From IMG/VR virus record IMGVR_UViG_3300034284_002793, positions 1 to 64,000 of that record: a stretch of DNA of 64,000 nucleotides; one strand, given 5' to 3'. The DNA is from an uncultured virus (IMG/VR IMGVR_UViG_3300034284_002793) (lineage: Duplodnaviria > Heunggongvirae > Uroviricota > Caudoviricetes). The number at the start of each line of letters is the position of its first letter. The first letter of the stretch is position 1. The notes beneath the pieces are model-generated. The model was given only the letters and a program-made list of their open reading frames with translations. It was not told the origin of the DNA and made no database searches. The position numbers and the translations under genes were made by a program. Positions 1 to 64,000 of this stretch are shown one piece after another.

Positions 1-4
1 AAAA

Positions 5-79
5 TGGTGGACAGTGAGGGGATCGAACCCCCGACCAACTCGGTGTAAACGAGCCGCTCTACCGCTGAGCTAACTGTCC
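5..79 (-). tRNA. trnV: tRNA-Val(TAC), CCA encoded
   Basis: Cloverleaf GGACAGT..ACTGTCC-A-CCA; anticodon arm GCTCG-TTTACAC-CGAGT; T loop TTCGATC. Confidence 0.95.
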
Positions 80-82
80 ATG

Positions 83-166
83 TGGGAGTGGATGGATTCG
101 AACCAACTAAGCCAAAAGGCGACAGATTTACAGTCTGTTGTAACTCTCCAACTTTACCGCGCTCCC
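83..166 (-). tRNA. trnY: tRNA-Tyr(GTA)
   Basis: Anticodon arm ACAGA-CTGTAAA-TCTGT, long variable arm as normal for Tyr, TTCGAAT T loop. Confidence 0.93.
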
Positions 167-179
167 AATTCATACTATT

Positions 180-208
180 AGTATACAATTTTTGTATTAA
201 AATGTCAA
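180..208 (-). promoter_or_regulatory. sigma70-type promoter for tRNA-Tyr/Val
   Basis: TTGACA-17 bp-TATACT directly upstream of tRNA-Tyr. Confidence 0.75.
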
Positions 209-214
209 ATAAAA

Positions 215-291
215 TGGCGTTCCCAGCAGGGATCGAACCTGCAACCTACAGCTTAGAAGGCTGTTGCTCTCTCCAGTTGAGCTATGGGAAC
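215..291 (-). tRNA. trnR: tRNA-Arg(TCT), CCA encoded
   Basis: GTTCCCA/TGGGAAC acceptor; anticodon arm ACAGC-CTTCTAA-GCTGT. Confidence 0.95.
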
Positions 292-298
292 GTAATTA

Positions 299-685
299 TT
301 AAATTTTAGGCAAAATCAGCACTAGTCCCTCATGAACTTCTCTATGGCAGTTGGCGCACAATAGAATACATGGGGTGTTATTAATTTCATCTTTATATTT
401 TTGCTGATTATTGTCCCTACCTATTCGTGAAAATTCCAGCGTTTTACCTGCGGGATCAACGTGATGCACCTCTAGACCGGATAGGCACTTGTTATAGCCA
501 CAAATTTGACATTCACCACCCATGTATTCCATTAAAAAATATTTATTGTCTTTTCTTATATCACTTTTTCGCATATTTTTGCATGGTTTGCATTTGTAAT
601 ATTTTTTATCACCAACAACTTTATTAAGTTCATGCAATACATCTCCATGTACTTTGCAATTTTTGATTATTGATTTAGCATTCAT
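299..685 (-). CDS. HNH (homing-type) endonuclease with Zn-binding motifs, between two tRNAs
   Basis: CKVHG, CKPC, CQICG..LEVHH..LLCANCHREVH; start moved to ATG 685 because the track's upstream part lies inside tRNA-Asn. Confidence 0.85.
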   Translation of the reverse strand: MNAKSIIKNCKVHGDVLHELNKVVGDKKYYKCKPCKNMRKSDIRKDNKYFLMEYMGGECQICGYNKCLSGLEVHHVDPAGKTLEFSRIGRDNNQQKYKDEINNTPCILLCANCHREVHEGLVLILPKI

Positions 686-690
686 TAATT

Positions 691-765
691 TGGCTGTCGA
701 GGTAGGATTCGAACCTACAACCAATGAGTTAACAGCTCATCGCTCTACCATTGAGCTACTCGACA
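691..765 (-). tRNA. trnN: tRNA-Asn(GTT), CCA encoded
   Basis: Anticodon arm ATGAG-CTGTTAA-CTCAT; acceptor TGTCGAG/CTCGACA. Confidence 0.95.
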
Positions 766-799
766 TTATTACTTATAATACAACTGTATGCGCTCAGGG

Positions 800-991
800 T
801 CAATTTTTTCTTCTTATATAAAGCACAGCTTGCTCTTCATAAAAGCACCTAATAAGCGTTTTATCTCCCGAATATCCTTTTAAATAGTAATTTCTCCAAA
901 TTGGGAATAAGTTGAATCTCCATTGTGGCACATAGTATCTTTGCTCATTCTCAATGATTTTTTTAACTCTATAGCTGTATAAAAAATTCAT
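800..991 (-). CDS. hypothetical protein
   Basis: 63-aa ORF with GTGTAA motif 9 nt upstream. Confidence 0.6.
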   Translation of the reverse strand: MNFLYSYRVKKIIENEQRYYVPQWRFNLFPIWRNYYLKGYSGDKTLIRCFYEEQAVLYIRRKN

Positions 992-1021
992 ACATACTAT
1001 TACACCATAATTTGTAAAATT

Positions 1022-1061
1022 AAAAAAAATAGCAGACTATACTATGATAGCCTGCTATTTT
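1022..1061 (-). terminator. intrinsic terminator
   Basis: AAAATAGCAG..CTGCTATTTT inverted repeat followed by a U-run on the minus strand. Confidence 0.7.
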
Positions 1062-1082
1062 AATACTTTTAAATACGGGTTT

Positions 1083-1190
1083 TTATTTAACAGCAGCGAC
1101 TGTAGTTTTGCCGCATGGCTGACAAGGCTTTTTGGAAGCACAGGCTGCCAATGCAACAACTACAACGATTGATAGAATAATATTTTTCAT
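1083..1190 (-). CDS. 35-aa lipoprotein (not in ORF track)
   Basis: MKNIILSIVVVVALAACASKKPCQPCGKTTVAAVK; lipobox LAA-C; TTGACT..TATAAT promoter upstream and terminator downstream. Confidence 0.8.
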   Translation of the reverse strand: MKNIILSIVVVVALAACASKKPCQPCGKTTVAAVK

Positions 1191-1253
1191 AAGGCCTTAT
1201 TATATAATGTTTATTAAATAAGTCAAATATTTTGTTGGTTAAAAATAATAAAA

Positions 1254-1460
1254 TGGTAATGAAGTGTTTTACTCTAGAAATTGTCACTTCTTCAACGAGT
1301 TCTGGCATGGAGCCAGATGCATCGTCATAGCTTGTATTTTAATAATGATACTTTCGTAGCTTCCCATGACTTTTTGCTCAGTATCGGACCATTCTTATCA
1401 ATCACCAACAAGCAACTTCAGTTTGGCTGATCAAGAATATGCGTCATGAACTTGATCGTA
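1254..1460 (-). ncRNA. unassigned ~205-nt structured RNA
   Basis: Several helices (GATACT/AGTATC, TCTGGC/GCCAGA, GAAGTG/CACTTC, ATTCTT/AAGAAT) behind a TTGACT-17-TAGTAT promoter (1467-1495); ends ACCA then a U-rich tract. Confidence 0.6.
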
Positions 1461-1491
1461 TAAATTATACTACGTTTTTTTAAATGGAAAG

Positions 1492-1677
1492 TCAATCTTT
1501 TTTCTTTTTTCTTTCTCTGACCCATTTATTTTTAAATCTCATAGTCCAATCTATCAATGCATAGGCAAATCCAACATCGCGCCCAGCCTTTTCACTCTCG
1601 TACCACTTATGCTTCATTATCTCCTCTTTTTGCGCCAAGAATTCTCGATATAATGATGTTTCTGCGATATTCATCAT
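1492..1677 (-). CDS. small DUF4032-like protein
   Basis: SLYREF..EEI.KHKW.ESEKAG.D.GF..AL.DW motif. Confidence 0.7.
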   Translation of the reverse strand: MMNIAETSLYREFLAQKEEIMKHKWYESEKAGRDVGFAYALIDWTMRFKNKWVRERKKKKD

Positions 1678-1690
1678 ACTCTATATTACA

Positions 1691-1804
1691 CTAATATAAT
1701 AGGATCGCAACAATACTTGCAATTATTAGTATTGCTGCAAATGTAAAACAACATAAATCCATAACTTGTATGAATTTATCTTTAAATGTAGGATCCGCTC
1801 TCAC
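1691..1804 (-). CDS. 37-aa putative membrane peptide (not in ORF track)
   Basis: GTG start; RADPTFKDKFIQVMDLCCFTFAAILIIASIVAILLY, hydrophobic C-terminus. Confidence 0.45.
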   Translation of the reverse strand: MRADPTFKDKFIQVMDLCCFTFAAILIIASIVAILLY

Positions 1805-1872
1805 TCTATAGTTTAGTACGAACGCAACAATATTTAATTAATTAAATTTCCTCCTTTCTTGTTTTGGTTAAG

Positions 1873-1943
1873 CTGGCTCGCTACGATTTGAACGTAGAAA
1901 AGTTCCTCCAAAGGGAACCGTGATACCGTTTCACCACGAGCCA
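1873..1943 (-). tRNA. trnQ: tRNA-Gln(TTG)
   Basis: TGGCTCG/CGAGCCA acceptor; anticodon arm GTTCC-CTTTGGA-GGAAC. Confidence 0.9.
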
Positions 1944-1986
1944 ATATTGTTGTAACTATATATTACATTAAAATAGCTTAATCTTC

Positions 1987-2277
1987 TTAAAAATCAAAGA
2001 ATTCTTGCCGCTCTCGATCTTGATGACACATCTCCTCTTTGATCATTTTTTCTAGCTTGTGTTCTAAAAAATCTAGAGCTTTATCGTATGTCTCGAAATC
2101 TTCATCAATTTCGTCTGCTACGTAACCATGATGTTGAACGCAGTATGTTTGATTTTGGCCATAACTCCAAACTGTATTGATGTAAAAATGGCAATCACGA
2201 TCTTTATGGTGATCCTTACCAATTAACTTATACCATTCATCTGTTAATTGTGTTATTTTTTTAAGCTTGTCTTTCAT
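1987..2277 (-). CDS. hypothetical protein
   Basis: ORF with DHHKDRDCHFYI motif; likely start MKDKL. Confidence 0.7.
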   Translation of the reverse strand: MKDKLKKITQLTDEWYKLIGKDHHKDRDCHFYINTVWSYGQNQTYCVQHHGYVADEIDEDFETYDKALDFLEHKLEKMIKEEMCHQDRERQEFFDF

Positions 2278-2279
2278 AA

Positions 2280-2678
2280 TTATCCCAAAGTACAAAGATC
2301 AAAATCAATCAATACGGGTTTATTTCTAATCTTGCCAACATTATCAGAGAAAAGATCATATGTACTCCATCCCATTGATGAAACATTTTTTCTTAACGCG
2401 GACATTTCTTCATTATTAAGCCCACCCTGCATTGCGTGTTCAGTAACATAATAAAAATAGCGTCCTTTGGTTCCCATAAATAATGGTTTGGGGCCAAAGC
2501 CCATTTTGTGGGCAGCATCTTGTCGAAAAAAGCATCCCTTACATTTTAGTTGACTGGTATAGAATTTTACACCATATCGCCCACTAATTTGAATGTAGTA
2601 CCGAACAGTTGCGGAATCTGTTTGTTCATAAAACCGCAAATTGATTTTGTTGATGATTTTTTTAAGTTTAGCAATCAT
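2280..2678 (-). CDS. minimal protein-kinase-like protein
   Basis: GVK (beta3 Lys), DLFSDN catalytic-loop-like and LIDFD metal-binding-like motifs. Confidence 0.55.
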   Translation of the reverse strand: MIAKLKKIINKINLRFYEQTDSATVRYYIQISGRYGVKFYTSQLKCKGCFFRQDAAHKMGFGPKPLFMGTKGRYFYYVTEHAMQGGLNNEEMSALRKNVSSMGWSTYDLFSDNVGKIRNKPVLIDFDLCTLG

Positions 2679-2998
2679 GGCTCACAAACAAGAAGTGCAA
2701 GACTATTTCCGCTAAAAAACTCTTCTACTGTTTTTTTTGCTGTTTTGAAATCATATTTTCCATCGACCCATTTGCAACCACGATCATAAGCAGTGGCTTC
2801 TTCAATTGAAGAATACTCCTCATAAACAAAATCTTCGCCACAGCACTTGCAAGTTACATTATCTGGATCGCGCTTAAATAGTTCTTTAAAAGTCCTAACG
2901 GCTTCTCCAAGCGGCTCATCAATATATATGTGAGCATAAGGCGTCTTCAAATGACCACCACTATGCATATCCATGAAACGTGTAACAGTTTTCTTCAT
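2675..2998 (-). CDS. hypothetical protein (CxCC motif)
   Basis: MDMHSGG and TCKCCGEDF motifs; leaderless behind TTGACA-17-CATAAT. Confidence 0.75.
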   Translation of the reverse strand: MKKTVTRFMDMHSGGHLKTPYAHIYIDEPLGEAVRTFKELFKRDPDNVTCKCCGEDFVYEEYSSIEEATAYDRGCKWVDGKYDFKTAKKTVEEFFSGNSLALLVCEP

Positions 2999-3041
2999 AC
3001 CACCATTATGGGATTTTTTACAAATTTTGTCAATAGAAAAC

Positions 3042-3335
3042 TTGGTGTTTTTGTCGCACTTTGGACCAGATCAGAGTTGCGCCCCTGCTGGCATCAGTTA
3101 ACAATTTTTCTTGATTATAGAGTTAACCTCAGAACACCTAACCATTTATACAAGAGTTTTGGCCCATATAGCCTTGGTTTACCCAGAACCTACGCTCTTT
3201 TTTTTAATTACATATGTGCGCGCACACTATGTGATCTTATTTACTGTGAAACCTATATCATAACGATTATAGGGGGTAGAGTTGCATACCTTATAAGGCG
3301 ATCCCATTTTTTGGCTGGTCATCGCCACACCACCA
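3042..3335 (-). ncRNA. unassigned ~295-nt multi-helix RNA
   Basis: At least seven helices; preceded by GTGTATAAATA and boxA-like GTTCTTTAAAA; no credible minus-strand ORF. Confidence 0.65.
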
Positions 3336-3392
3336 TTTGCAAAATTTTAAAGAACTATTAATATTTATACACACTCTTTATAAAAAGATCAA

Positions 3393-3617
3393 TTATTTTT
3401 TAAAAATTTTTATTTCAAGAATGCGAAATTTTGTTCCCAAACCATGGCTTTTAAAATTTTCTACTTCTTGCGTTGCTTTTTTAACATTTTTATAATTGAT
3501 AAAATCGTGCCTAATCCAAGATTTAAACAAGTGGCTCCAGCATTCAATTTGGTAGTATTTATTCATTTTAAAAAAGTATTTCAAGTCCAGTTTCACCATA
3601 GTCAGGCATCCCAACAT
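3393..3617 (-). CDS. hypothetical protein
   Basis: ORF track; true start probably the later MNKYY. Confidence 0.5.
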   Translation of the reverse strand: MLGCLTMVKLDLKYFFKMNKYYQIECWSHLFKSWIRHDFINYKNVKKATQEVENFKSHGLGTKFRILEIKIFKK

Positions 3618-3825
3618 CCATAGAGTGATTGCTGATATATGGTTGCGCCATTTTTCCTTTGATATTTAATCGCTCATTAATCGGATAAATTGCAGTAATA
3701 ACGTGCTTGCCTTTGGTGAATTGCTGATTGCTATATTTAGTGCCTGTGACTTCACCCTTGACTTGAATTTTATCCAGATGTTCGCATGCTGTCAGCAGAA
3801 GGCATAGTAGTATTATTGCTTTCAT
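3568..3825 (-). CDS. putative lipoprotein
   Basis: MKAIILLCLLLTA-C lipobox. Confidence 0.7.
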   Translation of the reverse strand: MKAIILLCLLLTACEHLDKIQVKGEVTGTKYSNQQFTKGKHVITAIYPINERLNIKGKMAQPYISNHSMDVGMPDYGETGLEILF

Positions 3826-3943
3826 CGTTTTCGTTTTTTTTAGACCAGTCTATCAAATCATAATTATCTTTGAATTTTTTGGAAAAGCAATTTCTTGGCT
3901 TATCGCCTTTTCCCGCCCCTTTATTTGATGCTTTTTCGCTCAT
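3770..3943 (-). CDS. small basic phage protein (not in ORF track)
   Basis: MSEKASNKGAGKGDKPRNCFSKKFKDNYDLIDW..., 57 aa; GKGDKPR/NYD.I.W motif. Confidence 0.6.
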   Translation of the reverse strand: MSEKASNKGAGKGDKPRNCFSKKFKDNYDLIDWSKKNENDESNNTTMPSADSMRTSG

Positions 3944-3955
3944 AAATTTGTTAAA

Positions 3956-4027
3956 TAGAGGCAGTAGGACTTGAACCTACAACCCTCACCTTATCAAAGT
4001 GATGCTCTGCCATTGAGCTATGCCTCT
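3956..4027 (-). tRNA. trnI: tRNA-Ile(GAT)
   Basis: AGAGGCA/TGCCTCT acceptor; loop TTGATAA; TTGACA-17-TAATCT promoter upstream. Confidence 0.93.
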
Positions 4028-4078
4028 GCGTATTCATAGTTTAGATTATCTAAATTTTATTTAAATGTCAAAAAGAAA

Positions 4079-4160
4079 TGGGCATGAAGGGAGTCGAACC
4101 CCTACTCCTTACGGAACCAGATCCTAAGTCTGGCGCGGCTGCCAGTTACGCCACATGCCC
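4079..4160 (-). tRNA. trnL: tRNA-Leu(TAG)
   Basis: CCAGA-CTTAGGA-TCTGG anticodon arm, long variable arm. Confidence 0.95.
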
Positions 4161-4162
4161 TT

Positions 4163-4429
4163 TTATTTGTTATACTTACACCAAGCATAGACAAGAATCA
4201 AGCACATAATTAAACCTACACAGTAGTTTAAAAACCACCACAGGCCAAATGTGCCCAAAAACATATAAATCATTCCTGAAATATACCCAACGATTGACAT
4301 TAAAATTAGCATTAATGAAACATCTTTGGATGAATGATTTTTAAAAATTTTAACTATTTGTGGGATATAGCAAAACATAAAAGCAAATGTCATTACTATC
4401 CCAGCAATCTCTCGCATTATCTCTTTCAT
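4163..4429 (-). CDS. SemiSWEET/PQ-loop family 3-TM transporter
   Basis: CYIPQIVKIFK..SSKDVS PQ-loop signature, three hydrophobic helices, 88 aa. Confidence 0.8.
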   Translation of the reverse strand: MKEIMREIAGIVMTFAFMFCYIPQIVKIFKNHSSKDVSLMLILMSIVGYISGMIYMFLGTFGLWWFLNYCVGLIMCLILVYAWCKYNK

Positions 4430-4644
4430 AGTGAATATGCCATTTCGTTATTCCATTCTGCAAACTCTTCAATTTCGTCGATAAGCTGCTTCTCCATAAA
4501 TTCAATAAATGCAATATCATTACTCAATTCACGCTTGGCTATCAGCATAGTATCGGACAATTCTTCTTGTGGAATTGTAAGAAGCCAAAGAATAATTTTA
4601 CCATATTGATTGACTTTGGTTTCTTTATTCATATTGCCCTCCAA
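4426..4644 (-). CDS. hypothetical protein
   Basis: Acidic ORF coupled to its neighbours. Confidence 0.6.
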   Translation of the reverse strand: MEGNMNKETKVNQYGKIILWLLTIPQEELSDTMLIAKRELSNDIAFIEFMEKQLIDEIEEFAEWNNEMAYSL

Positions 4645-4963
4645 ACAATAAATCTATATCTTCATCTGATGCTTTTAAAATCCATTTGTTCATTTCGGGA
4701 ATTCTATCTAAGTAGTTTAATATGTCTAGGTTATACTTTTCTGTGAGAAAAGGCAATATTATAAAATAAAAGATGGATGGATCTTCGAGGTCGCCGTCAC
4801 GAAACCAGCTTGGCATATTCCAATCAAATATATATTTTGAGTCATAGCCGTGATCGTCCATGAAGTTATGGAACGTATTTACAAGATGATTTTTTGGTAG
4901 CTTATTGACAATTTTGCAGAAGCTGCAATTACAATCTTTTGTTTTGTGAGATTTCCCTTTCAT
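4625..4963 (-). CDS. hypothetical protein (N-terminal H..CNCSFC)
   Basis: ORF track, ATGA coupling to the upstream HNH gene. Confidence 0.7.
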   Translation of the reverse strand: MKGKSHKTKDCNCSFCKIVNKLPKNHLVNTFHNFMDDHGYDSKYIFDWNMPSWFRDGDLEDPSIFYFIILPFLTEKYNLDILNYLDRIPEMNKWILKASDEDIDLLFGGQYE

Positions 4964-5601
4964 TTTATTTTATCTAAAAATATTGCCCAATCAGGATTAA
5001 GAGCTTTAATAAGTAAATGCGCGGTCATAGGTCTTGGATTTTTTAGTTTGTATTTTGGACTGTACCCATGTTTGGACACAAATTCATCAATTGTCATGTC
5101 ATTTTTTAAACGATTAATTTTTGATGATGTGATGGCAAGATTATCCCAAGAATTTTTGCCGCCTTTTGATTTTGGATGCAAATGATCAATTGTTGCTTCG
5201 TTATAGGTGAGCTTTTCCCCCGTCCAAAAATCAACGCCATCATAACGTTCGTAAAGATTCTTTTTTGTAGGTCTAAAAGTTTTAATTGGAAGTTTATTAT
5301 AATTGCTTCCTACAATAGCCACTGTTGGAACGCGAATTTCAAGATTGATTGTGTGGATTGAAAACTCATCGTGCTCTCTTGGTGACAATGTGACCCACTC
5401 ATCCCAGCCAAGTGGGATAATTTCGCTTGGGCTAGCATAATCTGGCTCCCCATTATCATCTTCTAAATACTCTATCTTAATGGCTTTTTTGGGGTAATTA
5501 GCAGAATTCATATCTTCCAATACTTTCTTAACTGGAAGCGTACAGATGGGCAACCAAGAAGCATTAAGCATTAAAACTTTATGATTTAGAATATTAATCA
5601 T
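4960..5601 (-). CDS. HNH endonuclease (McrA-like)
   Basis: VLMLNASW.P N-terminus, IRVP, TIDHLHPKSKGG..SWDNL....IN..K. Confidence 0.85.
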   Translation of the reverse strand: MINILNHKVLMLNASWLPICTLPVKKVLEDMNSANYPKKAIKIEYLEDDNGEPDYASPSEIIPLGWDEWVTLSPREHDEFSIHTINLEIRVPTVAIVGSNYNKLPIKTFRPTKKNLYERYDGVDFWTGEKLTYNEATIDHLHPKSKGGKNSWDNLAITSSKINRLKNDMTIDEFVSKHGYSPKYKLKNPRPMTAHLLIKALNPDWAIFLDKIK

Positions 5602-5667
5602 TTAAAAATAAAGATTAGAATTTTTTGGGTTAAAAGTAAAGATTATTTAATAATAAAAATGTAATGA

Positions 5668-6156
5668 ATGGTGAAGTTTATGGACAAACAAGATTTGCCA
5701 TTATTGGCGACAACAGAACACAAAGATGATATGGGTCGCCGCTCATATGATGAGAATGGTAATGGTAACGGCTGGTCACGATATCAAATAATGGTATTGC
5801 AGCAATTAACTGACCACACAAAGCTTCTTCAAGCATTAATGTCAGAAATTAATACAATAAAGCAGCAAATTGCAATCACGGATATTGTATCAAAAAATTG
5901 GAGAGATCAAGCTGATAGGTCAATACAGGAATTAAAAGATGATGTTGAATTTATTCTTGAGGACGAAGGTGGTATTAACCAAAGATTAAAGAGTATTGAA
6001 GATAATACAAAAATAGAAGAAAAGTCAAGCTTAAAAATAAAAGCATTTTGGGGTCTTTTGGGTGGGGCAGTTGTGGTAATTGTAGATTTGGCAATAAGAG
6101 TTGTAAGCTTGATTAGTAGTAAACTGCAAATTATAATGCAAAATCCGCCGCAGTAA
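5668..6156 (+). CDS. coiled-coil protein with C-terminal TM helix
   Basis: Heptad-rich core, hydrophobic FWGLLGGAVVVIV. Confidence 0.7.
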   Translation: MVKFMDKQDLPLLATTEHKDDMGRRSYDENGNGNGWSRYQIMVLQQLTDHTKLLQALMSEINTIKQQIAITDIVSKNWRDQADRSIQELKDDVEFILEDEGGINQRLKSIEDNTKIEEKSSLKIKAFWGLLGGAVVVIVDLAIRVVSLISSKLQIIMQNPPQ

Positions 6157-6184
6157 AGTTGCGCTAACTAGTGTAACTTTAATT

Positions 6185-6586
6185 ATGGTAGTAAAAACAT
6201 TTTTTATTTGCCTTAGTGCGGTTTTAGTTCTCGGACTATTGCCTCATTATTCTACAAAGCCGCCAGAGGAAGATTTTGTACTCAATAATGGCTGTTTAAT
6301 CTATTCTATTCAATATCAGCACGCACTAAAGGCTAAAAAAATACTTGGCGAATCAGAAGTTTGGGCTAAAGTTATAATGTACAAAGTATTGGGGGCAAAA
6401 GCGGGACATGCTGTTACTCTGTATATTTATAAAAACTCTACATATGTGTATGATCCGGCATTTGCAAGCTATCAATTGGCGCAATTTCCTGTATACAATC
6501 CATACAAGGTTGCAAAAATGATGCATCCAATGAATGATATTGTATGGGCTGAATATGCAGAGAATGTGATGCTATATAACCCTTAA
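6185..6586 (+). CDS. membrane-anchored Cys-His-Asp (transglutaminase/papain-like) protein
   Basis: N-terminal TM; NGC..GHAV..VYDP triad spacing; GTGTAA motif upstream. Confidence 0.55.
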   Translation: MVVKTFFICLSAVLVLGLLPHYSTKPPEEDFVLNNGCLIYSIQYQHALKAKKILGESEVWAKVIMYKVLGAKAGHAVTLYIYKNSTYVYDPAFASYQLAQFPVYNPYKVAKMMHPMNDIVWAEYAENVMLYNP

Positions 6587-6590
6587 TTTT

Positions 6591-7919
6591 TTATCTAGTT
6601 TCGCGCCACTGAAGACTGGTTAATACATTTGTAGTATTTCCTGGCCCAGTAGCAGCATTTTTTAATAAAACGGCAAATATATTGCTGTCCGTGCTGTCTA
6701 TGTTTTGACTAATATAATTTCTTTTAGCGCTAGAAACATTTGCTAAACTTGAAGATACTCCAGCAGTATTGCCAACCCCAACTGCGTTTACCGTAATAAA
6801 TCCAGCATCAAATAAATTTCCGCCATTTAAATTAAATCCAGTCGCTGTAATATTATATTCTACAACACTTGAATCGTCTACGCTTTGCCAAGATCCTCCA
6901 ATTAAAGAAGCACCACTTGGTAGGCGCCAAAATTCATAAGAGCAAAGTTGGTCGGCACTATAAAGTTGGGAAGATCCCAATCTAACAACACTTCTATTTG
7001 GTGCCCCATAATATCCAGTTTTTAATCTTATTGCAATAACTGGCATTGTAGATCCAGCTGTTATATTTCTATATCCAGTAGTTCTTGCTGCAAAATCTAC
7101 ACCAGCTTCACTATAACCACCTTCGCTCACTACTGTTGCACAAATTTGATCCATAGAAGATATTCCAGTCGTTCCATTACTATAGTTTCTAATTTCACAA
7201 CGAATCGGCAAATTAGGATTGCTCCAATATACAGTGTTTTTATTATTACTATTATAAAATTCGTGAGCAATAATCGTATTGCCATCATGTACAAATCCCG
7301 CACGTACGCGACCAACTCCAAGCCATTGATAATCAGCTGTAAATAATTGGGTTTTAGTAATATCTAAATTAAAAGCTGATGGGCCAGTTCCATCACAGCG
7401 ATCTTTATTCCAAGCGGATTGTGGAATTACCGTATTTTGAACACTTCCAGATACGTCACTTCTTAATACGATAGCTAAGCTACCATCGCCGCTATGTTGG
7501 AAAAATATCCCATTATAATCATCATACAAGCCAATCCTTTTATTAGTTCCAGATCTGGGAGGGTGAGAATTAAAGCTTTGTAGTGTTAATTGGCTTTTAC
7601 CAGCCATATAGTGATGGTACATGCGGCTTTGATGAATTACATAATCATTTGCGCCAGTGCCAACTGTTAGAATAGCTTTTGCTTGCTTTACATTGAATGC
7701 AATATTAGATTGCGTGCCGCTAGTTTTAGTTAAAAGCTCTGTTTCTTCTCCGTAAACATGAGTATAGTCAGCCAACGTGTATTGCTCTGATACTCTTTGG
7801 CGACCAAAAGCATCTATTGTTCCATCTTTGTACAAATTTTGTACATTCAGAACGCCGTCAGTAACTGAAACTTTTATTGGTGCGTCTTGATATTCTTTTT
7901 CTATTCTATAGATGTGCAT
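6591..7919 (-). CDS. putative virion structural protein
   Basis: DAFGRQRVS N-terminal motif, beta-rich 442 aa, behind GTGTAA motif. Confidence 0.65.
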   Translation of the reverse strand: MHIYRIEKEYQDAPIKVSVTDGVLNVQNLYKDGTIDAFGRQRVSEQYTLADYTHVYGEETELLTKTSGTQSNIAFNVKQAKAILTVGTGANDYVIHQSRMYHHYMAGKSQLTLQSFNSHPPRSGTNKRIGLYDDYNGIFFQHSGDGSLAIVLRSDVSGSVQNTVIPQSAWNKDRCDGTGPSAFNLDITKTQLFTADYQWLGVGRVRAGFVHDGNTIIAHEFYNSNNKNTVYWSNPNLPIRCEIRNYSNGTTGISSMDQICATVVSEGGYSEAGVDFAARTTGYRNITAGSTMPVIAIRLKTGYYGAPNRSVVRLGSSQLYSADQLCSYEFWRLPSGASLIGGSWQSVDDSSVVEYNITATGFNLNGGNLFDAGFITVNAVGVGNTAGVSSSLANVSSAKRNYISQNIDSTDSNIFAVLLKNAATGPGNTTNVLTSLQWRETR

Positions 7920-7959
7920 AATTATATATATTAATTACACACAATAAAATTAAAAAAAA

Positions 7960-7996
7960 TTAAAAATATCCCCCACGCGCGAACGCATGAGGGATT
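7960..7996 (-). terminator. intrinsic terminator
   Basis: GC-rich hairpin ATCCC..GGGAT followed by U-rich tract on the minus strand. Confidence 0.6.
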
Positions 7997-8017
7997 ATAT
8001 ATTTTATTTATTATTTA

Positions 8018-8176
8018 TTAAAATAAAGCCATTATGGTTTTTTTGGCCCAACGAAATAATCCGAAAAAAATCTTACCGATTTCCTTCAAATCTTCCCGCT
8101 GTATTGTTCCTGCATAGCCAATTGATCCATAAGGACCAAAAATGATCCCTAACTGGTGAGTTTGATAACGTTCCAT
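8018..8176 (-). CDS. 52-aa peptide with strong Shine-Dalgarno (not in ORF track)
   Basis: AAAGGAGGT 10 nt before ATG; MERYQTHQLGIIFGPYGSIGYAGTIQREDLKEIGKIFFGLFRWAKKTIMALF. Confidence 0.65.
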   Translation of the reverse strand: MERYQTHQLGIIFGPYGSIGYAGTIQREDLKEIGKIFFGLFRWAKKTIMALF

Positions 8177-8245
8177 TAAGATTAGCACCTCCTTTCATAT
8201 ACTGTATATTACAGCAATTTAGGTGCCAATCAAGTTACAATTTTG

Positions 8246-8941
8246 TTATAAATAGGCTGCTTGGAAGTGCATCCAGTCATAATTACGCCTTCTACCCAAG
8301 CTTGTCCAGCCCTCAGCTTCTACAATTTTCCAGAATGGTTCATATTCTTTCTTGCTAAATGTAGCTTTGGGACTGCTCCATTTTAATTGATTATTGTCGG
8401 GATCAAGGTCAATTGCAGCGCCCCAACTGTGTATTGACCAAGCTGATCCGCCGCGCATTTTACGAACATTCAAGCATCCGCCAAACATATTTAATCTTAA
8501 TTTCTCAATATCTTTTTCGCCATATGTTTTTAATGTATTATCAAAAATAATACCAAGCGATTGTGCAACTTTTTGATTGCATGTAATTCTTGATAGTGTG
8601 GTTGATGGCGCCCATGCTAGTTTTATTTTATATGGCAACTCTAGCTTGATTTGATTTTCGCCAACCGAACCATAAAAATCAACCATACTATTGTAGTCTT
8701 GTTTTGGCCAGCGTTGTGATAGTGGTGTATTTTTTGAAACGTTTGTTACAAATTTCCAAGTCTTGGGACCAACAACACCATCTGCCTTTAATCCGTTTTT
8801 AAGCTGAAATTTTAAAGTTTCACGCTCTGTTGCTGGGCCAAAAGCACCATCAACATATGGAATTTTATAACCAGTGCTTTGTAGAAACAATTGCCATTGT
8901 TTTACTTCTTCTCCAAAACTACCTTTTTTCAAAGCTTCCAT
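8246..8941 (-). CDS. endolysin: peptidoglycan-binding domain plus M15-family peptidase
   Basis: LKKGS.G..VK..Q..L / DG.FG..T / ADGVVGPKTW; SIHSWGAAIDLD and DWMHFQ Zn ligands. Confidence 0.9.
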   Translation of the reverse strand: MEALKKGSFGEEVKQWQLFLQSTGYKIPYVDGAFGPATERETLKFQLKNGLKADGVVGPKTWKFVTNVSKNTPLSQRWPKQDYNSMVDFYGSVGENQIKLELPYKIKLAWAPSTTLSRITCNQKVAQSLGIIFDNTLKTYGEKDIEKLRLNMFGGCLNVRKMRGGSAWSIHSWGAAIDLDPDNNQLKWSSPKATFSKKEYEPFWKIVEAEGWTSLGRRRNYDWMHFQAAYL

Positions 8942-9420
8942 TACTGTTTGCCCTCCTGATCAAATACCCATTCTATGGGAGCATAGGATGGATCGTCTTT
9001 GTATTTTTCTGCATAAACAATTGTTTGCTCTTCTATAATTTTTTCTTCCCTTTGTTCGGATGTTAATAGGGAATCTAAATTAACACTTGATGAGCTGCCA
9101 TACTTGAGATCAATCGCGGCTTGTACCCCAATGTAAGAAGCTACAATGATTGCTACAATTTCAATGGTCTTTGTAAAAATAGTAACATAACCAGCAATAA
9201 GTTCATTTCTGCTTGGTAATAAAAATAATATACCAACAGATGTCAGATAAAAAAACAATAAACCAACAAAAGAAGAAAATGCTAAGAAAAATTTTTTAGA
9301 CTTGAAGTGATTTTCTTTTCGTAGTGAGCTTTGTAACTCGATTGGGGTTCCTGGCGGAACGCGATTCGATGTTAAAAAAGAAGCTGCACTGCTTGCGATA
9401 TTTTTTAAGTTACCCCACAT
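8941..9420 (-). CDS. holin-like membrane protein
   Basis: Two TM segments, adjacent to endolysin; likely start MWGNL. Confidence 0.6.
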   Translation of the reverse strand: MWGNLKNIASSAASFLTSNRVPPGTPIELQSSLRKENHFKSKKFFLAFSSFVGLLFFYLTSVGILFLLPSRNELIAGYVTIFTKTIEIVAIIVASYIGVQAAIDLKYGSSSSVNLDSLLTSEQREEKIIEEQTIVYAEKYKDDPSYAPIEWVFDQEGKQ

Positions 9421-9421
9421 A

Positions 9422-9940
9422 TTATAAAAATACCCAAACAAGTGTTGCGAATAATCCAGCACCGCCAATTGGAACTAGTAAGCTGTATGGTGGAGGAACA
9501 AAGCTCATAATTTGCAAGCCCAAAAGTACGCCGACTGCGCCAGCTATAATTGCAGCAATCCATTTAAGACGGTGATAGCGCTTGATTGCATTAGTGTATT
9601 TTTCAAGCCATTTTTGCGCTTCGGCTTGCTGAACAACGCCCCACTCTTTTAATGCGTCAATATCTTTTTTAAGTTTATCAATTTGTAAAAAGCTGTCTTT
9701 TAAATTACCGTTTGCTTTACTTAAGTTATCTTTAAGTTTTGCATTTTCCGACTTGGCAACTCTTAATTCCGATTGCAATTCTTTAACAATTTGTTTTGCA
9801 TCTTGAACTGGAGTTTTAGACTTTTGCACAACTGCGACTGGTGTTGGCTGTGCTTTTGGCTTTGGCTTGAACCAATTGAATTGGCTGTAGCCAGTGCTTG
9901 TTAGGATTAATAATAAAACTATTGGTACTAATTTTTTCAT
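9422..9940 (-). CDS. coiled-coil membrane protein, spanin candidate
   Basis: Signal/anchor, long coiled coil, two C-terminal TMs, in lysis cassette. Confidence 0.55.
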   Translation of the reverse strand: MKKLVPIVLLLILTSTGYSQFNWFKPKPKAQPTPVAVVQKSKTPVQDAKQIVKELQSELRVAKSENAKLKDNLSKANGNLKDSFLQIDKLKKDIDALKEWGVVQQAEAQKWLEKYTNAIKRYHRLKWIAAIIAGAVGVLLGLQIMSFVPPPYSLLVPIGGAGLFATLVWVFL

Positions 9941-10212
9941 TTGATTGGTTCCTTTACTATTTTGGAGCTGGACTGTTCCTCGATTTGCTCAAGAAGCTTT
10001 TCAAGCCGCTCGGCCAATGTTAGTGCTGTTTCTACCTTGTCGCCAACAATTGTGTTGGATTCTCCAGCTTTGGCAAGATCTTCTTGTGTTTTTTCCAAGG
10101 ATTGTATAACTTCGCCTGTATTGGCAATTGGCGGAGCTGCCTTTTTGTGATCTGGATTCAAGCATACGCATCCAGTTAAAAATGGAATAATAATTAATAA
10201 AAAATACCTCAT
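9937..10212 (-). CDS. lipoprotein, o-spanin candidate
   Basis: FLTG-C lipobox, coiled coil, first gene of the lysis cassette. Confidence 0.6.
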   Translation of the reverse strand: MRYFLLIIIPFLTGCVCLNPDHKKAAPPIANTGEVIQSLEKTQEDLAKAGESNTIVGDKVETALTLAERLEKLLEQIEEQSSSKIVKEPIK

Positions 10213-10254
10213 ACTATTCTTTACACCAAATATTATTGGGTTAGAATTAAATAA

Positions 10255-10686
10255 TTAATTGGCAGAAAGTGTTTGCGCTGCTTCTCCGCTAGTTTCAGCA
10301 TAAGTAAATGGTGCGGATGGAAAGCTACTAGATGATTGTGCAAACATCATAGCCTCTAACCATTGTTTGGACGCTTCCATTTTTGGACCAAGTGTTTTTC
10401 CTTGAGATAGGATAGCCTGTTCAAGGCGCATTAGTGCTATGACTTCGAGATTTGTGAAGTATTTGCCGACCCACTCCTCTGCCGTGTAGGTTGGAAGGGT
10501 TAGGTTTTCAACCAGCCACCCGCCATTGCCCCAAACTAAAAATTGCGTTTCTGGATTATACTCTGGCTCTGGCGGTGTTAGTTGCCAATTATTGGCTTTT
10601 GGATTGCCATTATTAATCCAACCATCCATAGTTTCGTCACTAATGTCGCGCCTTTCAAAGGTTAATGTGTTGTAATAATTTTTCAT
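10255..10686 (-). CDS. tail-fibre-associated/assembly protein
   Basis: P.PEYNPETQ..VW....W motif, last gene of the fibre cluster. Confidence 0.55.
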   Translation of the reverse strand: MKNYYNTLTFERRDISDETMDGWINNGNPKANNWQLTPPEPEYNPETQFLVWGNGGWLVENLTLPTYTAEEWVGKYFTNLEVIALMRLEQAILSQGKTLGPKMEASKQWLEAMMFAQSSSSFPSAPFTYAETSGEAAQTLSAN

Positions 10687-10690
10687 AATT

Positions 10691-11341
10691 TTATGCGTAA
10701 ACTCTTGGATGTGCGGTAACTGTTGGACCATTATTCGCTGTGAGGATTAGGCCACCTTTAGTGTCTATCAAATCTCTAACTAAAGGCGCATAAAATACTA
10801 AATTTTGAGGTCTAATTTTATTACAAGTAACGCCCTTAGCTAATGAGATAATTTCTGACTGGGTAAGCGCTACGTTCCACGCGCCAACCTCTGCAATAAT
10901 ACCCTCTAACCATCCAGCTGTTGCAGTGTTTGTAAAATTGGCTCCAATATTTATATTAGTAATATTTAGAGCTCCGGCAACCGTTGTATTCGTTGATGTT
11001 GTTGTTCCATTTAAATAAATTGAACGAGAGGATGTGGAATTAAATACAGCTGCTCCATGATAAAAATTATTAGCTATTACAGAGCCAGGAGGAGTATCTG
11101 CGGTACCGAGCCCAGCAGTGCTGTTATGTAATGCGCGTAAAAAGGTACTGTTAGCTGGCACAACCATTCGGTATGAGTTGGAGGTAGAGCCGAAACTAAA
11201 GTTATTTAGTTGAACAATTACTTGTAAGGCAGATCTTGGAACTGTTGTTAATCTAAACCAAGCAGCTAGAGTTAAGGGAAGATTTGTTACTGGAGCAATG
11301 GCTGATATGCTTTGAGTAGTTCCGTTAAAATTATAAGCCAT
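10691..11341 (-). CDS. LamG/concanavalin-A-like domain virion protein
   Basis: TLAAWF..FYHGAAVF..IYLNG..G.IAEV..WN.AL...EI..L. Confidence 0.8.
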   Translation of the reverse strand: MAYNFNGTTQSISAIAPVTNLPLTLAAWFRLTTVPRSALQVIVQLNNFSFGSTSNSYRMVVPANSTFLRALHNSTAGLGTADTPPGSVIANNFYHGAAVFNSTSSRSIYLNGTTTSTNTTVAGALNITNINIGANFTNTATAGWLEGIIAEVGAWNVALTQSEIISLAKGVTCNKIRPQNLVFYAPLVRDLIDTKGGLILTANNGPTVTAHPRVYA

Positions 11342-11342
11342 A

Positions 11343-12422
11343 TTATACCGCCCTCACTTCAATAAAATTTATCTCAGCATCTCCAAGCATCGTATCATTC
11401 ACAGTGTCCGCACTATTTCTAAAAACAAGCATTCGGTAAAAACTGCCAGTGGTCAGCCCGTTAATACCAGTGCATGTTATTTGGGTTACTGTTGGAACGC
11501 CATTTGTGGCATTTGCCACACCGCTACCAAAACCAGCAACGTCAAAACTATCAATGTCTAAATCTGTATTTAGATTCATAAATCGTGCGCCCCAAACACA
11601 ACTTCCGCTAGTTCCTGATACTGCAGACCAATTAATCCTAACATTTAATCCATTTGAAATATTTGCCGTATCTGGTATTGATCCAACAAAAGTTCCGGAC
11701 TCTGTGAGCGTATCATCAAAATCTAAAACTAAAATTGAATTGCGCGTATCGAATTGTGCGAAACCTGTAGATGGCGGTTGATTTTGAGATGGTGTAAATT
11801 TATCAATTATTTTTGATATATCTTGTTTGTATGCAACGTTGCCAGTTTGATTAAAAGTTATCTTGCCATTGCCAATAGCAGCGCCATTTAAAAACTCTAA
11901 AGAGTATACATTTCCAGCATCACCTCTTAAAATAAAAGCTGCGTCATCAAGCTCTGGGGATTCAGATGCTTCTTGTGGTGGAATTGCAAACCTAATTTTG
12001 TTTATGCCATTATTAATAGTTAAAAATGGATTATCGTACGTGTTGGTCGTGCCAGTATTATAAATACTTATATTTCCATTAAGTATTGATAATGGTCCAT
12101 TATAACTTGGCTGGCCACCACCATACTGAAAACTGCCGTCATTCATTTTTGCTGCTATAACCTCATCATTATCAGTAATAAGGCCAAGCTCGCCACTGAT
12201 ACTGTCATCTGATATTGAAACAGTACCGTTAAGACCCATACCAAAATGGGATAATTGGCTATAAAAAGTTTTAATTCCACTAATTGTTTGATCACCAGTT
12301 GTAAAAACAACATTCTCTACAGATCCGCCAGCAGCCTCGCCCTGTAATAGAACGCCAGTACCATTAACCGTTGGTCGATTTTGTACTTCTAAATATCCAA
12401 TCTGTAAACGCTCATTAATCAT
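11343..12422 (-). CDS. tail fibre-like protein
   Basis: RPTVNGTGVLL.GE and TTGDQTISGIKTF modules shared with neighbours. Confidence 0.75.
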   Translation of the reverse strand: MINERLQIGYLEVQNRPTVNGTGVLLQGEAAGGSVENVVFTTGDQTISGIKTFYSQLSHFGMGLNGTVSISDDSISGELGLITDNDEVIAAKMNDGSFQYGGGQPSYNGPLSILNGNISIYNTGTTNTYDNPFLTINNGINKIRFAIPPQEASESPELDDAAFILRGDAGNVYSLEFLNGAAIGNGKITFNQTGNVAYKQDISKIIDKFTPSQNQPPSTGFAQFDTRNSILVLDFDDTLTESGTFVGSIPDTANISNGLNVRINWSAVSGTSGSCVWGARFMNLNTDLDIDSFDVAGFGSGVANATNGVPTVTQITCTGINGLTTGSFYRMLVFRNSADTVNDTMLGDAEINFIEVRAV

Positions 12423-12537
12423 ATTTTATTATTTAATATACCAACAAGGACTGGCCTTTGTGGCAGTCCACATGAAATCATTTTTGCATGAAATCACGTA
12501 GGCATAGCTATGAACTAGCCCTTGTTGATATACTATT

Positions 12538-14592
12538 TTACCAATGTTTAAATTCTGATCCATTTGGTCCCTTATCTATTAATATTACACGTTCTTTTTG
12601 TACAAAATTATAATTTGCCCCACTTAATGTAAATATTGGAGTATTGTTATTTATATCCAGACCGCTAATTACGCATGGGTTGTTATCGGCTTCAAAATCA
12701 AAACGTAAATTCATACAAGTTCCTTGGACAAATGGAAAGCTATTTGGCCTACTAAATAATATATATCTTATTCCTCCGCCATTTGGCACACTAATATCAT
12801 AAAATGTTTCTAATCTGCGCGTTTTGGGCCTGATAATTGGACAATTTGTTGTATCGTATCCTGCTGATAAAACAAATCTTTCATAGCCATTTCCAACTGT
12901 AGAATTATAACGTACTTTTCTTATTGCCTTTCCTGAATAATTGCTATCATCTGGAAATTTTATAAGATTGCGATTTGATGGACCGCCATTGTAATCAACA
13001 ATAACCCCAGGGTTTACTTTTAATGTTTTAGAATAGGGGTTAACATTGCCTATTCCTTCTGATAGGGGTTCTTCAAAATATAAATTAACAAGATCACCAT
13101 TCTCCATTCCTGATTTATGAATTTGACTTGTTAAAATATTTTCTTGTTGAAGATATTGATCTGTCTTATTAGTTTGTATATAATATTTATGCAAACCATT
13201 ATTTATAATAAACCCGCTAGGGTTATCTTTCGTATAAAAGTTAGAAGTGTTTATTCCTGTTATAAAGCCGCTTGGATTGTTTCTTGGATATAGATTCGAT
13301 AAATCAACTCCTGTAATAAATCCGCTAGAATTAATGTTGTTAATTTGTTGTTGTAAATTAGATCCAGTAGATGCTAGATTTAAAATTGTAGCATATTTAT
13401 TATTTACAAATCCGCTATAATTTATTATGTCTTGAACGGCGGCAATGTCATTTAATACAGAGAGATCATCACTTCTTCTAGCTATGCCAAATTTAAATTT
13501 ATTACTATGATCAAAGCCAATGATTGGCCCATAATCATTTGCGCCAGTTAAGCCACTTCCAGTAACGAAGAATATGCCGCCATCTGTAGAGCCGCCTGTT
13601 AAATTTAATAAAATATAAGAGCTTTCTATAAAATTATTTTGTACATTGGCAATAAACTCTGTTCCAGTAACATACAAATCATGAATATAAACACTATTTC
13701 TAAATGTTTTTGTTCCATCAATAGTTTGATTGCCATAAACTAGTACAGAAACTCCACTTAAATTATTAATTTTAGAATCTAAATTTAGCCCAGTTAAGGC
13801 AAGATTAGAAATGCTGGCATAGTTACCTGTTAATGTTCCGCTAAGATTATTGATTTGTGCGGTTAGAGTAGATCCTGTCGCTGCTAGATTAGCGGTTGTG
13901 GCATATGAGCTTAAATTAACTCCTGTTATAAATCCACTTGGGTTGCTGCGCGGATATAGATGTGATAAATCTACGCCTGTAATAAAGCCACTACCATATA
14001 AATTATTAATTTGTTGCTGTAGATTAGACCCTGTTTGTGATAACTGAAGATCGCTGGCATAATTTAAATCAAGATTGTTTATTTGATTCTGTAAATTTTG
14101 CCCAGTACTTTGCAAATTTGCAACTGTTGCGTATGGAGATAAATTTACCCCTGTTATAAATCCACTTGGATTTGTATTCGGATAAAAATTGGAATTGCTA
14201 TATCCACTTAAATTATTAATTTGATTCTGTAGATTTAAGCCAGTGGATTGAAGATTGGTAATGGTGGAAAATGTACTATTGCTATATCCGCTTAAACTAT
14301 TTATTGCAGAATTTAAATTACTACCAGTTTGCGCCAGTAATCCGCTGAGTATATTTATTTCTGTTTGAGACGCATATCCAGTACCTAATTGATCTATTTG
14401 GTATTGTAAATGACCGCTGGCTCCCAATATGCTTAAATTTTCGACATTAGAAAGGCCAACATCTGATTTGTCTAATGTTACAAAGCCTATTCTTCCATTA
14501 ACGGCCTGAACTGGCGCATAATCTTGCTGCACCTCAATATATACCGCTTCTCCGGTAATGGGCTGAACTGTAACTAAAACTTCTTTTGCCAT
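12538..14592 (-). CDS. tail fibre protein with NPSGFITG repeats
   Basis: VNGR.G.VTL.K.DVGL.NVEN, repeated NPSGFITG and TG.NLQ.QINNL. Confidence 0.8.
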   Translation of the reverse strand: MAKEVLVTVQPITGEAVYIEVQQDYAPVQAVNGRIGFVTLDKSDVGLSNVENLSILGASGHLQYQIDQLGTGYASQTEINILSGLLAQTGSNLNSAINSLSGYSNSTFSTITNLQSTGLNLQNQINNLSGYSNSNFYPNTNPSGFITGVNLSPYATVANLQSTGQNLQNQINNLDLNYASDLQLSQTGSNLQQQINNLYGSGFITGVDLSHLYPRSNPSGFITGVNLSSYATTANLAATGSTLTAQINNLSGTLTGNYASISNLALTGLNLDSKINNLSGVSVLVYGNQTIDGTKTFRNSVYIHDLYVTGTEFIANVQNNFIESSYILLNLTGGSTDGGIFFVTGSGLTGANDYGPIIGFDHSNKFKFGIARRSDDLSVLNDIAAVQDIINYSGFVNNKYATILNLASTGSNLQQQINNINSSGFITGVDLSNLYPRNNPSGFITGINTSNFYTKDNPSGFIINNGLHKYYIQTNKTDQYLQQENILTSQIHKSGMENGDLVNLYFEEPLSEGIGNVNPYSKTLKVNPGVIVDYNGGPSNRNLIKFPDDSNYSGKAIRKVRYNSTVGNGYERFVLSAGYDTTNCPIIRPKTRRLETFYDISVPNGGGIRYILFSRPNSFPFVQGTCMNLRFDFEADNNPCVISGLDINNNTPIFTLSGANYNFVQKERVILIDKGPNGSEFKHW

Positions 14593-14657
14593 GACTTTAT
14601 TATTACATTACACCTCTAGTGCAATATATTTTTTAATTAATTAATCGATTAAAATAA

Positions 14658-14831
14658 TTAATTAAATATACCATTTTTTCCACTCGCAAAGCAATCTTCT
14701 ATGGTATCAAGCCCACTGCCCGCGCTATTAAAGCCTGTTATAAAAATAAATATATTATCAATTGGATCTGAATTATTAATTTCATTAATTCCAGAAATAA
14801 AAATATCTGTGCTATCTGCAAGTATGCACAT
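14658..14831 (-). CDS. 57-aa hypothetical protein (not in ORF track)
   Basis: Open frame MCILADSTDIFISG... filling the intergenic gap. Confidence 0.5.
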   Translation of the reverse strand: MCILADSTDIFISGINEINNSDPIDNIFIFITGFNSAGSGLDTIEDCFASGKNGIFN

Positions 14832-14835
14832 TTGA

Positions 14836-14994
14836 TTATTCTTGTATTTTTTTTATAATTTCTTCTACATCTTCTATTTCTTTGATACAAGATTCATATA
14901 ATGCTATATCGCCATTTGTAAATGCAGCATTTTTTTTATCATTTAAATTGCGCAATTTATTCTGTAAAAGGGTTTTTAATTCTTGAATATTCAT
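14836..14994 (-). CDS. 52-aa helical protein (not in ORF track)
   Basis: MNIQELKTLLQNKL..., starts 1 nt after the upstream stop. Confidence 0.65.
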   Translation of the reverse strand: MNIQELKTLLQNKLRNLNDKKNAAFTNGDIALYESCIKEIEDVEEIIKKIQE

Positions 14995-14995
14995 C

Positions 14996-17464
14996 TTAAG
15001 TATAAATTAATGTTCTCATTGATTGACTTGTGCTTGGAAGCATAAAATATAAAAATATCAAATCATCACTTATTTTATACATTGGAAATGTCTTTATTCT
15101 TGAGAAATTGTTATTGTTTGATGTGTATGGAAAAAACGCGCATGTTTCTACTTTAAAATTATTTAAATCTATATAACCACATTGCTGACTGTTTCCTCCA
15201 TATGTAAAATATAAACGATCTTTAAAATCATATGTTGTTTGTGCTCCCAAAGAAAATGGATTGTTTTGGCCTTGATTTTCTATATTTGGTAGAAATGCCT
15301 CCCACTGTTCTGTAGTTACATTATATCTTAAAAATGTAAATTTAAAAGCAGCCGTACCGACAGCTCCAGCATTATAATATACGTATTTGCCGCGATTTTG
15401 CGTGCTATTTTCTACGCAGTTAAGCATTATATTGCTACCACCCAAGGCTTGACGACTATTGCCAAGAATCGCGTAAACGCTAGTAGTATCCAATGAAGTG
15501 GTTGTGGCTGCGGTAGTTAATGCTGTAGCAGTGTTAGACGTAATTGTAGTCTCAGTAAAAGAAGAGGTACCAGCTAAAATTGCTACTCTTTTACCAGCAT
15601 GAATATTTGTAGTCCAGTTTTTTGTAGAGTCTGTTATAACGCCAGCTGCACTTGAAGCCGTACAAGTTCCATATCCATCTTTATCTGCTGTTGTGCCATC
15701 TGTTACATCCACACCAGCTGGTCTTAAATTAACTATATAGTATCTAGCTCCAGCACTAGGGGCGCTGGCCATAGCATTGACTGTTAAGCTATTAGATGTG
15801 TTTGATGTTATTTTTCTTACAATGCTGGTAGGAGTCGCTGTATTTTGTACAGCAGATTGAACTAGTAGTAATCCATATCCAGACCATTGATTCGTTGCCC
15901 AATTTTTAGAAAGATCAAATACTTGTGTGGCTGAAAATACATTTGATGCAGCTGCGGCTACTGTTCCAGTAAGCGCGGCAGTTAAAGTAGTTACAGATGC
16001 TGCACCAGTAAATGTGAATGATTGATTAAAAGAACTATCCGTGCATCCCGTTATAGCTCCAATATCACCAGTTGAAAGCAAATGATCACGAACAGTTGTA
16101 AATGTTCCTACGCCACCAGCTCTCGTAATTGTAGAAATTGGTATTGGTTCAAATCCAGAAACATTTGCTCCTGTTGGAGTTAAAAGAATATTGTTTAAAT
16201 ATCCTTTATCGTACCAGTAATTATTCGGCATCCAAACATCTTCATCTTCATTATAAATGAACCATTTTTGAGATGTGCTGGTTTGTGTATAAAGTTTTGT
16301 ATTGTCTTGACCAATATGGTATTGGCTAGAAGAATCTGGCTCGGTATCAAATGGTCTGTGCAGTGTGATTTTAGTATCTGTATTTTCAGAAATTACTCTA
16401 TATTGCCCAGCGCCAACGCCACTAGTAATAGAAAGTAACATATTTCTATAGTCACCAGTAGTCCAATTCGCGCCAGTATCATTAATTTCTGTTGTTGTTG
16501 CGCTGGTTACAGTCCCACTTGTGAATCCGGACGCCATATTGGAAAAAGAATCAATCGTCAAATCGCTTGGACTTGATGGCGTCATATTGTTAACTGTTTT
16601 ATTATACCAAACATTTGAACCTAAATCATATTTTACCAAATTCCATGGCGCATTTTGAACTGATGCATAAAAAATACATTCTGTGTCTAAAATTTCAAAA
16701 AAAGATGTTTTGTCTGGTACTATATCCCAAGGCGAATCTATAGTAGCTTCAGAATATTGAATTCCTATTATTGATTGAGAACCAGCTGTTGTACTTATAG
16801 CGACTGGAAGATATTGCCCCCAATCTTGGCGAACACCAACTAAGTTAACTTGGGTCAATGCTATAGCGCTTGGACCATTTGATAAAATTTTTCTAATACT
16901 GTTTGTACCAGCGCCAATTAAGATTTTCATTTCGTATCCCATCCATCTATTTGTAGGCCAAGATTTTGTAGAATCTGTAATAGATTGTGCTACTGCCCAA
17001 GTTGTACCAACAGTTGACGAAGTTGGTACTAATTTTTCTTCTGTAACTGGCGCTGAAATACTAGTTATTGTTCTAATTTGATTTTTACCTTTGCCTTTAT
17101 AAATTCTGATTTTTTTACCAACAAATTCAGGCTTAGAATCAACAAAAGCTGCGCTTACTTTATTTGATGAAGCAGTAATTACTTGACCTTTATACCCATC
17201 ATTTGAATAAACTAAATTTACTGCAGTATTAGTGGTAGTGTAAGGCGGAAGTCCAATTTGTGTAGTCAAAACAGAATCTGAAATTAAATCATTTCTATAT
17301 ATTCCGTTTCCAGCACCATTGTTATAATAATAATATCTATCTTTTAAATCTTTTCTGAAACAAATAGATCCATTAGCAGCATTTGCGCCAATTATATAAG
17401 AACTTTTTAAAAATTCATATGTTGGCTGATCTAAAACAGGAACTAATTTATTTTGAATACCCAT
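14996..17464 (-). CDS. large beta-rich virion protein with repeated D..K.W..N.W modules
   Basis: Four repeats DSTKSWPTNRW/DTGANWTTGDY/DLSKNWATNQW/DSTKNWTTNIH. Confidence 0.7.
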   Translation of the reverse strand: MGIQNKLVPVLDQPTYEFLKSSYIIGANAANGSICFRKDLKDRYYYYNNGAGNGIYRNDLISDSVLTTQIGLPPYTTTNTAVNLVYSNDGYKGQVITASSNKVSAAFVDSKPEFVGKKIRIYKGKGKNQIRTITSISAPVTEEKLVPTSSTVGTTWAVAQSITDSTKSWPTNRWMGYEMKILIGAGTNSIRKILSNGPSAIALTQVNLVGVRQDWGQYLPVAISTTAGSQSIIGIQYSEATIDSPWDIVPDKTSFFEILDTECIFYASVQNAPWNLVKYDLGSNVWYNKTVNNMTPSSPSDLTIDSFSNMASGFTSGTVTSATTTEINDTGANWTTGDYRNMLLSITSGVGAGQYRVISENTDTKITLHRPFDTEPDSSSQYHIGQDNTKLYTQTSTSQKWFIYNEDEDVWMPNNYWYDKGYLNNILLTPTGANVSGFEPIPISTITRAGGVGTFTTVRDHLLSTGDIGAITGCTDSSFNQSFTFTGAASVTTLTAALTGTVAAAASNVFSATQVFDLSKNWATNQWSGYGLLLVQSAVQNTATPTSIVRKITSNTSNSLTVNAMASAPSAGARYYIVNLRPAGVDVTDGTTADKDGYGTCTASSAAGVITDSTKNWTTNIHAGKRVAILAGTSSFTETTITSNTATALTTAATTTSLDTTSVYAILGNSRQALGGSNIMLNCVENSTQNRGKYVYYNAGAVGTAAFKFTFLRYNVTTEQWEAFLPNIENQGQNNPFSLGAQTTYDFKDRLYFTYGGNSQQCGYIDLNNFKVETCAFFPYTSNNNNFSRIKTFPMYKISDDLIFLYFMLPSTSQSMRTLIYT

Positions 17465-17467
17465 ATT

Positions 17468-17989
17468 TTATGTATTTATTATATTTGCACGAGTGCCATT
17501 TGCAAATGTTCTTCTTGTTTCGTTTATTAATTGTTCGTTTACTCCAAAAGTACCAATAGTATTAATATTCACATTTTGGTTTCCTGGTAAATTTCCAGCA
17601 ATACTGTCTATAACTACGCGCTGCCTGCTCGCTGTGTCAATTATGCCTAAACTTTGAGACATTAATAGTAATTTTCTAAGGATAGCCGAATTATCGTTTA
17701 TAGAATTTAATAAATCTTGAAGGGTTTGGTCTTTTGCAGAAATATACCCATCCTCTATAAAAATTTGCAAACTATCACTGTTAGACATGCCGCTTGTGTC
17801 AAAGCCCAGATTCAATACATTTCCAGATACTGTCCCGCCTCTTGTTGAATCGGCAAAATTATAAATAATAATATTATTAGTAACATTTGTTACTAAAAGT
17901 ATCGATTCAAGATTTACAGAGGCATAGTCTGTAAGAGTAATTTCTCCAGAAGCTGCATTAAATGTATAATTTTCTACAAGAATTTTCAT
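17468..17989 (-). CDS. putative tail/baseplate structural protein
   Basis: YTF....I..ILL.TNVT.N.IIYNF..L..DT..M...D.LQIF motif. Confidence 0.65.
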   Translation of the reverse strand: MKILVENYTFNAASGEITLTDYASVNLESILLVTNVTNNIIIYNFADSTRGGTVSGNVLNLGFDTSGMSNSDSLQIFIEDGYISAKDQTLQDLLNSINDNSAILRKLLLMSQSLGIIDTASRQRVVIDSIAGNLPGNQNVNINTIGTFGVNEQLINETRRTFANGTRANIINT

Positions 17990-17991
17990 AT

Positions 17992-19896
17992 TTACCCCAA
18001 AGCTATTGCAAATGCAATACTATTGTTTACACCTAAATTATTTATCTGGTTTTGTAAATTTACATTTACCTGATTTAATTGTCCAGTGGTTGCATAATTA
18101 GACAAATCAATTCCAGTAATAAAGCCACTTGGATTATTATTCGTATAAAACGCTCCAGTTTGGTTGGATGTAATAAAATTACCAGTTTCAGAAGGGCGTA
18201 CAACACTGCCCGTAGTATAATTTGATAAATCAACTCCTGTTATAAAACCACTTGGATTATCTTTTGTATAATAATTAGATAAATCTATATTAATTCCTGT
18301 TAATACAGGGTTTCCGGAAACGGTTAAAAGGTTGTTAACATTAACGGAATTTTGACGAACAACTAAATTATCGGCGGCACCAAGAGCACCATTGCCGCTT
18401 TTATAAATAATAAATTCTCTAGACTTAATGGGATCTGGATTAATATAAATATTTCCATGAGCAATAATTGGTCCGCCTCTGTTATCTGAAGTTCTTGCTC
18501 CACCATATAAATTAATGCTGCCAATAGTTTCTGGAAGTGGAGCAAATGTGGGTAAATTTCCACCACTACCACCTATTATAGTTATATTACCTGGCGTTAC
18601 TGGGGGAAATCCACCTGATAGGGCATTGCCGCCTATTAAAGTAATATTTCCGCCATTTGCAAATGAAAATGCACTTCCATCTCCAACTCCAGATCCGCCG
18701 CGTATTATAACTGATTCTCCGAATGCATCTGTAATTCCTACAACATCTTTTCCTGCAAGATTTATAGTACCACCAGTAATGATTATACCGCTTGAGAAAG
18801 TTTTTAGGCCGCCAATAGTTTGATTTCCAGTTGTATTTACATATGTTGTTGGGTCAATAGTTATTCCGCTAATTTTTAGTGATAGGCCATTTTGTATATT
18901 AAGATCAGAATCATTAACGCTAATAACTGGCGTACCAACATCTCCACTTTTATAAAATAGAACGCTTAAGTCTTTATTTGTGCCGCGATTTATAGAAATG
19001 CTGGATTGCAATTGAATATTTCCATTTGCGTTTGCGCCTGTCCCCCCCTGAATAACTACAGGACCACCAAATCCACCACCATCTCCTCCAAATAAATTTA
19101 ATTGGTTACCAAAAAAACCGTCTGGCCTACCTTTTATCTGATTAGCATAAACCGTGCTTAAAAATGTTTTTATACCACTAACTGCTTGATCACCAATCGT
19201 ATATACCAAATTTTCAATTCCGGTTATAAAACCAGAGTTATTTAAATTATTGATCTGATTTTGCAAATTAGATCCTGTAGATTCTAAGTTTAGAATTGTA
19301 GAATATTTATTATCAACGAAACCACTATAATTTGTTACGTCTTGAATAGCAGCAATGTCATTTAGAGTTGAAAGATCATCACTTCTTCTTGCAATACCAA
19401 ATTTAAAATTCTTGCTATGGTCAAAACCAATGATTGGCCCATAATCATTGATGCCAGAAAAACCGCTACCAGTTACGAAAAATATTCCCCCATCAACCGC
19501 ACCGCCAGTTAAATTTAAAATTAAGTATGGGCTTTGAACATTAAAATTTGTAGTACTAACTATAGTTTCTGTTCCTGTAACAAACAAGTTTTTTATATAA
19601 ATATTATCAACAAAATTTTTAATACCAGAAATCGTTTGATCGCCAGTTGTAAATACAACATTTGTTGTTGTTATATATCCGCTAGGATTCGACGCCGCGT
19701 AAAACGCTCCAGTTTGGCCTGTCGTTATATACGGCGAAAGATCTACGCCTGTAATAAAACCGCTAGGGTTATCTCTGGTGTAGTAGTTTGAAAGGTCTAC
19801 GTTTACCGCCTCGCCAGATAATAAAATATTATACTTTCCAAATCGGCTTTGATCTGAAAGTATTTTTTTATTGAATATATCTACTGATAGTGGCAT
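17992..19896 (-). CDS. tail fibre protein with NPSGFITG repeats and Gly-rich domain
   Basis: Repeats plus C-terminal IAFAIALG. Confidence 0.8.
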   Translation of the reverse strand: MPLSVDIFNKKILSDQSRFGKYNILLSGEAVNVDLSNYYTRDNPSGFITGVDLSPYITTGQTGAFYAASNPSGYITTTNVVFTTGDQTISGIKNFVDNIYIKNLFVTGTETIVSTTNFNVQSPYLILNLTGGAVDGGIFFVTGSGFSGINDYGPIIGFDHSKNFKFGIARRSDDLSTLNDIAAIQDVTNYSGFVDNKYSTILNLESTGSNLQNQINNLNNSGFITGIENLVYTIGDQAVSGIKTFLSTVYANQIKGRPDGFFGNQLNLFGGDGGGFGGPVVIQGGTGANANGNIQLQSSISINRGTNKDLSVLFYKSGDVGTPVISVNDSDLNIQNGLSLKISGITIDPTTYVNTTGNQTIGGLKTFSSGIIITGGTINLAGKDVVGITDAFGESVIIRGGSGVGDGSAFSFANGGNITLIGGNALSGGFPPVTPGNITIIGGSGGNLPTFAPLPETIGSINLYGGARTSDNRGGPIIAHGNIYINPDPIKSREFIIYKSGNGALGAADNLVVRQNSVNVNNLLTVSGNPVLTGINIDLSNYYTKDNPSGFITGVDLSNYTTGSVVRPSETGNFITSNQTGAFYTNNNPSGFITGIDLSNYATTGQLNQVNVNLQNQINNLGVNNSIAFAIALG

Positions 19897-19902
19897 GTAG
19901 TG

Positions 19903-20232
19903 TTAATTATTTGTATTTGTAATTGAATTCGTTACTGGAAAATTGGTTGAAAAATTTGTTGCAACATTGGTTGGGAAAACTTGCGGCGGAGCTGGTGTTA
20001 TCGCTGGAATCGGGGCAACAATTGGGTTTATTGGTTCATCTATTGGCGTGACTATCGGTGGGTTAATAACGTCACCACCCACGGCAATATTTGTAAAAAT
20101 TCTTGTATTAAACGCGTAATTTGGAAAAGTTTTCGGCCCGTAGCTTGCTGGCCAAACTAATATAAAACTTAAAAATAGCCCAATTATGGCAAAAATAATG
20201 GTGTCTGTGGGTAGTCTGAGAATAGAAATCAT
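19903..20232 (-). CDS. membrane protein with Pro/Thr/Asn-rich tail
   Basis: N-terminal TM, TN-rich C-terminus, GTGTAA upstream. Confidence 0.6.
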   Translation of the reverse strand: MISILRLPTDTIIFAIIGLFLSFILVWPASYGPKTFPNYAFNTRIFTNIAVGGDVINPPIVTPIDEPINPIVAPIPAITPAPPQVFPTNVATNFSTNFPVTNSITNTNN

Positions 20233-20286
20233 AGTATGCTTTACACTTATAACTCATTAAACATAGGCACATCAATCAAAATACTT

Positions 20287-20853
20287 TTATTTTTCTATAA
20301 AATCAACCAATTGACCTGAAGAGTTTAGTTGTTTTTTAATTGGCGTGATAAATTCGTTGCATAATTCTAAATTAAATTTGTTTTTAATTTTATTAACAGT
20401 GCCTTCCTGACTTGCCTGTAAATCTTCAAAATTTATCATAATAGATATGTCGGGATTTTGTTCACAAAAGTCTGTGTAAATTTTTTGCCTTTGGGTATAA
20501 AAATCCAAATCATCTTTATAAACTTCTAAGCCCATAGGAGTATTATAAAACCAAATATCTTTATTTGCTAGCCTTGGTAAAAATTCAAAGGTATTTTGAT
20601 GCTTTAATTTAACACTCTCTGACCAACAATCATAATTTCGGTTTGTGAAAATAAAATAAGGCTGTTCATTTGTGTATTTTTTAATGTATTCTAAAATAAT
20701 CTCAGACGGAGGAACCCCATGTTTCCATCCAAGATAGTGCGTGTGATGCTCTCCCAAGTCGCAAACATATGCTTTAAAATTTATAGTAAGTAGACATTGC
20801 AGCAGATTTGTTCCTGTTCGTGGCATGCCGTAAACTTTTAAAATCTCTTTCAT
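20287..20853 (-). CDS. sulfotransferase-fold protein
   Basis: YGMPRTGTN PAPS-loop-like motif, GWKHG, I.FEDL. Confidence 0.65.
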   Translation of the reverse strand: MKEILKVYGMPRTGTNLLQCLLTINFKAYVCDLGEHHTHYLGWKHGVPPSEIILEYIKKYTNEQPYFIFTNRNYDCWSESVKLKHQNTFEFLPRLANKDIWFYNTPMGLEVYKDDLDFYTQRQKIYTDFCEQNPDISIMINFEDLQASQEGTVNKIKNKFNLELCNEFITPIKKQLNSSGQLVDFIEK

Positions 20854-20862
20854 TGGGCGTTA

Positions 20863-21648
20863 TTAAAGATTTAATCTTTGAACTAAATTTTCTATTTTTT
20901 CCGAAATTCCGTACTGATTTTTTGCACCCATCAAGTGAGTGTATTTTTTAGCCATTGCCTCTTCATTACTTGGCCACCCATTTGGAAAAACAAAATCTAT
21001 TTTTTTATCATAGAACTTCGCTATTGCAGAAAGATAATATTGTTCGGCTATTACGGCTTTTGTCCATTGATTATGTTTAAACCCGTGGTAATGAGTCCAA
21101 AAATCTTGATTGCTAGGATCTTCTACAAATTGAATTGCTGATTTGCTGTATTTTCTTATAAAATCTGTATCATGCCCGCCAATAACACCAACATTTACTG
21201 CATATTCTGGTTTAGAATTATTAATTATATGCAAATTTGGACAATGTCTTTCTAGTTTTTCAATTTCATAAAAATAATTAACAGCATTTTCTGGAGATTG
21301 GGCAAAAATTGCAGAGTTTGAAATATTTCCAATTCCCTCATATAGAAAAACATCGTAATCCACATGAATAAATGGTTGTTTTTTTTCTGCAATTTGCCCG
21401 TAAGCATAGAGCTTACTAATGCTCCAAGTCTGTGAATATTTTGAATCTACCTCGTTAAGCCCTTCTGAAATAGATGTCCATTTTATGTCTTTAAAAATTT
21501 CTGCACCTTTTGTATCAGTAATAAAATGCACCTCGCCAAAATTTTTTAATAAAAAATATGATGATAATTTATGTAAATTTATTATAAATGGAGAAGGATT
21601 AGCGGCGTAACCATTTGTCCAATATGACATGTATGGTACTAGTTTCAT
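20863..21648 (-). CDS. GT-A-like (DxD) nucleotide-sugar transferase-type protein
   Basis: W...KL, PFIHVDYDVFL, N.G..GG, EQ, YTHL. Confidence 0.65.
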   Translation of the reverse strand: MKLVPYMSYWTNGYAANPSPFIINLHKLSSYFLLKNFGEVHFITDTKGAEIFKDIKWTSISEGLNEVDSKYSQTWSISKLYAYGQIAEKKQPFIHVDYDVFLYEGIGNISNSAIFAQSPENAVNYFYEIEKLERHCPNLHIINNSKPEYAVNVGVIGGHDTDFIRKYSKSAIQFVEDPSNQDFWTHYHGFKHNQWTKAVIAEQYYLSAIAKFYDKKIDFVFPNGWPSNEEAMAKKYTHLMGAKNQYGISEKIENLVQRLNL

Positions 21649-22190
21649 AAAATTTCGAGAAGTTCGTCAATTAAATTAATGCCAATACCAACAACACCTT
21701 GGTTATTGTAATTATAAAAATAATTTGATGGTGGCGTTACGCTAACAGATGAAAAATTAATTACATTATCACCAATATTTTGCAATAAAATTCTTGTAGT
21801 ATACCCCTCAAATGAATATATGATATTTTCATCGCCGAGTTCTGCAAAAACTGTATTTGATGGAAAGGTGTGAGCAACGTGCCCTTGATGATCGGCAATT
21901 AAATATACATTTATGTTTTTTCCAATTGCAAAATTGGCATAAAAAACTGTTAATGAATCAGCTGCTTTTATTAAAAATGTATCATAATTTTTAATATCTA
22001 AAGTTACATTATTTTGATTTTCTATATATTGTATTGTGCTAATTGTTGGATCTGCCCATGTTCCGTCGCCGCGTAAAAAGTTTTTATTATCACCAGTAGT
22101 GGCTTGTGGAACAAAACCGGGGCGACCAGCATAACTACCAGAAACACCGTCATATGTTTTTGCTACATAATATTTATTGAGATCTATCAT
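21645..22190 (-). CDS. tail-associated protein
   Basis: G.VP......FLRGDGTW fibre motif. Confidence 0.65.
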   Translation of the reverse strand: MIDLNKYYVAKTYDGVSGSYAGRPGFVPQATTGDNKNFLRGDGTWADPTISTIQYIENQNNVTLDIKNYDTFLIKAADSLTVFYANFAIGKNINVYLIADHQGHVAHTFPSNTVFAELGDENIIYSFEGYTTRILLQNIGDNVINFSSVSVTPPSNYFYNYNNQGVVGIGINLIDELLEIL

Positions 22191-22199
22191 GATTAAAAA

Positions 22200-25100
22200 T
22201 TAAATATTGGCATAGGTTTCGATTTGTGTAATTTCTTCTGAAGATAGCTCCCTGTTATAAATTAGTATTTCTACTATTTGACCTGGTAATATTTCATCAG
22301 GAGTGCCCCTTCCCCCTATAACGATATTAGTCAACTGTGGCAAGTTATTCATCGTGCCGTATGATATATTATATGATGTTACGCCATTAATGCGAATAAA
22401 ATTAGAATTGGGTATGCCGTTATGCACAACAGTTTGAACATGATAATTCGCAAGGCTGCTTGAAGAAGCGGCTGTTGGCCCAGCAATTTGTCTGGCTTCG
22501 GTGTAGTAGTAGCCCCTATCTTCGTTAGCGTTTTTAAAGACGTAACACAAATCTCCTGATGTTGAGTTTAAGTAACCTTTTTGACCTGTGGTAGCAGGGT
22601 TATTATATCTACCAATAACTACAAAGGTGCGAGGTGCGCCATTGCTTATAGGGGTAGGAAATGTAAACGTAAAATATGTATTAGAGCCATTAAATGAAAC
22701 AGCTTTGCGGCCATTAAACTCATTTGTTAGCAAGGTCGGATTATTAAATGCGGTGGCTACTACTCCATTCTGCTGATCGGTCCAAGAGGTAATGTTGCCA
22801 CCAGACTCACTAATACCACTATCGGCATTGAATCTAACAAGCAATCCATTTCTAGGAATCTCAGAAACAGGATTTGCAAATGGTGCAGTCTGAGGTACAA
22901 AGTTTGCAGTATATCGGGCAACACCTTTGGTAATTCTTAGTTCGTCGATGTAGCCGTTAAAAGAACCATCCCCACCTCTACCGATATAGATATTTGATGG
23001 TAAAGAATGAGATTGTAGAATAGGAATATTTAAATTTGTAAGACCTGAATCTGCTACCCCGTTTACGTAAACTGTGGTATTTGCACCATTACGTACCCAG
23101 GCTATATGTGTCCATTGATTTTGAGGAATAGTTGCATTGCCCACTATTGGGGCACCCCCAAACGGTTGATACCAAGAGCTAGAACCATTTTGTATTAATA
23201 GGCCTATTTTGTTTGAAGAGGTTATTTGCAATTCCCAGGGAGAATATATTCCAGCAAGTCTTGTTGTAATTAATGCCCCGCCAGATTGAGATGCTGCGCT
23301 AAAAACCCACATTTCAACGGTGTAATTAGTATTATAAAAATTAAAAGTACTATTACCCGCAATTTCTAAATAATCCCCATTACCATCAAAAAGAGCCGCT
23401 CCACTTCCAAACTTTTTAATAGCCGTATCTATCTGAGCATTTCCATAAGCTGTCAAAGCGAAATTATTCGCAGAAGAGTCGGTAAAAGGTGCAGGATTAA
23501 AGTTTAATAATAATGAAACATTATTAAAGTTTGGGTCATCATTGATATTTGATGGTAATTGGGTGGCAGGAGGAGTAAAGGTTGTTGTATATCTAGCAAC
23601 TCCCTTGGTTACTCTTAAATCATCGATATAGCCATTAATAGTATACGATCCAATAGTTTCTGTAATCGTGCTAATTAAAACACCACCTCTTGAAAAATTT
23701 ACAGAGTTAGTTAAAGATATAACACTGATACCGTTTAAAAATACCTTTAAAGAAGAGCCAGAGCGGGAAACTGCTATATGGTTCCATGTATTAATTATTG
23801 GATGAGATGAGGCATTAGTTGGAGTTCCATTATGGAAAAAATACAGTTGCCCAGATGAATCTACCGCAATTGCAAATCCATCTGATCTTGTAGAGTTTTG
23901 ATTTGGCAACGTAGCATCATATAAGCATTGGTTGGTAGACAATGATAGAGGATAATACCACATTTCTACAGTAAAATCTCCAGGAAACTGAAATGCTTCA
24001 TTGAATGAAGAAGCTAGATAATCCCCACTACCATCAAAACTAACAGAACCTCCTCCATACTTGTACGTAGAAGTACTAATTTTCGTATTTCCATACTTTG
24101 TTAGTTTAAAATTATTTTTAGATTTATCCGCATAAGAATCTCCATCCATGTGTAGTAATAAAGAAACATTATCGCCGTGTGGATCTGAAGGATCGGGTAA
24201 TTGTTGCGCTGGCGGGGTAAAGTTCGAAGTATATCGGGCAATGCCAGATGTAATTCGAAAATCATCTAAATATCCTTGAAAATAGAAACCGTAATTAGGT
24301 GCTCCACCTATTGTAAAAATATTGTTAGTTACTGGGTATGTTTGATTGCCTGACCCAACAGCGGTTCCATTTATATAAAGAGTATTAACATTATTGTTTC
24401 GTACAATAGCAAAATGTACCCACTGGTTAAGCGTAGCGGTGCCGCCTTGAAAATCGGGTGTGAAACCATCATTTAAAACAAATGTACCGTCACCATCTAT
24501 ATAAAAATGCACCCCACCTTGACCAGGTTGAATATCTCCAGCTTCAAAAATTGTGCCAAGACTACCGCTGCCAGTACGATATACCCAACCCTCAATAGTA
24601 AAATTGGAACTATAATCAAAAAGTTGATTTCCTCTTATGTAATCTCCATTACCATCAAAATAGGCTGAGCCTCCTCCGTATTTCGTAATTGAAGTATCTA
24701 ATTTAGCATTTCCATTTGGTGTTAATTGTAAACTGTTTGTTGATGAATCTTCTAAGAATAATATTCCTTCTGGCTCTAAGCCGTTTCCGTTATTGTATAA
24801 TGCTTGAACTTCTTGCAATGTTAAAGGCCTATCCCAAATTCCTACAGCATCAAACATTCCATCTGTAACATTGTCGTTGTATGTATAAGCAATTGAGATT
24901 TTTCCTGCAGATGTAAATGTGTGTGTATTAGATCCTATTAAAACCCCATTTAAATAAAACGATACAACTCCATTGCTGCTAACGCCACATAAATGATACC
25001 ATGTATTTGTAGTAATACCTCCAGAAGAAGAAGATACAATTGCATTATTACCAGAGTTGTTTCCAATATAAACAGTACCATTGGTTAGTGAACCAAATGT

Positions 25101-25376
25101 AAACGCATTAACAGTTCCATCTGCACCAAATTTACCACCATTCGTTAAGGTATTTAATTTTAACCAGCAAGATACAGAAAAGTTTCCACTAGCATATGGA
25201 ACAGGTGGGCTAAAAAGGGCTTCAAGACTACGCCCTAATTGAAATACAGCTCCTTGGCCTATTTTTCCCGATGCAAAAGTAACGCCATTAACGTTTGTTA
25301 AAGTGTATCTATTACCTCGACTATCTATTAGATCGTCAAGTTTCCAAAATGCTAGTAAATTTTCTTTAGGAAACAT
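22200..25376 (-). CDS. multi-LamG (5 domains) receptor-binding/tail protein
   Basis: Three near-repeat modules KFG.G...FDG.GDY..FT.E.W..W.H.A..R..GY.D..R.T.G.ARYT flanked by two other LamG-type domains. Confidence 0.85.
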   Translation of the reverse strand: MFPKENLLAFWKLDDLIDSRGNRYTLTNVNGVTFASGKIGQGAVFQLGRSLEALFSPPVPYASGNFSVSCWLKLNTLTNGGKFGADGTVNAFTFGSLTNGTVYIGNNSGNNAIVSSSSGGITTNTWYHLCGVSSNGVVSFYLNGVLIGSNTHTFTSAGKISIAYTYNDNVTDGMFDAVGIWDRPLTLQEVQALYNNGNGLEPEGILFLEDSSTNSLQLTPNGNAKLDTSITKYGGGSAYFDGNGDYIRGNQLFDYSSNFTIEGWVYRTGSGSLGTIFEAGDIQPGQGGVHFYIDGDGTFVLNDGFTPDFQGGTATLNQWVHFAIVRNNNVNTLYINGTAVGSGNQTYPVTNNIFTIGGAPNYGFYFQGYLDDFRITSGIARYTSNFTPPAQQLPDPSDPHGDNVSLLLHMDGDSYADKSKNNFKLTKYGNTKISTSTYKYGGGSVSFDGSGDYLASSFNEAFQFPGDFTVEMWYYPLSLSTNQCLYDATLPNQNSTRSDGFAIAVDSSGQLYFFHNGTPTNASSHPIINTWNHIAVSRSGSSLKVFLNGISVISLTNSVNFSRGGVLISTITETIGSYTINGYIDDLRVTKGVARYTTTFTPPATQLPSNINDDPNFNNVSLLLNFNPAPFTDSSANNFALTAYGNAQIDTAIKKFGSGAALFDGNGDYLEIAGNSTFNFYNTNYTVEMWVFSAASQSGGALITTRLAGIYSPWELQITSSNKIGLLIQNGSSSWYQPFGGAPIVGNATIPQNQWTHIAWVRNGANTTVYVNGVADSGLTNLNIPILQSHSLPSNIYIGRGGDGSFNGYIDELRITKGVARYTANFVPQTAPFANPVSEIPRNGLLVRFNADSGISESGGNITSWTDQQNGVVATAFNNPTLLTNEFNGRKAVSFNGSNTYFTFTFPTPISNGAPRTFVVIGRYNNPATTGQKGYLNSTSGDLCYVFKNANEDRGYYYTEARQIAGPTAASSSSLANYHVQTVVHNGIPNSNFIRINGVTSYNISYGTMNNLPQLTNIVIGGRGTPDEILPGQIVEILIYNRELSSEEITQIETYANI

Positions 25377-25384
25377 ATTATATT

Positions 25385-27049
25385 TTAATTAAAGTGAAGT
25401 AGTAAAGTAACATAGTCCGAATATGGATCGGCTCCTGTTGTAATCGGTGGAACTTCAAGAATTGAGAATGTTCCACTAGCCAAGCCACTACCGCCACTGT
25501 TAACGGCTGTAAGGTAGAATGTATAATTTCCAGTTTCATTGAATGTATAAGTTATTACACTCTGATCAAACTCTGGGGCGGAATCTCCGCTAACGTTCCA
25601 GTACCAGTGATCAACTGGCGAAAATTCAGCTGGAGTTTGTAGATTTATCCCTGTAAATGAGAGAGTCAATGGGGCAAATCCAGAGATGCTTGAAGTGGAA
25701 ATTGCTGGTATTGGTGGAAGTGGGTTAAATACATTGATAAATCTATTCTCAACATCAAATCCAGCTGCGTTCGACCCAGAAAGTGTTACATTATAAATTC
25801 CAGTTTGTAAGTATGTATAATTAATAGTTTGACCAGTTACTACATATCCATTTCCAGTGTTTAGATTCCAGTACCATTCATCAACTGGCGCTTGTGCTGG
25901 ATCAAGCAAGTTAACCCCCGTGAGAGCGATAGAGAATGGAACGATTCCACTCAATGATGCGCCCGTAATGGCAATCGATGGCGGTAAGAATAGTGGTACA
26001 TTATGTATTGGCATTGGATAAATTCTCCAACCAATATTATTTTGTGTTGTATAAATTAACTTAATTAGCCCATGACGGACATTGCATTCTAACTTGTCTT
26101 TTTTCTGCTCAATATAATTTCCATTATTATCAATAACTAATGGATTAATATGCCAAGTGCCAGCACTGTCATAAAGCTCAATCTCGTCGCCCTTTTGAGG
26201 ATTGGCTGGTAAAATTCCAGTTACAAGCCCTGAAAATGTATCAAATGAATAACGATTATTAGAAAGTAAATTAACAACCCCACTGGCTGGAAAATATCTA
26301 AAGTTGGCACTTCCAGCAGCTTCGCCGCTTAGTAGAACGCCAGTTCCATTAACCGTTGGTCTATTAGTAAAATTTGCAATGCCACTCAATATGGATAATG
26401 GTGCAAAGCCAGGTGCTCCGCCACCATATTGAAAACTACCACTAGCCTCACCCCCCATCATTTTTATAGCTAGCACTTCCTCTTCGTTTATGAGTAGCCC
26501 CAATTCGCCGCCATATAGGTCATCCCCTATTGTTACTATTGAGCCAAAATTGACTCCAAAATTTGTTGCGGAATTTTTAAATGCTTTTCTACCGCTAATA
26601 TCTTGATTGCCAGTGGTATAAACTATTGTGCTTGGTAGACTAGCCGCTTCCCCACTTAATAGTACGCCAGTTCCATTAACGGTTGGGCGATTTAAAAATT
26701 GTCCGCTTGTTTTTGTGACATAATTTGATAGATTAACCCCTGTAATATAACCACTAGGATTGTCTCTGGTATAATAATTAGATAAATCAACTAAAAAATT
26801 ACCTTCTCCGCTTAATAATACTCCTGTCCCATTAACTGTTGGGCGAGTAATGAAATTTTTTATACCAAATATATTTTGATCTCCAGTTGTTAAAACAGCA
26901 TTTTGCGCACTATCAATTACTACGTGCCCAACCTGTCCATTTACAGATAAGACAGATTGACTCCCAACAACAATATCAACCGTTATATCTTCACTGTATG
27001 GATCTGGCGTTACTACAATAACTTCCTGATCTGAATTTTCTAAAATCAT
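25385..27049 (-). CDS. tail fibre protein with two PKD-like domains
   Basis: 3x RPTVNGTGVLLSGE; W.WN..YT....G.Y..TL...N..G repeats. Confidence 0.8.
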   Translation of the reverse strand: MILENSDQEVIVVTPDPYSEDITVDIVVGSQSVLSVNGQVGHVVIDSAQNAVLTTGDQNIFGIKNFITRPTVNGTGVLLSGEGNFLVDLSNYYTRDNPSGYITGVNLSNYVTKTSGQFLNRPTVNGTGVLLSGEAASLPSTIVYTTGNQDISGRKAFKNSATNFGVNFGSIVTIGDDLYGGELGLLINEEEVLAIKMMGGEASGSFQYGGGAPGFAPLSILSGIANFTNRPTVNGTGVLLSGEAAGSANFRYFPASGVVNLLSNNRYSFDTFSGLVTGILPANPQKGDEIELYDSAGTWHINPLVIDNNGNYIEQKKDKLECNVRHGLIKLIYTTQNNIGWRIYPMPIHNVPLFLPPSIAITGASLSGIVPFSIALTGVNLLDPAQAPVDEWYWNLNTGNGYVVTGQTINYTYLQTGIYNVTLSGSNAAGFDVENRFINVFNPLPPIPAISTSSISGFAPLTLSFTGINLQTPAEFSPVDHWYWNVSGDSAPEFDQSVITYTFNETGNYTFYLTAVNSGGSGLASGTFSILEVPPITTGADPYSDYVTLLLHFN

Positions 27050-27402
27050 TATTCTGTAACATCAGTAATATCTTGATAAACGGATACGTCTCCGCGAACA
27101 TATGTTCTTACCACATTGCCAGACATTAATTGCAAATCATAACCATATGTACTTGCATTTATTTCCATTTGCTCCCCAGGCTTTGGCAGCATTGTTACTG
27201 CGTTGCCAGATATTGACATTGTATTATCAATGGTGTCCCATGCAGCAACAACTTCATTTGTTCTTTTATTTCTAAATTGAACTGATGCTCGCACACCACT
27301 TAGCGGTATTCCGCTTCCACTAACATCAGTAAATTTAAAAATTATTGGACCGTAACTATCGCCACGATATGCGTCTGGTAAATTGTAAATTGCTGGTATC
27401 AT
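27049..27402 (-). CDS. tail/baseplate adaptor-like protein (BppU-N-like)
   Basis: MIPA.YN...YRGD..YDLQ....V.TY..G pattern, first gene of the fibre operon. Confidence 0.6.
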   Translation of the reverse strand: MIPAIYNLPDAYRGDSYGPIIFKFTDVSGSGIPLSGVRASVQFRNKRTNEVVAAWDTIDNTMSISGNAVTMLPKPGEQMEINASTYGYDLQLMSGNVVRTYVRGDVSVYQDITDVTE

Positions 27403-27490
27403 AAGAGTAAAAATGTATTAAGATATAATTTCTTAATTAATTACACCGTTTTTTACTCTAAATACGCCACTTAAAATAAATATTTTAATA

Positions 27491-27578
27491 CGGTGAGAGA
27501 GAGATTCGAACTCTCGGTAGACTTTTGGCCTACGGGACTTTAGCAAAGTCCTGCCTTAAACCGCTCGGCCATCTCACC
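27491..27578 (-). tRNA. trnS: tRNA-Ser(GCT)
   Basis: GGACT-TTGCTAA-AGTCC, long variable arm, G discriminator. Confidence 0.95.
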
Positions 27579-27604
27579 TAATAGCTAATAGCTAATAGCT
27601 AATA
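27578..27604. repeat. 7-bp tandem repeat (CTAATAG) x~3.9
   Basis: ctaatag ctaatag ctaatag ctaata. Confidence 0.9.
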
Positions 27605-27619
27605 TTTTTTTATAAAAAA

Positions 27620-28054
27620 TGGTGGAGGTGAGGGGAGTTGAACCCCTGTCCAATTAATTTACATTAAAAATTCTACATGTTTATGTGTTTTTGGCGTTTG
27701 ATTGGCTAAAGGCCACCTTGGCAACACAAGCCTAACTTTTAAAGCCTGCCTATGCAGAGAACGTTCTGCATAACGCCCAACAATTATTTTTACAATTAAG
27801 TTGGCTTGGTAAACCTATTGCGTTTCCAATGCTTTTAATAGGATCCAGACATTGGTTCTTAGGCTGCTAAGAGCATTTCGTCCTCAACGCCAGCGAGAAA
27901 CTCGTCAGCGTTGTTGAAGATATACTCGGCTTCAGCCAAGATATCAGAAGTATTATCTTCTGCGTTTAGTTTTTAATCGATTTTTAACGAGGCCGTCGAT
28001 CAACCTCGACATGCATTTTTAATTTCAACTAGCTGTCGAAACCAATACACCCCC
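27620..28054 (-). ncRNA. ssrA: tmRNA
   Basis: 5' GGGGGTG..TTCGAC, 3' T-arm and CACCTCC-ACCA with G3.U70; tag frame 27963..27859 ending LLAA-TAA. Confidence 0.97.
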
Positions 28055-28062
28055 CCAAAAAG

Positions 28063-28138
28063 TGGAGCCTGAGGTCGGACTCGAACCGACGACCACGCGA
28101 TTACAAATCGAGCGCTCTACCAACTGAGCTACACAGGC
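28063..28138 (-). tRNA. trnT: tRNA-Thr(TGT), CCA encoded
   Basis: Loop TTTGTAA; GCCTG../..CAGGC-T-CCA acceptor. Confidence 0.92.
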
Positions 28139-28146
28139 ATAAAAAT

Positions 28147-28220
28147 TGGAGCGGAATGAGAGAATCGAACTCTCGTTACCTGCTTGGAAGGCAGAAGTTT
28201 TACCATTAAACTAATCCCGC
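28147..28220 (-). tRNA. trnG: tRNA-Gly(TCC), CCA encoded
   Basis: GCGGGAT acceptor, loop CTTCCAA, U discriminator. Confidence 0.95.
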
Positions 28221-28224
28221 AAAA

Positions 28225-28297
28225 TCGGGCAGAGAGGACTCGAACCTCCGGTACCCTGCTCCCAAAGCAGGTGCCATAGCCACTAGGCGACTGCCCG
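28225..28297 (-). tRNA. trnP: tRNA-Pro(TGG)
   Basis: CGGGCAG/CTGCCCG-A; CCTGC-TTTGGGA-GCAGG. Confidence 0.95.
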
Positions 28298-28302
28298 TTA
28301 AA

Positions 28303-28396
28303 TGGTGGTTGATGTGGGAATCGAACCCACGCTCGGCCCTCATCTAGGGCACACAGTTTATAAAACTGTCGATGCTTCCAATTACATTAATCAACC
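28303..28396 (-). tRNA. tRNA with TAT anticodon (Ile) and long variable arm, CCA encoded
   Basis: GGTTGAT/ATCAACC-A-CCA; ACAGT-TTTATAA-ACTGT; V arm GCCCT-AGATG-AGGGC. Confidence 0.88.
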
Positions 28397-28403
28397 ATAA
28401 AAT

Positions 28404-28490
28404 TGGTAGCGGGGGTGGGATTTGAACCCACGAGGCCAAAGGGCGGTACGTTATGAGCGTACTGAGCTACCAGACTGCTCGCACCCCGCA
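28404..28490 (-). tRNA. atypical initiator-like tRNA(CAT) with variable arm, CCA encoded
   Basis: TGCGGGG/CCCCGCT with 1:72 mismatch; GAGC/GCTC D stem; GTACG-CTCATAA-CGTAC; 14-nt variable region. Confidence 0.85.
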
Positions 28491-28626
28491 ATTAAAAAAT
28501 ATTAGCTATTATACACAGATTGTGTTGCCCATTTAGCTCAGGGTCGTGGCTTGATTGTTTTTAGGCTCAAGTCTTAGAAGGCCAATGTCTAGTATGTTCT
28601 TACAATTATTGTATTAAAAATCTTCT

Positions 28627-28866
28627 CTATTGTCTAATTTCTTGTTTGGTAACAATTCGTACAGTTACCATACCATCATCATGATAAGTAATATCACGGT
28701 TAATAATTTGCGCTGTGCCTTTGTATTTTTTGGCATCAGCGAATGCAGTATCAAATGCTTTGCCAGTTCCGTAATGCACTTGATTGATAACAATATTTTT
28801 ATCATTACCAATGCAATTAAGTGCTGGGATTAGCAGCAAACAGCTTGCAAAAATAAATGCTTTCAT
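28627..28866 (-). CDS. small secreted protein
   Basis: Signal peptide; TTGACT-17-TATCAT promoter 9 nt upstream. Confidence 0.7.
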   Translation of the reverse strand: MKAFIFASCLLLIPALNCIGNDKNIVINQVHYGTGKAFDTAFADAKKYKGTAQIINRDITYHDDGMVTVRIVTKQEIRQ

Positions 28867-28912
28867 CGTTTAAGGATGATAGGCTTTATTTATTTAAAAG
28901 TCAAACAGAAAA

Positions 28913-29059
28913 TTAATCTTCTTGATCATCAATGCCGTTTTTGGATGACTGATAGTTATCTACGCCATCAAAATCATCTTCATCAGTAGCATAAAGATCA
29001 ATAGAATTAAATTTGTTTAAATTATCGTCATCTTCATTAAGCCAAGATGGATTTAACAT
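28913..29059 (-). CDS. 48-aa very acidic peptide (not in ORF track)
   Basis: MLNPSWLNEDDDNLNKFNSIDLYATDEDDFDGVDNYQSSKNGIDDQED. Confidence 0.55.
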   Translation of the reverse strand: MLNPSWLNEDDDNLNKFNSIDLYATDEDDFDGVDNYQSSKNGIDDQED

Positions 29060-29094
29060 ATTTTATCTATTAAGATATTGGCAAAATTTAATAA

Positions 29095-29727
29095 TTAACT
29101 ACCAAATAATTCTTCCTGTGTTGGTAGGTTTTGCCAATTTACAACTTCCTGTTCGCCTTTTTCCTCCACAATTTCCTTTGATAACAAACTTGTTACACTG
29201 GGTTTAGACCAAAACTTACAACTCCAATAGCGAGCTTTCCATTTAGGACCAGGATTGTCACAGCCATGTCTAGCTCTAAAATTGCGCCGTCTTTCTGGAT
29301 CGTCGCGTTTTATTGACATATTCGGATCACCAAAATTTACTTTGACAATATTTCCCTTGTCATTCTTTACATAAACAGAAAATTTCTTTGGGCCACCTGG
29401 GGTTCTAAATGGCTTATTTAGTTTCTTTTTTGCTTCTTTGGCTTTTACTTCAGAAACTTCTTCTTCTGATCCGCAATCAAGATCAGCCTCGCATATAGAA
29501 TAATTAACAACTATTTTTTCTTCTTTGCCTTTTATGCTTTTTTTGATAGAGGTGCGTGATGGTTTTTTGTCAGTATATGATACTTTTCCACCGCGCCTTT
29601 TGTACTCATTTAAAATCCAAAGATTTTTAACATAACTGTTGCCGCTGAATTTTTTGTCAGCAGCTTGCCTCACTCTCTCATAAAGAGCATTGTCTTTGTA
29701 TTTTACTGATGCAAGAATGTCATCCAT
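29095..29727 (-). CDS. basic conserved phage protein
   Basis: KKFSVYVKN..G...KV.FGDPNMSIKR..P.RR..FRARH.C and YK.RGG motifs familiar from large phages. Confidence 0.75.
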   Translation of the reverse strand: MDDILASVKYKDNALYERVRQAADKKFSGNSYVKNLWILNEYKRRGGKVSYTDKKPSRTSIKKSIKGKEEKIVVNYSICEADLDCGSEEEVSEVKAKEAKKKLNKPFRTPGGPKKFSVYVKNDKGNIVKVNFGDPNMSIKRDDPERRRNFRARHGCDNPGPKWKARYWSCKFWSKPSVTSLLSKEIVEEKGEQEVVNWQNLPTQEELFGS

Positions 29728-29729
29728 AC

Positions 29730-30614
29730 TTACATTTTTTTGTTTTTTTCGCCCCCGCAACCAGCGTCATCAATCTCATTCATTTCGACCTCTTCAGTCT
29801 CAGATTTATAATTTGATGAACCGCAATTTGGACACTTTTCAGCTTTTTCGCCTTCGTATCCGCAATCTTCACATTCATATTCGTCTTCTTCTTCGTCTTC
29901 CGAAGATTTAATTTTTTTTGCCAAAACTTCTTTTGCTTCGGCTTTATTTTCTTCAACAAACATGATATAATTATGAATAGCCAACATATAATCTTCTGTA
30001 ATGGCTATTTTGCCTTGTAGCCAAGGCTCTGTTAAATTTTCTTTAACCATTGGGCTGTCAATGGCCGCAATAATATTTTCTGCATGCTTTTTGATAGAAT
30101 TTAAAGAGCCTAATGACATATGGAAGAAATCCATCTTGTACTCTTCCAAAGAGTCTTCCGAAGCAGTCAAGTTATGTTCTTTTTTTGTGCTTTCTGGAAT
30201 AGCATTTACAAATTCTTGACCTTTACTTTTTGCCTTGCGATAAAGTTTTTTAACAAAAGCATCGTAACTCATATTGCCGCCCATTCTGCCAAAATTGCTA
30301 ATAGCATCACGTACATCTTGAGGGCTTACGATTGGAAAACTGCGTGTTTCTGGAAATAAAAAGTCACTATCTTTTAGTTCACTGCGTTTTTTACCACCAT
30401 AAGTTTTTTGTGCAGCTTCGTTAATGATTAAAATTTCATTTCCTTCTGATCCTAAAACAACATCGGCGCTAGCTTTAGCTTTTTCCCACAGAGAATAGCA
30501 TACAGCAGCGCGCTGCTTTTGATTTTCAAAATCTTTGCCCATTGTATTGTCACCCATACATCTGGATACAAAGTCACTTTGCTTTTCTTTTCCTTTTGGG
30601 CTTGGTAATGGCAT
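29730..30614 (-). CDS. multi-module head-associated-type protein
   Basis: MPLP.P...E...FVSRCM..QRAAVC; R..LKDSDF.FP..R.FPI; EPW.Q.KI; C-terminal CxxC..CxxC. Confidence 0.65.
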   Translation of the reverse strand: MPLPSPKGKEKQSDFVSRCMGDNTMGKDFENQKQRAAVCYSLWEKAKASADVVLGSEGNEILIINEAAQKTYGGKKRSELKDSDFLFPETRSFPIVSPQDVRDAISNFGRMGGNMSYDAFVKKLYRKAKSKGQEFVNAIPESTKKEHNLTASEDSLEEYKMDFFHMSLGSLNSIKKHAENIIAAIDSPMVKENLTEPWLQGKIAITEDYMLAIHNYIMFVEENKAEAKEVLAKKIKSSEDEEEDEYECEDCGYEGEKAEKCPNCGSSNYKSETEEVEMNEIDDAGCGGEKNKKM

Positions 30615-30636
30615 AATTATTAATATTAATTACACC

Positions 30637-33219
30637 CTAATTTTCCAAAGTTTCCTTTGAATCTTTTAAATCCTTTAATTTGCAATAAATCTTGTTGGAC
30701 TGTATGCCTAAATCATTTATATAAATTGCGTCTGGCCCCTTTACGGCTCCAGAAATGACTACGATGTCGTTCTCTTCTGGAAGCTTGCCACCATTCTTGT
30801 CCATCATTTCTTGAATTTTATTGCGGTTACTGTCAAAAACCATAGCTGCGACTTCACTAGTTTCGTCAGAAATCATAACTTTAACATATTTATTGCCGCG
30901 CTGCGATGTTCGTTTGGTAACTTCTTGAACAACGCCAACAACCATTACTTTATCACCCTCTTTTTTGCTTTTAATATCAATAATAGAATTAAAAGATGGA
31001 TTCTTTTCTCGATAAATTTTATTTAAAGATTGCGAGTATGGATTTCCAAGAAGAGTATATTCATACCAAAAATTTGCCAGATCTTCATTTCTACTATTTA
31101 ATAAATAGATTTTTTTGTAAGGCTCATATTTTTTCTTAATAGTTTCAAACCTAGATGGCTTGATAATAAAATCACCATCGGTTGCATCTGAAAGCTTTTT
31201 AATATTATCAAGAATATCTGTTTCTCCATTGGCAAACATTTGACGGATCATGTTTTTTTCACGATCTGTAAGAATATTGTATGTTTGAGCTTCTAATGCT
31301 AGTTTAGATCTTGACTTGCCAAAGCCATCAAGCGCACCAGCTTGAATCATTGCCGAAAGAGCGCCAATATTAATTTTAGCTTCTTTAGCAGCATCAAAGC
31401 ATTCAATTTTATTTGTAAAATTAGAACGAAATGCAATAACATTTTTAAGAGTTTTTTCTGAAATACCCTTAATGGCTGAAAGTCCGTAGCGAATGTTATC
31501 ACCTTCAATTTTAAAATCAACATCTGATTTAGCCAAATGCGGCGGCAGCAGTTCAATGCCAAAAGCTTTCATTTCATGACAAATCAATCTTGATTGCTCA
31601 AGGAAATCTGATTCGTTAACAGCCATTCGTAGAAGTGCCAAGAAAAATTCTTTGGGATAATTAAACTTTAAATATGTGGTAATTGCAGAAAGAGATGCGT
31701 ATGGATAGGCATGCCCTGCACAGAATGAATAGTTCGCGCTGTCTTCGAGAATTTTCCAATAGAAATCAGCAATCTCTTCGCCAAGTTTTAGTTCTTTTGC
31801 TTTGGTATAAATAATCTCTTTCCATTTAGGCATCTCTTCGCGCTTTTTCTTACCAACAATCTTTCTTAAGGTTTCAGCTTCGCTCAGTGTGAGCCCAAAA
31901 ACTTTATGCCCAATCGCCATCATTTGCTCTTGGTACAGTGCAGCGCCACCAGTTCTTTTTAATACCTCATCAACCTTTGGGTGAAATTCTGGAAATTCTC
32001 CATAGTTTGCATATCGGGCATATTGCTCTGCGAAAGCTAAAGCCCCTGGTCTTGCAATTGCTACTACGGCAGCAAGCTGATCTAGATTTTTTGGCTTTAC
32101 TTGCTTACAAACATTATAATTTGTAAACGCCTCAATTTGAAAAATTCCATGCGGGTATTTTAAATCTTGTAAATGTGCATAAACAGTCTCGTAATCTTCA
32201 ACATCAATATCAAAATAGTTTATGCCCACTTGCGTACAAACATCTTGCACTACAGAAAGGCTTTTTAGACCCAAGATATCAAGTTTGAGATTTATTTTTC
32301 CTGCCCATTCCATGTTGTATGAAGAAACTCTCTCCTTGTCAGATGTCAGCTCCGTTGGGCAAAAATTATTAATATTTTCATAAGAAACAAGATTTCCAGA
32401 GGCGTGAACGCTTTTGTTCCTCATCAAGTCTTTTAATTGAATAGCTACATCGTAAATATCTTTATTTTCGTCACACCATTTTTTAAAATCTTCGTTATCT
32501 TTATATTCATCGTCAATTTCGTTAATCTTGCCAAACTTTGACTGGATCATAGAAGTAACAGCGTTCATCTCATCTTCTGTTTTATCTCCAACTGTCTTTC
32601 CGCAATCTTTGATTAAAGCTCTTCCAGATAGGGTGCTTGTATTTAAAATTTTTGCCGTCCTATTGGGGTAACGCTTTTCTAAGTACTTAATAACTTCTTG
32701 GCGACGATAATAGCAAAAATCCATGTCAATATCTGGCAAGAAGCTTCCATCAAAATAAACAATACCATCCACAATAGTTTTTTTGGCTCTTGTAGCTGAA
32801 ATGAATCTTTCAAAATAAAGATCATACTTGATAGGGTCTACCTTTGTAACTCCAATCAGATAAAGTATTAGGCTTGATGCTGCAGATCCGCGACCAGGCC
32901 CAGTTGGAATGTTTTCTTTTTCGCAAAAGTTGATCACATCCCAAATCATTAAAATATAGTCAACAAATCCAAGATCTTGCAGCACTTTGAATTCTTTAAC
33001 AGTACGCTCTTTGTATAAGTCAATATTTGCCCCATCTTCTTTTAATTTGGGAATAATTTTTTTAAAACCAGACTGGCAAAGAGCCTGTAAAAAGTCATCA
33101 TTTGATGCATCTTTTGATAGCCCAATTTTCTTTTTTTGAGTTGCTGTAAACTCAATAGTGGGACATCTTACGCCATGCAGAGGCAAGTCTAATTTATCAA
33201 AAGATTCTAGAAAGTTCAT
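30637..33219 (-). CDS. dnaE: DNA polymerase III alpha, polymerase portion lacking the PHP domain
   Basis: GPGRGSAASSL, LYFERF, PDIDMDF, KLDILGL, YQEQ, IRYGLSAIKG, C-terminal OB fold. Confidence 0.95.
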   Translation of the reverse strand: MNFLESFDKLDLPLHGVRCPTIEFTATQKKKIGLSKDASNDDFLQALCQSGFKKIIPKLKEDGANIDLYKERTVKEFKVLQDLGFVDYILMIWDVINFCEKENIPTGPGRGSAASSLILYLIGVTKVDPIKYDLYFERFISATRAKKTIVDGIVYFDGSFLPDIDMDFCYYRRQEVIKYLEKRYPNRTAKILNTSTLSGRALIKDCGKTVGDKTEDEMNAVTSMIQSKFGKINEIDDEYKDNEDFKKWCDENKDIYDVAIQLKDLMRNKSVHASGNLVSYENINNFCPTELTSDKERVSSYNMEWAGKINLKLDILGLKSLSVVQDVCTQVGINYFDIDVEDYETVYAHLQDLKYPHGIFQIEAFTNYNVCKQVKPKNLDQLAAVVAIARPGALAFAEQYARYANYGEFPEFHPKVDEVLKRTGGAALYQEQMMAIGHKVFGLTLSEAETLRKIVGKKKREEMPKWKEIIYTKAKELKLGEEIADFYWKILEDSANYSFCAGHAYPYASLSAITTYLKFNYPKEFFLALLRMAVNESDFLEQSRLICHEMKAFGIELLPPHLAKSDVDFKIEGDNIRYGLSAIKGISEKTLKNVIAFRSNFTNKIECFDAAKEAKINIGALSAMIQAGALDGFGKSRSKLALEAQTYNILTDREKNMIRQMFANGETDILDNIKKLSDATDGDFIIKPSRFETIKKKYEPYKKIYLLNSRNEDLANFWYEYTLLGNPYSQSLNKIYREKNPSFNSIIDIKSKKEGDKVMVVGVVQEVTKRTSQRGNKYVKVMISDETSEVAAMVFDSNRNKIQEMMDKNGGKLPEENDIVVISGAVKGPDAIYINDLGIQSNKIYCKLKDLKDSKETLEN

Positions 33220-33884
33220 TTCTTTCTTAGCCTATTCTTTTTTGAATAATTTAGCAACATTGTTTGTTCTGTTTTTTGCATTTCGACTTTTAATCTTGGG
33301 ACACCAATATGATCAGCAATTCCTAGTTGATATGTCGCTTTTGCATCCAAATAAAGATCAGCGTTATTATTTTTAATAAGCATTTTTTCAAAAGTGCCAG
33401 ATTTCTTTTTGCAATTTTTATCCAGCATTAGAAGTAAATTACTATTTAGTTCAGAACAATGCTCTGCGCTAACAGCAATATCTGAGAATTTTCCATAATA
33501 CTCATGAGATACCTGATGGACAAGAACATAGCCATATTTTGAAATAAATCTCATTCCATGATCACCAGCAGATAACAAAACTGCGCCACAGCTAAACGCT
33601 TTTCCATCACAAATTGTAGCAACTTTTTTGGTAGAGCTTTCAATAATAGAAAGCATTGCATGGAGAGCATAAACATCGCCACCATAAGAATCTACGATTA
33701 TGGGAATAATTTCTTGATCAGAAGATTCGAGTCTGAAAAAATCTTCCCGAAATTCGTTAACTGCACCTTCGCAAATTTCATTAACAATAATAAAGTTATT
33801 GTTTTTTCTTTTATTTAAACCTTGTAAATCTTGAATATCGATTTCAAACGGCAAATCATCTTGATTAATTTTAATTTCTTTCAT
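33216..33884 (-). CDS. clpP: ClpP-family protease
   Basis: VDSYGGDV, G.AFSCG (Ser), LVHQ (His), D.YL.A (Asp), GIADHIG. Confidence 0.9.
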   Translation of the reverse strand: MKEIKINQDDLPFEIDIQDLQGLNKRKNNNFIIVNEICEGAVNEFREDFFRLESSDQEIIPIIVDSYGGDVYALHAMLSIIESSTKKVATICDGKAFSCGAVLLSAGDHGMRFISKYGYVLVHQVSHEYYGKFSDIAVSAEHCSELNSNLLLMLDKNCKKKSGTFEKMLIKNNNADLYLDAKATYQLGIADHIGVPRLKVEMQKTEQTMLLNYSKKNRLRKK

Positions 33885-34525
33885 TGGTTTAATAAGTAAA
33901 GTTGTTTTTTTAGAATTTGATATGTTAGTTCAACATCGTACAAGCCATTGTGAGCAAGACTTTTATCGTATGGGATGCTGTATTTCTTACAAAGGTATTC
34001 TACTGAAGTTTTAAGGCCTTTTCTATTAAAAGATTTAAGTTTAAAATTCCAAGCTGCTTGTGATTGGCCTTCAGGTTTTTGATATCCAATCTCTATAGCT
34101 TTTTCAATATTTTGAACATCGTATATTCGTTCAACATACGAGTAATCACTTTTCTTACCTAAAGATCTTCGAAAAGTGTTATGTATAAAAATATCAAAAC
34201 CAATCAGGTTAGCTCCAGAGATTAAAATGTCTCTATCGAATAAGTATTTCTCAAAATGTTCGAGAACTTCGCTTGGATCTTCGCTTTTTTGCTTGTATTC
34301 GCTATGAATAAAGCCAGTTATTCTTGCAGCATCTGTAGACATTTTTAAATCTGGCCAGAATGGAAAGCGATCATATTCTTCAATTTTTTCATTCCCTTGA
34401 TAAAGGCAGTAAGAAAGTTGCCAAGGTCTGGATGAAAATAAATTTAAATCCTCAGTTTCAAAATCGAAAATGAGCCACTTTTTATTATTATCAAATCTTA
34501 ATAAATTATTAATTTTACGAGCCAT
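33881..34525 (-). CDS. DEDDh 3'-5' exonuclease (Pol III epsilon-like)
   Basis: FDFETE, N..GFD, AHNGLYDV. Confidence 0.9.
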   Translation of the reverse strand: MARKINNLLRFDNNKKWLIFDFETEDLNLFSSRPWQLSYCLYQGNEKIEEYDRFPFWPDLKMSTDAARITGFIHSEYKQKSEDPSEVLEHFEKYLFDRDILISGANLIGFDIFIHNTFRRSLGKKSDYSYVERIYDVQNIEKAIEIGYQKPEGQSQAAWNFKLKSFNRKGLKTSVEYLCKKYSIPYDKSLAHNGLYDVELTYQILKKQLYLLNQ

Positions 34526-35270
34526 GAACTTCACCCTTCCATCGTTCAAAATTAAATGTATCAGAACTCATATAGTTTAATTCTGGTTTCGATAATTTAG
34601 ATTTGTTTAAAATACAGCGAAAAGATTGATATGCTTTGAAATTTTCTGGCTTTTCATAGAAAATTGACTGTGCTGGAGTTAAAGTGCAACCATGATCCGC
34701 AGAGCAATATAGCTCTAGAGCATCTTTTATAATTCCGTCAAACGGAAGACCATTATCTTCAACAAAGAAAGTATGCGGCATTCTAGACAGTGATGGTATG
34801 ATTTCAGAGAATGTCATTGTATTTTTAGCTACAAAAGAATCGTAAAATGGAAATGCTATGGTTAAATTCTTAGTGATGAGATCATTAAAGTTTTTCCAAT
34901 CAATTCTCGGCAAATAATAAAACCCATACTCACTAGCCCAAGCCCAAATCTTGATTAGGTCTTTATATCCTTTAGAATTTTTAATGAATAAAATAATTTT
35001 AGATTCATTTTTAAGACTTTCTTCTTTTGTTGAAGCATCGTCTGTGATGATCAATTTTAATCCAAAACGCAAATTTAAATCAAGATCTTTGCAGTTCGAA
35101 TATGCCTCAAGAAAACCAGTCATAACGCTTTCAACCAAATAAACATCTTGAATATTGTTATTTTTGCAAATATCAAGAATGGATTTAGGCCCAATCTCTG
35201 GACTTTCTTTATCTAAGGTTAAGATAGATCGCCCAGAATAATGGGATGTCCATAAAGGAACTTTAAGCAT
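34515..35270 (-). CDS. stand-alone PHP domain of DNA Pol III alpha
   Basis: SHYS..SIL, M.GF...Y, G, L..KN..GYKDL.K, YYLPRID. Confidence 0.85.
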   Translation of the reverse strand: MLKVPLWTSHYSGRSILTLDKESPEIGPKSILDICKNNNIQDVYLVESVMTGFLEAYSNCKDLDLNLRFGLKLIITDDASTKEESLKNESKIILFIKNSKGYKDLIKIWAWASEYGFYYLPRIDWKNFNDLITKNLTIAFPFYDSFVAKNTMTFSEIIPSLSRMPHTFFVEDNGLPFDGIIKDALELYCSADHGCTLTPAQSIFYEKPENFKAYQSFRCILNKSKLSKPELNYMSSDTFNFERWKGEVHGS

Positions 35271-35301
35271 TTTTTTATATTAGAGCTTGTTGGGGCAAAA
35301 A

Positions 35302-36309
35302 TCAATTAAAATCTGCACTGCCATAATGTGCGGGACAACCAGCGTATTCTAGCTTTTCCCATGACTGATTATCGCCTACCTTTTCGTACTGAAATTTTTC
35401 TAGATAATCTTTTTCAAGAACTGTTTTAATAATATTTTTATTCTCATCGAATAGTCTGTAGTAAGAAAATGGATCGCGGAATGAGCATTTCCATCCAGAC
35501 TTTGCGCCACACTTCCATCTTCTTGAATTATCATATAGAGCATAATCATTTTTTGCGTCTTGTTCGTCAAAATTAGAAATGATAGTATTCACATAAGATA
35601 AATAGTGCCGGAATCCTTCAATTTGCTCTTCAGTAAATTCAAGCTCTTGGAATGGATTTTTGGCAAATCGTAAAAAAATAAATCGACCAATTACCTTTTT
35701 AAAGTTTGGAATTTTACCAGCCTTCTTTAAGAAATGTGCTGCAAGAGTATACATCATAGCTTGCAAATTACTCTCAAGCTCTTCACCTCTAAACTGCTGC
35801 TTGCTTGACTTATAATCAGAAATAAAAATTGATTCTGTTTTTTTATTAAAAAGTATTTTATCTATATAGCCAACAATTCTAAATTCAAGCTCTTCGTCAA
35901 TAATATCAAAAGCATATTCCGAATCAAGAATTTCTTCGTGATCTTCTGGAAAAAATCCAGCTTCAAGACCTACCTTAATCATTTCATAAATTAAACCTAT
36001 GTTTGTTTTTTTTGATTTTTTATCCTCTTCAAACATTTCTAGCCCGTACTTATGACACTTGGCTCTTAAAAATCTTTTTATTAATGGGAACTTTTCAATA
36101 TCGCAATCTGCTTCGTGCATTTCTTTTGCAAAACGTATCCATTTCGGCTTTGTTAAGAGTTCAAAAAGGTCATGGCATACTGATCCTCTTAAAGCTCCAG
36201 AGTTTGTCGTGTCTGGAAGTTTAAGATGATATTTGCTCCAATATAGCCATGAGCACTCTCCAAGGGTTTTAACCCTAGAAGCTGAAAGCTTTGTTAGTTC
36301 TTTATCCAT
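35302..36309 (-). CDS. PD-(D/E)xK nuclease (RecB/AddB/Cas4-like)
   Basis: LSASR...C, G..CH, E..F, GYIDK, DYKS, Q...Y, C-terminal Cys. Confidence 0.88.
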   Translation of the reverse strand: MDKELTKLSASRVKTLGECSWLYWSKYHLKLPDTTNSGALRGSVCHDLFELLTKPKWIRFAKEMHEADCDIEKFPLIKRFLRAKCHKYGLEMFEEDKKSKKTNIGLIYEMIKVGLEAGFFPEDHEEILDSEYAFDIIDEELEFRIVGYIDKILFNKKTESIFISDYKSSKQQFRGEELESNLQAMMYTLAAHFLKKAGKIPNFKKVIGRFIFLRFAKNPFQELEFTEEQIEGFRHYLSYVNTIISNFDEQDAKNDYALYDNSRRWKCGAKSGWKCSFRDPFSYYRLFDENKNIIKTVLEKDYLEKFQYEKVGDNQSWEKLEYAGCPAHYGSADFN

Positions 36310-37183
36310 TTAAAATATTATTTATTTCTTCTTTTGAAGATTCACCCCAATCCTTACATTTAGGAAGGCGTATTTGAATCTGATCTTTGTTAAAAAATTC
36401 AAAAAGAGATTGCTGCATCTTTTCGGCAGCATTGTTTCCAGCAAAATTATTATCTGAATCATTATTTGTTGATATGATAATTCTATCAGGATCTGCTGCA
36501 ATTAGCGATTTTAATATTGCCCTACCCAGCTTAAGCCCGAATAAAACTAAAAAGTTTTTGACACCAGCTTCCCAAAGTGCAAGACCATCGCCAATAGATT
36601 CAACAAGGATAATTTCTTTTTTATTTAAAATATCATCTTTATTCAAAAATGCAGGATATACCCAAGAATCAACAGATCCGAGATGTTTCCATTTCGGAGT
36701 ATTTTTAGATATTTTTTTGCCAATCCATCGCCCAGATATGCCGATAAATTCATTACGGTTATTTTTGATTGGAAAGACGTAGCGATTATACATTGCGCTT
36801 TTGGTTGTTTTTGGTATAACTCCACCAAGAAAGAGTTCTAATGTGGCGTCACTAATACCCCTTTCATTCCAATAAGAGTGATTTTTTTGCAAGCTTTCTA
36901 ATTCACTTTTATCAAAAACTTCACCAGATGAAACTATAGTTTCTTTTTTAACTGGTATTTCTAAATTACCATCAAATTTTCCACCACTTATTTCTACAAG
37001 CTTTTTAAAATCCCCACCTGTACCCCTTGCAAAATCAATCCATTTGCCAGAATCTTTTAGAATTCTTAATGAAGAATCGTTATCTGAATCACGATAAATT
37101 GGCTTTGTGCGCCACTCCTTCCCGCGATCAAGAAGTGTATATCCCAACCCCTCTAGGACAGTTTTGAAATCTACACTTGTCAT
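36302..37183 (-). CDS. dnaG: DnaG-type primase (Toprim)
   Basis: YW.ERGIS, RYVFPI, GISGR, KWKH, LVESIGD. Confidence 0.88.
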   Translation of the reverse strand: MTSVDFKTVLEGLGYTLLDRGKEWRTKPIYRDSDNDSSLRILKDSGKWIDFARGTGGDFKKLVEISGGKFDGNLEIPVKKETIVSSGEVFDKSELESLQKNHSYWNERGISDATLELFLGGVIPKTTKSAMYNRYVFPIKNNRNEFIGISGRWIGKKISKNTPKWKHLGSVDSWVYPAFLNKDDILNKKEIILVESIGDGLALWEAGVKNFLVLFGLKLGRAILKSLIAADPDRIIISTNNDSDNNFAGNNAAEKMQQSLFEFFNKDQIQIRLPKCKDWGESSKEEINNILNG

Positions 37184-38658
37184 TACAACAATCCATCTTC
37201 TTGATTTTCATTTTCAAATACGTTAACATCAACATTTCTTGCGTTAACGACATCTTCAAGCGTTCCACATTCGCTAACTTGAAAATTTTCAACCTTATAA
37301 TTAATAAAGTTAGGTTTGTAAGTGACTCTGCCTCGGTCATCGACAACGCGAACAAGATTTGAGTGACCCCTTGCATTTTTACCCTGATAGCGCGTAGCAA
37401 GCTCAATATACTTATGAGTGCCAAACTGGACACCATCTTCAGCCTGCTCTTCGATTGTTTTTCTTCTAAAGATACCAACTTGAGAAGCAAACCACTGTAA
37501 ACGATCTGACTGTGCAATGGCGCTAGAGTCATCTGTGCCACCCTCTGCCGATCTGTTTAATTGACATGCAGTAAGTAGTGGAATGTTTAAGCGCAAATGA
37601 CATTCTTTTAGCTTATCAACCTTTTCTCCAATAAGCTGATATTCTTGCTTATTTCCATCAGATTCTCCTGTAAGCTTAATATAGTCATAAACCACAATTG
37701 CAGGATTTCCACGACCAACATCACCATAATACCAGCGCTGAATCAAAGAAGTAATTTCTTCTGTCTTTTTTCTTGCAACTGTCATGTGCTGAACATGGCC
37801 AAGAGCTTGTTTTAATTCTTGCTTTTTGGATTCAAATTTTGCATACAACTCTCTATTCTTTTTATAATTTCCCGTTTCAAGCCACCACATTGGAACGCCA
37901 GTGATTGCACTTGCAATTCTAAATTTCATATCTTTAGTTTGCATTTCGGTATCCAGAATTAAAGCCTTGCAATTTGGATTAAGCAATGCTGTTTTAAATG
38001 CAATATCATTCAAGATTGTGCTTTTGCCGTGCTTTGGTCGAGACACCCAAGCATATACCTCTCCATTACGAAGACCGCCGTACATTTCATTAAAATTTTT
38101 ATATGGAGTAACGAGACCAGTATCGTTGATAGGATTATCTCCTCGCTCCTCAATCATTTCAACAATGTCATCAAAAAGATCTTCAGGCTTTTCATTAAGA
38201 TTATATGCTGAGATTTTTTCTCCATACATTTTATCAGCCAATGCAACAATTTCATCAGCTTCCATTTCCCCAGCAGAAATCATAGACTGGGCCATGCTTG
38301 AGGCCATTGTGTGTATGTCACGCCTAATAGAAAGTGTTTTTAATCTACGGCATGCATCTTCCAAAGCCTTATCGCTAATCTTAATGTATGAAAGGCTCTG
38401 TAGATAATTTAAAATATCTAAATTTCCTTTATAGGTAATGCCAAGGCTCTGCAGTCTTTCTGAAACGAGAACTGGATCGCTTGACTTATTATGCAAAGCG
38501 CAGTCTTTTAGTATTGCAAATATAGCACCGTGAGGCTTATGAATAAAGTCTTCTTCAGAAATTAAATGAATTAACTCAAGTAGCTTCTTGGGATTCTTTA
38601 AGAACCCTGCTATACAGTGTTTTTCAATTGTTTGATTTGCGATCTTGTCTTGATTCAT
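37183..38658 (-). CDS. dnaB: DnaB-type replicative helicase
   Basis: SRPKHGKS Walker A, DTEM, YDYIK, CQLNR. Confidence 0.93.
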   Translation of the reverse strand: MNQDKIANQTIEKHCIAGFLKNPKKLLELIHLISEEDFIHKPHGAIFAILKDCALHNKSSDPVLVSERLQSLGITYKGNLDILNYLQSLSYIKISDKALEDACRRLKTLSIRRDIHTMASSMAQSMISAGEMEADEIVALADKMYGEKISAYNLNEKPEDLFDDIVEMIEERGDNPINDTGLVTPYKNFNEMYGGLRNGEVYAWVSRPKHGKSTILNDIAFKTALLNPNCKALILDTEMQTKDMKFRIASAITGVPMWWLETGNYKKNRELYAKFESKKQELKQALGHVQHMTVARKKTEEITSLIQRWYYGDVGRGNPAIVVYDYIKLTGESDGNKQEYQLIGEKVDKLKECHLRLNIPLLTACQLNRSAEGGTDDSSAIAQSDRLQWFASQVGIFRRKTIEEQAEDGVQFGTHKYIELATRYQGKNARGHSNLVRVVDDRGRVTYKPNFINYKVENFQVSECGTLEDVVNARNVDVNVFENENQEDGLL

Positions 38659-39269
38659 TGCGGCTTGATTTGGCTATAAATAGGCTTAACAACATTATAG
38701 TGATAACTATCAAAATTGTCAATTTCAATATTACTCATTGTGTGCCAAGTTACAGCAAAATCAGCATATTCTTTGATCATCGGCGAATTTGCTTTTTCTT
38801 CGAAATTGGCTGGGTCAATCAGTTTGTTGTGTTCAATTCTTTCAAGGTGAATTAATTTTCCACCTTGAGATTTAATCCAGTTATGTTCGTCTTGTTCGTA
38901 TTCGGCATATCTAATATCTGGAATAATTGCAATAAATGGTTTATCGCTAGATACAGAATGGGCATCTGCTACAATTTGTTTTTGCAAGATGCTAGTCCAA
39001 TATGTTCCATTGGTTCTTATTCTTTGAATTTTTCCATAGCTAACTAATAGTTCACGAAATTTTGATTTTTCATTCGTGTCTTCTGTCCAAACATTCATTG
39101 AGCATTTTTCAGCCAGAAATTGCTGCATATCTTTTTTAAGCTCATTTGCTAATGAGTATTTTTTAGCAATAAATCCATCGCGTTTAAATAGCTCTATAAG
39201 ACAATTTGCGAACGTATCCTTGCCGACTCTAGCTGCGGCACCAACTCCAATAAGTTTAATTTTATTCAT
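38655..39269 (-). CDS. deoxynucleoside monophosphate kinase
   Basis: G.G.AARVGKDT, RELLV.YG, PDIRY..E. Confidence 0.8.
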   Translation of the reverse strand: MNKIKLIGVGAAARVGKDTFANCLIELFKRDGFIAKKYSLANELKKDMQQFLAEKCSMNVWTEDTNEKSKFRELLVSYGKIQRIRTNGTYWTSILQKQIVADAHSVSSDKPFIAIIPDIRYAEYEQDEHNWIKSQGGKLIHLERIEHNKLIDPANFEEKANSPMIKEYADFAVTWHTMSNIEIDNFDSYHYNVVKPIYSQIKPQ

Positions 39270-39798
39270 GTGCTAAAATTTTCCAATACTTGGGGTCTGC
39301 ATAAATTTCTCCAGAATTAATTTTCATTAAATATTCAACGATTTCACCCCAGGATTCAAATACAAGATCCATATTAATAAGCCCAGCCAACCAAAGTGGA
39401 AATTTTTTCTTATCATCAGTATAAATAAGAATTGGCTTATTCTGCAAAGACGCAATTACAATCTCGTGTATTGTTCCGAAAGTCGGGACTTCTGGATCAA
39501 TTTTTCCAATAATAAAAGTAGAAAGATCAACCATGCGAAGGTCACGGCTAATAACACCTTTCATATATTTAGAAATAGATTTCCAATCACCACATTCTCT
39601 TTGAGTTTTTAACTTATCTCTATCTTCTTGCGTTTCTGTAAGCTGGTTTGCAAAATGGTCATTATTTGGATCGAAACATTTTATGCCAATTTGTTTAACC
39701 GCTTCTGTTATTGTAATACGCCAATCAAAACAATTATCTGAATATTCAATTGGGCCAACCAAATAGCAATAAGAATTTTTTAAAAGTTCAAGATTCAT
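39262..39798 (-). CDS. nucleoside 2-deoxyribosyltransferase-like protein
   Basis: YLVGPI..WR..FDP, DL..VD.S, GT.HE....KP. Confidence 0.8.
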   Translation of the reverse strand: MNLELLKNSYCYLVGPIEYSDNCFDWRITITEAVKQIGIKCFDPNNDHFANQLTETQEDRDKLKTQRECGDWKSISKYMKGVISRDLRMVDLSTFIIGKIDPEVPTFGTIHEIVIASLQNKPILIYTDDKKKFPLWLAGLINMDLVFESWGEIVEYLMKINSGEIYADPKYWKILAHE

Positions 39799-40238
39799 GA
39801 ATCATTATTAAAGCAATATTTGCTCTGTATATCAATATTAAAAGTATTTTGTACCCATTCTAGGCTTAAATTTTTGATATCATTTTCGTTTATTCTAATG
39901 ATAAAAAAGCCATTGTTTTGTAGCCACTCATCTTTTTTTTGGTCGCGCTTCAAGCTATTTAAAAAACCAATTCTATTTTTGTGATGAAATTTTGAAAATG
40001 TATTGTGGAAATTACCATCTGCCTCCACAGCAAACATTTTATCAAAATTAATTAAATCACAATTTAATTTTGTTCCTAGTACGGGAAACTCTTCAACGCA
40101 ATTATCGTACTTCCAGTATTGTTTAAAAAACTGTTTTATATTAAACTGGAATTTACTTTTAGAGCCTTTATCCCAATTAATCCTGTATTTTTTTAACGAT
40201 ACACTTTTTGCCCTACCAAAAACATCTATAAGCCTCAC
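39795..40238 (-). CDS. Vsr/DUF559-like endonuclease
   Basis: EEF..D..AVEADG.FH..RD..K..W....G....R. Confidence 0.75.
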   Translation of the reverse strand: MRLIDVFGRAKSVSLKKYRINWDKGSKSKFQFNIKQFFKQYWKYDNCVEEFPVLGTKLNCDLINFDKMFAVEADGNFHNTFSKFHHKNRIGFLNSLKRDQKKDEWLQNNGFFIIRINENDIKNLSLEWVQNTFNIDIQSKYCFNNDS

Positions 40239-41365
40239 ATTGTTAGATCTTTGAATCTGTCAAAAAGATATTTTTGAATTGGTTCACTATCTTCAATGAA
40301 TTGACGAAGGCCATTAACTCCCTGAATTTTTTCTGGCACTTCAATATTTAAAGATGCAGCCATTTCAGTTCTGAAATTTGGTTCTAGTTCAAACCATGCC
40401 CCTTTGCCATTTGGTTTGTAGGCAATTTCCCAAAGCTGAAGTAGATCTGCTAGCTCATAGCTTGTCCAAACGCTTTTGCCGCCTTTTTGGCCATAACGAA
40501 TTGGGTATTTAACTTCAACCATATTCTTTTCGTTATTGCTCTTTACAATCTTGGCTTTGGCAAAATGGCCAACTACTTTACTGCCCTTTTCTCCTTCATG
40601 GATCAAGTCTCCACCAAATCGTGGAAGAAATTCAATAACAACGTCTGCTTGGTGTTCAAGCGCTCTTGGACCACTTGCCTTGCCCTGCTTTGGAATTGCA
40701 ATTTCGTATGGATTAATTTTAATCTGATCACGAATTTGTGAAATATAAATATCTACGTGACCACGCTTTGCCATTGCCAAGCCAACCTTTTTAAGAAAGA
40801 CAGATGTAATCAAGCTTCCGCCGCCAACAGTAATAGATTCATCTTCAGCTTTTTTAGCATCATCTCTTTTGATCAGAGAATCAACCGAGTCAGTAATAAA
40901 AAAGTATTCTGTGTTTGTTGGATTATTTGTAATAAGGTCTCGTTTTAATTTAAAAACAGCCTCGTAAATATTACTTTCAAATACGAAACATGAGCCGTCT
41001 ATCCACTCTGCTGTATTATAAACAAATTTAATACCTGATCTATCTCTTATTTCTTCAGAAAGGCGCCCCTCACTTTTGATAAAGATTCCTCTGCGTTTTC
41101 TTGAACGGTCATTCAAGAAATGGTGCATAAAATCAAGGGATGCGCTGGTTTTGCCACCAGAAGCAAGACCAACGAACCTGTGAGCGCCAGGCCCTAGGCC
41201 GCCACTCAGCATAGAGGTAAGAAGAAGGCTGGAGCATCCAACTTTGTAGTCGTGTGCCTCTTCATAGTTATAGTGATCTTCTTTTGTTGATTTTAAGATA
41301 GATTCCAGCTGATCTTCTGGAGCCATTACTTTTTCTGTTTCTGTTGAAATTTTACCTTTAGCCAT
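40235..41365 (-). CDS. recA: RecA/UvsX-like recombinase
   Basis: GLASGGKT Walker A, TDSVDSL Walker B, ISQIR, G.RALEH. Confidence 0.85.
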   Translation of the reverse strand: MAKGKISTETEKVMAPEDQLESILKSTKEDHYNYEEAHDYKVGCSSLLLTSMLSGGLGPGAHRFVGLASGGKTSASLDFMHHFLNDRSRKRRGIFIKSEGRLSEEIRDRSGIKFVYNTAEWIDGSCFVFESNIYEAVFKLKRDLITNNPTNTEYFFITDSVDSLIKRDDAKKAEDESITVGGGSLITSVFLKKVGLAMAKRGHVDIYISQIRDQIKINPYEIAIPKQGKASGPRALEHQADVVIEFLPRFGGDLIHEGEKGSKVVGHFAKAKIVKSNNEKNMVEVKYPIRYGQKGGKSVWTSYELADLLQLWEIAYKPNGKGAWFELEPNFRTEMAASLNIEVPEKIQGVNGLRQFIEDSEPIQKYLFDRFKDLTM

Positions 41366-41367
41366 AG

Positions 41368-41730
41368 TTATTTTTTCCAAATTTTTAAGAAATCATTAAG
41401 TGATTTTAACTTTTCTTTTTTTGGTTCTTCAGTTAGTATAGCAGGTTTTATTTCTTTTTCAATATCTTCTTCTATTTCAAAATGCTTTATTTTTTCTGGA
41501 TTGAATTTGTATTTAGCCCACTCCTCTTTAAGGAATTTATCACCATTTGGAGTAATAAACCAAGCAAGGCTGGGAATTTTAAACTTTAATTCAAGGCCCA
41601 TCCAGAAAGCTTCATCCTCATGTTTAGAGGAAAGCTGATTCATTATTTTCATTTCTCTTGGCCAATTGGTATGTTTGCCAAGATGTTTGGATATAAATGA
41701 TTTTTTAAATGAACTGCTATTTTTTTGCAC
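41368..41730 (-). CDS. hypothetical protein, first gene of the replication operon
   Basis: GTG start just behind a TTGACT promoter. Confidence 0.7.
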   Translation of the reverse strand: MQKNSSSFKKSFISKHLGKHTNWPREMKIMNQLSSKHEDEAFWMGLELKFKIPSLAWFITPNGDKFLKEEWAKYKFNPEKIKHFEIEEDIEKEIKPAILTEEPKKEKLKSLNDFLKIWKK

Positions 41731-41781
41731 TTATCATTTTTACAATAAGTTTTAAAATAAGTCAATTAATTTTAAATTTGA

Positions 41782-42357
41782 TTAAAGCACACAATCTTTC
41801 GTAGTCTCGTGTATAAAATCCCATTTTTTAGTATAAGTTTTGCCAGGCACACTTATAGATTGGGTAATGGTATCGATACCAAAACTTCCGCCGCAAGCGC
41901 CTCCACCGGAGGCTCCGCCACCAGCGGTTTGGGTGAAATAGGAGTTTTTAAATGTCACATTAAATGTTTTTGACTCATCAGTTCCAGAATCCCACTGTGG
42001 CTGAGCTGGCTCAATTCGACTATCATAATTTGTTCTTTCGTTTCCACATACACATGGTGGAAGTGGCCCATCCGGAGAACATGTTTCTGTGCCACCAACA
42101 GGATCTTCAACCGTTTCTCCAATTTCGGGATCAAATTCAATATCAAAAGGCTCATCCGTGTATCTTTTAAAGCAGCCAGACGAGTCAGGTTGGCCATCTG
42201 CTGGTCTCGACACGCTTGGCGTCCCATTTGGGACCCATTTCTTTTGAATGTATGGTGTTGTGCATATTTTTGCTCCACCGCCGCCACCGCCAGAACATGG
42301 GCAGGCGGATAAAAATTTTGAAACACCAAATTTTTTATCGTTTAATAATAAATTCAT
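41782..42357 (-). CDS. Cys/Gly-rich hypothetical protein
   Basis: CPCSGGGGGG, nine Cys. Confidence 0.7.
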   Translation of the reverse strand: MNLLLNDKKFGVSKFLSACPCSGGGGGGAKICTTPYIQKKWVPNGTPSVSRPADGQPDSSGCFKRYTDEPFDIEFDPEIGETVEDPVGGTETCSPDGPLPPCVCGNERTNYDSRIEPAQPQWDSGTDESKTFNVTFKNSYFTQTAGGGASGGGACGGSFGIDTITQSISVPGKTYTKKWDFIHETTKDCVL

Positions 42358-42361
42358 AATT

Positions 42362-42904
42362 TTATTGCACGTTAAGCCTTAAAAGGCAATATCCATTAGC
42401 CGTATTTTCGCTAACTTGGCTCAAAAATGTGCCTATGCGATTTACACCATTGGTGGCAACCCTGCCGTTTGTTCCAGCATATGCAGCTGCGCCAATCGTT
42501 GGGTATCCACCAATGCTTGCATCAATATCATTAATAAGAACAATCCCCTTTGTCAAAATTGGAACTGCTTGCTGTGGTAGAACAGCATCTCTTTCAGCAA
42601 GAAGCTGTGGTTCCCAGATTAATGGCGTTCCGTTTTCATCAGTTTCAATAACATTTTTCAAAAGAACACCAATGGCTAAATCAGTAGCCGATGTTGTTTT
42701 TGTTACTTTGCCAACTGGTACAAATGATGATGACATTGTGTTTCCAATGCTGGAAAGGTTTGAAAGAGAAAGACCCTCACCATACGCATCTTTCCAATTT
42801 GTATCGATTTTTACCAATGTTCCGGCTGTTGCTGTACCATCATAAGCAAAAAGATTGATAACATCGTGTTGGCTGAAATCTCTAAATGGTTTTAAGTTTG
42901 GCAT
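42362..42904 (-). CDS. capsid decoration/cement-like protein
   Basis: L.PFRD...DVINLF..DENG..L..Q.VP.LTKG; recalled as a family usually next to capsid genes. Confidence 0.5.
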   Translation of the reverse strand: MPNLKPFRDFSQHDVINLFAYDGTATAGTLVKIDTNWKDAYGEGLSLSNLSSIGNTMSSSFVPVGKVTKTTSATDLAIGVLLKNVIETDENGTPLIWEPQLLAERDAVLPQQAVPILTKGIVLINDIDASIGGYPTIGAAAYAGTNGRVATNGVNRIGTFLSQVSENTANGYCLLRLNVQ

Positions 42905-42935
42905 ATTTTTATTATTTAATAGTTATAGTTTAATT

Positions 42936-45302
42936 TTATGCTTGTCCGGTCGCATATGGGCGCAATCTTTTTCTGATTTGTTGACCGGGCTCGGCACTTT
43001 CTGGAATATTCACATAAGAAAATTCACCAGACTTTAGCCAAGTAAGTTTTTGCTTGAATTTTTGCAAACGTCTCCATTTTTTATTTTTATATGTAAGTCC
43101 GCCAGAGGCCGCATCATTGTTGTAATTATATTCACTTGGAAATATTTTATTTACAAGCTGTAATATTTTTGAATTAATTTGCTTAATTGCTGCTGTTTTG
43201 GCAATATTTCTTGCATCATTCTCGGTTGGGCCTGACTTATAGGCTGTATAAACTAGATTGTTATAATCATCAATTGCATGGCGATAAGGATTTCTTTTTT
43301 GATGCCATGGTACCTCTCCGGAGACGATATATTGTGCTGATGGATTTGGAAATATTGTGTGTGCTCCAGCTGGGCTAATTCCTGTTTGTAGAACTTTATC
43401 AATACTGTCTAGGGTTCCATAGCCAGAATAAATAACTGAAATATTTCTATCATTTACAATTCCAATTTCAGTGTCAAGCGTGCAAGAAACCAACTCTACG
43501 GAAAATCTAACTCCTGAGGGGATTATTCCATTCCATGTTCCTGTAGCGATAACTTTATTATTATTTTTATATAATTGATTGTAAAATTTATAAAAATATG
43601 TATCTTTTAATGGATCTGCTTGTTTGAAGTGTCCATTAGGATTTATTGCATATTTTGTTCCAGTTGCTGTTCTGGTTGGGATTTGTATTCCAGAATTCAG
43701 TATTGTTTGGTAAGTTATTGATCTGCCACTGATAATGTATCCGCTCCATGCATTGCCTGTTGGCGCTGGGAGTTGTGTTTCTGGAGACATTCCTGTTGTT
43801 GCTGCTCTCCAAGCGCTATAAATAGGAACTTGATATGTATAATTTGTTTTGTATATGCCTTCTGGTAGCACCCTGCCGTCATCAATATACCGTGAATCAG
43901 GAATTAATGATGGCATTTGGAGCAGCTTTGAAAGCATTTTTCTTTCTTTTCTGCAGGTTTTAAAAGCGGATACTACCGGAGATTTAACTGATGCGCGATT
44001 CAGGTTAATTCCTGATGCTGCTCTTGGGTGACCGCTAGCAGGTATCCAAACCCCATCAAGCTTTCTTGGATCTGTTTTTTTCCAATCAGTTAGACTGTTT
44101 GGTTGATATATATATACAACGCCTCTTTGCCCCGTGTTTGTTGAGAGATTTACGTTTCCGCTTAGGCAAATAGCCCATGCGCCACTACCATATGGTGTAG
44201 ATATTGTACTATCAAAATATACTTGCCTTGCTGGTTTTTCAATGTTATAAAATCTTAACCTGCTAGTATCCTCTGATGGAATTGGTGACTCTTTATAATT
44301 TCCATTTAGCGTATCAAGATATCCATATTTTCCGCAACCAATAAATCCTGTTGTTCCAGAACCATACCATGAAGACTGATCGATGGTGGCCAATGAGTCT
44401 GCACCAGGAACAACAGTTTTAGTTAGTAACTGTGTTTCTGTGTATAGATCTTCAATAGTGTTTAAAAAACCAGTTTCTATAGTGTGAGGGCTCACATAGC
44501 AAATTGTTTTTTGTTCAGCATCACCAGTTGATATTAGTAATAGCCCGTTTATTGATTGTTCCGTTGGCGATTGGCCATTGTCTTGGTTAAATTTAGGAGC
44601 CAATTTGACTGGTACATTAAAAACTGGACTATCATAAACAGATACTGCGTTTGGATATGGGATATTGAACCCACTAAGATTCATATTATCATATGGTGAT
44701 TGTTGCTGTCCAGATTGAAATTGAGTGGATTGCTTATGCCAGCGATAGTATGCCTTTCTTGATTCCTCTTTTGATAATTTTCCTACAAATTTTGGGGAAA
44801 GTTCTTGTTTGCCAGAGCGTGTTTGGATTTCAATATCTAATGTGTTTGATGCTTTTTCTGGAAAGCGAAATCTTGCATATGAGAATGAATTTTTATTAAA
44901 TACGCGTTTTACAACTTTTTCTTCTGACCATGGCTTGAAAAAATTATTGTCTTTATAGCTATAATATTCTGAAGGAAAATGTATTTCCGATAATTGTCCT
45001 ACTAGTGGGGTGTTAATGCGATATCTTACAAGAAAGTGCTCTGAAGCAATGGTCTGCCTCCATGTTTTTAAAACTTTTACTTGTGCGCTATTTCCAAGCG
45101 TGCCTTCTACTGGTTTTCTAATTACTAGATATGGATTGGTCTTTCTTAATGGGCCAACATTTTCTAAATCCAAGAAAGCAGATTTTAGATTAAAAACTGC
45201 TGTTTTTTGCTGGTCTGTGAAGCCAATGTCTTCACCAGCCTTTGTATAGGCGCCAAAGCCTAGCTTTTGCAGGTCTTCTTTGGAAATAGAAAAATTATCC
45301 AT
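42936..45302 (-). CDS. large hypothetical, probably virion protein
   Basis: 788-aa ORF rich in SG/TG dipeptides like the structural genes. Confidence 0.7.
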   Translation of the reverse strand: MDNFSISKEDLQKLGFGAYTKAGEDIGFTDQQKTAVFNLKSAFLDLENVGPLRKTNPYLVIRKPVEGTLGNSAQVKVLKTWRQTIASEHFLVRYRINTPLVGQLSEIHFPSEYYSYKDNNFFKPWSEEKVVKRVFNKNSFSYARFRFPEKASNTLDIEIQTRSGKQELSPKFVGKLSKEESRKAYYRWHKQSTQFQSGQQQSPYDNMNLSGFNIPYPNAVSVYDSPVFNVPVKLAPKFNQDNGQSPTEQSINGLLLISTGDAEQKTICYVSPHTIETGFLNTIEDLYTETQLLTKTVVPGADSLATIDQSSWYGSGTTGFIGCGKYGYLDTLNGNYKESPIPSEDTSRLRFYNIEKPARQVYFDSTISTPYGSGAWAICLSGNVNLSTNTGQRGVVYIYQPNSLTDWKKTDPRKLDGVWIPASGHPRAASGINLNRASVKSPVVSAFKTCRKERKMLSKLLQMPSLIPDSRYIDDGRVLPEGIYKTNYTYQVPIYSAWRAATTGMSPETQLPAPTGNAWSGYIISGRSITYQTILNSGIQIPTRTATGTKYAINPNGHFKQADPLKDTYFYKFYNQLYKNNNKVIATGTWNGIIPSGVRFSVELVSCTLDTEIGIVNDRNISVIYSGYGTLDSIDKVLQTGISPAGAHTIFPNPSAQYIVSGEVPWHQKRNPYRHAIDDYNNLVYTAYKSGPTENDARNIAKTAAIKQINSKILQLVNKIFPSEYNYNNDAASGGLTYKNKKWRRLQKFKQKLTWLKSGEFSYVNIPESAEPGQQIRKRLRPYATGQA

Positions 45303-45329
45303 AAATTTTTAAAATTTTTTTTGATCTTT

Positions 45330-45716
45330 TAACGTCCGTTCTTAAACACTCCTATCTAGTCAAGTCATTTTATCCGTCCTGGCTTCTCAATCTGTTACCC
45401 TGGGGACAAGGCTGAGTTTACTTCTAGACGAATCCTCTCGGTGGACCTAACATTCTCAGAATGTGATCGATCAATTTGTTATCGTACAGTTGTTTATACC
45501 ATACATCTATATATTTCTATATAGTTCAGACTATATCTTGGTACCAAAAGTTAATTTGGCACACAGGGCGCTCTTGGGCAGTTTTATTGTTGGGACTCAA
45601 CCGCCTAGTCGTTACACCTTCTGTCCTATCTTTCCCAGACAGCTTGGCTCGGTATTGTCTTTTTGGCAAGTTATTCACCAACGAAGATATCCACCGAATT
45701 CACCCCGTAAACGCTA
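45330..45716 (-). ncRNA. ORF-less group I intron ribozyme (P7.1-containing, IA-like), not within a gene; candidate permuted form
   Basis: P AATTCGGTGGA (45700-45690), Q AATACCGAGCCAAG, R GTAACGACTA, S AAGATATAGTC (45539-45529); P3 CGGGGTG/CGCCCTG, P7 GACTA/TAGTC, P9 CTATATA-GAAA-TATATAG; terminal G 45472. Confidence 0.88.
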
Positions 45717-45724
45717 TTTAAATT

Positions 45725-45771
45725 TTTTAAAGAACTTGAGTAGATTTTACTACTAGCAAATACAATTACAC
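45725..45771 (-). promoter_or_regulatory. GTGTAA promoter motif, hairpin and boxA-like element
   Basis: GTGTAA (45771-45766), AGTAG-TAAAAT-CTACT hairpin, GTTCTTTAAAA (45735-45725). Confidence 0.6.
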
Positions 45772-45786
45772 TAAAAAATGTAGCTT

Positions 45787-45999
45787 TTACCTTTTGTTAT
45801 CATTTTTTTCAAAATCCCAGCAGTAATGACAAATTTCTGGAGTTACTTTAAATATATCCCTTTTTAAACATTTATAGCCAGAGTCTGTATAATCTCCGCC
45901 TTGACAGCTGCATCTACGGACAGTAACAGTTTCTTCTTTTTCAGATTTGTGCTTGCAGTTTTCGAATTTATATTCGCCCGTCATATTTTCTTCGCTCAT
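45787..45999 (-). CDS. small Cys-rich protein
   Basis: C.H..CSC..C..C..C. Confidence 0.7.
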   Translation of the reverse strand: MSEENMTGEYKFENCKHKSEKEETVTVRRCSCQGGDYTDSGYKCLKRDIFKVTPEICHYCWDFEKNDNKR

Positions 46000-46964
46000 A
46001 GGTTTTCAATTATTGAATAATTTGCGTCTTGAAATCCACCATTTAAAAATAGTTTAGATGTATCTGATACATTACATGCAGACCCATTCAGTTTGCAAAA
46101 AACATCAGAAAAATATTCAGCACTGCAAGATGTTAAATATGAAGACATGCTTAGCCTATTAATAAAACTATCTTCACTTTCCTCCATTGCCTTTGTATAG
46201 CTTTTTGGCATATTATCATCTAAATTTAAAATTCTATCTGAAAAATTAATTAAAATTGGCATAATTTGATCGTATTTGTCGTAAACCAGCTCTGCTGTTT
46301 TTGCATAATCTTGGCCATTTACTTTAAGATCTAATTTTGGGTACTCATTGTATCCCCATTCAAACACATATGAGATATCATTTGTATAAAATTCGCCAGA
46401 AAAATTATCTCTTACGATAAACTTATCAAAAGATTTTATATTTAAAAACACTGCCGTATTAAAAATTAAATTAAATGCTTGATTAATATAAAATTTCTTT
46501 GCTAATTCTGGCTGATCTTTGAATTTTGGCCCAGAGCATTTAATTGAGAAAAATTTTGCTTTTTTTAAAATTCCTCCTGACATCAATCGCGCAAAATCTT
46601 GATCTAAAAAATATGGAAAATTACAATAAAATATTTTTTGGCTATTTGATTTTTTTAATAAAAGATCGTATATCTCTTTTCTCTCTGATATAGAATTACA
46701 AACAGGTGATTCGCATATAATATGTTTATTAAGCTCTATACCGCTTTTGAGATATTCAAATTGAGATTCTCTTGGTGTGGCAACATACCACATGTCTGAA
46801 TTATTTAAAATTTCTTTTTTATTAGATTCATCAGTAGATGTATTTATTGATCCAATAATTTCATATCTGCTGATAAGGCTGGCAACATTTTGGACTTGGG
46901 AGCCCCACTCGCCATTACCAATAATAGCAACTTTTATTTTAGACTTGGCTAATTGAGAATCCAT
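45996..46964 (-). CDS. Gfo/Idh/MocA-like oxidoreductase (divergent)
   Basis: KVAIIG.G.WG, VATP, HIICESP (EKP-like). Confidence 0.7.
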   Translation of the reverse strand: MDSQLAKSKIKVAIIGNGEWGSQVQNVASLISRYEIIGSINTSTDESNKKEILNNSDMWYVATPRESQFEYLKSGIELNKHIICESPVCNSISERKEIYDLLLKKSNSQKIFYCNFPYFLDQDFARLMSGGILKKAKFFSIKCSGPKFKDQPELAKKFYINQAFNLIFNTAVFLNIKSFDKFIVRDNFSGEFYTNDISYVFEWGYNEYPKLDLKVNGQDYAKTAELVYDKYDQIMPILINFSDRILNLDDNMPKSYTKAMEESEDSFINRLSMSSYLTSCSAEYFSDVFCKLNGSACNVSDTSKLFLNGGFQDANYSIIENL

Positions 46965-46997
46965 ATGTTTAATATTATATGTGTCTTTTGTAACAAA

Positions 46998-49316
46998 TCA
47001 AAATATATAACCACTCCACCATTTTTGATCATAATTTCTCAAATCTATCATAAATTGGTCCATTTGATCATTTAGCATTCTTAATCTATCAAATTTACTT
47101 GGCTCTTTGTACCAACCAATATTTGGATCACTCCAGTCTATTATTGGTACATTATTTATGCCAGAAACTGAAAGTGTTGGAAATTCCTCTATGGGACCTG
47201 AAACATAAAAATCATTGTTATTTTGACTTGTAATTGCAAAACTTCCACTTTCTGGATTCCCTAATATTTTTTTTGCCAATTCTAGCATTTTTTTATAATC
47301 TTTTATATTTTTCCCATCGCTATCTTTTGCAAAATTTCCGCTAGTATCTTTTAAAAAATTTTCACCAGTCATTCCTAAAAATTGCATTGGCAAGTCAGTA
47401 GAAAAATAATTTTGATGATTGTTAAAATCATCCACCCAATAATCTCTTCCAATAACTCCTCCATGCAAATTTCCATCGTATGGTGATGTTTTTCTCTGCG
47501 CAGCGCAAGCATATGGGTTTGGAAAATAATATCTTCCAGGAGTTAAATCATTTAACATCTCACCAAGTAGGCATTCTTTAAATTCATTATCTCCAGATTT
47601 AAAATATAAATTATATGGAGTTTTTATAGATTTTTTTTCTATTCTATCAATCCATAAAAATGGATAATATTTTTCAGATTCAGCTATGCCATCAAATAGG
47701 TTAAAATATTGGTCTACGTTCAATCTTCTTGAGCCATTGCCATTTAAAACAATATCGCCACTTTTCAATATTGTTTTACAAAAAACATTTTTTCTCATAA
47801 TGGTGAGAGGATTGGTATCTTCAAAGTATAACGCTGGCATGCCAAAACTATCAAATGATGTTATCGCTGGAGTTACCTCTGCTTTTAGAGGTTTTGGAAT
47901 ATCAACGTAAAGCCAATTATATTTAAATATATCTTTTCTTACGTTGTGATTGTAGTGTTTTACAGCGACATTTCTGATAAGATATCCAGCGTCATCCGCC
48001 CCACCATTAGTTCTAAATCCAAAAAATATAGAATCTTTTGCTTGACCACTAACTGTTCCGCTCGCTATTCCATCTTCTATATAAAATCCACTACTATTTG
48101 TTCGAGTGGCATATGCGAATTTTTCATCATTTTCAATATATATATAATCCTGACCTTCTATTTTGCCACCTAAATTTTTTGGATCTAGTTGTGATCCTAA
48201 TAAATATCCAGATGGAGGGTTATTTAAACCTCCGCGATTAAAAATTTGAGCAGTATAATAATCCACCTCCCCATCAATAAAAAGCCTGTCTTGTGCAAAA
48301 TGATCCCAAAGTATAGATTTTTTTTCTATATCGTCTTGACCCAATTGCTGCTTTATACTTTCAGTATATTCTATAAATTTACCAGGAAGCCTTTGTGGAA
48401 TACCATCGGAAGAATTAAAATCAAAAATTGAAGAAACGACCGAATATCTCATAAACCATGGGTCTATGCATGCCACAAGAATACAAAATATAATACATCC
48501 ACAATATGAGCATGTTGCAGTTTTGGATACTAGGTAGTTTTGCCAGCCTATCGTCGGCTCTGGACCTCGAACTATTGTCCCATTATAATCCGTCAAAAAT
48601 TTTTCTGATGGAAATAATTCATTTTTTGCAGCTTTATCTGTAAGCCAATATTGGTCAAGGGCATAAATAACTAAATTAAGGGCATGCTCTCCGTTTCCAA
48701 TACAGCTATGGCCTTTATAAGAACAAACATAGCATGGCTCTCCGCATCCGCCAATCCAAAAACTTATAGACAGTGGGGAGAGTATATACGGCCACCAACC
48801 ATACTCTCTCCATTTTACAACTTCTCCAGTTAGTTCGTTAATATTTTCACTAAGTATGTCCTGATAATAATCTTTGACTAATTTTGTATTTCGTCCAAGC
48901 GCTGTTTGATCAGGCTTTGTAACAATACTGTCGTTTTTAACTAAATTGTATCTCGAATATGTGCTAAGGCATTTTTGATCGACGGATGTAGGGCGCTGCC
49001 CTTCGCGTGTAAAATCGCTATAAACCCAATTTTGAAAATTTGTTACAAATCCAAATAGTGGGGGGTTATTTGTAGAATATTTTTCTAAATCAACGTATTT
49101 TGGATTTTGCCAATGCCATGGCACGCCATATTCTTCTTTTATGCTACCAAATTTTGATGCAAGATAGCTTATAGAGCGTGTTGCTCCTATAAAGTATGTG
49201 CCAGATTGGCATGACAAGTCTTTATTTTCATTTTCTTCCGTGCCTTGGCCGGTGCGAATAATTCTTAAATTTGCTAAATTTGGATAATTGCACTGATTTA
49301 AATAATAATTTGACAT
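46998..49316 (-). CDS. large hypothetical protein, Cys/Trp/Tyr-rich
   Basis: 772-aa ORF. Confidence 0.75.
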   Translation of the reverse strand: MSNYYLNQCNYPNLANLRIIRTGQGTEENENKDLSCQSGTYFIGATRSISYLASKFGSIKEEYGVPWHWQNPKYVDLEKYSTNNPPLFGFVTNFQNWVYSDFTREGQRPTSVDQKCLSTYSRYNLVKNDSIVTKPDQTALGRNTKLVKDYYQDILSENINELTGEVVKWREYGWWPYILSPLSISFWIGGCGEPCYVCSYKGHSCIGNGEHALNLVIYALDQYWLTDKAAKNELFPSEKFLTDYNGTIVRGPEPTIGWQNYLVSKTATCSYCGCIIFCILVACIDPWFMRYSVVSSIFDFNSSDGIPQRLPGKFIEYTESIKQQLGQDDIEKKSILWDHFAQDRLFIDGEVDYYTAQIFNRGGLNNPPSGYLLGSQLDPKNLGGKIEGQDYIYIENDEKFAYATRTNSSGFYIEDGIASGTVSGQAKDSIFFGFRTNGGADDAGYLIRNVAVKHYNHNVRKDIFKYNWLYVDIPKPLKAEVTPAITSFDSFGMPALYFEDTNPLTIMRKNVFCKTILKSGDIVLNGNGSRRLNVDQYFNLFDGIAESEKYYPFLWIDRIEKKSIKTPYNLYFKSGDNEFKECLLGEMLNDLTPGRYYFPNPYACAAQRKTSPYDGNLHGGVIGRDYWVDDFNNHQNYFSTDLPMQFLGMTGENFLKDTSGNFAKDSDGKNIKDYKKMLELAKKILGNPESGSFAITSQNNNDFYVSGPIEEFPTLSVSGINNVPIIDWSDPNIGWYKEPSKFDRLRMLNDQMDQFMIDLRNYDQKWWSGYIF

Positions 49317-49344
49317 AGTCTAGTATATAGACTTTATTACATAT

Positions 49345-50391
49345 TTATATGTCAGATTCTATCATTTCTTTGATCAAGTCATCAAATGATATTTGCGGTA
49401 CCCATCCAAGTTCAGATTTTGCCATATTGGAATCGCCAAGCAATAAGTCTACTTCAGCTGGTCTATAAAAAGCAGGACTAATTTTTACAAGCGTATTTGA
49501 TTTTATGTTATTTTCTTGAGTAACAAAATTATCAATAACAAGCTTCTCATCTATGCCGTCACCCTCCCAATGATAGTATTTAATACCAGCATAGACAAAT
49601 GCTTTTTCAATAAATTCTTTAACTGTATGTGTTTTTCCAGAAGATAGTATATATTCTTTTGGTTCATTTTGATTTAGCATTATCCAAATGCCTTTTATAA
49701 AATCTTTAGCATGGCTCCAATCTCTTTTTGCGTAAATGTTTCCAAGCTCGAGCGGCTCAAAGACTTCTCCAGAAGTTATAGCTTTTTTAATTTTACCGAT
49801 ATGTTTTGTTATTTTTCTAGTAACGAATTCTTCACCGCGCCTTGGGCTTTCATGATTATATAATAATCCTTGTATCGCAAAAAGGTTATAACTTTCACGG
49901 TATACTTTTACAATATGTCTAGCGGCTGCTTTTGCGGCGCCGTATGGGCTTCTTGGCTTTAGGGGGTGTTTTTCATCTTGTGGGCTGTAATCAACATTGC
50001 CTAATTCTTCTGAGGATCCGGCATTATAAAATCTACATTTTGGGGCATGCTTTCTAATCGCCTCTAAGCATCTTATTACGCCTATTGAATCGATATCAAA
50101 TGTTTGTTCTGGAATTTGCCATGATGCGCCAACAAAGCTTTGAGCAGCTAAATTTATAAAATAATCTGGCACAATATCTCTGACAATATTATCTATTGAT
50201 TGAGAATCTGCAAGGTCTCCAGTTATTAGTTTGAATTTGTTATTGTTTAATAAATGTTTTATATTTTTATAATTATTTGTTGACGCTCTACGAACCATGC
50301 CATAAATTTCATAATCGGTATTTTCCAGCAAATATTCTGCCATATAAGACCCATCTTGTCCAGTCACCCCAGTAATTAAAACTTTTTTCAT
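49345..50391 (-). CDS. gmd: GDP-mannose 4,6-dehydratase
   Basis: ITGVTGQDGSY, LAAQSFV, PRSPYGAAK, NHESPRRG..FVTRKIT, RDW, RPAEVDLLLGD. Confidence 0.96.
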   Translation of the reverse strand: MKKVLITGVTGQDGSYMAEYLLENTDYEIYGMVRRASTNNYKNIKHLLNNNKFKLITGDLADSQSIDNIVRDIVPDYFINLAAQSFVGASWQIPEQTFDIDSIGVIRCLEAIRKHAPKCRFYNAGSSEELGNVDYSPQDEKHPLKPRSPYGAAKAAARHIVKVYRESYNLFAIQGLLYNHESPRRGEEFVTRKITKHIGKIKKAITSGEVFEPLELGNIYAKRDWSHAKDFIKGIWIMLNQNEPKEYILSSGKTHTVKEFIEKAFVYAGIKYYHWEGDGIDEKLVIDNFVTQENNIKSNTLVKISPAFYRPAEVDLLLGDSNMAKSELGWVPQISFDDLIKEMIESDI

Positions 50392-50406
50392 TGTTTGTTT
50401 ATATTG

Positions 50407-51057
50407 CTATTTAAGCGCATCAAATATAGATGAAAATGCGTGAAGATCCCAAAGATTTTGTAATTTCTCTACGACATCTGTATTATTGTTAATTTCGCGC
50501 CTAATATTTAAAATCATGTAATCAGTATCATGATGAATATTATAAATATCAAAATTATTTAATATAGATATTTTACTTAAAGAGACTAATGAGTATATGT
50601 ATTTTGCTTTTTTGAATTGCTCAATGTTACTTAAAATAAAATGTGGCGTAAATATACCAACATGCAAATCAATGTTTTTTGAAAAAAGTTCTTGAATTGA
50701 AAAAATAGATTTTAAGCATACATTTGATAAATCTGGAATAATAACTGAATCGATTTTTCCAGAAGCTAATAGTTTGGAAACATTTTTTTTATTAAAAATA
50801 TTCTCACCATATTCTTCAAATGCCGATGCTTGAATATCTGCCTTGATCAAGCTGTTGCTTGATACTAATGCACTGTTGTTATATTTTATTTTATTTGAAT
50901 ATAATTTTTTAAATAAATTAAAAATATCAGCTTGATTTAAAATATTATTGCCTGTATTGTCGCCAAAGTTAAAATAACAATACGCACAAATATTTTTATC
51001 TAAAATATTATTTTTAACGATATTTTGAGAATCGCAAAGATTACAAGCTTTACTCAT
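50407..51057 (-). CDS. hypothetical protein with N-terminal CxxC..CxxC
   Basis: ORF track; possibly a degenerate methyltransferase. Confidence 0.65.
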   Translation of the reverse strand: MSKACNLCDSQNIVKNNILDKNICAYCYFNFGDNTGNNILNQADIFNLFKKLYSNKIKYNNSALVSSNSLIKADIQASAFEEYGENIFNKKNVSKLLASGKIDSVIIPDLSNVCLKSIFSIQELFSKNIDLHVGIFTPHFILSNIEQFKKAKYIYSLVSLSKISILNNFDIYNIHHDTDYMILNIRREINNNTDVVEKLQNLWDLHAFSSIFDALK

Positions 51058-51087
51058 ATATATAATTTTAAGTATATTATATATATG

Positions 51088-51492
51088 TTATTTTGCGCAA
51101 ATTTTCCAGTAAATATCTTCTGCCTCTGACATTGATTTATTTAAAATTTCTTGATAATCTTCAACATCTGCCACTTCTTTTTTTCCAGTAATTAAATTTA
51201 ATAAATCTACATTACTGTCATTTAATACTTCATTAATTTGCTTTAGCTGGTTCTGCATTATTTCATTAACGCTTTCTTTCCATGCTTTTATAAAAGCTTT
51301 TTCAAATTTTTCTCTGTCCTGCTCTAAATAAGAATCTGACTCTATAATTTTGTTCCATAAAAAGGATACTATTGATAGTAGTAAATTTTCTTTCATTCCA
51401 TTGAAAATTTTTTCTTTGTAATTGTCTTCAAATATATTTGATGTATTATTTTCCACTAGAACCAAACCCCCTTTCACCGCGATCAGACTCAT
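51088..51492 (-). CDS. acidic helical hypothetical protein
   Basis: ORF track; start uncertain (GTG near 51456). Confidence 0.65.
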   Translation of the reverse strand: MSLIAVKGGLVLVENNTSNIFEDNYKEKIFNGMKENLLLSIVSFLWNKIIESDSYLEQDREKFEKAFIKAWKESVNEIMQNQLKQINEVLNDSNVDLLNLITGKKEVADVEDYQEILNKSMSEAEDIYWKICAK

Positions 51493-51865
51493 CTAGTGAA
51501 TCTACAAGTATCGGATCCCAGTTATAACATTTTTCAATAATTAATTGGGCAATTTTATCGCCAATATTGATTGTGTAATCATTTTCTCCAGAATTGTATA
51601 GAATAACTTTTATTTCGCCTCTATAGCCTGAATCAACAACCCCAGCGAAAACATCGAGTCCGTACTTATATGCCAGTCCAGATCTGGGGGCTACTCTGGC
51701 ATAATGCCCATCTGGAATTGAAATGGAAATCCCACAGCTTACAGCTTTCCAACTACGACCTTTTATTACATCTGGCTCAGATGAGTATAAATCAAGCCCA
51801 GCGTCAGATGGCGTGTTTCTAGTTGGTAATTTAGAATTTTTTGTTAAAAGTTTGACTTGTATCAT
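51446..51865 (-). CDS. dut: dUTPase (trimeric)
   Basis: AGLDL, PRSG, GVVDSGYRGE, IAQ, RGERGFGSSG; start at ATG 51865. Confidence 0.97.
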   Translation of the reverse strand: MIQVKLLTKNSKLPTRNTPSDAGLDLYSSEPDVIKGRSWKAVSCGISISIPDGHYARVAPRSGLAYKYGLDVFAGVVDSGYRGEIKVILYNSGENDYTINIGDKIAQLIIEKCYNWDPILVDSLDESDRGERGFGSSGK

Positions 51866-51901
51866 TAAACTATTATAGTTCAATATATTACAAAGACAAT
51901 A

Positions 51902-52315
51902 TTATATTTTTATAAGTTCTATGCCGAATTCTTTTGCTAGTTCTGTAGAAAAATCGTCACGCTCATAAGCTTCGTTATAATAAACTTCTTTTATTCCATA
52001 CATTGATATATTCTTTATACATTCAGAGCAGGGGCGTAGTGTGACTGCCATTAATTTAGCTTCATGTGGCTTAATGTAGCGCAAAGCAGCGGCTTCTGCG
52101 TGAGATACTCGACGACGCCTTTCGTCTCTATCGCTCCAATTAATCTCAACGCCTGGAGGCGCTCCATTGTAACCTATTGCAGCTACAGTATTATCATAGC
52201 GCAGAATACAGGCACCGACCTTCCTATAAGGATCTTCAGATCTAAGTGCGGCAGCTTTTGCAAGCTCCATGGCATATTCTGGCCAAGTTAATCGTTTATG
52301 CATCATATTTGACAA
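51902..52315 (-). CDS. dCMP deaminase family protein
   Basis: KVGAC, GYNG, HAE, PCSEC. Confidence 0.92.
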   Translation of the reverse strand: MSNMMHKRLTWPEYAMELAKAAALRSEDPYRKVGACILRYDNTVAAIGYNGAPPGVEINWSDRDERRRRVSHAEAAALRYIKPHEAKLMAVTLRPCSECIKNISMYGIKEVYYNEAYERDDFSTELAKEFGIELIKI

Positions 52316-54627
52316 GCACCACCAGCACAGGCTTGGGCTCCAAGAGTAGCGGCCTCTACGTAGGTTTGGTCTTTTTCTATTACACTAGACCAATCGACTT
52401 CTCGATGTTCTCTTTGTATGTCGCACCATGTTTTCCACAATGTAACATGTTTTAAACAATGCGCTGTCCTGCGATCATCGCCATTAAAATATCTTTGAGA
52501 AAACTGCTTCGCTCTCCTTAACCAGTCTTTTTTCGCAAACCAATTGTCATATTCTACTTTTTTTCCATAGTATGAAATAATTTTTTCATTATGCTCTTTA
52601 AGAGTATACCCATTCTTATGTGGAAATACTGGCTCAATCATGCTTTCTGGAACTTGCTCTCCAATGCCAAGAAATGCATCGCATGCTTTCCATAAATTAC
52701 CATCAAAAGCAGCTAGTCCATCTACAGTTAATCCAGAAGCAAACACTGAAGCATTTCCATATTGCTCAACAATCTCTTCTGGGGTTAAAACAGTGCTGAA
52801 TGGAGCCTGTGGGTAGTCAAGATCGCCAGAGGATGGCAGCAATGATATGCCAGAAAAATATTCTTGATTATTAAAAATAAACTTTTCGACATCCTTCCAT
52901 TCATTTGGTTGAACAACTACTGTGCATGACACATTATGCCTAACATATGGTTTTACGCATAGTTCTTGATTTGTGCCATGTTCTACCCAGTTTCTTTGAG
53001 TAGACTTGATTTGATCTAAAAACTGAACTGCTGATGTGGCATTTTTTAAAATAGCGCCTCTTGGCACTTCGCACAAAAACGAAACAACCTCATCGGTTCC
53101 GTTGGCTGACCAAACGCTTGTTTCTACAGCAAGTGGGTTTTGTGACTTATAATGCTGTGCTGGAAATTCATTGCGATTGGCTTGAACTCTGCGAATATAT
53201 CGTTTTGCATGGTGTGGGTGTATTCCAGAGGCGGTTCCAAGCACACAACTGGTTGATCCGGCTGGCTTTACGCATGTTGTTCTTGCAGATTGATTAATAC
53301 CAATCATTGCGGAAATTTTTTTATTTGTTTTTTTAATTTCCTCCGCGCCTTTTCTTTGAATTTTTGAATCTAAAAGAATTTCAGGATTATCCATGAATCC
53401 AGTTATCGAACAGCCAAGAAGGGCCTCTCTTTCAACTATTTTTTTAGTAGTATCTGTTAAATAGTTAAAACGAGTATACCCTGCCTGCATTGTTCCCAAA
53501 ATGGCAGATGCTCGGCATGCTTCATAAAACTCATCTTCGCTTGTGCAAAATTTTCCATTAATTTCCGTTAGATTACAGACTTGTATGCCGCTCTTGCCAT
53601 TAAAGTTTGGAATCATTCCAATTTCAGCACATGGGTTATATACAACGTCTGTTCCATGTAGCCAAATAAATCCAGGCTCACCAAATTGACGCGTTGACTC
53701 CATGAGGCTATGAAACTCTTCTGAAGTTGTTTTGCCTTTAATAAGGACAGCAGAATTATTAGACCTTGCTCTTTGAGGATTTTCTATAAACCAATTGCCA
53801 GTTTTAGCAGCAGCCATTTCGCCATCATTTAGTGAAAATTGACAGATAGTAGCAGATCTGCGAACGCCCCCAGATAAAACTGCATCGCTGGCATGCATAA
53901 TAATATCATATGCATCTATTGGGCGCAGCTTCCCAGCAAATTCATCTGTTTTGAATTCTGCACTATTAATTCGTTTTTCAATCAATGTCCTAATTTTTTC
54001 TATTGCCTTTTCAAGGCCTTTATGTCCAGGTGCTTTAAATTGACCAGCTATTAAGGCGCCCTCTGGACGAATAAGGCTATAATCAAAATTTACTTTGTGA
54101 CCAGACATTTCTGGAAATTCGCTGTCTTTTTCAGCAAAATAGCTATTGACAATAACCCCAATCGCATCGGCCCAGCCCTCAATGGAATCTTCTACTTTCC
54201 ATTTTCTCCAAGCAGAACTATCTACGTGATGAAGTTTGGGCAATTTATCAATGTGTTCTTTTTGAACAGAAAATCCAAGACCAACACCACAAAGTAATAC
54301 ATACATCGATTCTTGGAATGATCTTGCCCTATCAATATAGGTAGAAGAACAGTTATAGATTTTAAATTCTTCTTTCTCAATCCATTTTCCGCCAAATTGT
54401 AAAGCCCTTTGTGAGCCAAGAACTCTTTTCTTTCTTACCATTCTTTTTGCAAATTCAAATTCCTCTTTAAATTCTGGATTTGATTCTAGAACATGAGCAT
54501 ACTTTCTAGCATGCATTCCAAATACGCGCTCTACAATTTCTGGCCATGTCTCTCTTCTTTGTTTTTCTGGAAGATAGTGTGAGTATTTTGCGTACAATGT
54601 GTATTCTGAAAGTGCTTTTAGGCTCAT
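52303..54627 (-). CDS. nrdJ: class II (B12-dependent) ribonucleotide reductase, monomeric type
   Basis: RRETW, YNC, GGVRRSA, SNNS, NPCAEI, CNLTE, KPAGS, C-terminal CAGGAC. Confidence 0.93.
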   Translation of the reverse strand: MSLKALSEYTLYAKYSHYLPEKQRRETWPEIVERVFGMHARKYAHVLESNPEFKEEFEFAKRMVRKKRVLGSQRALQFGGKWIEKEEFKIYNCSSTYIDRARSFQESMYVLLCGVGLGFSVQKEHIDKLPKLHHVDSSAWRKWKVEDSIEGWADAIGVIVNSYFAEKDSEFPEMSGHKVNFDYSLIRPEGALIAGQFKAPGHKGLEKAIEKIRTLIEKRINSAEFKTDEFAGKLRPIDAYDIIMHASDAVLSGGVRRSATICQFSLNDGEMAAAKTGNWFIENPQRARSNNSAVLIKGKTTSEEFHSLMESTRQFGEPGFIWLHGTDVVYNPCAEIGMIPNFNGKSGIQVCNLTEINGKFCTSEDEFYEACRASAILGTMQAGYTRFNYLTDTTKKIVEREALLGCSITGFMDNPEILLDSKIQRKGAEEIKKTNKKISAMIGINQSARTTCVKPAGSTSCVLGTASGIHPHHAKRYIRRVQANRNEFPAQHYKSQNPLAVETSVWSANGTDEVVSFLCEVPRGAILKNATSAVQFLDQIKSTQRNWVEHGTNQELCVKPYVRHNVSCTVVVQPNEWKDVEKFIFNNQEYFSGISLLPSSGDLDYPQAPFSTVLTPEEIVEQYGNASVFASGLTVDGLAAFDGNLWKACDAFLGIGEQVPESMIEPVFPHKNGYTLKEHNEKIISYYGKKVEYDNWFAKKDWLRRAKQFSQRYFNGDDRRTAHCLKHVTLWKTWCDIQREHREVDWSSVIEKDQTYVEAATLGAQACAGGACQI

Positions 54628-54705
54628 AGTATTAAAAATGATTTAAATTTTTTTGACGCGCTTGCGTCAGTTTTTTATATTACGCTAATTTGTTTGGAAT
54701 GAAAA

Positions 54706-54733
54706 TTTTTTTTACGTGATGGCGTAAAAAAAA
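54706..54733. terminator. possible terminator hairpin
   Basis: TTTTTTTTACG-TGATGG-CGTAAAAAAAA. Confidence 0.4.
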
Positions 54734-54758
54734 TGAAAACAAAAAAAAGTGGTGTATG

Positions 54759-55592
54759 TTATTTTATAGACATATCAAATATCATCTCTTCTATAGATAA
54801 TATTTTACCATTCCATAACTGGCTATTCATTGATTGATCTATCGTAGATAATGTTTTATTAACAGTAATGTCACAAAGGCTAGGAGTAATATCAATATTT
54901 TTTTTAAAATACTTTTTAAATAATTCGAGTAAATGATATTTGCTAGCTGTATCTTGCGGAACTATATGCTGAACATTATTGACTTGTATATTATTTGATA
55001 TTATATTTTCACATATTTTGGCAAATTGAAGTGTTGTAATTCCATTCCAAAAATGATTAATATATCCTTCAATTGGGATATCGGTATTTTGGTTGAGAAA
55101 CCAAGAAAGTAAATTTTTTGATGTATTTAGTTCCTCACCAATGATTGAGCATCTAAGATTGTAGACTTTCTCATTTTTGATTTCTCCAAGACTTTTAGTT
55201 TTTCCGTACACATCAACTGCATCATGCGATGATAGCTCTGAATAGTTGCCAGATTTTCCAGAAAATACCCCATCGGTAGTTATGTTAATAATTCTTTTTG
55301 CAAGATCTGATTGCAATATCTTCATGGGAAGTAGCGTGTTGATATTGACTGCTTCAGACAAAAGATCTGGAGTTTTTTCCTTTGTTCTTAATATACCAGC
55401 ACAATTAATTAAATAATCATAAGGCAAAAAGAAACTAAAGAGTTCATCGTAATGAATATAGAATATATTATCCTCTCGACAAATTCTCCTATTTCTAGTA
55501 AAAGCATATATTGTCCAGTTTTTATTTTTGGATAGATATTTTACAACCGTATGCCCCAGCATTCCTCCAGAACCAACTACCGCAATTTTCAT
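54759..55592 (-). CDS. RmlD-like NDP-sugar reductase (SDR)
   Basis: GSGGMLG, NCAG, TTDGVFSG, YGKTK, WNGITT. Confidence 0.88.
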   Translation of the reverse strand: MKIAVVGSGGMLGHTVVKYLSKNKNWTIYAFTRNRRICREDNIFYIHYDELFSFFLPYDYLINCAGILRTKEKTPDLLSEAVNINTLLPMKILQSDLAKRIINITTDGVFSGKSGNYSELSSHDAVDVYGKTKSLGEIKNEKVYNLRCSIIGEELNTSKNLLSWFLNQNTDIPIEGYINHFWNGITTLQFAKICENIISNNIQVNNVQHIVPQDTASKYHLLELFKKYFKKNIDITPSLCDITVNKTLSTIDQSMNSQLWNGKILSIEEMIFDMSIK

Positions 55593-56515
55593 AAATAAAA
55601 ATTATTATCAGATAGTAGATTTTCTAAAGCTAGCTTATCCATTACATAATCTCTACTTGAAAATTCTTTATTAATAAAATTAACAGGCTTTTCAGAAGTT
55701 TTCGTTGGGCTAATTGCAAAATAATTGTCATGGCTTGTAGTTCTGAAAGCCTCCTCTTCGCTTATCATTACTTCGTGTATTTTTTCGCCAACTCTTGGTT
55801 TTGTAATAGAATATTGCAATCCAAATTTTTCTTTATAAATATCAAAAAGATCTTTTATTTTGAAAGATTTAATATTAGGAATTATTGTTGCCTGTGAAAA
55901 ATTTTGCATGCTATATAGAATTAAGTCTATTGCATCTTCTATGGATAGCATAAATCTGGTCATTTCTTCTGAATATAAATTTAATTCATATTTATTTTCT
56001 AGCGCGTTTTTAATTAATGGTATAATAGATCCAGTTGAATTTGTTACATTTCCGTATCTGCATGATACTAAAGGTACATGCGAGTTATTTACAATAAAAG
56101 ATTGTTCAGCAACGAATTTGCAGGCGCCATATATAGTTGTTGCCGCGCATGCCTTGTCGCTTGAAACAAAACATGCTGATTCAAAATTATTATCTTCAGC
56201 GGCAATTCTCGAATTTACTGCACCATTTATAATAGTATCTATTGCTTCAGTAGTGTTCTCGTCGCAAGCCGATATTTGCTTTAAGCTGGCTGTAAAAATG
56301 CCTACATTGCAATCTTTTGACTCTCTAATTAATCTATTTAAATTTCTAATATCTCCAACAACGCATTTTATTTTTGGATATTTTTTCTTTAATAAATAGT
56401 GCTTGGCCTCGTCTCTAGAAAAGCAAACAATTTCATTATCTTTATAAAGTCTTTCAATTAAATTTTTTCCAAGATATCCAGCGCCTCCAGTAATAAAAAT
56501 TCGCTTGTTTTTCAT
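55589..56515 (-). CDS. UDP-GlcNAc 4,6-dehydratase-like (PseB/FnlA/CapD family)
   Basis: TGGAGYLG, SRDE.K, GDIR, SDKA, YGACK, RYGNV..S.GS, MTRF, GEKIHE. Confidence 0.9.
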   Translation of the reverse strand: MKNKRIFITGGAGYLGKNLIERLYKDNEIVCFSRDEAKHYLLKKKYPKIKCVVGDIRNLNRLIRESKDCNVGIFTASLKQISACDENTTEAIDTIINGAVNSRIAAEDNNFESACFVSSDKACAATTIYGACKFVAEQSFIVNNSHVPLVSCRYGNVTNSTGSIIPLIKNALENKYELNLYSEEMTRFMLSIEDAIDLILYSMQNFSQATIIPNIKSFKIKDLFDIYKEKFGLQYSITKPRVGEKIHEVMISEEEAFRTTSHDNYFAISPTKTSEKPVNFINKEFSSRDYVMDKLALENLLSDNNFYL

Positions 56516-56518
56516 ATA

Positions 56519-57163
56519 TCATTTATGATGTATTGTAAATGTTTTATCTAAAAAATTTGTGCCAACGAGTTCACCAAATTCTTTATTGTATGGTCTTGTT
56601 TCGGCTAGTTTCCTAACTTGATTGCGGCATTCTTCTTGAGGCCAAGAGCATAAATTAGGAACAATGGCCCATTTATCAGCTAATAATTTTCTATTATTGT
56701 CGCTTGGGGGCCAAGAGCTTGGAATATTTAAAAATGGTATTTCTAAATCATAATAATACGCAATATTTGCTTCATTTAATCTAAATAAAAAATCCATATC
56801 TTCTTGACCGCCGCCGACAAATCTTTCATCAAAAAACCCTACCCTTCTTATAGTTTCTTTATGTATGCCAAAAAAACCAAGAGCATATAGGCCAACCAGC
56901 CCATAGCCAGATCTAAGTAATTGAATTATTTTATAAAAACTTTTGGATGATTCTGGTCTAGCCTTATCCGATAAGAATATGCAATATTCTGATTTAGAGC
57001 TTAAAATAGATTGATTCATCATCTCGGAATAACTTTTGGGGTTATTTGGAGTAAATAAATCAAAATTTATATCAGGGGTTGAGCGTATTAATTCGTCCGC
57101 CAAATGTTGCCTATTGGAGTTAATTGTGCAAGAAAATAAAGTCTCGTTAAAAAAATTATTCAT
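56519..57163 (-). CDS. GT2-like glycosyltransferase
   Basis: VGFFDERF..GG.ED.D...R. Confidence 0.8.
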   Translation of the reverse strand: MNNFFNETLFSCTINSNRQHLADELIRSTPDINFDLFTPNNPKSYSEMMNQSILSSKSEYCIFLSDKARPESSKSFYKIIQLLRSGYGLVGLYALGFFGIHKETIRRVGFFDERFVGGGQEDMDFLFRLNEANIAYYYDLEIPFLNIPSSWPPSDNNRKLLADKWAIVPNLCSWPQEECRNQVRKLAETRPYNKEFGELVGTNFLDKTFTIHHK

Positions 57164-58370
57164 AAACTTTTATTTCTGGTAATGGAATGATCCATTTGCC
57201 ATTAAAATTTTTATTTCTTTTTATTATTTCATCAATAAAAGTATACGCAAAGCATAGGATATAGTCTGGCGGATCTGTATTTAAAATTTCAGAATTTACT
57301 ATTGGTATATGATTATTTGGAGTAAAACATCCAACTTTTAAAGGCGCATCATCAATAATTAGTGGTATCTCAGACTTATTTATATTATAAAATGCCATAA
57401 GTGTATTTGCTTGGCCAGAAGCTCCATATCCATAAATTTTTTTATTTTCACTTTTGAGTCTAGATATCAAAGATTTAAGTTCAGCGCCAAGAGACTTTAC
57501 ATTATCAGAATAATCAAGATATGTATTGATATCATAAAGTTTTAAATCAATCTCCTCTTTTTCTAAAGATGATACGCTATCTTTAATTTCGTATGCTCCA
57601 TTATGGCAAATATAATAGCGTACAGATCCGCCGTGTATGTCAATATGTTTAACATCGAATATTGATAAATCAAACTGATCCATTAAATATTTCATAGCTT
57701 TAAGGCTATAATAATACATATGCTCATGATATATGAAAGGAAATTGAAAATTTTTAATAATATTTCCAAGCCAATGTACCTCTATAATCGCTACCCCTTC
57801 GCTAGATAATAATTTTTTAATTCCAAAAGTAACATCTTTAATATTTTCGATATGGGCAAAGCAGTTGCTGGCGCTTATAATATCTGCCGTTCCATGTTCA
57901 GAACTTATTTTATCTGCAAGGCTACTATTAAAGCATGTGTTATACAGTATAGTACCATCTGGTTGAAAGTTTTTTGCAACATTGCTTGGGTCTACGCCAA
58001 TAATTTTTTCATACTGTGTGCCTATCAGATTGCCAAGCATAGAAAAATCATTGCAACCAATTTCAACTATATTTTTATTATTTTTTGCTGACTTATATTC
58101 ATTTGCCATTTCACCAAAATGAATTTTAAGAGTATTTATTGATCCTGTTTTGTAGAAATAATCGCTAAATAAAACTTCTGGAGAAATTACTTCATTCACT
58201 TGGACTAAAGAGCTTTCTGGGCAAAAAGAGACTGTTAGCGGATATTTAGATTCTGTTTTACATGACCCTTCATCTTTTAAAAATCCACCAGCCAATGCCG
58301 TATCGAAAGAAAAAAATGTTATTAAATTTTTTGATTCAGAAATTCTGCAATGATTATATTTTTTATACAT
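57156..58370 (-). CDS. NDP-hexose C-methyltransferase
   Basis: EIGCND, GVDPS, N.FAH, IYHEH..YYSL, HGGS.R, YGASG. Confidence 0.9.
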   Translation of the reverse strand: MYKKYNHCRISESKNLITFFSFDTALAGGFLKDEGSCKTESKYPLTVSFCPESSLVQVNEVISPEVLFSDYFYKTGSINTLKIHFGEMANEYKSAKNNKNIVEIGCNDFSMLGNLIGTQYEKIIGVDPSNVAKNFQPDGTILYNTCFNSSLADKISSEHGTADIISASNCFAHIENIKDVTFGIKKLLSSEGVAIIEVHWLGNIIKNFQFPFIYHEHMYYYSLKAMKYLMDQFDLSIFDVKHIDIHGGSVRYYICHNGAYEIKDSVSSLEKEEIDLKLYDINTYLDYSDNVKSLGAELKSLISRLKSENKKIYGYGASGQANTLMAFYNINKSEIPLIIDDAPLKVGCFTPNNHIPIVNSEILNTDPPDYILCFAYTFIDEIIKRNKNFNGKWIIPLPEIKVYE

Positions 58371-59232
58371 AGGATCCTAGTGATATTTTTTGTCTAAATT
58401 GTTGAATTGAAATTCCTGCTTTTAACTGAAAGTTTTCTAAATTATTTTCATTTTTAAGTTCTTGTGGAAGCCTCTTCATTGAAGCAGAAGATGTGTGAAA
58501 AACAAAGGATTTATTTGAGCAAATATGTTTAAAGTTAAATCCGTGCAATTTCCATAGGTTGTAGGCAAACATATCATCGCGTCCGTACCCGCTACGAAAA
58601 GTCATATCCCATTCTCCAGAATATCCACCAATAGAGAGATAATCTTTGGATTTTACGCATATTGGGTGACAATATGATATGATCATTTTGTCTTGATTGT
58701 AAAGATTGTTACTCCATTTGCCAATGAATACGTTGTAGGTTTCAATAGAAATTTCTGATTTTAAATCTGTATCCACAACAACGCATGGGTTATTGCTGTA
58801 AAAATTTTCCACAAGCATACATGAAGATGATGCTGGGTAATTTTTTTCTATAATTTGAATCAGATCATCTGCAAAATCTAGACAAAAAAGCATATCATCA
58901 TTGGTGTTTAAAAAATATTCAGAATTCTCTATAAATGGCTTTAAATAATCTATTGCCAATACGCCTCTGTTTTCTGGAACAGCAACGAATGGTATTTTCA
59001 AATTTAAAAGAAAATCTATCGACTCTATATCGGCCTCATTTAAAACAACAGCAATCCCGTCTTTGCTAAAATCAAGGCTTTGCATTATTGAAAAAATACA
59101 ACCCTTTAAAAGATTTGGGTTATTCCAAGAGCATAATCCAACTAATAATCTTTTTTTATGCATATGTATCATTGTATATTGTTGGCGGCAATTGGCCAGA
59201 TTTTTTATAAAAATCTTTATTAATTTCAACAC
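58363..59232 (-). CDS. GT2-like glycosyltransferase
   Basis: ENRG, NDDM, IGGY..DD, VFH; true start probably near 59160. Confidence 0.75.
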   Translation of the reverse strand: MLKLIKIFIKNLANCRQQYTMIHMHKKRLLVGLCSWNNPNLLKGCIFSIMQSLDFSKDGIAVVLNEADIESIDFLLNLKIPFVAVPENRGVLAIDYLKPFIENSEYFLNTNDDMLFCLDFADDLIQIIEKNYPASSSCMLVENFYSNNPCVVVDTDLKSEISIETYNVFIGKWSNNLYNQDKMIISYCHPICVKSKDYLSIGGYSGEWDMTFRSGYGRDDMFAYNLWKLHGFNFKHICSNKSFVFHTSSASMKRLPQELKNENNLENFQLKAGISIQQFRQKISLGSYV

Positions 59233-59914
59233 AATTTTTTAAAGGATTCCAATTGTAAGAGCATGCGCCAAAATGTGCCTCTTGGTATTCTATTTTATTC
59301 TTGCTTCTCTCATTATTAAGCCAAGTCATATGTTTTACATGAATATTATTTTTAGGAATAATTATGCTAGAAAGCTGCTTATAATCTACAGGCGCTCCAT
59401 CTTTATTGCTATATAAAATATCATTATCCCAATAAAATTTATCAATAGTATAATTTTGATATGTTTTTTTGAATAATCTCGGCGGACAAAAACCATCTAT
59501 CCAAGATTTTTCATCAAATATATAATTTTTAAAATTAATTTTGGCCCAAGCAACCCAGCTAAAATCATCTCCATTTATAAAGTTTAGTAAACTTTCTATT
59601 TCTTTTTCTGTATAAAACTCATCTATATCTAAAATAAGAAACGTATCAGTGTTTGTATTTTGTTTTAAAAATTCCAATGGAACATTTCTAGCATTATGTT
59701 CGTTTACAATATTTTCATTATTATGAAATATATGACTATCTGGAATAAACTTGCTAAGCTCGTCTAGGCACGGTTTATTGTTTTGTTTTTGAAAATTTTC
59801 GAATTGAAAGCTGGCACATGCAGTTGGTATATTAAAATTCTTCCAAGGAGATAGGCATGGCTGCACATACTCTTCAAGGGCGTAAGCTGACAGTATAATG
59901 GCTAAATTTCTCAT
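59156..59914 (-). CDS. GT2-like glycosyltransferase
   Basis: E...RN, ILDIDEFY, PRLF. Confidence 0.75.
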   Translation of the reverse strand: MRNLAIILSAYALEEYVQPCLSPWKNFNIPTACASFQFENFQKQNNKPCLDELSKFIPDSHIFHNNENIVNEHNARNVPLEFLKQNTNTDTFLILDIDEFYTEKEIESLLNFINGDDFSWVAWAKINFKNYIFDEKSWIDGFCPPRLFKKTYQNYTIDKFYWDNDILYSNKDGAPVDYKQLSSIIIPKNNIHVKHMTWLNNERSKNKIEYQEAHFGACSYNWNPLKNCVEINKDFYKKSGQLPPTIYNDTYA

Positions 59915-60714
59915 ATATCTAATCCATGTTTGAAGTATTCGTCTTTAAAATCAGACTCTTGAGTGTTTAATACAACATCTCTTCCACTATAGCCTGACCA
60001 TTCGTTTTGCCAAAAATTTTTATTAATCTCTCCTCGCCTGCTTAAATCTTGATATCCGTAGTGGATAACAAATGGTATTTGTAATGTTTTTAGAATTTCT
60101 ATTGGAGATTTATGTTTAAAGTCTGGATGATGTGTAATATTTATAGATTTGCACAAATTGCCCAGTTCGTCTATTAGCTCGCAACCATCGCTTTTATCTT
60201 TATCAAATTTACCATCAGATCTTCTTGCAAAATTAACAATGCCTCTATGCATACCCTTTTTTCTATGGATATACCATTTTGTGCCTATATCTCTATAGTG
60301 ATTTTTATCCTTATAAAGGTTAATAACGGGAATCATAAAAGCATATCCATCTAAAATTATATCTTTATTGACCTTGATAAAGTTTTTCCAAATATTTGGA
60401 TCATTAATTCTTTCATCTCCGTCAAGTTGAACACATATATCATTTGAGCAATTTTGAAGGGCAATATTCTTTAGCTTTCCATCTTTAGCAAATGTTGTAG
60501 AATTTGCATCATAACTCATAAATACTTTAACTTTGCTATTGTTGTTTGCAATATTTTGTAATATGTCTTGTGTATTGTCTTCATTATCAGGTATTGTGGC
60601 AATACAAATCTCGTCAGCTAATTGAGAAAAATTTTCTATAGCAGAATTTATATCAAACTTATTCTTTTCTATATTGAACGCTGTTGTATAAATTGATATC
60701 ATAATTAATCCCAA
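59911..60714 (-). CDS. GT2-like glycosyltransferase
   Basis: ADEI, D.T, KN.AL..C, QLDGDE, HYGY. Confidence 0.8.
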   Translation of the reverse strand: MGLIMISIYTTAFNIEKNKFDINSAIENFSQLADEICIATIPDNEDNTQDILQNIANNNSKVKVFMSYDANSTTFAKDGKLKNIALQNCSNDICVQLDGDERINDPNIWKNFIKVNKDIILDGYAFMIPVINLYKDKNHYRDIGTKWYIHRKKGMHRGIVNFARRSDGKFDKDKSDGCELIDELGNLCKSINITHHPDFKHKSPIEILKTLQIPFVIHYGYQDLSRRGEINKNFWQNEWSGYSGRDVVLNTQESDFKDEYFKHGLDI

Positions 60715-61493
60715 TACTTAAAAACATGCGCTTTCCATCCTTCAGGGACTATATTATCACATTTTTTTGTAGATAAAATTTCTTTCCATTGATCTTCTGA
60801 AAATGGATAGTATGTATGTTTCATCCTGACATCTCCCGATACTATGCTAACAACCTTTGTATCAGTTCTATGCCTCCATACTGTTCCATCTTTTTCTTGG
60901 CGTACGCTCCATTTGCCACAATCTGCAAAAATAGGATAATTTTTACCATTATGGCTTATATAAATAGATTTATATTTTAAATTATTTTCTTTTATATAAT
61001 TTTGGATACACTCCTCGGTCCATTTGATTTCACTCCATGGGCCTGGACCACCAATACTCTTTGGTATTTTATTGTAGAATGATGGACTTATAAACTGAGC
61101 CCTTTCTGAATAGTTGCCATGTCCTTGGTTACCAGCAAGATCTATATAAGCGTACCTATCGTTTTCAATAAGTTTTACCATTGATTCAATAAAATTATCA
61201 TCAATTACTGCTAATTGAAGCTGGTCTACTTGTATATAGAATGCATAATCGGCAAAGGATTGAGCAAATAGCTGTATTGTTCCTGCGCCGCAACCATTAT
61301 TTCGGCTATTAACTATAAGATCATCTATTAACCCATCCTGCTTGAACTTCTCTGAATATCTCTCGGAAGATCCATTATCTAAATATGTAATTTTATAATC
61401 AAACTTAGAATTTGATCTTATACTATTTAATAAGTTTTTGGCTTCATCTGGCCTATTATAGTCAAGTATAAGATACTCAATAACATATTTCAT
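60705..61493 (-). CDS. GT2-like glycosyltransferase
   Basis: YNRP, LDNGS, N.G.G. Confidence 0.75.
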   Translation of the reverse strand: MKYVIEYLILDYNRPDEAKNLLNSIRSNSKFDYKITYLDNGSSERYSEKFKQDGLIDDLIVNSRNNGCGAGTIQLFAQSFADYAFYIQVDQLQLAVIDDNFIESMVKLIENDRYAYIDLAGNQGHGNYSERAQFISPSFYNKIPKSIGGPGPWSEIKWTEECIQNYIKENNLKYKSIYISHNGKNYPIFADCGKWSVRQEKDGTVWRHRTDTKVVSIVSGDVRMKHTYYPFSEDQWKEILSTKKCDNIVPEGWKAHVFKYWD

Positions 61494-61879
61494 GTAGTTA
61501 TTTTTAATCCAGTTTTCTTTTCTAACTTCTTAATTCTTTCTTTTCGTTCTTTTTGAACTACTTCTGGATGTTTTGCGCCATGCCTCTTTGCGGAATAGTC
61601 TTTATAATATTTTTTTCTAATAGGATCATTAAACCCGCCACGCTTTTCGCTTAATTCCCTAGAATAGTCCTGAATATCTCCTATGGTGCCTCTCATTTTT
61701 CCAGTCTTCTCTATAAAAGAGTTTTCAGAAGAAATATTTGTATCTATAGAGGCATTTGGAGAGTAGTAAATTCTTCTTAATTTTTTTCCATTGTGATAAT
61801 ATTCATGAACGTCATTCATGCCCTGAACTATATCATGAACTTCGCCACTATCATCATCAATGTAAGAATATATTGGCAT
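61490..61879 (-). CDS. FmdB-like protein lacking the Cys ligands
   Basis: MPIYSY N-terminus. Confidence 0.55.
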   Translation of the reverse strand: MPIYSYIDDDSGEVHDIVQGMNDVHEYYHNGKKLRRIYYSPNASIDTNISSENSFIEKTGKMRGTIGDIQDYSRELSEKRGGFNDPIRKKYYKDYSAKRHGAKHPEVVQKERKERIKKLEKKTGLKITT

Positions 61880-62100
61880 TATTTATAGTCTTTGCTATTT
61901 CTTATAATTTCACACTTTGGGGTAACTCTTCTCCAAGAGCCATCTGGCATAATTTTATAAGATCTATCAGAGTGTTTAATAAGATTTCCAGAGTTTTCTT
62001 TTAAGAAATCATTTCTAGTATGTTCAGCAAGTTTCTGCTTTAACTCCTCTTTATGCTTATTGTATTTTTGAATTTCTTTATTTTTACTTTTTGATCCCAT
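61879..62100 (-). CDS. small basic hypothetical protein
   Basis: Y..MPDGSWRR; coupled to neighbours. Confidence 0.65.
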   Translation of the reverse strand: MGSKSKNKEIQKYNKHKEELKQKLAEHTRNDFLKENSGNLIKHSDRSYKIMPDGSWRRVTPKCEIIRNSKDYK

Positions 62101-62101
62101 A

Positions 62102-63178
62102 TTATTTTATACTTTCTAGTATTTGACTGGTAGTTTTTTCCCAAGTAAATTCTTCTTGGAGTTTTAGCCCATTTTCATTTACAGGATTAGATTTTACCTT
62201 TTCGATTGCTGCATCACATGCGTCAATAAATTCACTTGATGAAAAATCAAAAATATTACCTTGATTAAATGGCTGACCCTCTCTAAAGAAAATATTATCA
62301 TATGCTGGAATTTTACCATTTGGAGTTACGCAAACAGAATTTTCTTCGTTCATCCAATCTTTATATCCATGAGCTTTTAGCCCAACGCAATGCTTTCCAA
62401 GAGCAACAGAAGTGAATTCTGGTAACCCCCATGTTTCACCACCAGACATAGCAATTATAATGTGATTTGCATTTAAAAATTTATTATAATCCGCGTTGTT
62501 GGGCATCCATGGCAGAAAATTGATATTAAAATAACTTTTACCCTCTAATGCCTGAGATATCATTGCGCTTTGATCTTCTGGCTTCAAGAAATTATTAAAA
62601 ATGGCACAATTTAAATAAACATCATGCCTATTTCCATATTTTTTTGCCCATGCATTTAAAATTTTGAGGTGATGCTTTCTTTTTTCTAGTTTTCCAGCCA
62701 GACCAAAGCATATTCGATTGTCAGGATAGTTAATATTTTCAATTTTAAATGTATTTGAATCAAAACCAAGGGGTATGGCCTTACAATTAATATCAAAATT
62801 AGAAAAAAGATTTGCGTAATGCTTTGATGGGACAAATACCATTTCTTGATTTTTCAAAATATTAAGCTCACGCGCAGTTGGGCTATCCAACTCATAAAAA
62901 GTATAGAGATATTGTTTTTCTGAAACACTTTCTAGACTTCCGGTAATATGCCATAATTTTAGAACAGGATTCTTTTTAGAATGGGTTTCTTCTGATTTAA
63001 TAGAGTTTGAAACAATCCAATTCACAAAATCATTTTCTGATTCAAGCATCGAATGATCAGGTTGACCTATATGAAATATAGATGGGTTTATTTGCTTTTT
63101 AAAAATCTCTCTAGCAATATTATTTGAACATTGACCCAAGCTAGTCTGATTGAATGGAAAATTTATAGCGAATTTCAT
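62102..63178 (-). CDS. GT4-like (GT-B) glycosyltransferase
   Basis: VPS, IPLGFD, GKLEKRK, S.GE.WGLP, FTWE. Confidence 0.85.
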   Translation of the reverse strand: MKFAINFPFNQTSLGQCSNNIAREIFKKQINPSIFHIGQPDHSMLESENDFVNWIVSNSIKSEETHSKKNPVLKLWHITGSLESVSEKQYLYTFYELDSPTARELNILKNQEMVFVPSKHYANLFSNFDINCKAIPLGFDSNTFKIENINYPDNRICFGLAGKLEKRKHHLKILNAWAKKYGNRHDVYLNCAIFNNFLKPEDQSAMISQALEGKSYFNINFLPWMPNNADYNKFLNANHIIIAMSGGETWGLPEFTSVALGKHCVGLKAHGYKDWMNEENSVCVTPNGKIPAYDNIFFREGQPFNQGNIFDFSSSEFIDACDAAIEKVKSNPVNENGLKLQEEFTWEKTTSQILESIK

Positions 63179-63210
63179 AAACGATAATATTTAAATGATT
63201 TGAAAAATCT

Positions 63211-63244
63211 AAAAAATAAAAGCCCAATTTTAGGTTGGGCTCTT
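63211..63244 (-). terminator. intrinsic terminator
   Basis: AGCCCAA/TTGGGCT stem followed by U-tract on the minus strand. Confidence 0.75.
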
Positions 63245-63267
63245 ATTTGATTTATAGATAGTTAGAA

Positions 63268-63558
63268 TTAAAACGGAATATCGTCTTGATTATCTACCTC
63301 TTGAGAACTCTCTGACTGTTGTGGCTTTTTAGCCTTCGATTCAGGTTTAAGATCCTCCGATAGGTCGGAGAGTGTCAATCGGTAATCAGGCTGGTTTGGC
63401 TTTGTCTTATTATTTTTAAAAATAAAAGCAGTATATTCGCCAGAACCAATCTTTACCTTTCCCGAAAGGAATTGTTTTCCATTTTTTTCTTTTTTCCAGA
63501 AGGCACCAACATCTGTTAGATCTGATGCATTATTACTTTTTTGCTTTGTATCGCTCAT
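63268..63558 (-). CDS. DUF736-like putative ssDNA-binding protein with SSB-type tail
   Basis: VGAFW....G..FLSG, F.N..K..QPDY, C-terminal DDIPF. Confidence 0.75.
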   Translation of the reverse strand: MSDTKQKSNNASDLTDVGAFWKKEKNGKQFLSGKVKIGSGEYTAFIFKNNKTKPNQPDYRLTLSDLSEDLKPESKAKKPQQSESSQEVDNQDDIPF

Positions 63559-63563
63559 AGTTT

Positions 63564-64000
63564 TTATACTATATCTAGATTTGATGTAGATTTCAATTTA
63601 TTTTTCAAAAATGAAATAAATTTGTCATGCCAGTTTACAACTGTCTGTGTAGAAACCCCAAAATGATCAGCTATTTCTTTGAAGGTTTTTACTTTATTGC
63701 CTTCAGTAAAATATCTCATTTTTATTACTTCCTTTGCTGTTTCGTCTGATGACATGCTGATTATATTTTTAATATGTGATAGTATATCATTATCTTTTGC
63801 CTGATATGAGGCCTCTTCATTAGAGTACTGATCAGCCAAATATTTTAAAACATCGCTGTCCATTGTTGATTCTTTTTTGTACTGATTGCATGCATTGAGA
63901 CATGCATAAGTTACAATATTACCAAGCCAAGTTGAAAACTTCGCGCCAAATGATGGATCGAATGTTTTAGCTGCTTGATAAATAAGCGAATCTTTTTGCT
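63564..64000 (-). CDS. sigma70-family RNA polymerase sigma factor (5'-truncated by the window)
   Basis: Frame stays open to the edge: AAKTFDPSFGAKFSTWL (region 2.3); region 4 HTH TFKEIADHFGVS.QTV. Confidence 0.9.
   Translation of the reverse strand, partial: QKDSLIYQAAKTFDPSFGAKFSTWLGNIVTYACLNACNQYKKESTMDSDVLKYLADQYSNEEASYQAKDNDILSHIKNIISMSSDETAKEVIKMRYFTEGNKVKTFKEIADHFGVSTQTVVNWHDKFISFLKNKLKSTSNLDIV

Follow-up and report, generated by a model that had tools for sequence, protein, structure and literature searches.

What is encoded by a gap of 394 nt, free of ORFs on the minus strand (the sole minus-strand ORF within it is of 33 aa), that lies between the ORFs at 3393-3617 and 2675-2998 in the genome of an uncultured phage? 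The window, i.e. the whole stretch of 64,000 nt that was analyzed, comprises the first 64 kb of a virus record of 132,627 bp, estimated to be 88% complete. It has a G+C content of approx. 35%, and its genes, nearly all of which are located on the minus strand, include those for a family B DNA polymerase, a DnaB-like helicase, a UvsX-like recombinase, a ribonucleotide reductase and baseplate-wedge proteins, together with 13 tRNA genes and a tmRNA. The initial annotation ascribed the gap to a structured ncRNA of approx. 295 nt. This size was correct, as the conserved element spans 3037-3338, and all of the sequence motifs listed by the annotation were found in place, including the two copies of AGAGTTGC (plus strand, 3072-3079 and 3278-3285). 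We conclude that the locus very probably encodes, as a gene in its own right, a stable and extensively structured ncRNA of approx. 300-320 nt, for which we propose a structure and a transcription logic.

3036-3357, minus strand: the whole predicted transcript (approx. 320 nt), with its start placed from the −10 hexamer and its conserved part at 3037-3338

Using relatives of the 107-aa protein encoded downstream, we identified seven viral loci, two of which were identical to the window, while the other five carried a small ORF at that site in place of the ncRNA element. When the whole records of these five relatives were searched for the element, a single copy was found in four of them, with 72-76% identity over 3037-3338, the portion defined as conserved by homology to related phage records. 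Upstream synteny is kept (a 57-aa gene precedes the element in 13 loci and an 85-aa lipoprotein-like gene in 15), and it is on the downstream side, not upstream, that the element loci differ. In scans with patterns of conserved blocks, family members accounted for 15 of the 21 viral matches, all 29 metagenome matches and one of the four matches in genome contigs (on a 3.1-kb MAG contig); all 15 matches of an independent 3′ pattern were family members. BLAST of the element against 50,697 phage records gave no match.

After removal of duplicates, 34 distinct homologous cores (255-313 nt), derived from related phage contigs and metagenomes, were available for comparison. Most of the homologues had been gathered with box 1 (hairpin H1, described below) as the search pattern, and the invariance of this box is therefore partly circular. 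The 3′ pattern returned contigs already known via the canonical box 1, plus one truncated locus. A middle anchor retrieved 13 family contigs among 15 matches, every one with the canonical box 1, and the anchor GGTTAGGTGTTCTGA retrieved seven family contigs among 25 matches, one of which (L108) has a variant H1 loop. All members known so far belong to a clade of large uncultured phages, the majority of which come from freshwater.

The stretch also contains an ORF of 143 aa on the plus strand (2930-3361), and it could be argued that it is this frame which is conserved. Such a protein-coding reading is hardly credible. The ORF overlaps the 107-aa gene on the opposite strand, and no Pfam family was detected in its product. 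A frame free of stop codons over 80% of the length was present in just 10 of the 34 cores, the frames differing between them, and the lengths of the cores show no preference for multiples of three (12, 11 and 11 cores in the three classes modulo 3). Moreover, the substitutions in the predicted stems are compensatory. The ncRNA assignment thus survived the comparison with homologues, in which the plus-strand ORF was unconserved among the 34 cores and the covariation was strong.

Folding of the single sequence was no better than that of shuffled sequences on either strand: the minimum free energy was −90.3 kcal/mol (z = −1.27, with 14 of 100 shuffles equally good), and the plus strand gave z = −0.96. 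Support for the fold therefore comes from comparison. RNAalifold, applied to a plain MAFFT alignment, predicted 19 pairs, and compensatory changes were seen in 10 of these. The helices were then read outward from conserved flanks with no search for the best register, the sole exception being the H5 loop, which was allowed 5 or 7 nt; this anchored reading yielded the same helices. In the 31-row alignment, 86.6% of 1585 cells were paired, compared with 31.5-43.7% when the 3′ partners were slid by 1-3 columns. Changes on both sides were observed in 29 of the 53 pairs, amounting to 155 cells, when 52.9 would be expected from shuffles, and none of 500 shuffles reached the observed pairing values. 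This comparative evidence supports 11 helices, including one pseudoknot. G-U pairs are common (27, 9 and 8 occurrences at single pairs, for example); read from the opposite strand they would become A-C mismatches, which places the RNA on the minus strand. The elements of the proposed structure, listed from the 5′ end of the RNA, are as follows.

3297-3326, minus strand: H0, the 5′ hairpin GGCGAU/AUCGCC (strands 3321-3326 and 3297-3302) of the variable 5′ domain
3274-3291, minus strand: H1, the near-invariant box 1, AGGUA[UGCAACUC]UACCC, identical in all 34 cores
3252-3273, minus strand: H2, hairpin CCUAUA/UAUAGG (strands 3268-3273 and 3252-3257), with branched inserts in other members
3240-3251, minus strand: Hm, a mini-hairpin of 3 bp, UUU[CACAGU]AAA, with 3/3 positions paired in all 34 cores
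3210-3232, minus strand: H3, the variable hairpin ACATA..GTGCGCGCAC..TATGT, a hairpin-capable segment that differs among members in sequence and length
3193-3205, minus strand: A-rich linker of conserved alignment columns, with the 3′ end AGAGCG
3151-3186, minus strand: H4, CUGGGU (3181-3186) with ACUCUUG (3151-3157), enclosing H5
3161-3173, minus strand: H5, hairpin GGCU[AUAUG]GGCC inside H4, with 4/4 positions paired in 25 of 32 cores, in many types
3044-3138, minus strand: 3′ domain, closed by H6, GGUGUU (3133-3138) with AACACC (3044-3049)
3092-3132, minus strand: H7a (CUGA/GAUG) and H7 (GGUUAAC/GUUAACU) with its loop, the GTTAAC arms being at 3122-3128 and 3096-3102
3066-3091, minus strand: H8 (CCAG/CUGG, 3088-3091 and 3066-3069) and H9 (CAGGG[GCGCAA]CUCUG)
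3054-3059, minus strand: 3′ strand of the pseudoknot, UGCG (3055-3058), pairing with CGCA (3078-3081) of the H9 loop

Six of the seven helices proposed by the initial annotation stand on comparison with the homologues. The seventh, AAGAG/CTCTT, has to be abandoned: its CUCUU side pairs instead with CUGGGU (3181-3186) to form H4, as indicated by the covarying types CUGAGU/ACUCAG, CCGGGU/ACCCGG and CUAGGU/ACCUAG, all of them paired at 6/6 positions. No pairing partner was found for the A-rich linker at 3193-3205 that precedes this helix.

The degree of support differs between the helices. In H2, at least 4 of 7 positions are paired in all 34 cores, which contain 16 different 5′ strands, and both-side changes occur in 6 of the 7 pairs. 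The mini-hairpin Hm is found as UUC/GAA, UUU/AAA, UUU/GAA, UCC/GGA, UCU/AGA and UCU/GGA. Both-side changes were observed in all seven pairs of H7, and H7a takes the form CUUC/GAAG, CGGA/GCCG or CUGA/CCAG in subsets of members. H8 is paired at 4/4 positions in 32 of 33 cores (five types), and H9 at 5/5 positions in 24 of 33 cores (approx. 10 types). Box 1 is 18 nt long, with a loop of 8 nt, and its form in the family core is the near-invariant AGGUA[UGCAACUC]UACCU; the H1 stem has no covariation support because it never varies. H6 has 5-6 of 6 positions paired in all 34 cores, with one double change (AGUGUU/AACACU); most of this helix is invariant, hence neither supported nor contradicted there. 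For the pseudoknot, two members combine the loop CUACGA with a downstream UCGUAG (6/6 paired), and three pairs are changed on both sides. Judged from these patterns of substitution, the 3′ domain is a three-way junction locked by a loop-to-tail pseudoknot. The full fold is not retained in every copy: the member L085 has no H9 loop, and its H4 is weak.

The conserved 3′ core comprises approx. 260 nt and the 5′ domain is variable. The latter consists of one hairpin in the window; close relatives add a second, some members have just a small hairpin, and a divergent group carries approx. 300 nt of further conserved modules. H0 itself occurs in the alignments as GGCGGU/ACCGUC and GGCGGU/ACCGCC, and in other members the hairpin is replaced or extended. 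Pairing of the 5′ leader with the 3′ tail in a terminal helix (AAAAUUU/AAAUUUU) was considered and rejected: it fits group 1 and fails in members such as L085 and L063.

Three features upstream of the conserved core bear on how the RNA would be transcribed.

3387-3392, minus strand: −35-like hexamer TTGATC, 17 nt upstream of TATAAA
3364-3369, minus strand: −10-like hexamer TATAAA, within GTGTATAAATA (3362-3372)
3345-3355, minus strand: boxA GUUCUUUAAAA (GTTCTTTAAAA), at the predicted 5′ end of the transcript, a few bases past the presumed start

The late promoter of T4 is a fixed TATAAATA, and a late-type promoter had been assigned to the ncRNA. Comparison with 14 close relatives does not favor this assignment. 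In these relatives the promoter reads TTGACA, 17 nt, TATAAR (10-11 of 12 matches) and ends 46-113 nt before box 1; the −10 hexamer appears as TATAAA, TATAAG, TATATA or TATAGA. Because the −10 hexamer is not fixed as TATAAATA and the −35 hexamer is conserved, the promoter looks better read as one of the sigma70 type (−35, 17 nt, −10) than as a T4 late promoter.

The boxA-like motif of the initial annotation was borne out, both by its exact fit to a consensus and by its retention among homologues. The sequence GTTCTTTAAAA is a perfect match to the BoxA consensus GYTCTTTAANA, which according to PMC5725501 was derived for gamma-proteobacteria. The pattern [AG][AT]TCTTT[GA]A was found upstream in every one of the 32 members for which 159 nt or more of upstream sequence was available, the two members left out of this count having just 19 and 63 nt. 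It lies 40-327 nt before box 1, directly past the −10 hexamer in group 1, and in the relatives it reads GTTCTTTGAAA or GATCTTTGAAA. For comparison, the boxA consensus of the B. subtilis rrn operons is given as AUGAUCUUUGAAA in PMC13753749, and GTTCTTTGAAA is present in the bacterial 16S leader and 16S-23S spacer of L086. The window contains four occurrences of the boxA pattern, two of them on the gene strand, against an expectation of 1.5, and as many as four were reached in 9 of 100 shuffles. A single site is not significant alone, so that it is the conservation and position of the motif, and not its count, that carry the case. The candidate boxA resembles that of an rRNA operon leader in its fit to the consensus and in following closely on the promoter of an RNA that is not translated; it differs in that the gene behind it encodes a phage ncRNA instead of rRNA. 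The same cassette also precedes a group I-like ribozyme core elsewhere in the genome.

Public lake data were in agreement with transcription of the element. The whole 1-kb stretch 2700-3700 is present in lake-water metagenomes, and five lake metatranscriptome runs contain 14-28% of its words. Four of these runs, which come from the same year and habitat and may represent one campaign, yielded whole contigs (266, 225, 179 and 163 nt) that agree with the window at every letter apart from one inserted T. These contigs, which carry neither strand nor ends, all lie within 3055-3325; the remainder of 2700-3700 gave no RNA contig, an absence that we do not count as evidence. Two more RNA contigs, of 90-95% likeness, have loose ends that fit a second family member. 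The pattern of the contigs hints, though weakly, at a discrete transcript of relatively high abundance.

The downstream boundary differs between members of the family. In the window, two features follow the closing helix H6.

3036-3043, minus strand: 3′ tail AAGUUUUC (U-run), after which comes the promoter of the next gene
3005-3033, minus strand: sigma70-like promoter of the next gene, TTGACA-17-CATAAT, outside the RNA

The second of these had been proposed to bound the ncRNA downstream, and it was indeed found at 3033-3005, with 11 of 12 matches. In the phage genomes G001-G004 and in L058 and L072, a tRNA-Met gene begins 2-4 nt past the aligned element. The 5′ sequence of tRNA-Met lies approx. 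10 nt past H6 in 13 of 33 distinct members (confirmed as a tRNA at six loci), one further member has a tRNA-Asn directly after the RNA, and in other members a hairpin and U-run can be read from the sequences at this position.

This arrangement raises the question of whether the RNA has no role of its own and is merely a by-product of a phage tRNA operon, a structured 5′ leader or spacer that is thrown away once RNase P has cut. The tRNA genes that follow the RNA in these members speak for such an origin, and the promoter and boxA would then serve the whole operon. In the window, however, it is a protein gene with its own promoter that comes next, and in other members a hairpin and U-run; furthermore, the RNA contigs cover the element itself. 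Nor would a discarded leader be expected to retain its 11 helices, the pseudoknot and the near-invariant box of 18 nt across approx. 30% divergence. We consider the discarded leader improbable and retain the reading of a stand-alone ncRNA gene.

To place this RNA among those already described, we used covariance models. No family of Rfam 15 was found in the element at the gathering score. With lax filters, the 4227 Rfam models gave just two matches at E ≤ 10 in 2900-3500, both far below their cut-offs: ARRPOF (10.4 bits; cut-off 127.2) and EGFOA-assoc-1 (9.9 bits; cut-off 224.5). Neither scan thus diminishes the novelty of the RNA, and the earlier statement that RNase P, tmRNA and group I signatures are lacking holds for all 4227 models in this region, as does the lack of a match to the 6S, SRP and self-cleaving ribozyme families. 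A lax scan of 17 related loci (31,557 bases, E ≤ 1) detected only tRNAs, a tmRNA and one chance match. As a positive control, the group I intron model (RF00028), which found nothing in 2900-3500, identified in a scan of the same type the ribozyme at 45507-45789. This group I ribozyme, located in the same window, scored 71.6 bits in the narrow covariance-model scan.

The initial annotation had compared the RNA with GOLLD and ROOL. As to context, the comparison was apt; as to membership, it fails with the covariance models. The GOLLD model (RF02032) did not match the element in genomes G000-G004, where its highest score anywhere was 14.4 bits (cut-off 150). The ROOL model (RF03087, cut-off 99.1 bits) had no match in the five phage genomes, a weak test given that the control genomes did not match it either. 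GOLLD is described (bioRxiv 10.1101/2024.12.08.627333) as an RNA of phages and prophages, often located by tRNA islands, one studied copy of which adjoins a Met-tRNA; it was first seen in lake metagenomes and its function is unassigned. The new RNA shares with it the setting of a phage genome with tRNA clusters, a tRNA-Met directly downstream (in relatives) and, in a qualitative sense only, a conserved 3′ region combined with a variable 5′ region. It differs in that many GOLLD RNAs exceed 800 nt and form a 14-mer cage, whereas the new RNA has approx. 300 nt in the window and approx. 600 nt at most elsewhere, and lies upstream of the tRNA. ROOL, according to PMC5737381 and bioRxiv 10.1101/2024.12.08.627333, is a large RNA of phages and prophages found near tRNAs, with multistem junctions, pseudoknots and an unassigned function; the same two sources report that GOLLD and ROOL form RNA-only cages and that ribosomes bind GOLLD in pull-downs. 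The proximity to tRNAs, the junctions and a pseudoknot are common to ROOL and the new RNA, while ROOL averages 581 nt and its secondary structure is unrelated. The T4 RNAs RNAC and RNAD (approx. 120-140 nt) are much smaller than the new RNA. They are small RNAs with no assigned role, derived from the T4 tRNA region (PMC3014915), and, compared by description only, they have just this tRNA-region context in common with it.

Could the element still be a divergent or miniaturized form of a known large RNA (GOLLD, ROOL, RNase P RNA or a group I intron) that the covariance models missed? Several traits are GOLLD-like (phage-borne, located by a Met-tRNA, conserved 3′ and variable 5′ parts, occurrence in lakes), and the gathering scan of the whole window missed the real group I ribozyme at 45.5 kb, which means that scan filters can lose matches. 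Against this stand the lax narrow scans, which gave nothing above 10.4 bits in the region and no such RNA in the 17 loci, and the failure of RF02032 and RF03087 to match the element in five genomes, when the narrow-scan control readily finds the group I ribozyme at 71.6 bits. A hidden relationship of this type is very improbable. As far as sequence and comparative structure can tell, the element represents a new family of an already known kind of phage RNA, and GOLLD and ROOL are its closest analogues. The proposal of an undescribed class of structured phage ncRNA is thus supported by the lack of an Rfam 15 family, strong covariation, the absence of a conserved frame and RNA contigs confined to the element.

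The near-invariant loop of H1 drew attention to ribosomal RNA. This loop, UGCAACUC, is identical to an 8-nt hairpin loop of the 16S rRNA of L086 (GGAGTC TGCAACTC GACTCC), and together with the likeness of GTGAATAAG to GTGAATACG and the occurrence of CTTGTAC in the L086 16S rRNA it prompted the idea of a 16S rRNA mimic or fragment. Homology was rejected: the SSU rRNA covariance model gave no match on the element at E ≤ 10, nhmmer detected none between the RNA family and the real 16S rRNA of L086, and colinear chains of words shared with 16S rRNA were equalled, for six members, by 35, 22, 223, 104, 64 and 35 of 300 shuffles. Of the resemblance to 16S rRNA, just the identity of the 8-nt loop remains. 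Three other candidate roles were also discarded. Sites in the phage genome that the H1 loop might target (GAGTTGCA, present three times in G000, once as box 1 and once in a 373-aa ORF) are at chance level; symmetric kissing through the loop of the mini-hairpin fails, as the quasi-palindrome is lost in variants; and for T-loop or tRNA-elbow binding by two GCAAC boxes, the second box is accounted for by the pseudoknot.

A related possibility is that the RNA acts not as a passive scaffold but as a ribozyme, or docks on the ribosome or a ribosomal protein. This would be compatible with a domain that is compact and holds a pseudoknot, with a near-invariant loop of 8 nt that is also a 16S loop of L086, with an rrn-like order of promoter, boxA, RNA and tRNA, and with the binding of GOLLD by ribosomes in the pull-downs of bioRxiv 10.1101/2024.12.08.627333. 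The absence of an SSU-model or nhmmer match, shared-word chains no better than 22-223 of 300 shuffles and the lack of a match to any self-cleaving ribozyme family argue against it, and we assign it little probability.

Returning to the stand-alone ncRNA gene, we propose the following sequence of events. Host RNA polymerase would start at the sigma70-type promoter (TTGATC, 17 nt, TATAAA), and boxA would constitute the first transcribed bases. By analogy with rRNA operons, boxA may load NusB/NusE and other Nus factors, and the polymerase modified in this way could transcribe the untranslated RNA in a Rho-resistant manner, which could also aid its folding. In relatives, RNase P cleavage at the tRNA-Met located approx. 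10 nt downstream would set the 3′ end of the RNA; elsewhere this end may be formed at a hairpin and U-run (other members) or at the U-run (the window). The most speculative step concerns function: the RNA might be a self-folded scaffold particle within the tRNA and translation sphere of the phage, with the invariant H1 loop as a contact site. A scaffold function, the role currently discussed for GOLLD and ROOL, is suggested by analogy and only tentatively, since we regard it as possible more than as probable. It is unlikely that the family represents a third class of ornate phage RNA, structurally unrelated to GOLLD and ROOL, that is expressed from a mini rRNA-style operon (sigma70 promoter, boxA, structured RNA, tRNA) and, by means of its near-invariant hairpin loop, shared with 16S rRNA, and its pseudoknotted 3′ domain, either docks on the host translation machinery or self-assembles during infection; if this were true, the logic common to all three, i.e. 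stable RNA particles encoded beside phage tRNAs, could be studied in approx. 300 nt.

GOLLD, ROOL and the T4 RNAs RNAC and RNAD have for years been without an assigned function. The new family adds a compact case of approx. 300 nt with strong covariation and offers a clear transcription unit, composed of a promoter, boxA and the RNA, followed by a tRNA or by a hairpin and U-run. Because the RNA is small, it is tractable for structure determination and for pull-downs of its partners. The candidate boxA, as read from the sequence, suggests that phages may borrow the antitermination and folding signal of rRNA for their own stable RNAs.

The structured ncRNA gene (window 3036-3357, minus strand) is flanked by an ORF call on its upstream side and a protein gene on its downstream side:

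3393-3617, minus strand: 74-aa ORF (ORF call)
2675-2998, minus strand: gene of a 107-aa cysteine-containing protein

At its 3′ end, the 85-aa lipoprotein-like gene (3568-3825) overlaps the 74-aa ORF, which stops precisely at the −35 of the ncRNA and for which no Pfam or PHROG family was found. In the relatives, the ncRNA promoter comes directly after the lipoprotein-like gene, and the 74-aa ORF is therefore probably not a gene. As for the downstream gene, relatives of the 107-aa protein (L004-L008) lie ~25 kb from the ncRNA gene in the related genomes, where a conserved 58-70-aa ORF, lacking in the window, precedes them. In the window's lineage, the ncRNA gene and the 107-aa gene have been brought together by a rearrangement.

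One metagenome member of the ncRNA family (L085) lacks the hexaloop of helix H9, carries AGUGCC in place of AGAGCG (the end of the conserved A-rich linker) and forms only a weak helix H4 (3/6 pairs). It may represent a decaying copy of the family.

Another RNA gene is found in the central part of the window:

27620-28054, minus strand: phage-encoded tmRNA (152.7 bits)

It is located among six clustered tRNA genes (27491-28490), with one further tRNA gene just past the cluster. Pattern matching in the window revealed no boxA upstream of this cluster.

Elsewhere, HNH endonuclease-type ORFs are interspersed with tRNA genes:

4960-5601, minus strand: 213-aa ORF (Pfam HNH_4/HNH matches)
299-724, minus strand: 141-aa ORF (HNH type from a CxxC..HH pattern read in the sequence only)

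Narrow Rfam scans revealed a ribozyme core that was absent from the whole-window scan at gathering score:

45507-45789, minus strand: group I ribozyme core (RF00028; 71.6 bits, cut-off 50, E 4e-18)
45725-45735: boxA in the P2-P3 insert of this core (pattern match)

The core is intergenic, within an ORF-poor gap (45303-45786), and is not followed by a long 3′ exon frame. Its P2-P3 insert carries the same −10-like plus boxA cassette as the ncRNA (TAAAAT..AAGTTCTTTAAAA), and it is at this cassette that conservation between the window and the related phage G003 starts. Regions resembling the group I core are present in G003 (four separate regions, L131-L135) and in the related phage G004 (one, L130, with the cassette match L014 directly upstream of it), and there are none in G001, G002 or the G005 fragment. 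The intergenic location, the lack of a long 3′ exon frame, the cassette within the insert and the conservation starting from it suggest that 45507-45789 is not an intron that splices but a free-standing, group I-like core led by a promoter and a boxA.

Follow-up and report, generated by a model that had tools for sequence, protein, structure and literature searches.

The window analysed here, a stretch of 64,000 nucleotides from a 132.6-kb viral record obtained from lake water, very probably encodes a natural permuted group I ribozyme that back-splices and circularises its exon, with a circular RNA as the likely purpose. The element lies on the minus strand between two complete ORFs, and its 3' splice site stands 140 nt upstream of its 5' splice site. 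The circular exon junction expected of such an arrangement is present in RNA at the contig level in a close variant, as a repeat of 26 letters. A first-pass annotation of this DNA had proposed a stand-alone group I ribozyme interrupting no gene, with its 5' splice site downstream of its 3' splice site; the complete flanking ORFs bore out the former, and the geometry of P1, the covariation of the guide and the RNA junction bore out the latter. The features of the element are listed in Table 1.

Table 1. Features of the permuted group I element and its flanks in the window, in transcript order; an arrow marks a splice site.
Feature	Position	Strand	Basis or remark
70-aa Cys-rich ORF, complete	45999-45787	-	upstream flank of the element; stop at 45787
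GUGUAAU box, promoter-like	45765..45771	-	38 nt before the UCUUU leader in the window; putative role
Degenerate box GUAAAAU	45744..45750	-	usual -17 position of the family; aligns with GUGUAAU of L057; putative role
Short leader ACUCAAGU	45734..45741	-	omega-G attack after U45734 proposed from an RNA contig
Leader motif UCUUUAAAAAAUUUAAA	45717..45733	-	conserved; no covariation with the guide
Internal guide sequence, 3' strand of P1, UAGCGUUU	45709..45716	-	wobble partner G45714, 7 nt before P3
Catalytic core P3, P4, P5, P5a, P6, P6a, P7, P7.1, P8, P9 (GAAA loop), P9.1 and tail GAUAACAAAUUG	45472..45707	-	Rfam and covariation
P3 CGGGGUG / CGCCCUG	45707-45701 / 45570-45564	-	
P4 UUCGGU / ACCGAG		-	
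P7 GACUA / UAGUC	45610-45606 / 45533-45529	-	
P7.1 GGCGGUU / AACUGCC		-	
P9, GAAA loop	45524-45507	-	
omega-G, 3' splice site G45472↓A45471	45472	-	RNA junctions, conservation break, end of a homologous phage intron
Exon, 140 nt, branched rod, released as circular RNA	45332..45471	-	RNA contigs, covariation
5' strand of P1, GGACGU↓UA within GGACGUUA	45330..45337	-	5' splice site after U45332
A-rich spacer, 29 nt	45303..45331	-	predicted start of the downstream mRNA once guanosine has attacked, from group I chemistry
788-aa ORF	42936..45302	-	start 45302; protein family behind 12 of the elements

The core appears from its sequence to be a complete group I core of the IA type. Rfam RF00028 matched positions 45789-45507 (-) of the native sequence with 71.6 bits against a gathering score of 50 (E 3.7e-18, score and E-value from a scan of 701 bases), and the helices P3 to P9 together with the ...GAUAACAAAUUG end were all present at the places on the minus strand where they had first been read. 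Across the three DNA variants compared below, the core helices (helices 2-11) comprise 64 pairs, 10 of them with double changes, and 96-100% of cells are paired in each helix. The element also has a terminal omega-G, and its internal guide forms a P1 that places a U.G wobble at the 5' splice site, with the substrate strand downstream of the core. The earlier identification of G45472 as omega-G is borne out by both RNA junctions described below and by homology with the 3' end of an intron that splits a phage gene: this intron, from the tape-measure gene of a Clostridium phage, has a related core, and ...ACGAUAACAAAAUG↓ likewise stands where it meets its exon. In addition, conservation against the related locus L006 is near-perfect as far as G45472 (...AAUUG); it then disappears over some 30 nt before returning in blocks. 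A weak blast match of P7-P9 near 52,000 was considered as a second copy of the element and rejected, as the local Rfam scan gave no group I match there.

The guide UAGCGUUU (45716-45709) pairs with GGACGUUA (45337-45330) in a run of 8 bp, and the wobble U45332.G45714 of this run falls at the circle junction. The first-pass annotation had noted this pairing but read it as a P2 split across the transcript ends; the pairing exists, and its wobble at the RNA junction and its covariation identify it as the true P1. The pairing that had been taken for P1, ACAUUCU with GGAGUGU and a guide at 45352-45346, is instead helix 13, the covarying stem that closes the exon rod, with five of its seven pairs changed on both sides. 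Both downstream pairings thus covary in homologues as had been anticipated, but one of them does so as an exon stem. The proposed 5' splice site after 45458 and the resulting 14-nt exon had to be replaced: the RNA junction and the wobble place the 5' splice site after U45332, and the exon measures 140 nt (45471-45332). Concatemers and trans-splicing, the fall-backs suggested for so short an exon, are needless because a 140-nt exon circularises in cis.

The complementarity of the guide is by itself not above chance: the 64-kb strand holds 75 such 8-bp runs, and within 222 nt after omega-G there are two 8-bp partners, the second at 45455-45448. What supports P1, given so GU-rich a guide, is its position, its covariation and the junction seen in RNA. 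The guide of L006, likewise 7 nt from P3, reads GUCC against GCGU in the window; C,G,U at its positions 2-4 are replaced by U,C,C, and the downstream partner has A,G,G instead of G,C,A at the homologous place. The P1 partner is thereby GGAU↓ in L006 against ACGU↓ in the window, amounting to three double changes when the comparison is anchored on the junction, of which a MAFFT alignment displays one because of gap placement.

No conventional P1 or P2 upstream of the core is conserved in any family member examined, which agrees with the initial reading that none lies there, but the forced full-length Rfam alignment does lay P1 and P2 on 45789-45741, a stretch unconserved in relatives. The element has no P2. 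The leader motif UCUUUAAAA... at 45717-45733 (-) would resemble a boxA antitermination element, a likeness that the first-pass annotation had also noted.

Four metatranscriptome runs were compared with the window as assembled contigs, amongst them X23 and X24, which come from different studies. Both contain a 169-nt contig, a close variant of the window with 8 differences and 1 gap in the 140 nt, that runs from 45471 to 45332 (contig positions 5-143) and then again from 45471 to 45446 (positions 144-169). RNA in which U45332 is followed by A45471 therefore exists in a close variant, and the two sides of this junction lie after omega-G and at the U of the P1 U.G wobble. The length of 169 equals a 139-nt unit plus 30, as expected of a closed cycle assembled from words of 31 letters, which we take to be the word size of the assembler. 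The back-joined piece of 26 letters is below the 31-letter bridging rule, and no joint stands in the joint table of the tool. On the DNA side, a single linear copy of the unit is found in each of five records (the window, L005, L006, L056 and L057).

In X24, the depth was 42 for the circle contig and 8 for the core. Another contig of this run (record 7) extends from 45739 to 45475 and ends in 25 loose letters, which in RNA sense are AUUG followed by 21 nt of 45733-45713 with the same 1-nt deletion at 45723 as the contig itself. This contig joins omega-G 45472 to U45733, the junction of a ribozyme circle, as seen in the 25-letter loose end of one contig. The contigs of X23 and X24 both stop at about 45741, which hints weakly that an RNA may begin there. 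Contigs identical to the window (X19, X20) cover the core only. No RNA contig lies on the flanking ORFs and none skips the core, which at such thin contig cover shows nothing either way. A 309-nt RNA contig of X23 (record 4) shares with the window only a 34-nt P7-P9 stretch (45539-45506) and has different flanks, so that the RNA of this sample includes a further group I ribozyme of the same broad type.

From these data, the following course of events is proposed. The transcript would carry a short leader, the guide UAGCGUUU directly before P3, the core up to omega-G 45472, the 140-nt exon, and GGACGU ending at U45332. Following group I chemistry, the guide and GGACGU↓UA would form P1, and free guanosine would attack after U45332, releasing the downstream RNA (the 29-nt A-rich leader and the 788-aa ORF), which would then begin with that guanosine. 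The 3'-OH of U45332 would then attack G45472↓A45471 and close the 140-nt circle, a product that was seen as RNA. Finally, omega-G of the freed ribozyme would attack after U45734, yielding a 262-nt ribozyme circle with the leader removed, a product that was seen once; closure by omega-G attack is the usual fate of excised group I introns. The upstream site AGU↓UCUUU may also be a target of the ribozyme, in which case a conventional reaction at AGU↓U may compete as a minor pathway.

The predicted structure was evaluated on three natural DNA variants, the third of which (L057) came from a metagenome scan, for 114 pairs that include P1, the core helices and the exon fold. Over the whole model, 97.6% of 338 cells are paired and 27 of the 114 pairs change on both sides, a number reached by none of 500 shuffles and compared with 0-4 in slid controls. 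The exon fold has 42 pairs, 17 of them with double changes, and it is this covariation that argues for it; the folding energy of the circle is not exceptional (z = -0.6, -1.9 and +0.6 in the three variants). A coding function of the circle was considered and rejected, the variants measuring 140, 135 and 141 nt with stops in every frame and no conserved reading frame.

The exon carries an invariant CC-GAGA-GG hairpin together with conserved GAAGUAAACUCAGCC and CAGAUUGAGAAGCC blocks. The hairpin, at 45442-45433 (-) in the window, has a GNRA-type loop, is unchanged in the three close variants and could provide a tetraloop contact standing in for the missing P2. The block GAAGUAAA is a further feature of the circle. 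Additionally, GUAAAC in the conserved exon block GAAGUAAAC (45424-45415) is complementary to GUUUAC in the linker between guide and P3 (45712-45707, -), and similar A/U-rich matches can be drawn in other members; this match could be a docking contact, a contact that orders the steps, or chance.

Related elements were found in other uncultured phages. A blast search against contigs of distant relatives gave four further copies on the 147-kb contig G001 (the contig of L069). These minus-strand cassettes of ribozyme, exon and ORF lie near 95,130, 100,650, 104,530 and 112,810 (L102, L103, L088 and L114), each with its own box, with three different guides among the four and with paralogous large ORFs; several tRNA genes stand beside L114 on the opposite strand. 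A family signature, consisting of the leader motif and then the P3-P4 strand, matched 41 viral loci, and an nhmmer profile of seven known ribozymes recognised 20 of these and none of 80 bacterial-genome loci. With the window and L057, the total is 22 elements, of which at least 19 are distinct; they come from 18 viral or metagenome records. RF00028 scored above its cut-off in 7 of the 15 family loci tested. The universality of the leader motif is partly built in, because the scan pattern contained it; UCUUU(A/U)AAA is present in all seven elements that were found without using it.

A 15-mer from the exon hit 45 viral loci, of which three contigs share more of the element and the rest are chance matches, and two loci found with an 18-mer from P3-P4 (L061 and L065) were dropped as GC-rich chance matches. 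The exon-block pattern had no match in bacterial genomes. The family signature gave at least 120 matches in bacterial genomes, with a ribozyme in none of the 80 loci examined; 28 of the matches have a uniform length of 40 nt, with Flavobacterium and related bins among the examples, and look like the antisense of a gene start in eight examples judged by eye.

Members share a common layout of box, leader (A)GU↓UCUUU(A/U)AAA, variable guide, core, ...AUAAC...UG and a structured stretch, followed by the complement of the guide ending in U, an A-run and usually the ATG of a large ORF. The guide's G stands 7 or 8 nt before P3, and 11 different guide cores occur among the elements. A GT[GA]TAA box precedes UCUUU by 16-19 nt in 14 of 19 elements. 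In 15 of 19, the guide complement with its final U ranks first, alone or tied, among the anchored sites before the next ORF; it ranks lower in two, and in L094 and L117 it lies further upstream of the ORF. One locus, L116, was left out of the guide ranking and matrix because it ends early, though its site is visible by inspection. The cleavage site so predicted lies 2-39 nt before the ATG of the next ORF in 15 of 19 elements, and predicted exon lengths range over 66-192 nt in those 10 elements for which the automated pick is the site before the next ORF.

When guides were compared with the 45-nt zones before the ATGs, the mean run was 4.83 for cognate pairs against 3.50 for 290 non-cognate pairs, a difference to be read with the relatedness, and thus non-independence, of some elements; none of 5000 permutations reached the cognate mean. 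At the level of single loci the signal is weaker, as 41% of the non-cognate pairs reach 4 bp and, in 9 of 19 elements, an unrestricted search for the longest run settles on a different site. A hairpin and T-run terminator directly follows the predicted 5' splice site in L094 and L117, and a new GTGTAA box stands before the ORF, so that ribozyme and exon can be a transcription unit of their own. The predicted cleavage site of L117, about 60 nt before the ORF on the minus strand, has C-G in place of the U.G wobble (GGGGCC↓AAAC), and this locus may be a disabled copy.

The box at the head of these elements also occurs elsewhere. On the gene-coding strand of the genome to which the window belongs, 13 of 22 copies of GTGTAAW lie at most 60 nt upstream of the ATG of a long ORF, often by 14 or 21 nt, as compared with 1 of 14 for the reversed motif and 0 of 14 on the other strand. 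This placement indicates that the box is probably a phage promoter element, and its fixed distance of 14 or 21 nt from the ATG on the minus strand of G000 suggests very short or absent mRNA leaders in this phage. Sigma-70 promoters and terminators were not found on the minus strand in 45150-46100.

The genes around the element have replication, nucleotide and sugar-nucleotide functions. The window phage appears to have no close cultured relative, its helicase being at most 27.4% identical to the proteins among the 12 matches listed. Both flanking ORFs are intact in the window and in L006, so that there is no split gene for the group I element to restore; the ligation would instead unite both ends of a single non-coding exon. 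An in-frame TAA (45311-45309) precedes the ATG of the 788-aa ORF. The 788-aa protein had no family or structure match in Pfam, PHROGs, Atlas or PDB, and the idea that its ORF is a paralogue of the neighbouring 772-aa ORF was rejected on comparison; an N-terminal motif is common to 12 downstream ORFs across the elements. In the related contig L003/L006, the same gene pair encloses a ribozyme 90% identical to that of the window, with the small protein 79-82% and the large one 44% identical. Four more distant phages share the backbone of 358-aa, small, 122-aa and 363-aa ORFs, with neither spacer nor ribozyme, whereas in the window and L006 the ribozyme, the exon, the large ORF and two small ORFs are inserted between the small ORF and the 122-aa gene.

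Some further features of the window were noted. Compared with L006 and the distant relatives, 45996-49316 (-) has an insertion that separates the gene for GDP-mannose 4,6-dehydratase from the small Cys-rich ORF and comprises a 772-aa ORF and an oxidoreductase of the GFO/IDH/MocA type. A tmRNA (152.7 bits) at 27620-28054 (-) has a long insertion in its tag region and tRNA genes on both sides. Transfer RNAs lie at 8-765, 1873-1943, 3956-4160 and 27491-28490 (-), 12 at the gathering score and 13 with permissive filters.

Several other explanations of these observations were weighed. The chemistry could be as proposed but serve mRNA processing, with the ribozyme freeing the downstream mRNA and the circle arising as a by-product. 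We consider this unlikely, though worth keeping in view: cleavage 2-39 nt before the ATG in 15 of 19 elements and the N-terminal motif of 12 downstream ORFs speak for it, but in L094 and L117 a terminator directly follows the cleavage site and the ORF has its own box, the same box in L117 stands directly before an ORF without ribozyme, the exon fold is kept through 17 double changes, and no other species in X24 is as abundant as the circle. A stable, structured circular RNA is thus the most likely purpose, because members are either co-transcribed with the next gene or, in two cases, have their own terminator. It is improbable that the element is a conventional cis-splicing intron of a 5' untranslated region, in which the 5' splice site would be AGU↓U (45734↓45733), the 3' splice site G45472, the exon domain would stay linear and the junction of omega-G to U45733 would mark an intron circle. 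That junction is indeed found in an RNA contig, (A)GU↓UCUUU is conserved in most members, and in the window type UCUUUAAA can pair with UUUAAAUA beside the guide. Such an intron, however, cannot give the junction U45332↓A45471; leader and guide pair by at most 2 bp, the leader is unchanged when the guide changes, and no core-skipping contig was seen, at thin cover.

An assembly artefact, or a tandem DNA duplication of the 140-nt unit in the variant phage, could in principle produce the circular contigs, given that the evidence consists of contigs rather than reads and that the repeated part has 26 letters. We regard this as very improbable in view of the identical 169-nt record in two runs from two studies, its length of unit plus 30, the coincidence of its junction with omega-G and the P1 wobble, and the one copy in each of the five DNA records. 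That the element is an inactive, decaying remnant of a mobile intron between genes seems hardly credible. It splits no gene, and the module is absent from four more distant relatives with the same neighbourhood, both of which would fit a remnant; yet phages with 44% and 79% identity in the flanking proteins have cores that agree to 90%, compensatory changes preserve every helix, about 20 copies have intact cores, and RNA products were seen.

Beyond the window, the back-splicing ribozyme may belong to a freshwater phage family of circular-RNA genes, a broader reading to which we give about even chances. Such genes would be box-led permuted ribozymes with freely evolvable guides that excise and circularise any structured RNA of 66-192 nt placed between omega-G and the guide complement; the circles would act as effectors during infection (e.g., stable protein- or RNA-binding decoys), and the same cut would trim the mRNA behind. 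If this is correct, the role of small structured circular RNAs in phage infection becomes a question, and small P2-less ribozymes with varied guides may serve scar-free circularisation. Additionally, annotation pipelines skip orphan group I cores between genes, yet such a core can itself be a gene.

Amongst known group I ribozymes, the GIR1 lariat-capping and the c-di-GMP-controlled Clostridioides difficile ribozymes sit before an ORF and shape the 5' end of its mRNA. Neither is known to make a circular exon, and in 45200-45900 there was no Rfam match at E up to 10 to the GIR1 lariat-capping ribozyme or to any riboswitch, the c-di-GMP aptamer included. Related in core sequence is the tape-measure intron of Clostridium phage phiCP13O, with 71.7% identity over 186 nt to the six Clostridium phage records among the matches listed and the same 3' end; the other 81 matching records share an identical 34-nt P7-P9 stretch. 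This intron and the other conventional IA-type phage introns, such as those of Staphylococcus Twort-like and Lactococcus phages, split protein genes and have P1 and P2 at the 5' end, in contrast to the window element, which splits nothing and has its P1 substrate downstream.

Permuted group I circular RNA is a mainstay of RNA engineering and is treated as a laboratory invention. A search of the literature, covering titles and abstract openings of the best-ranked matches and mostly journals outside subscription, gave no natural permuted group I case from a phage or bacterium, and the only natural precedent found is mitochondrial. Engineered permuted intron-exon (PIE) and ribozyme-at-one-end systems (Tetrahymena-based, PMC10415121; cis-splicing, PMC11417360; CIRC/PIET, PMC12336344) share with the phage element the order of core, 3' splice site, exon and 5' splice site, an upstream guide that pairs with the end of the insert, and a circular exon. 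Those are laboratory constructs, whereas the phage element is natural and promoter-led, lacks P2, has its break in the P1 loop and often holds a gene in the formal rest of the intron. The precedent is the ND5-717 group I intron of corallimorpharian mitochondria, a natural case of group I back-splicing and, according to its authors, the first (Chi et al. 2019, PMC6545197). In that case a giant intron that spans the mitochondrial genome gives rise to the permutation and the exons code for ND5, as opposed to a phage unit of 0.4 kb with a small non-coding circle and a multi-copy family. If our reading is correct, this compact, multi-copy and naturally optimised phage version shows that nature uses the same trick as the engineers.

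The nearest parallel in kind is provided by the circularly permuted group II ribozymes of bacteria, which make RNA circles of 15-86 nt of unknown function with no ORF inside (Roth et al. 2021, PMC8637638). Both systems would be natural and self-splicing, with a reversed order of splice sites and small circles as products; the group II ribozymes differ in their class, in their use of branching, in having D5-D6 at the front and in their occurrence in bacteria. Should the broader family reading hold, the phage elements would constitute the group I counterpart of these group II ribozymes and be the first gene family in phages that produces circular RNA.
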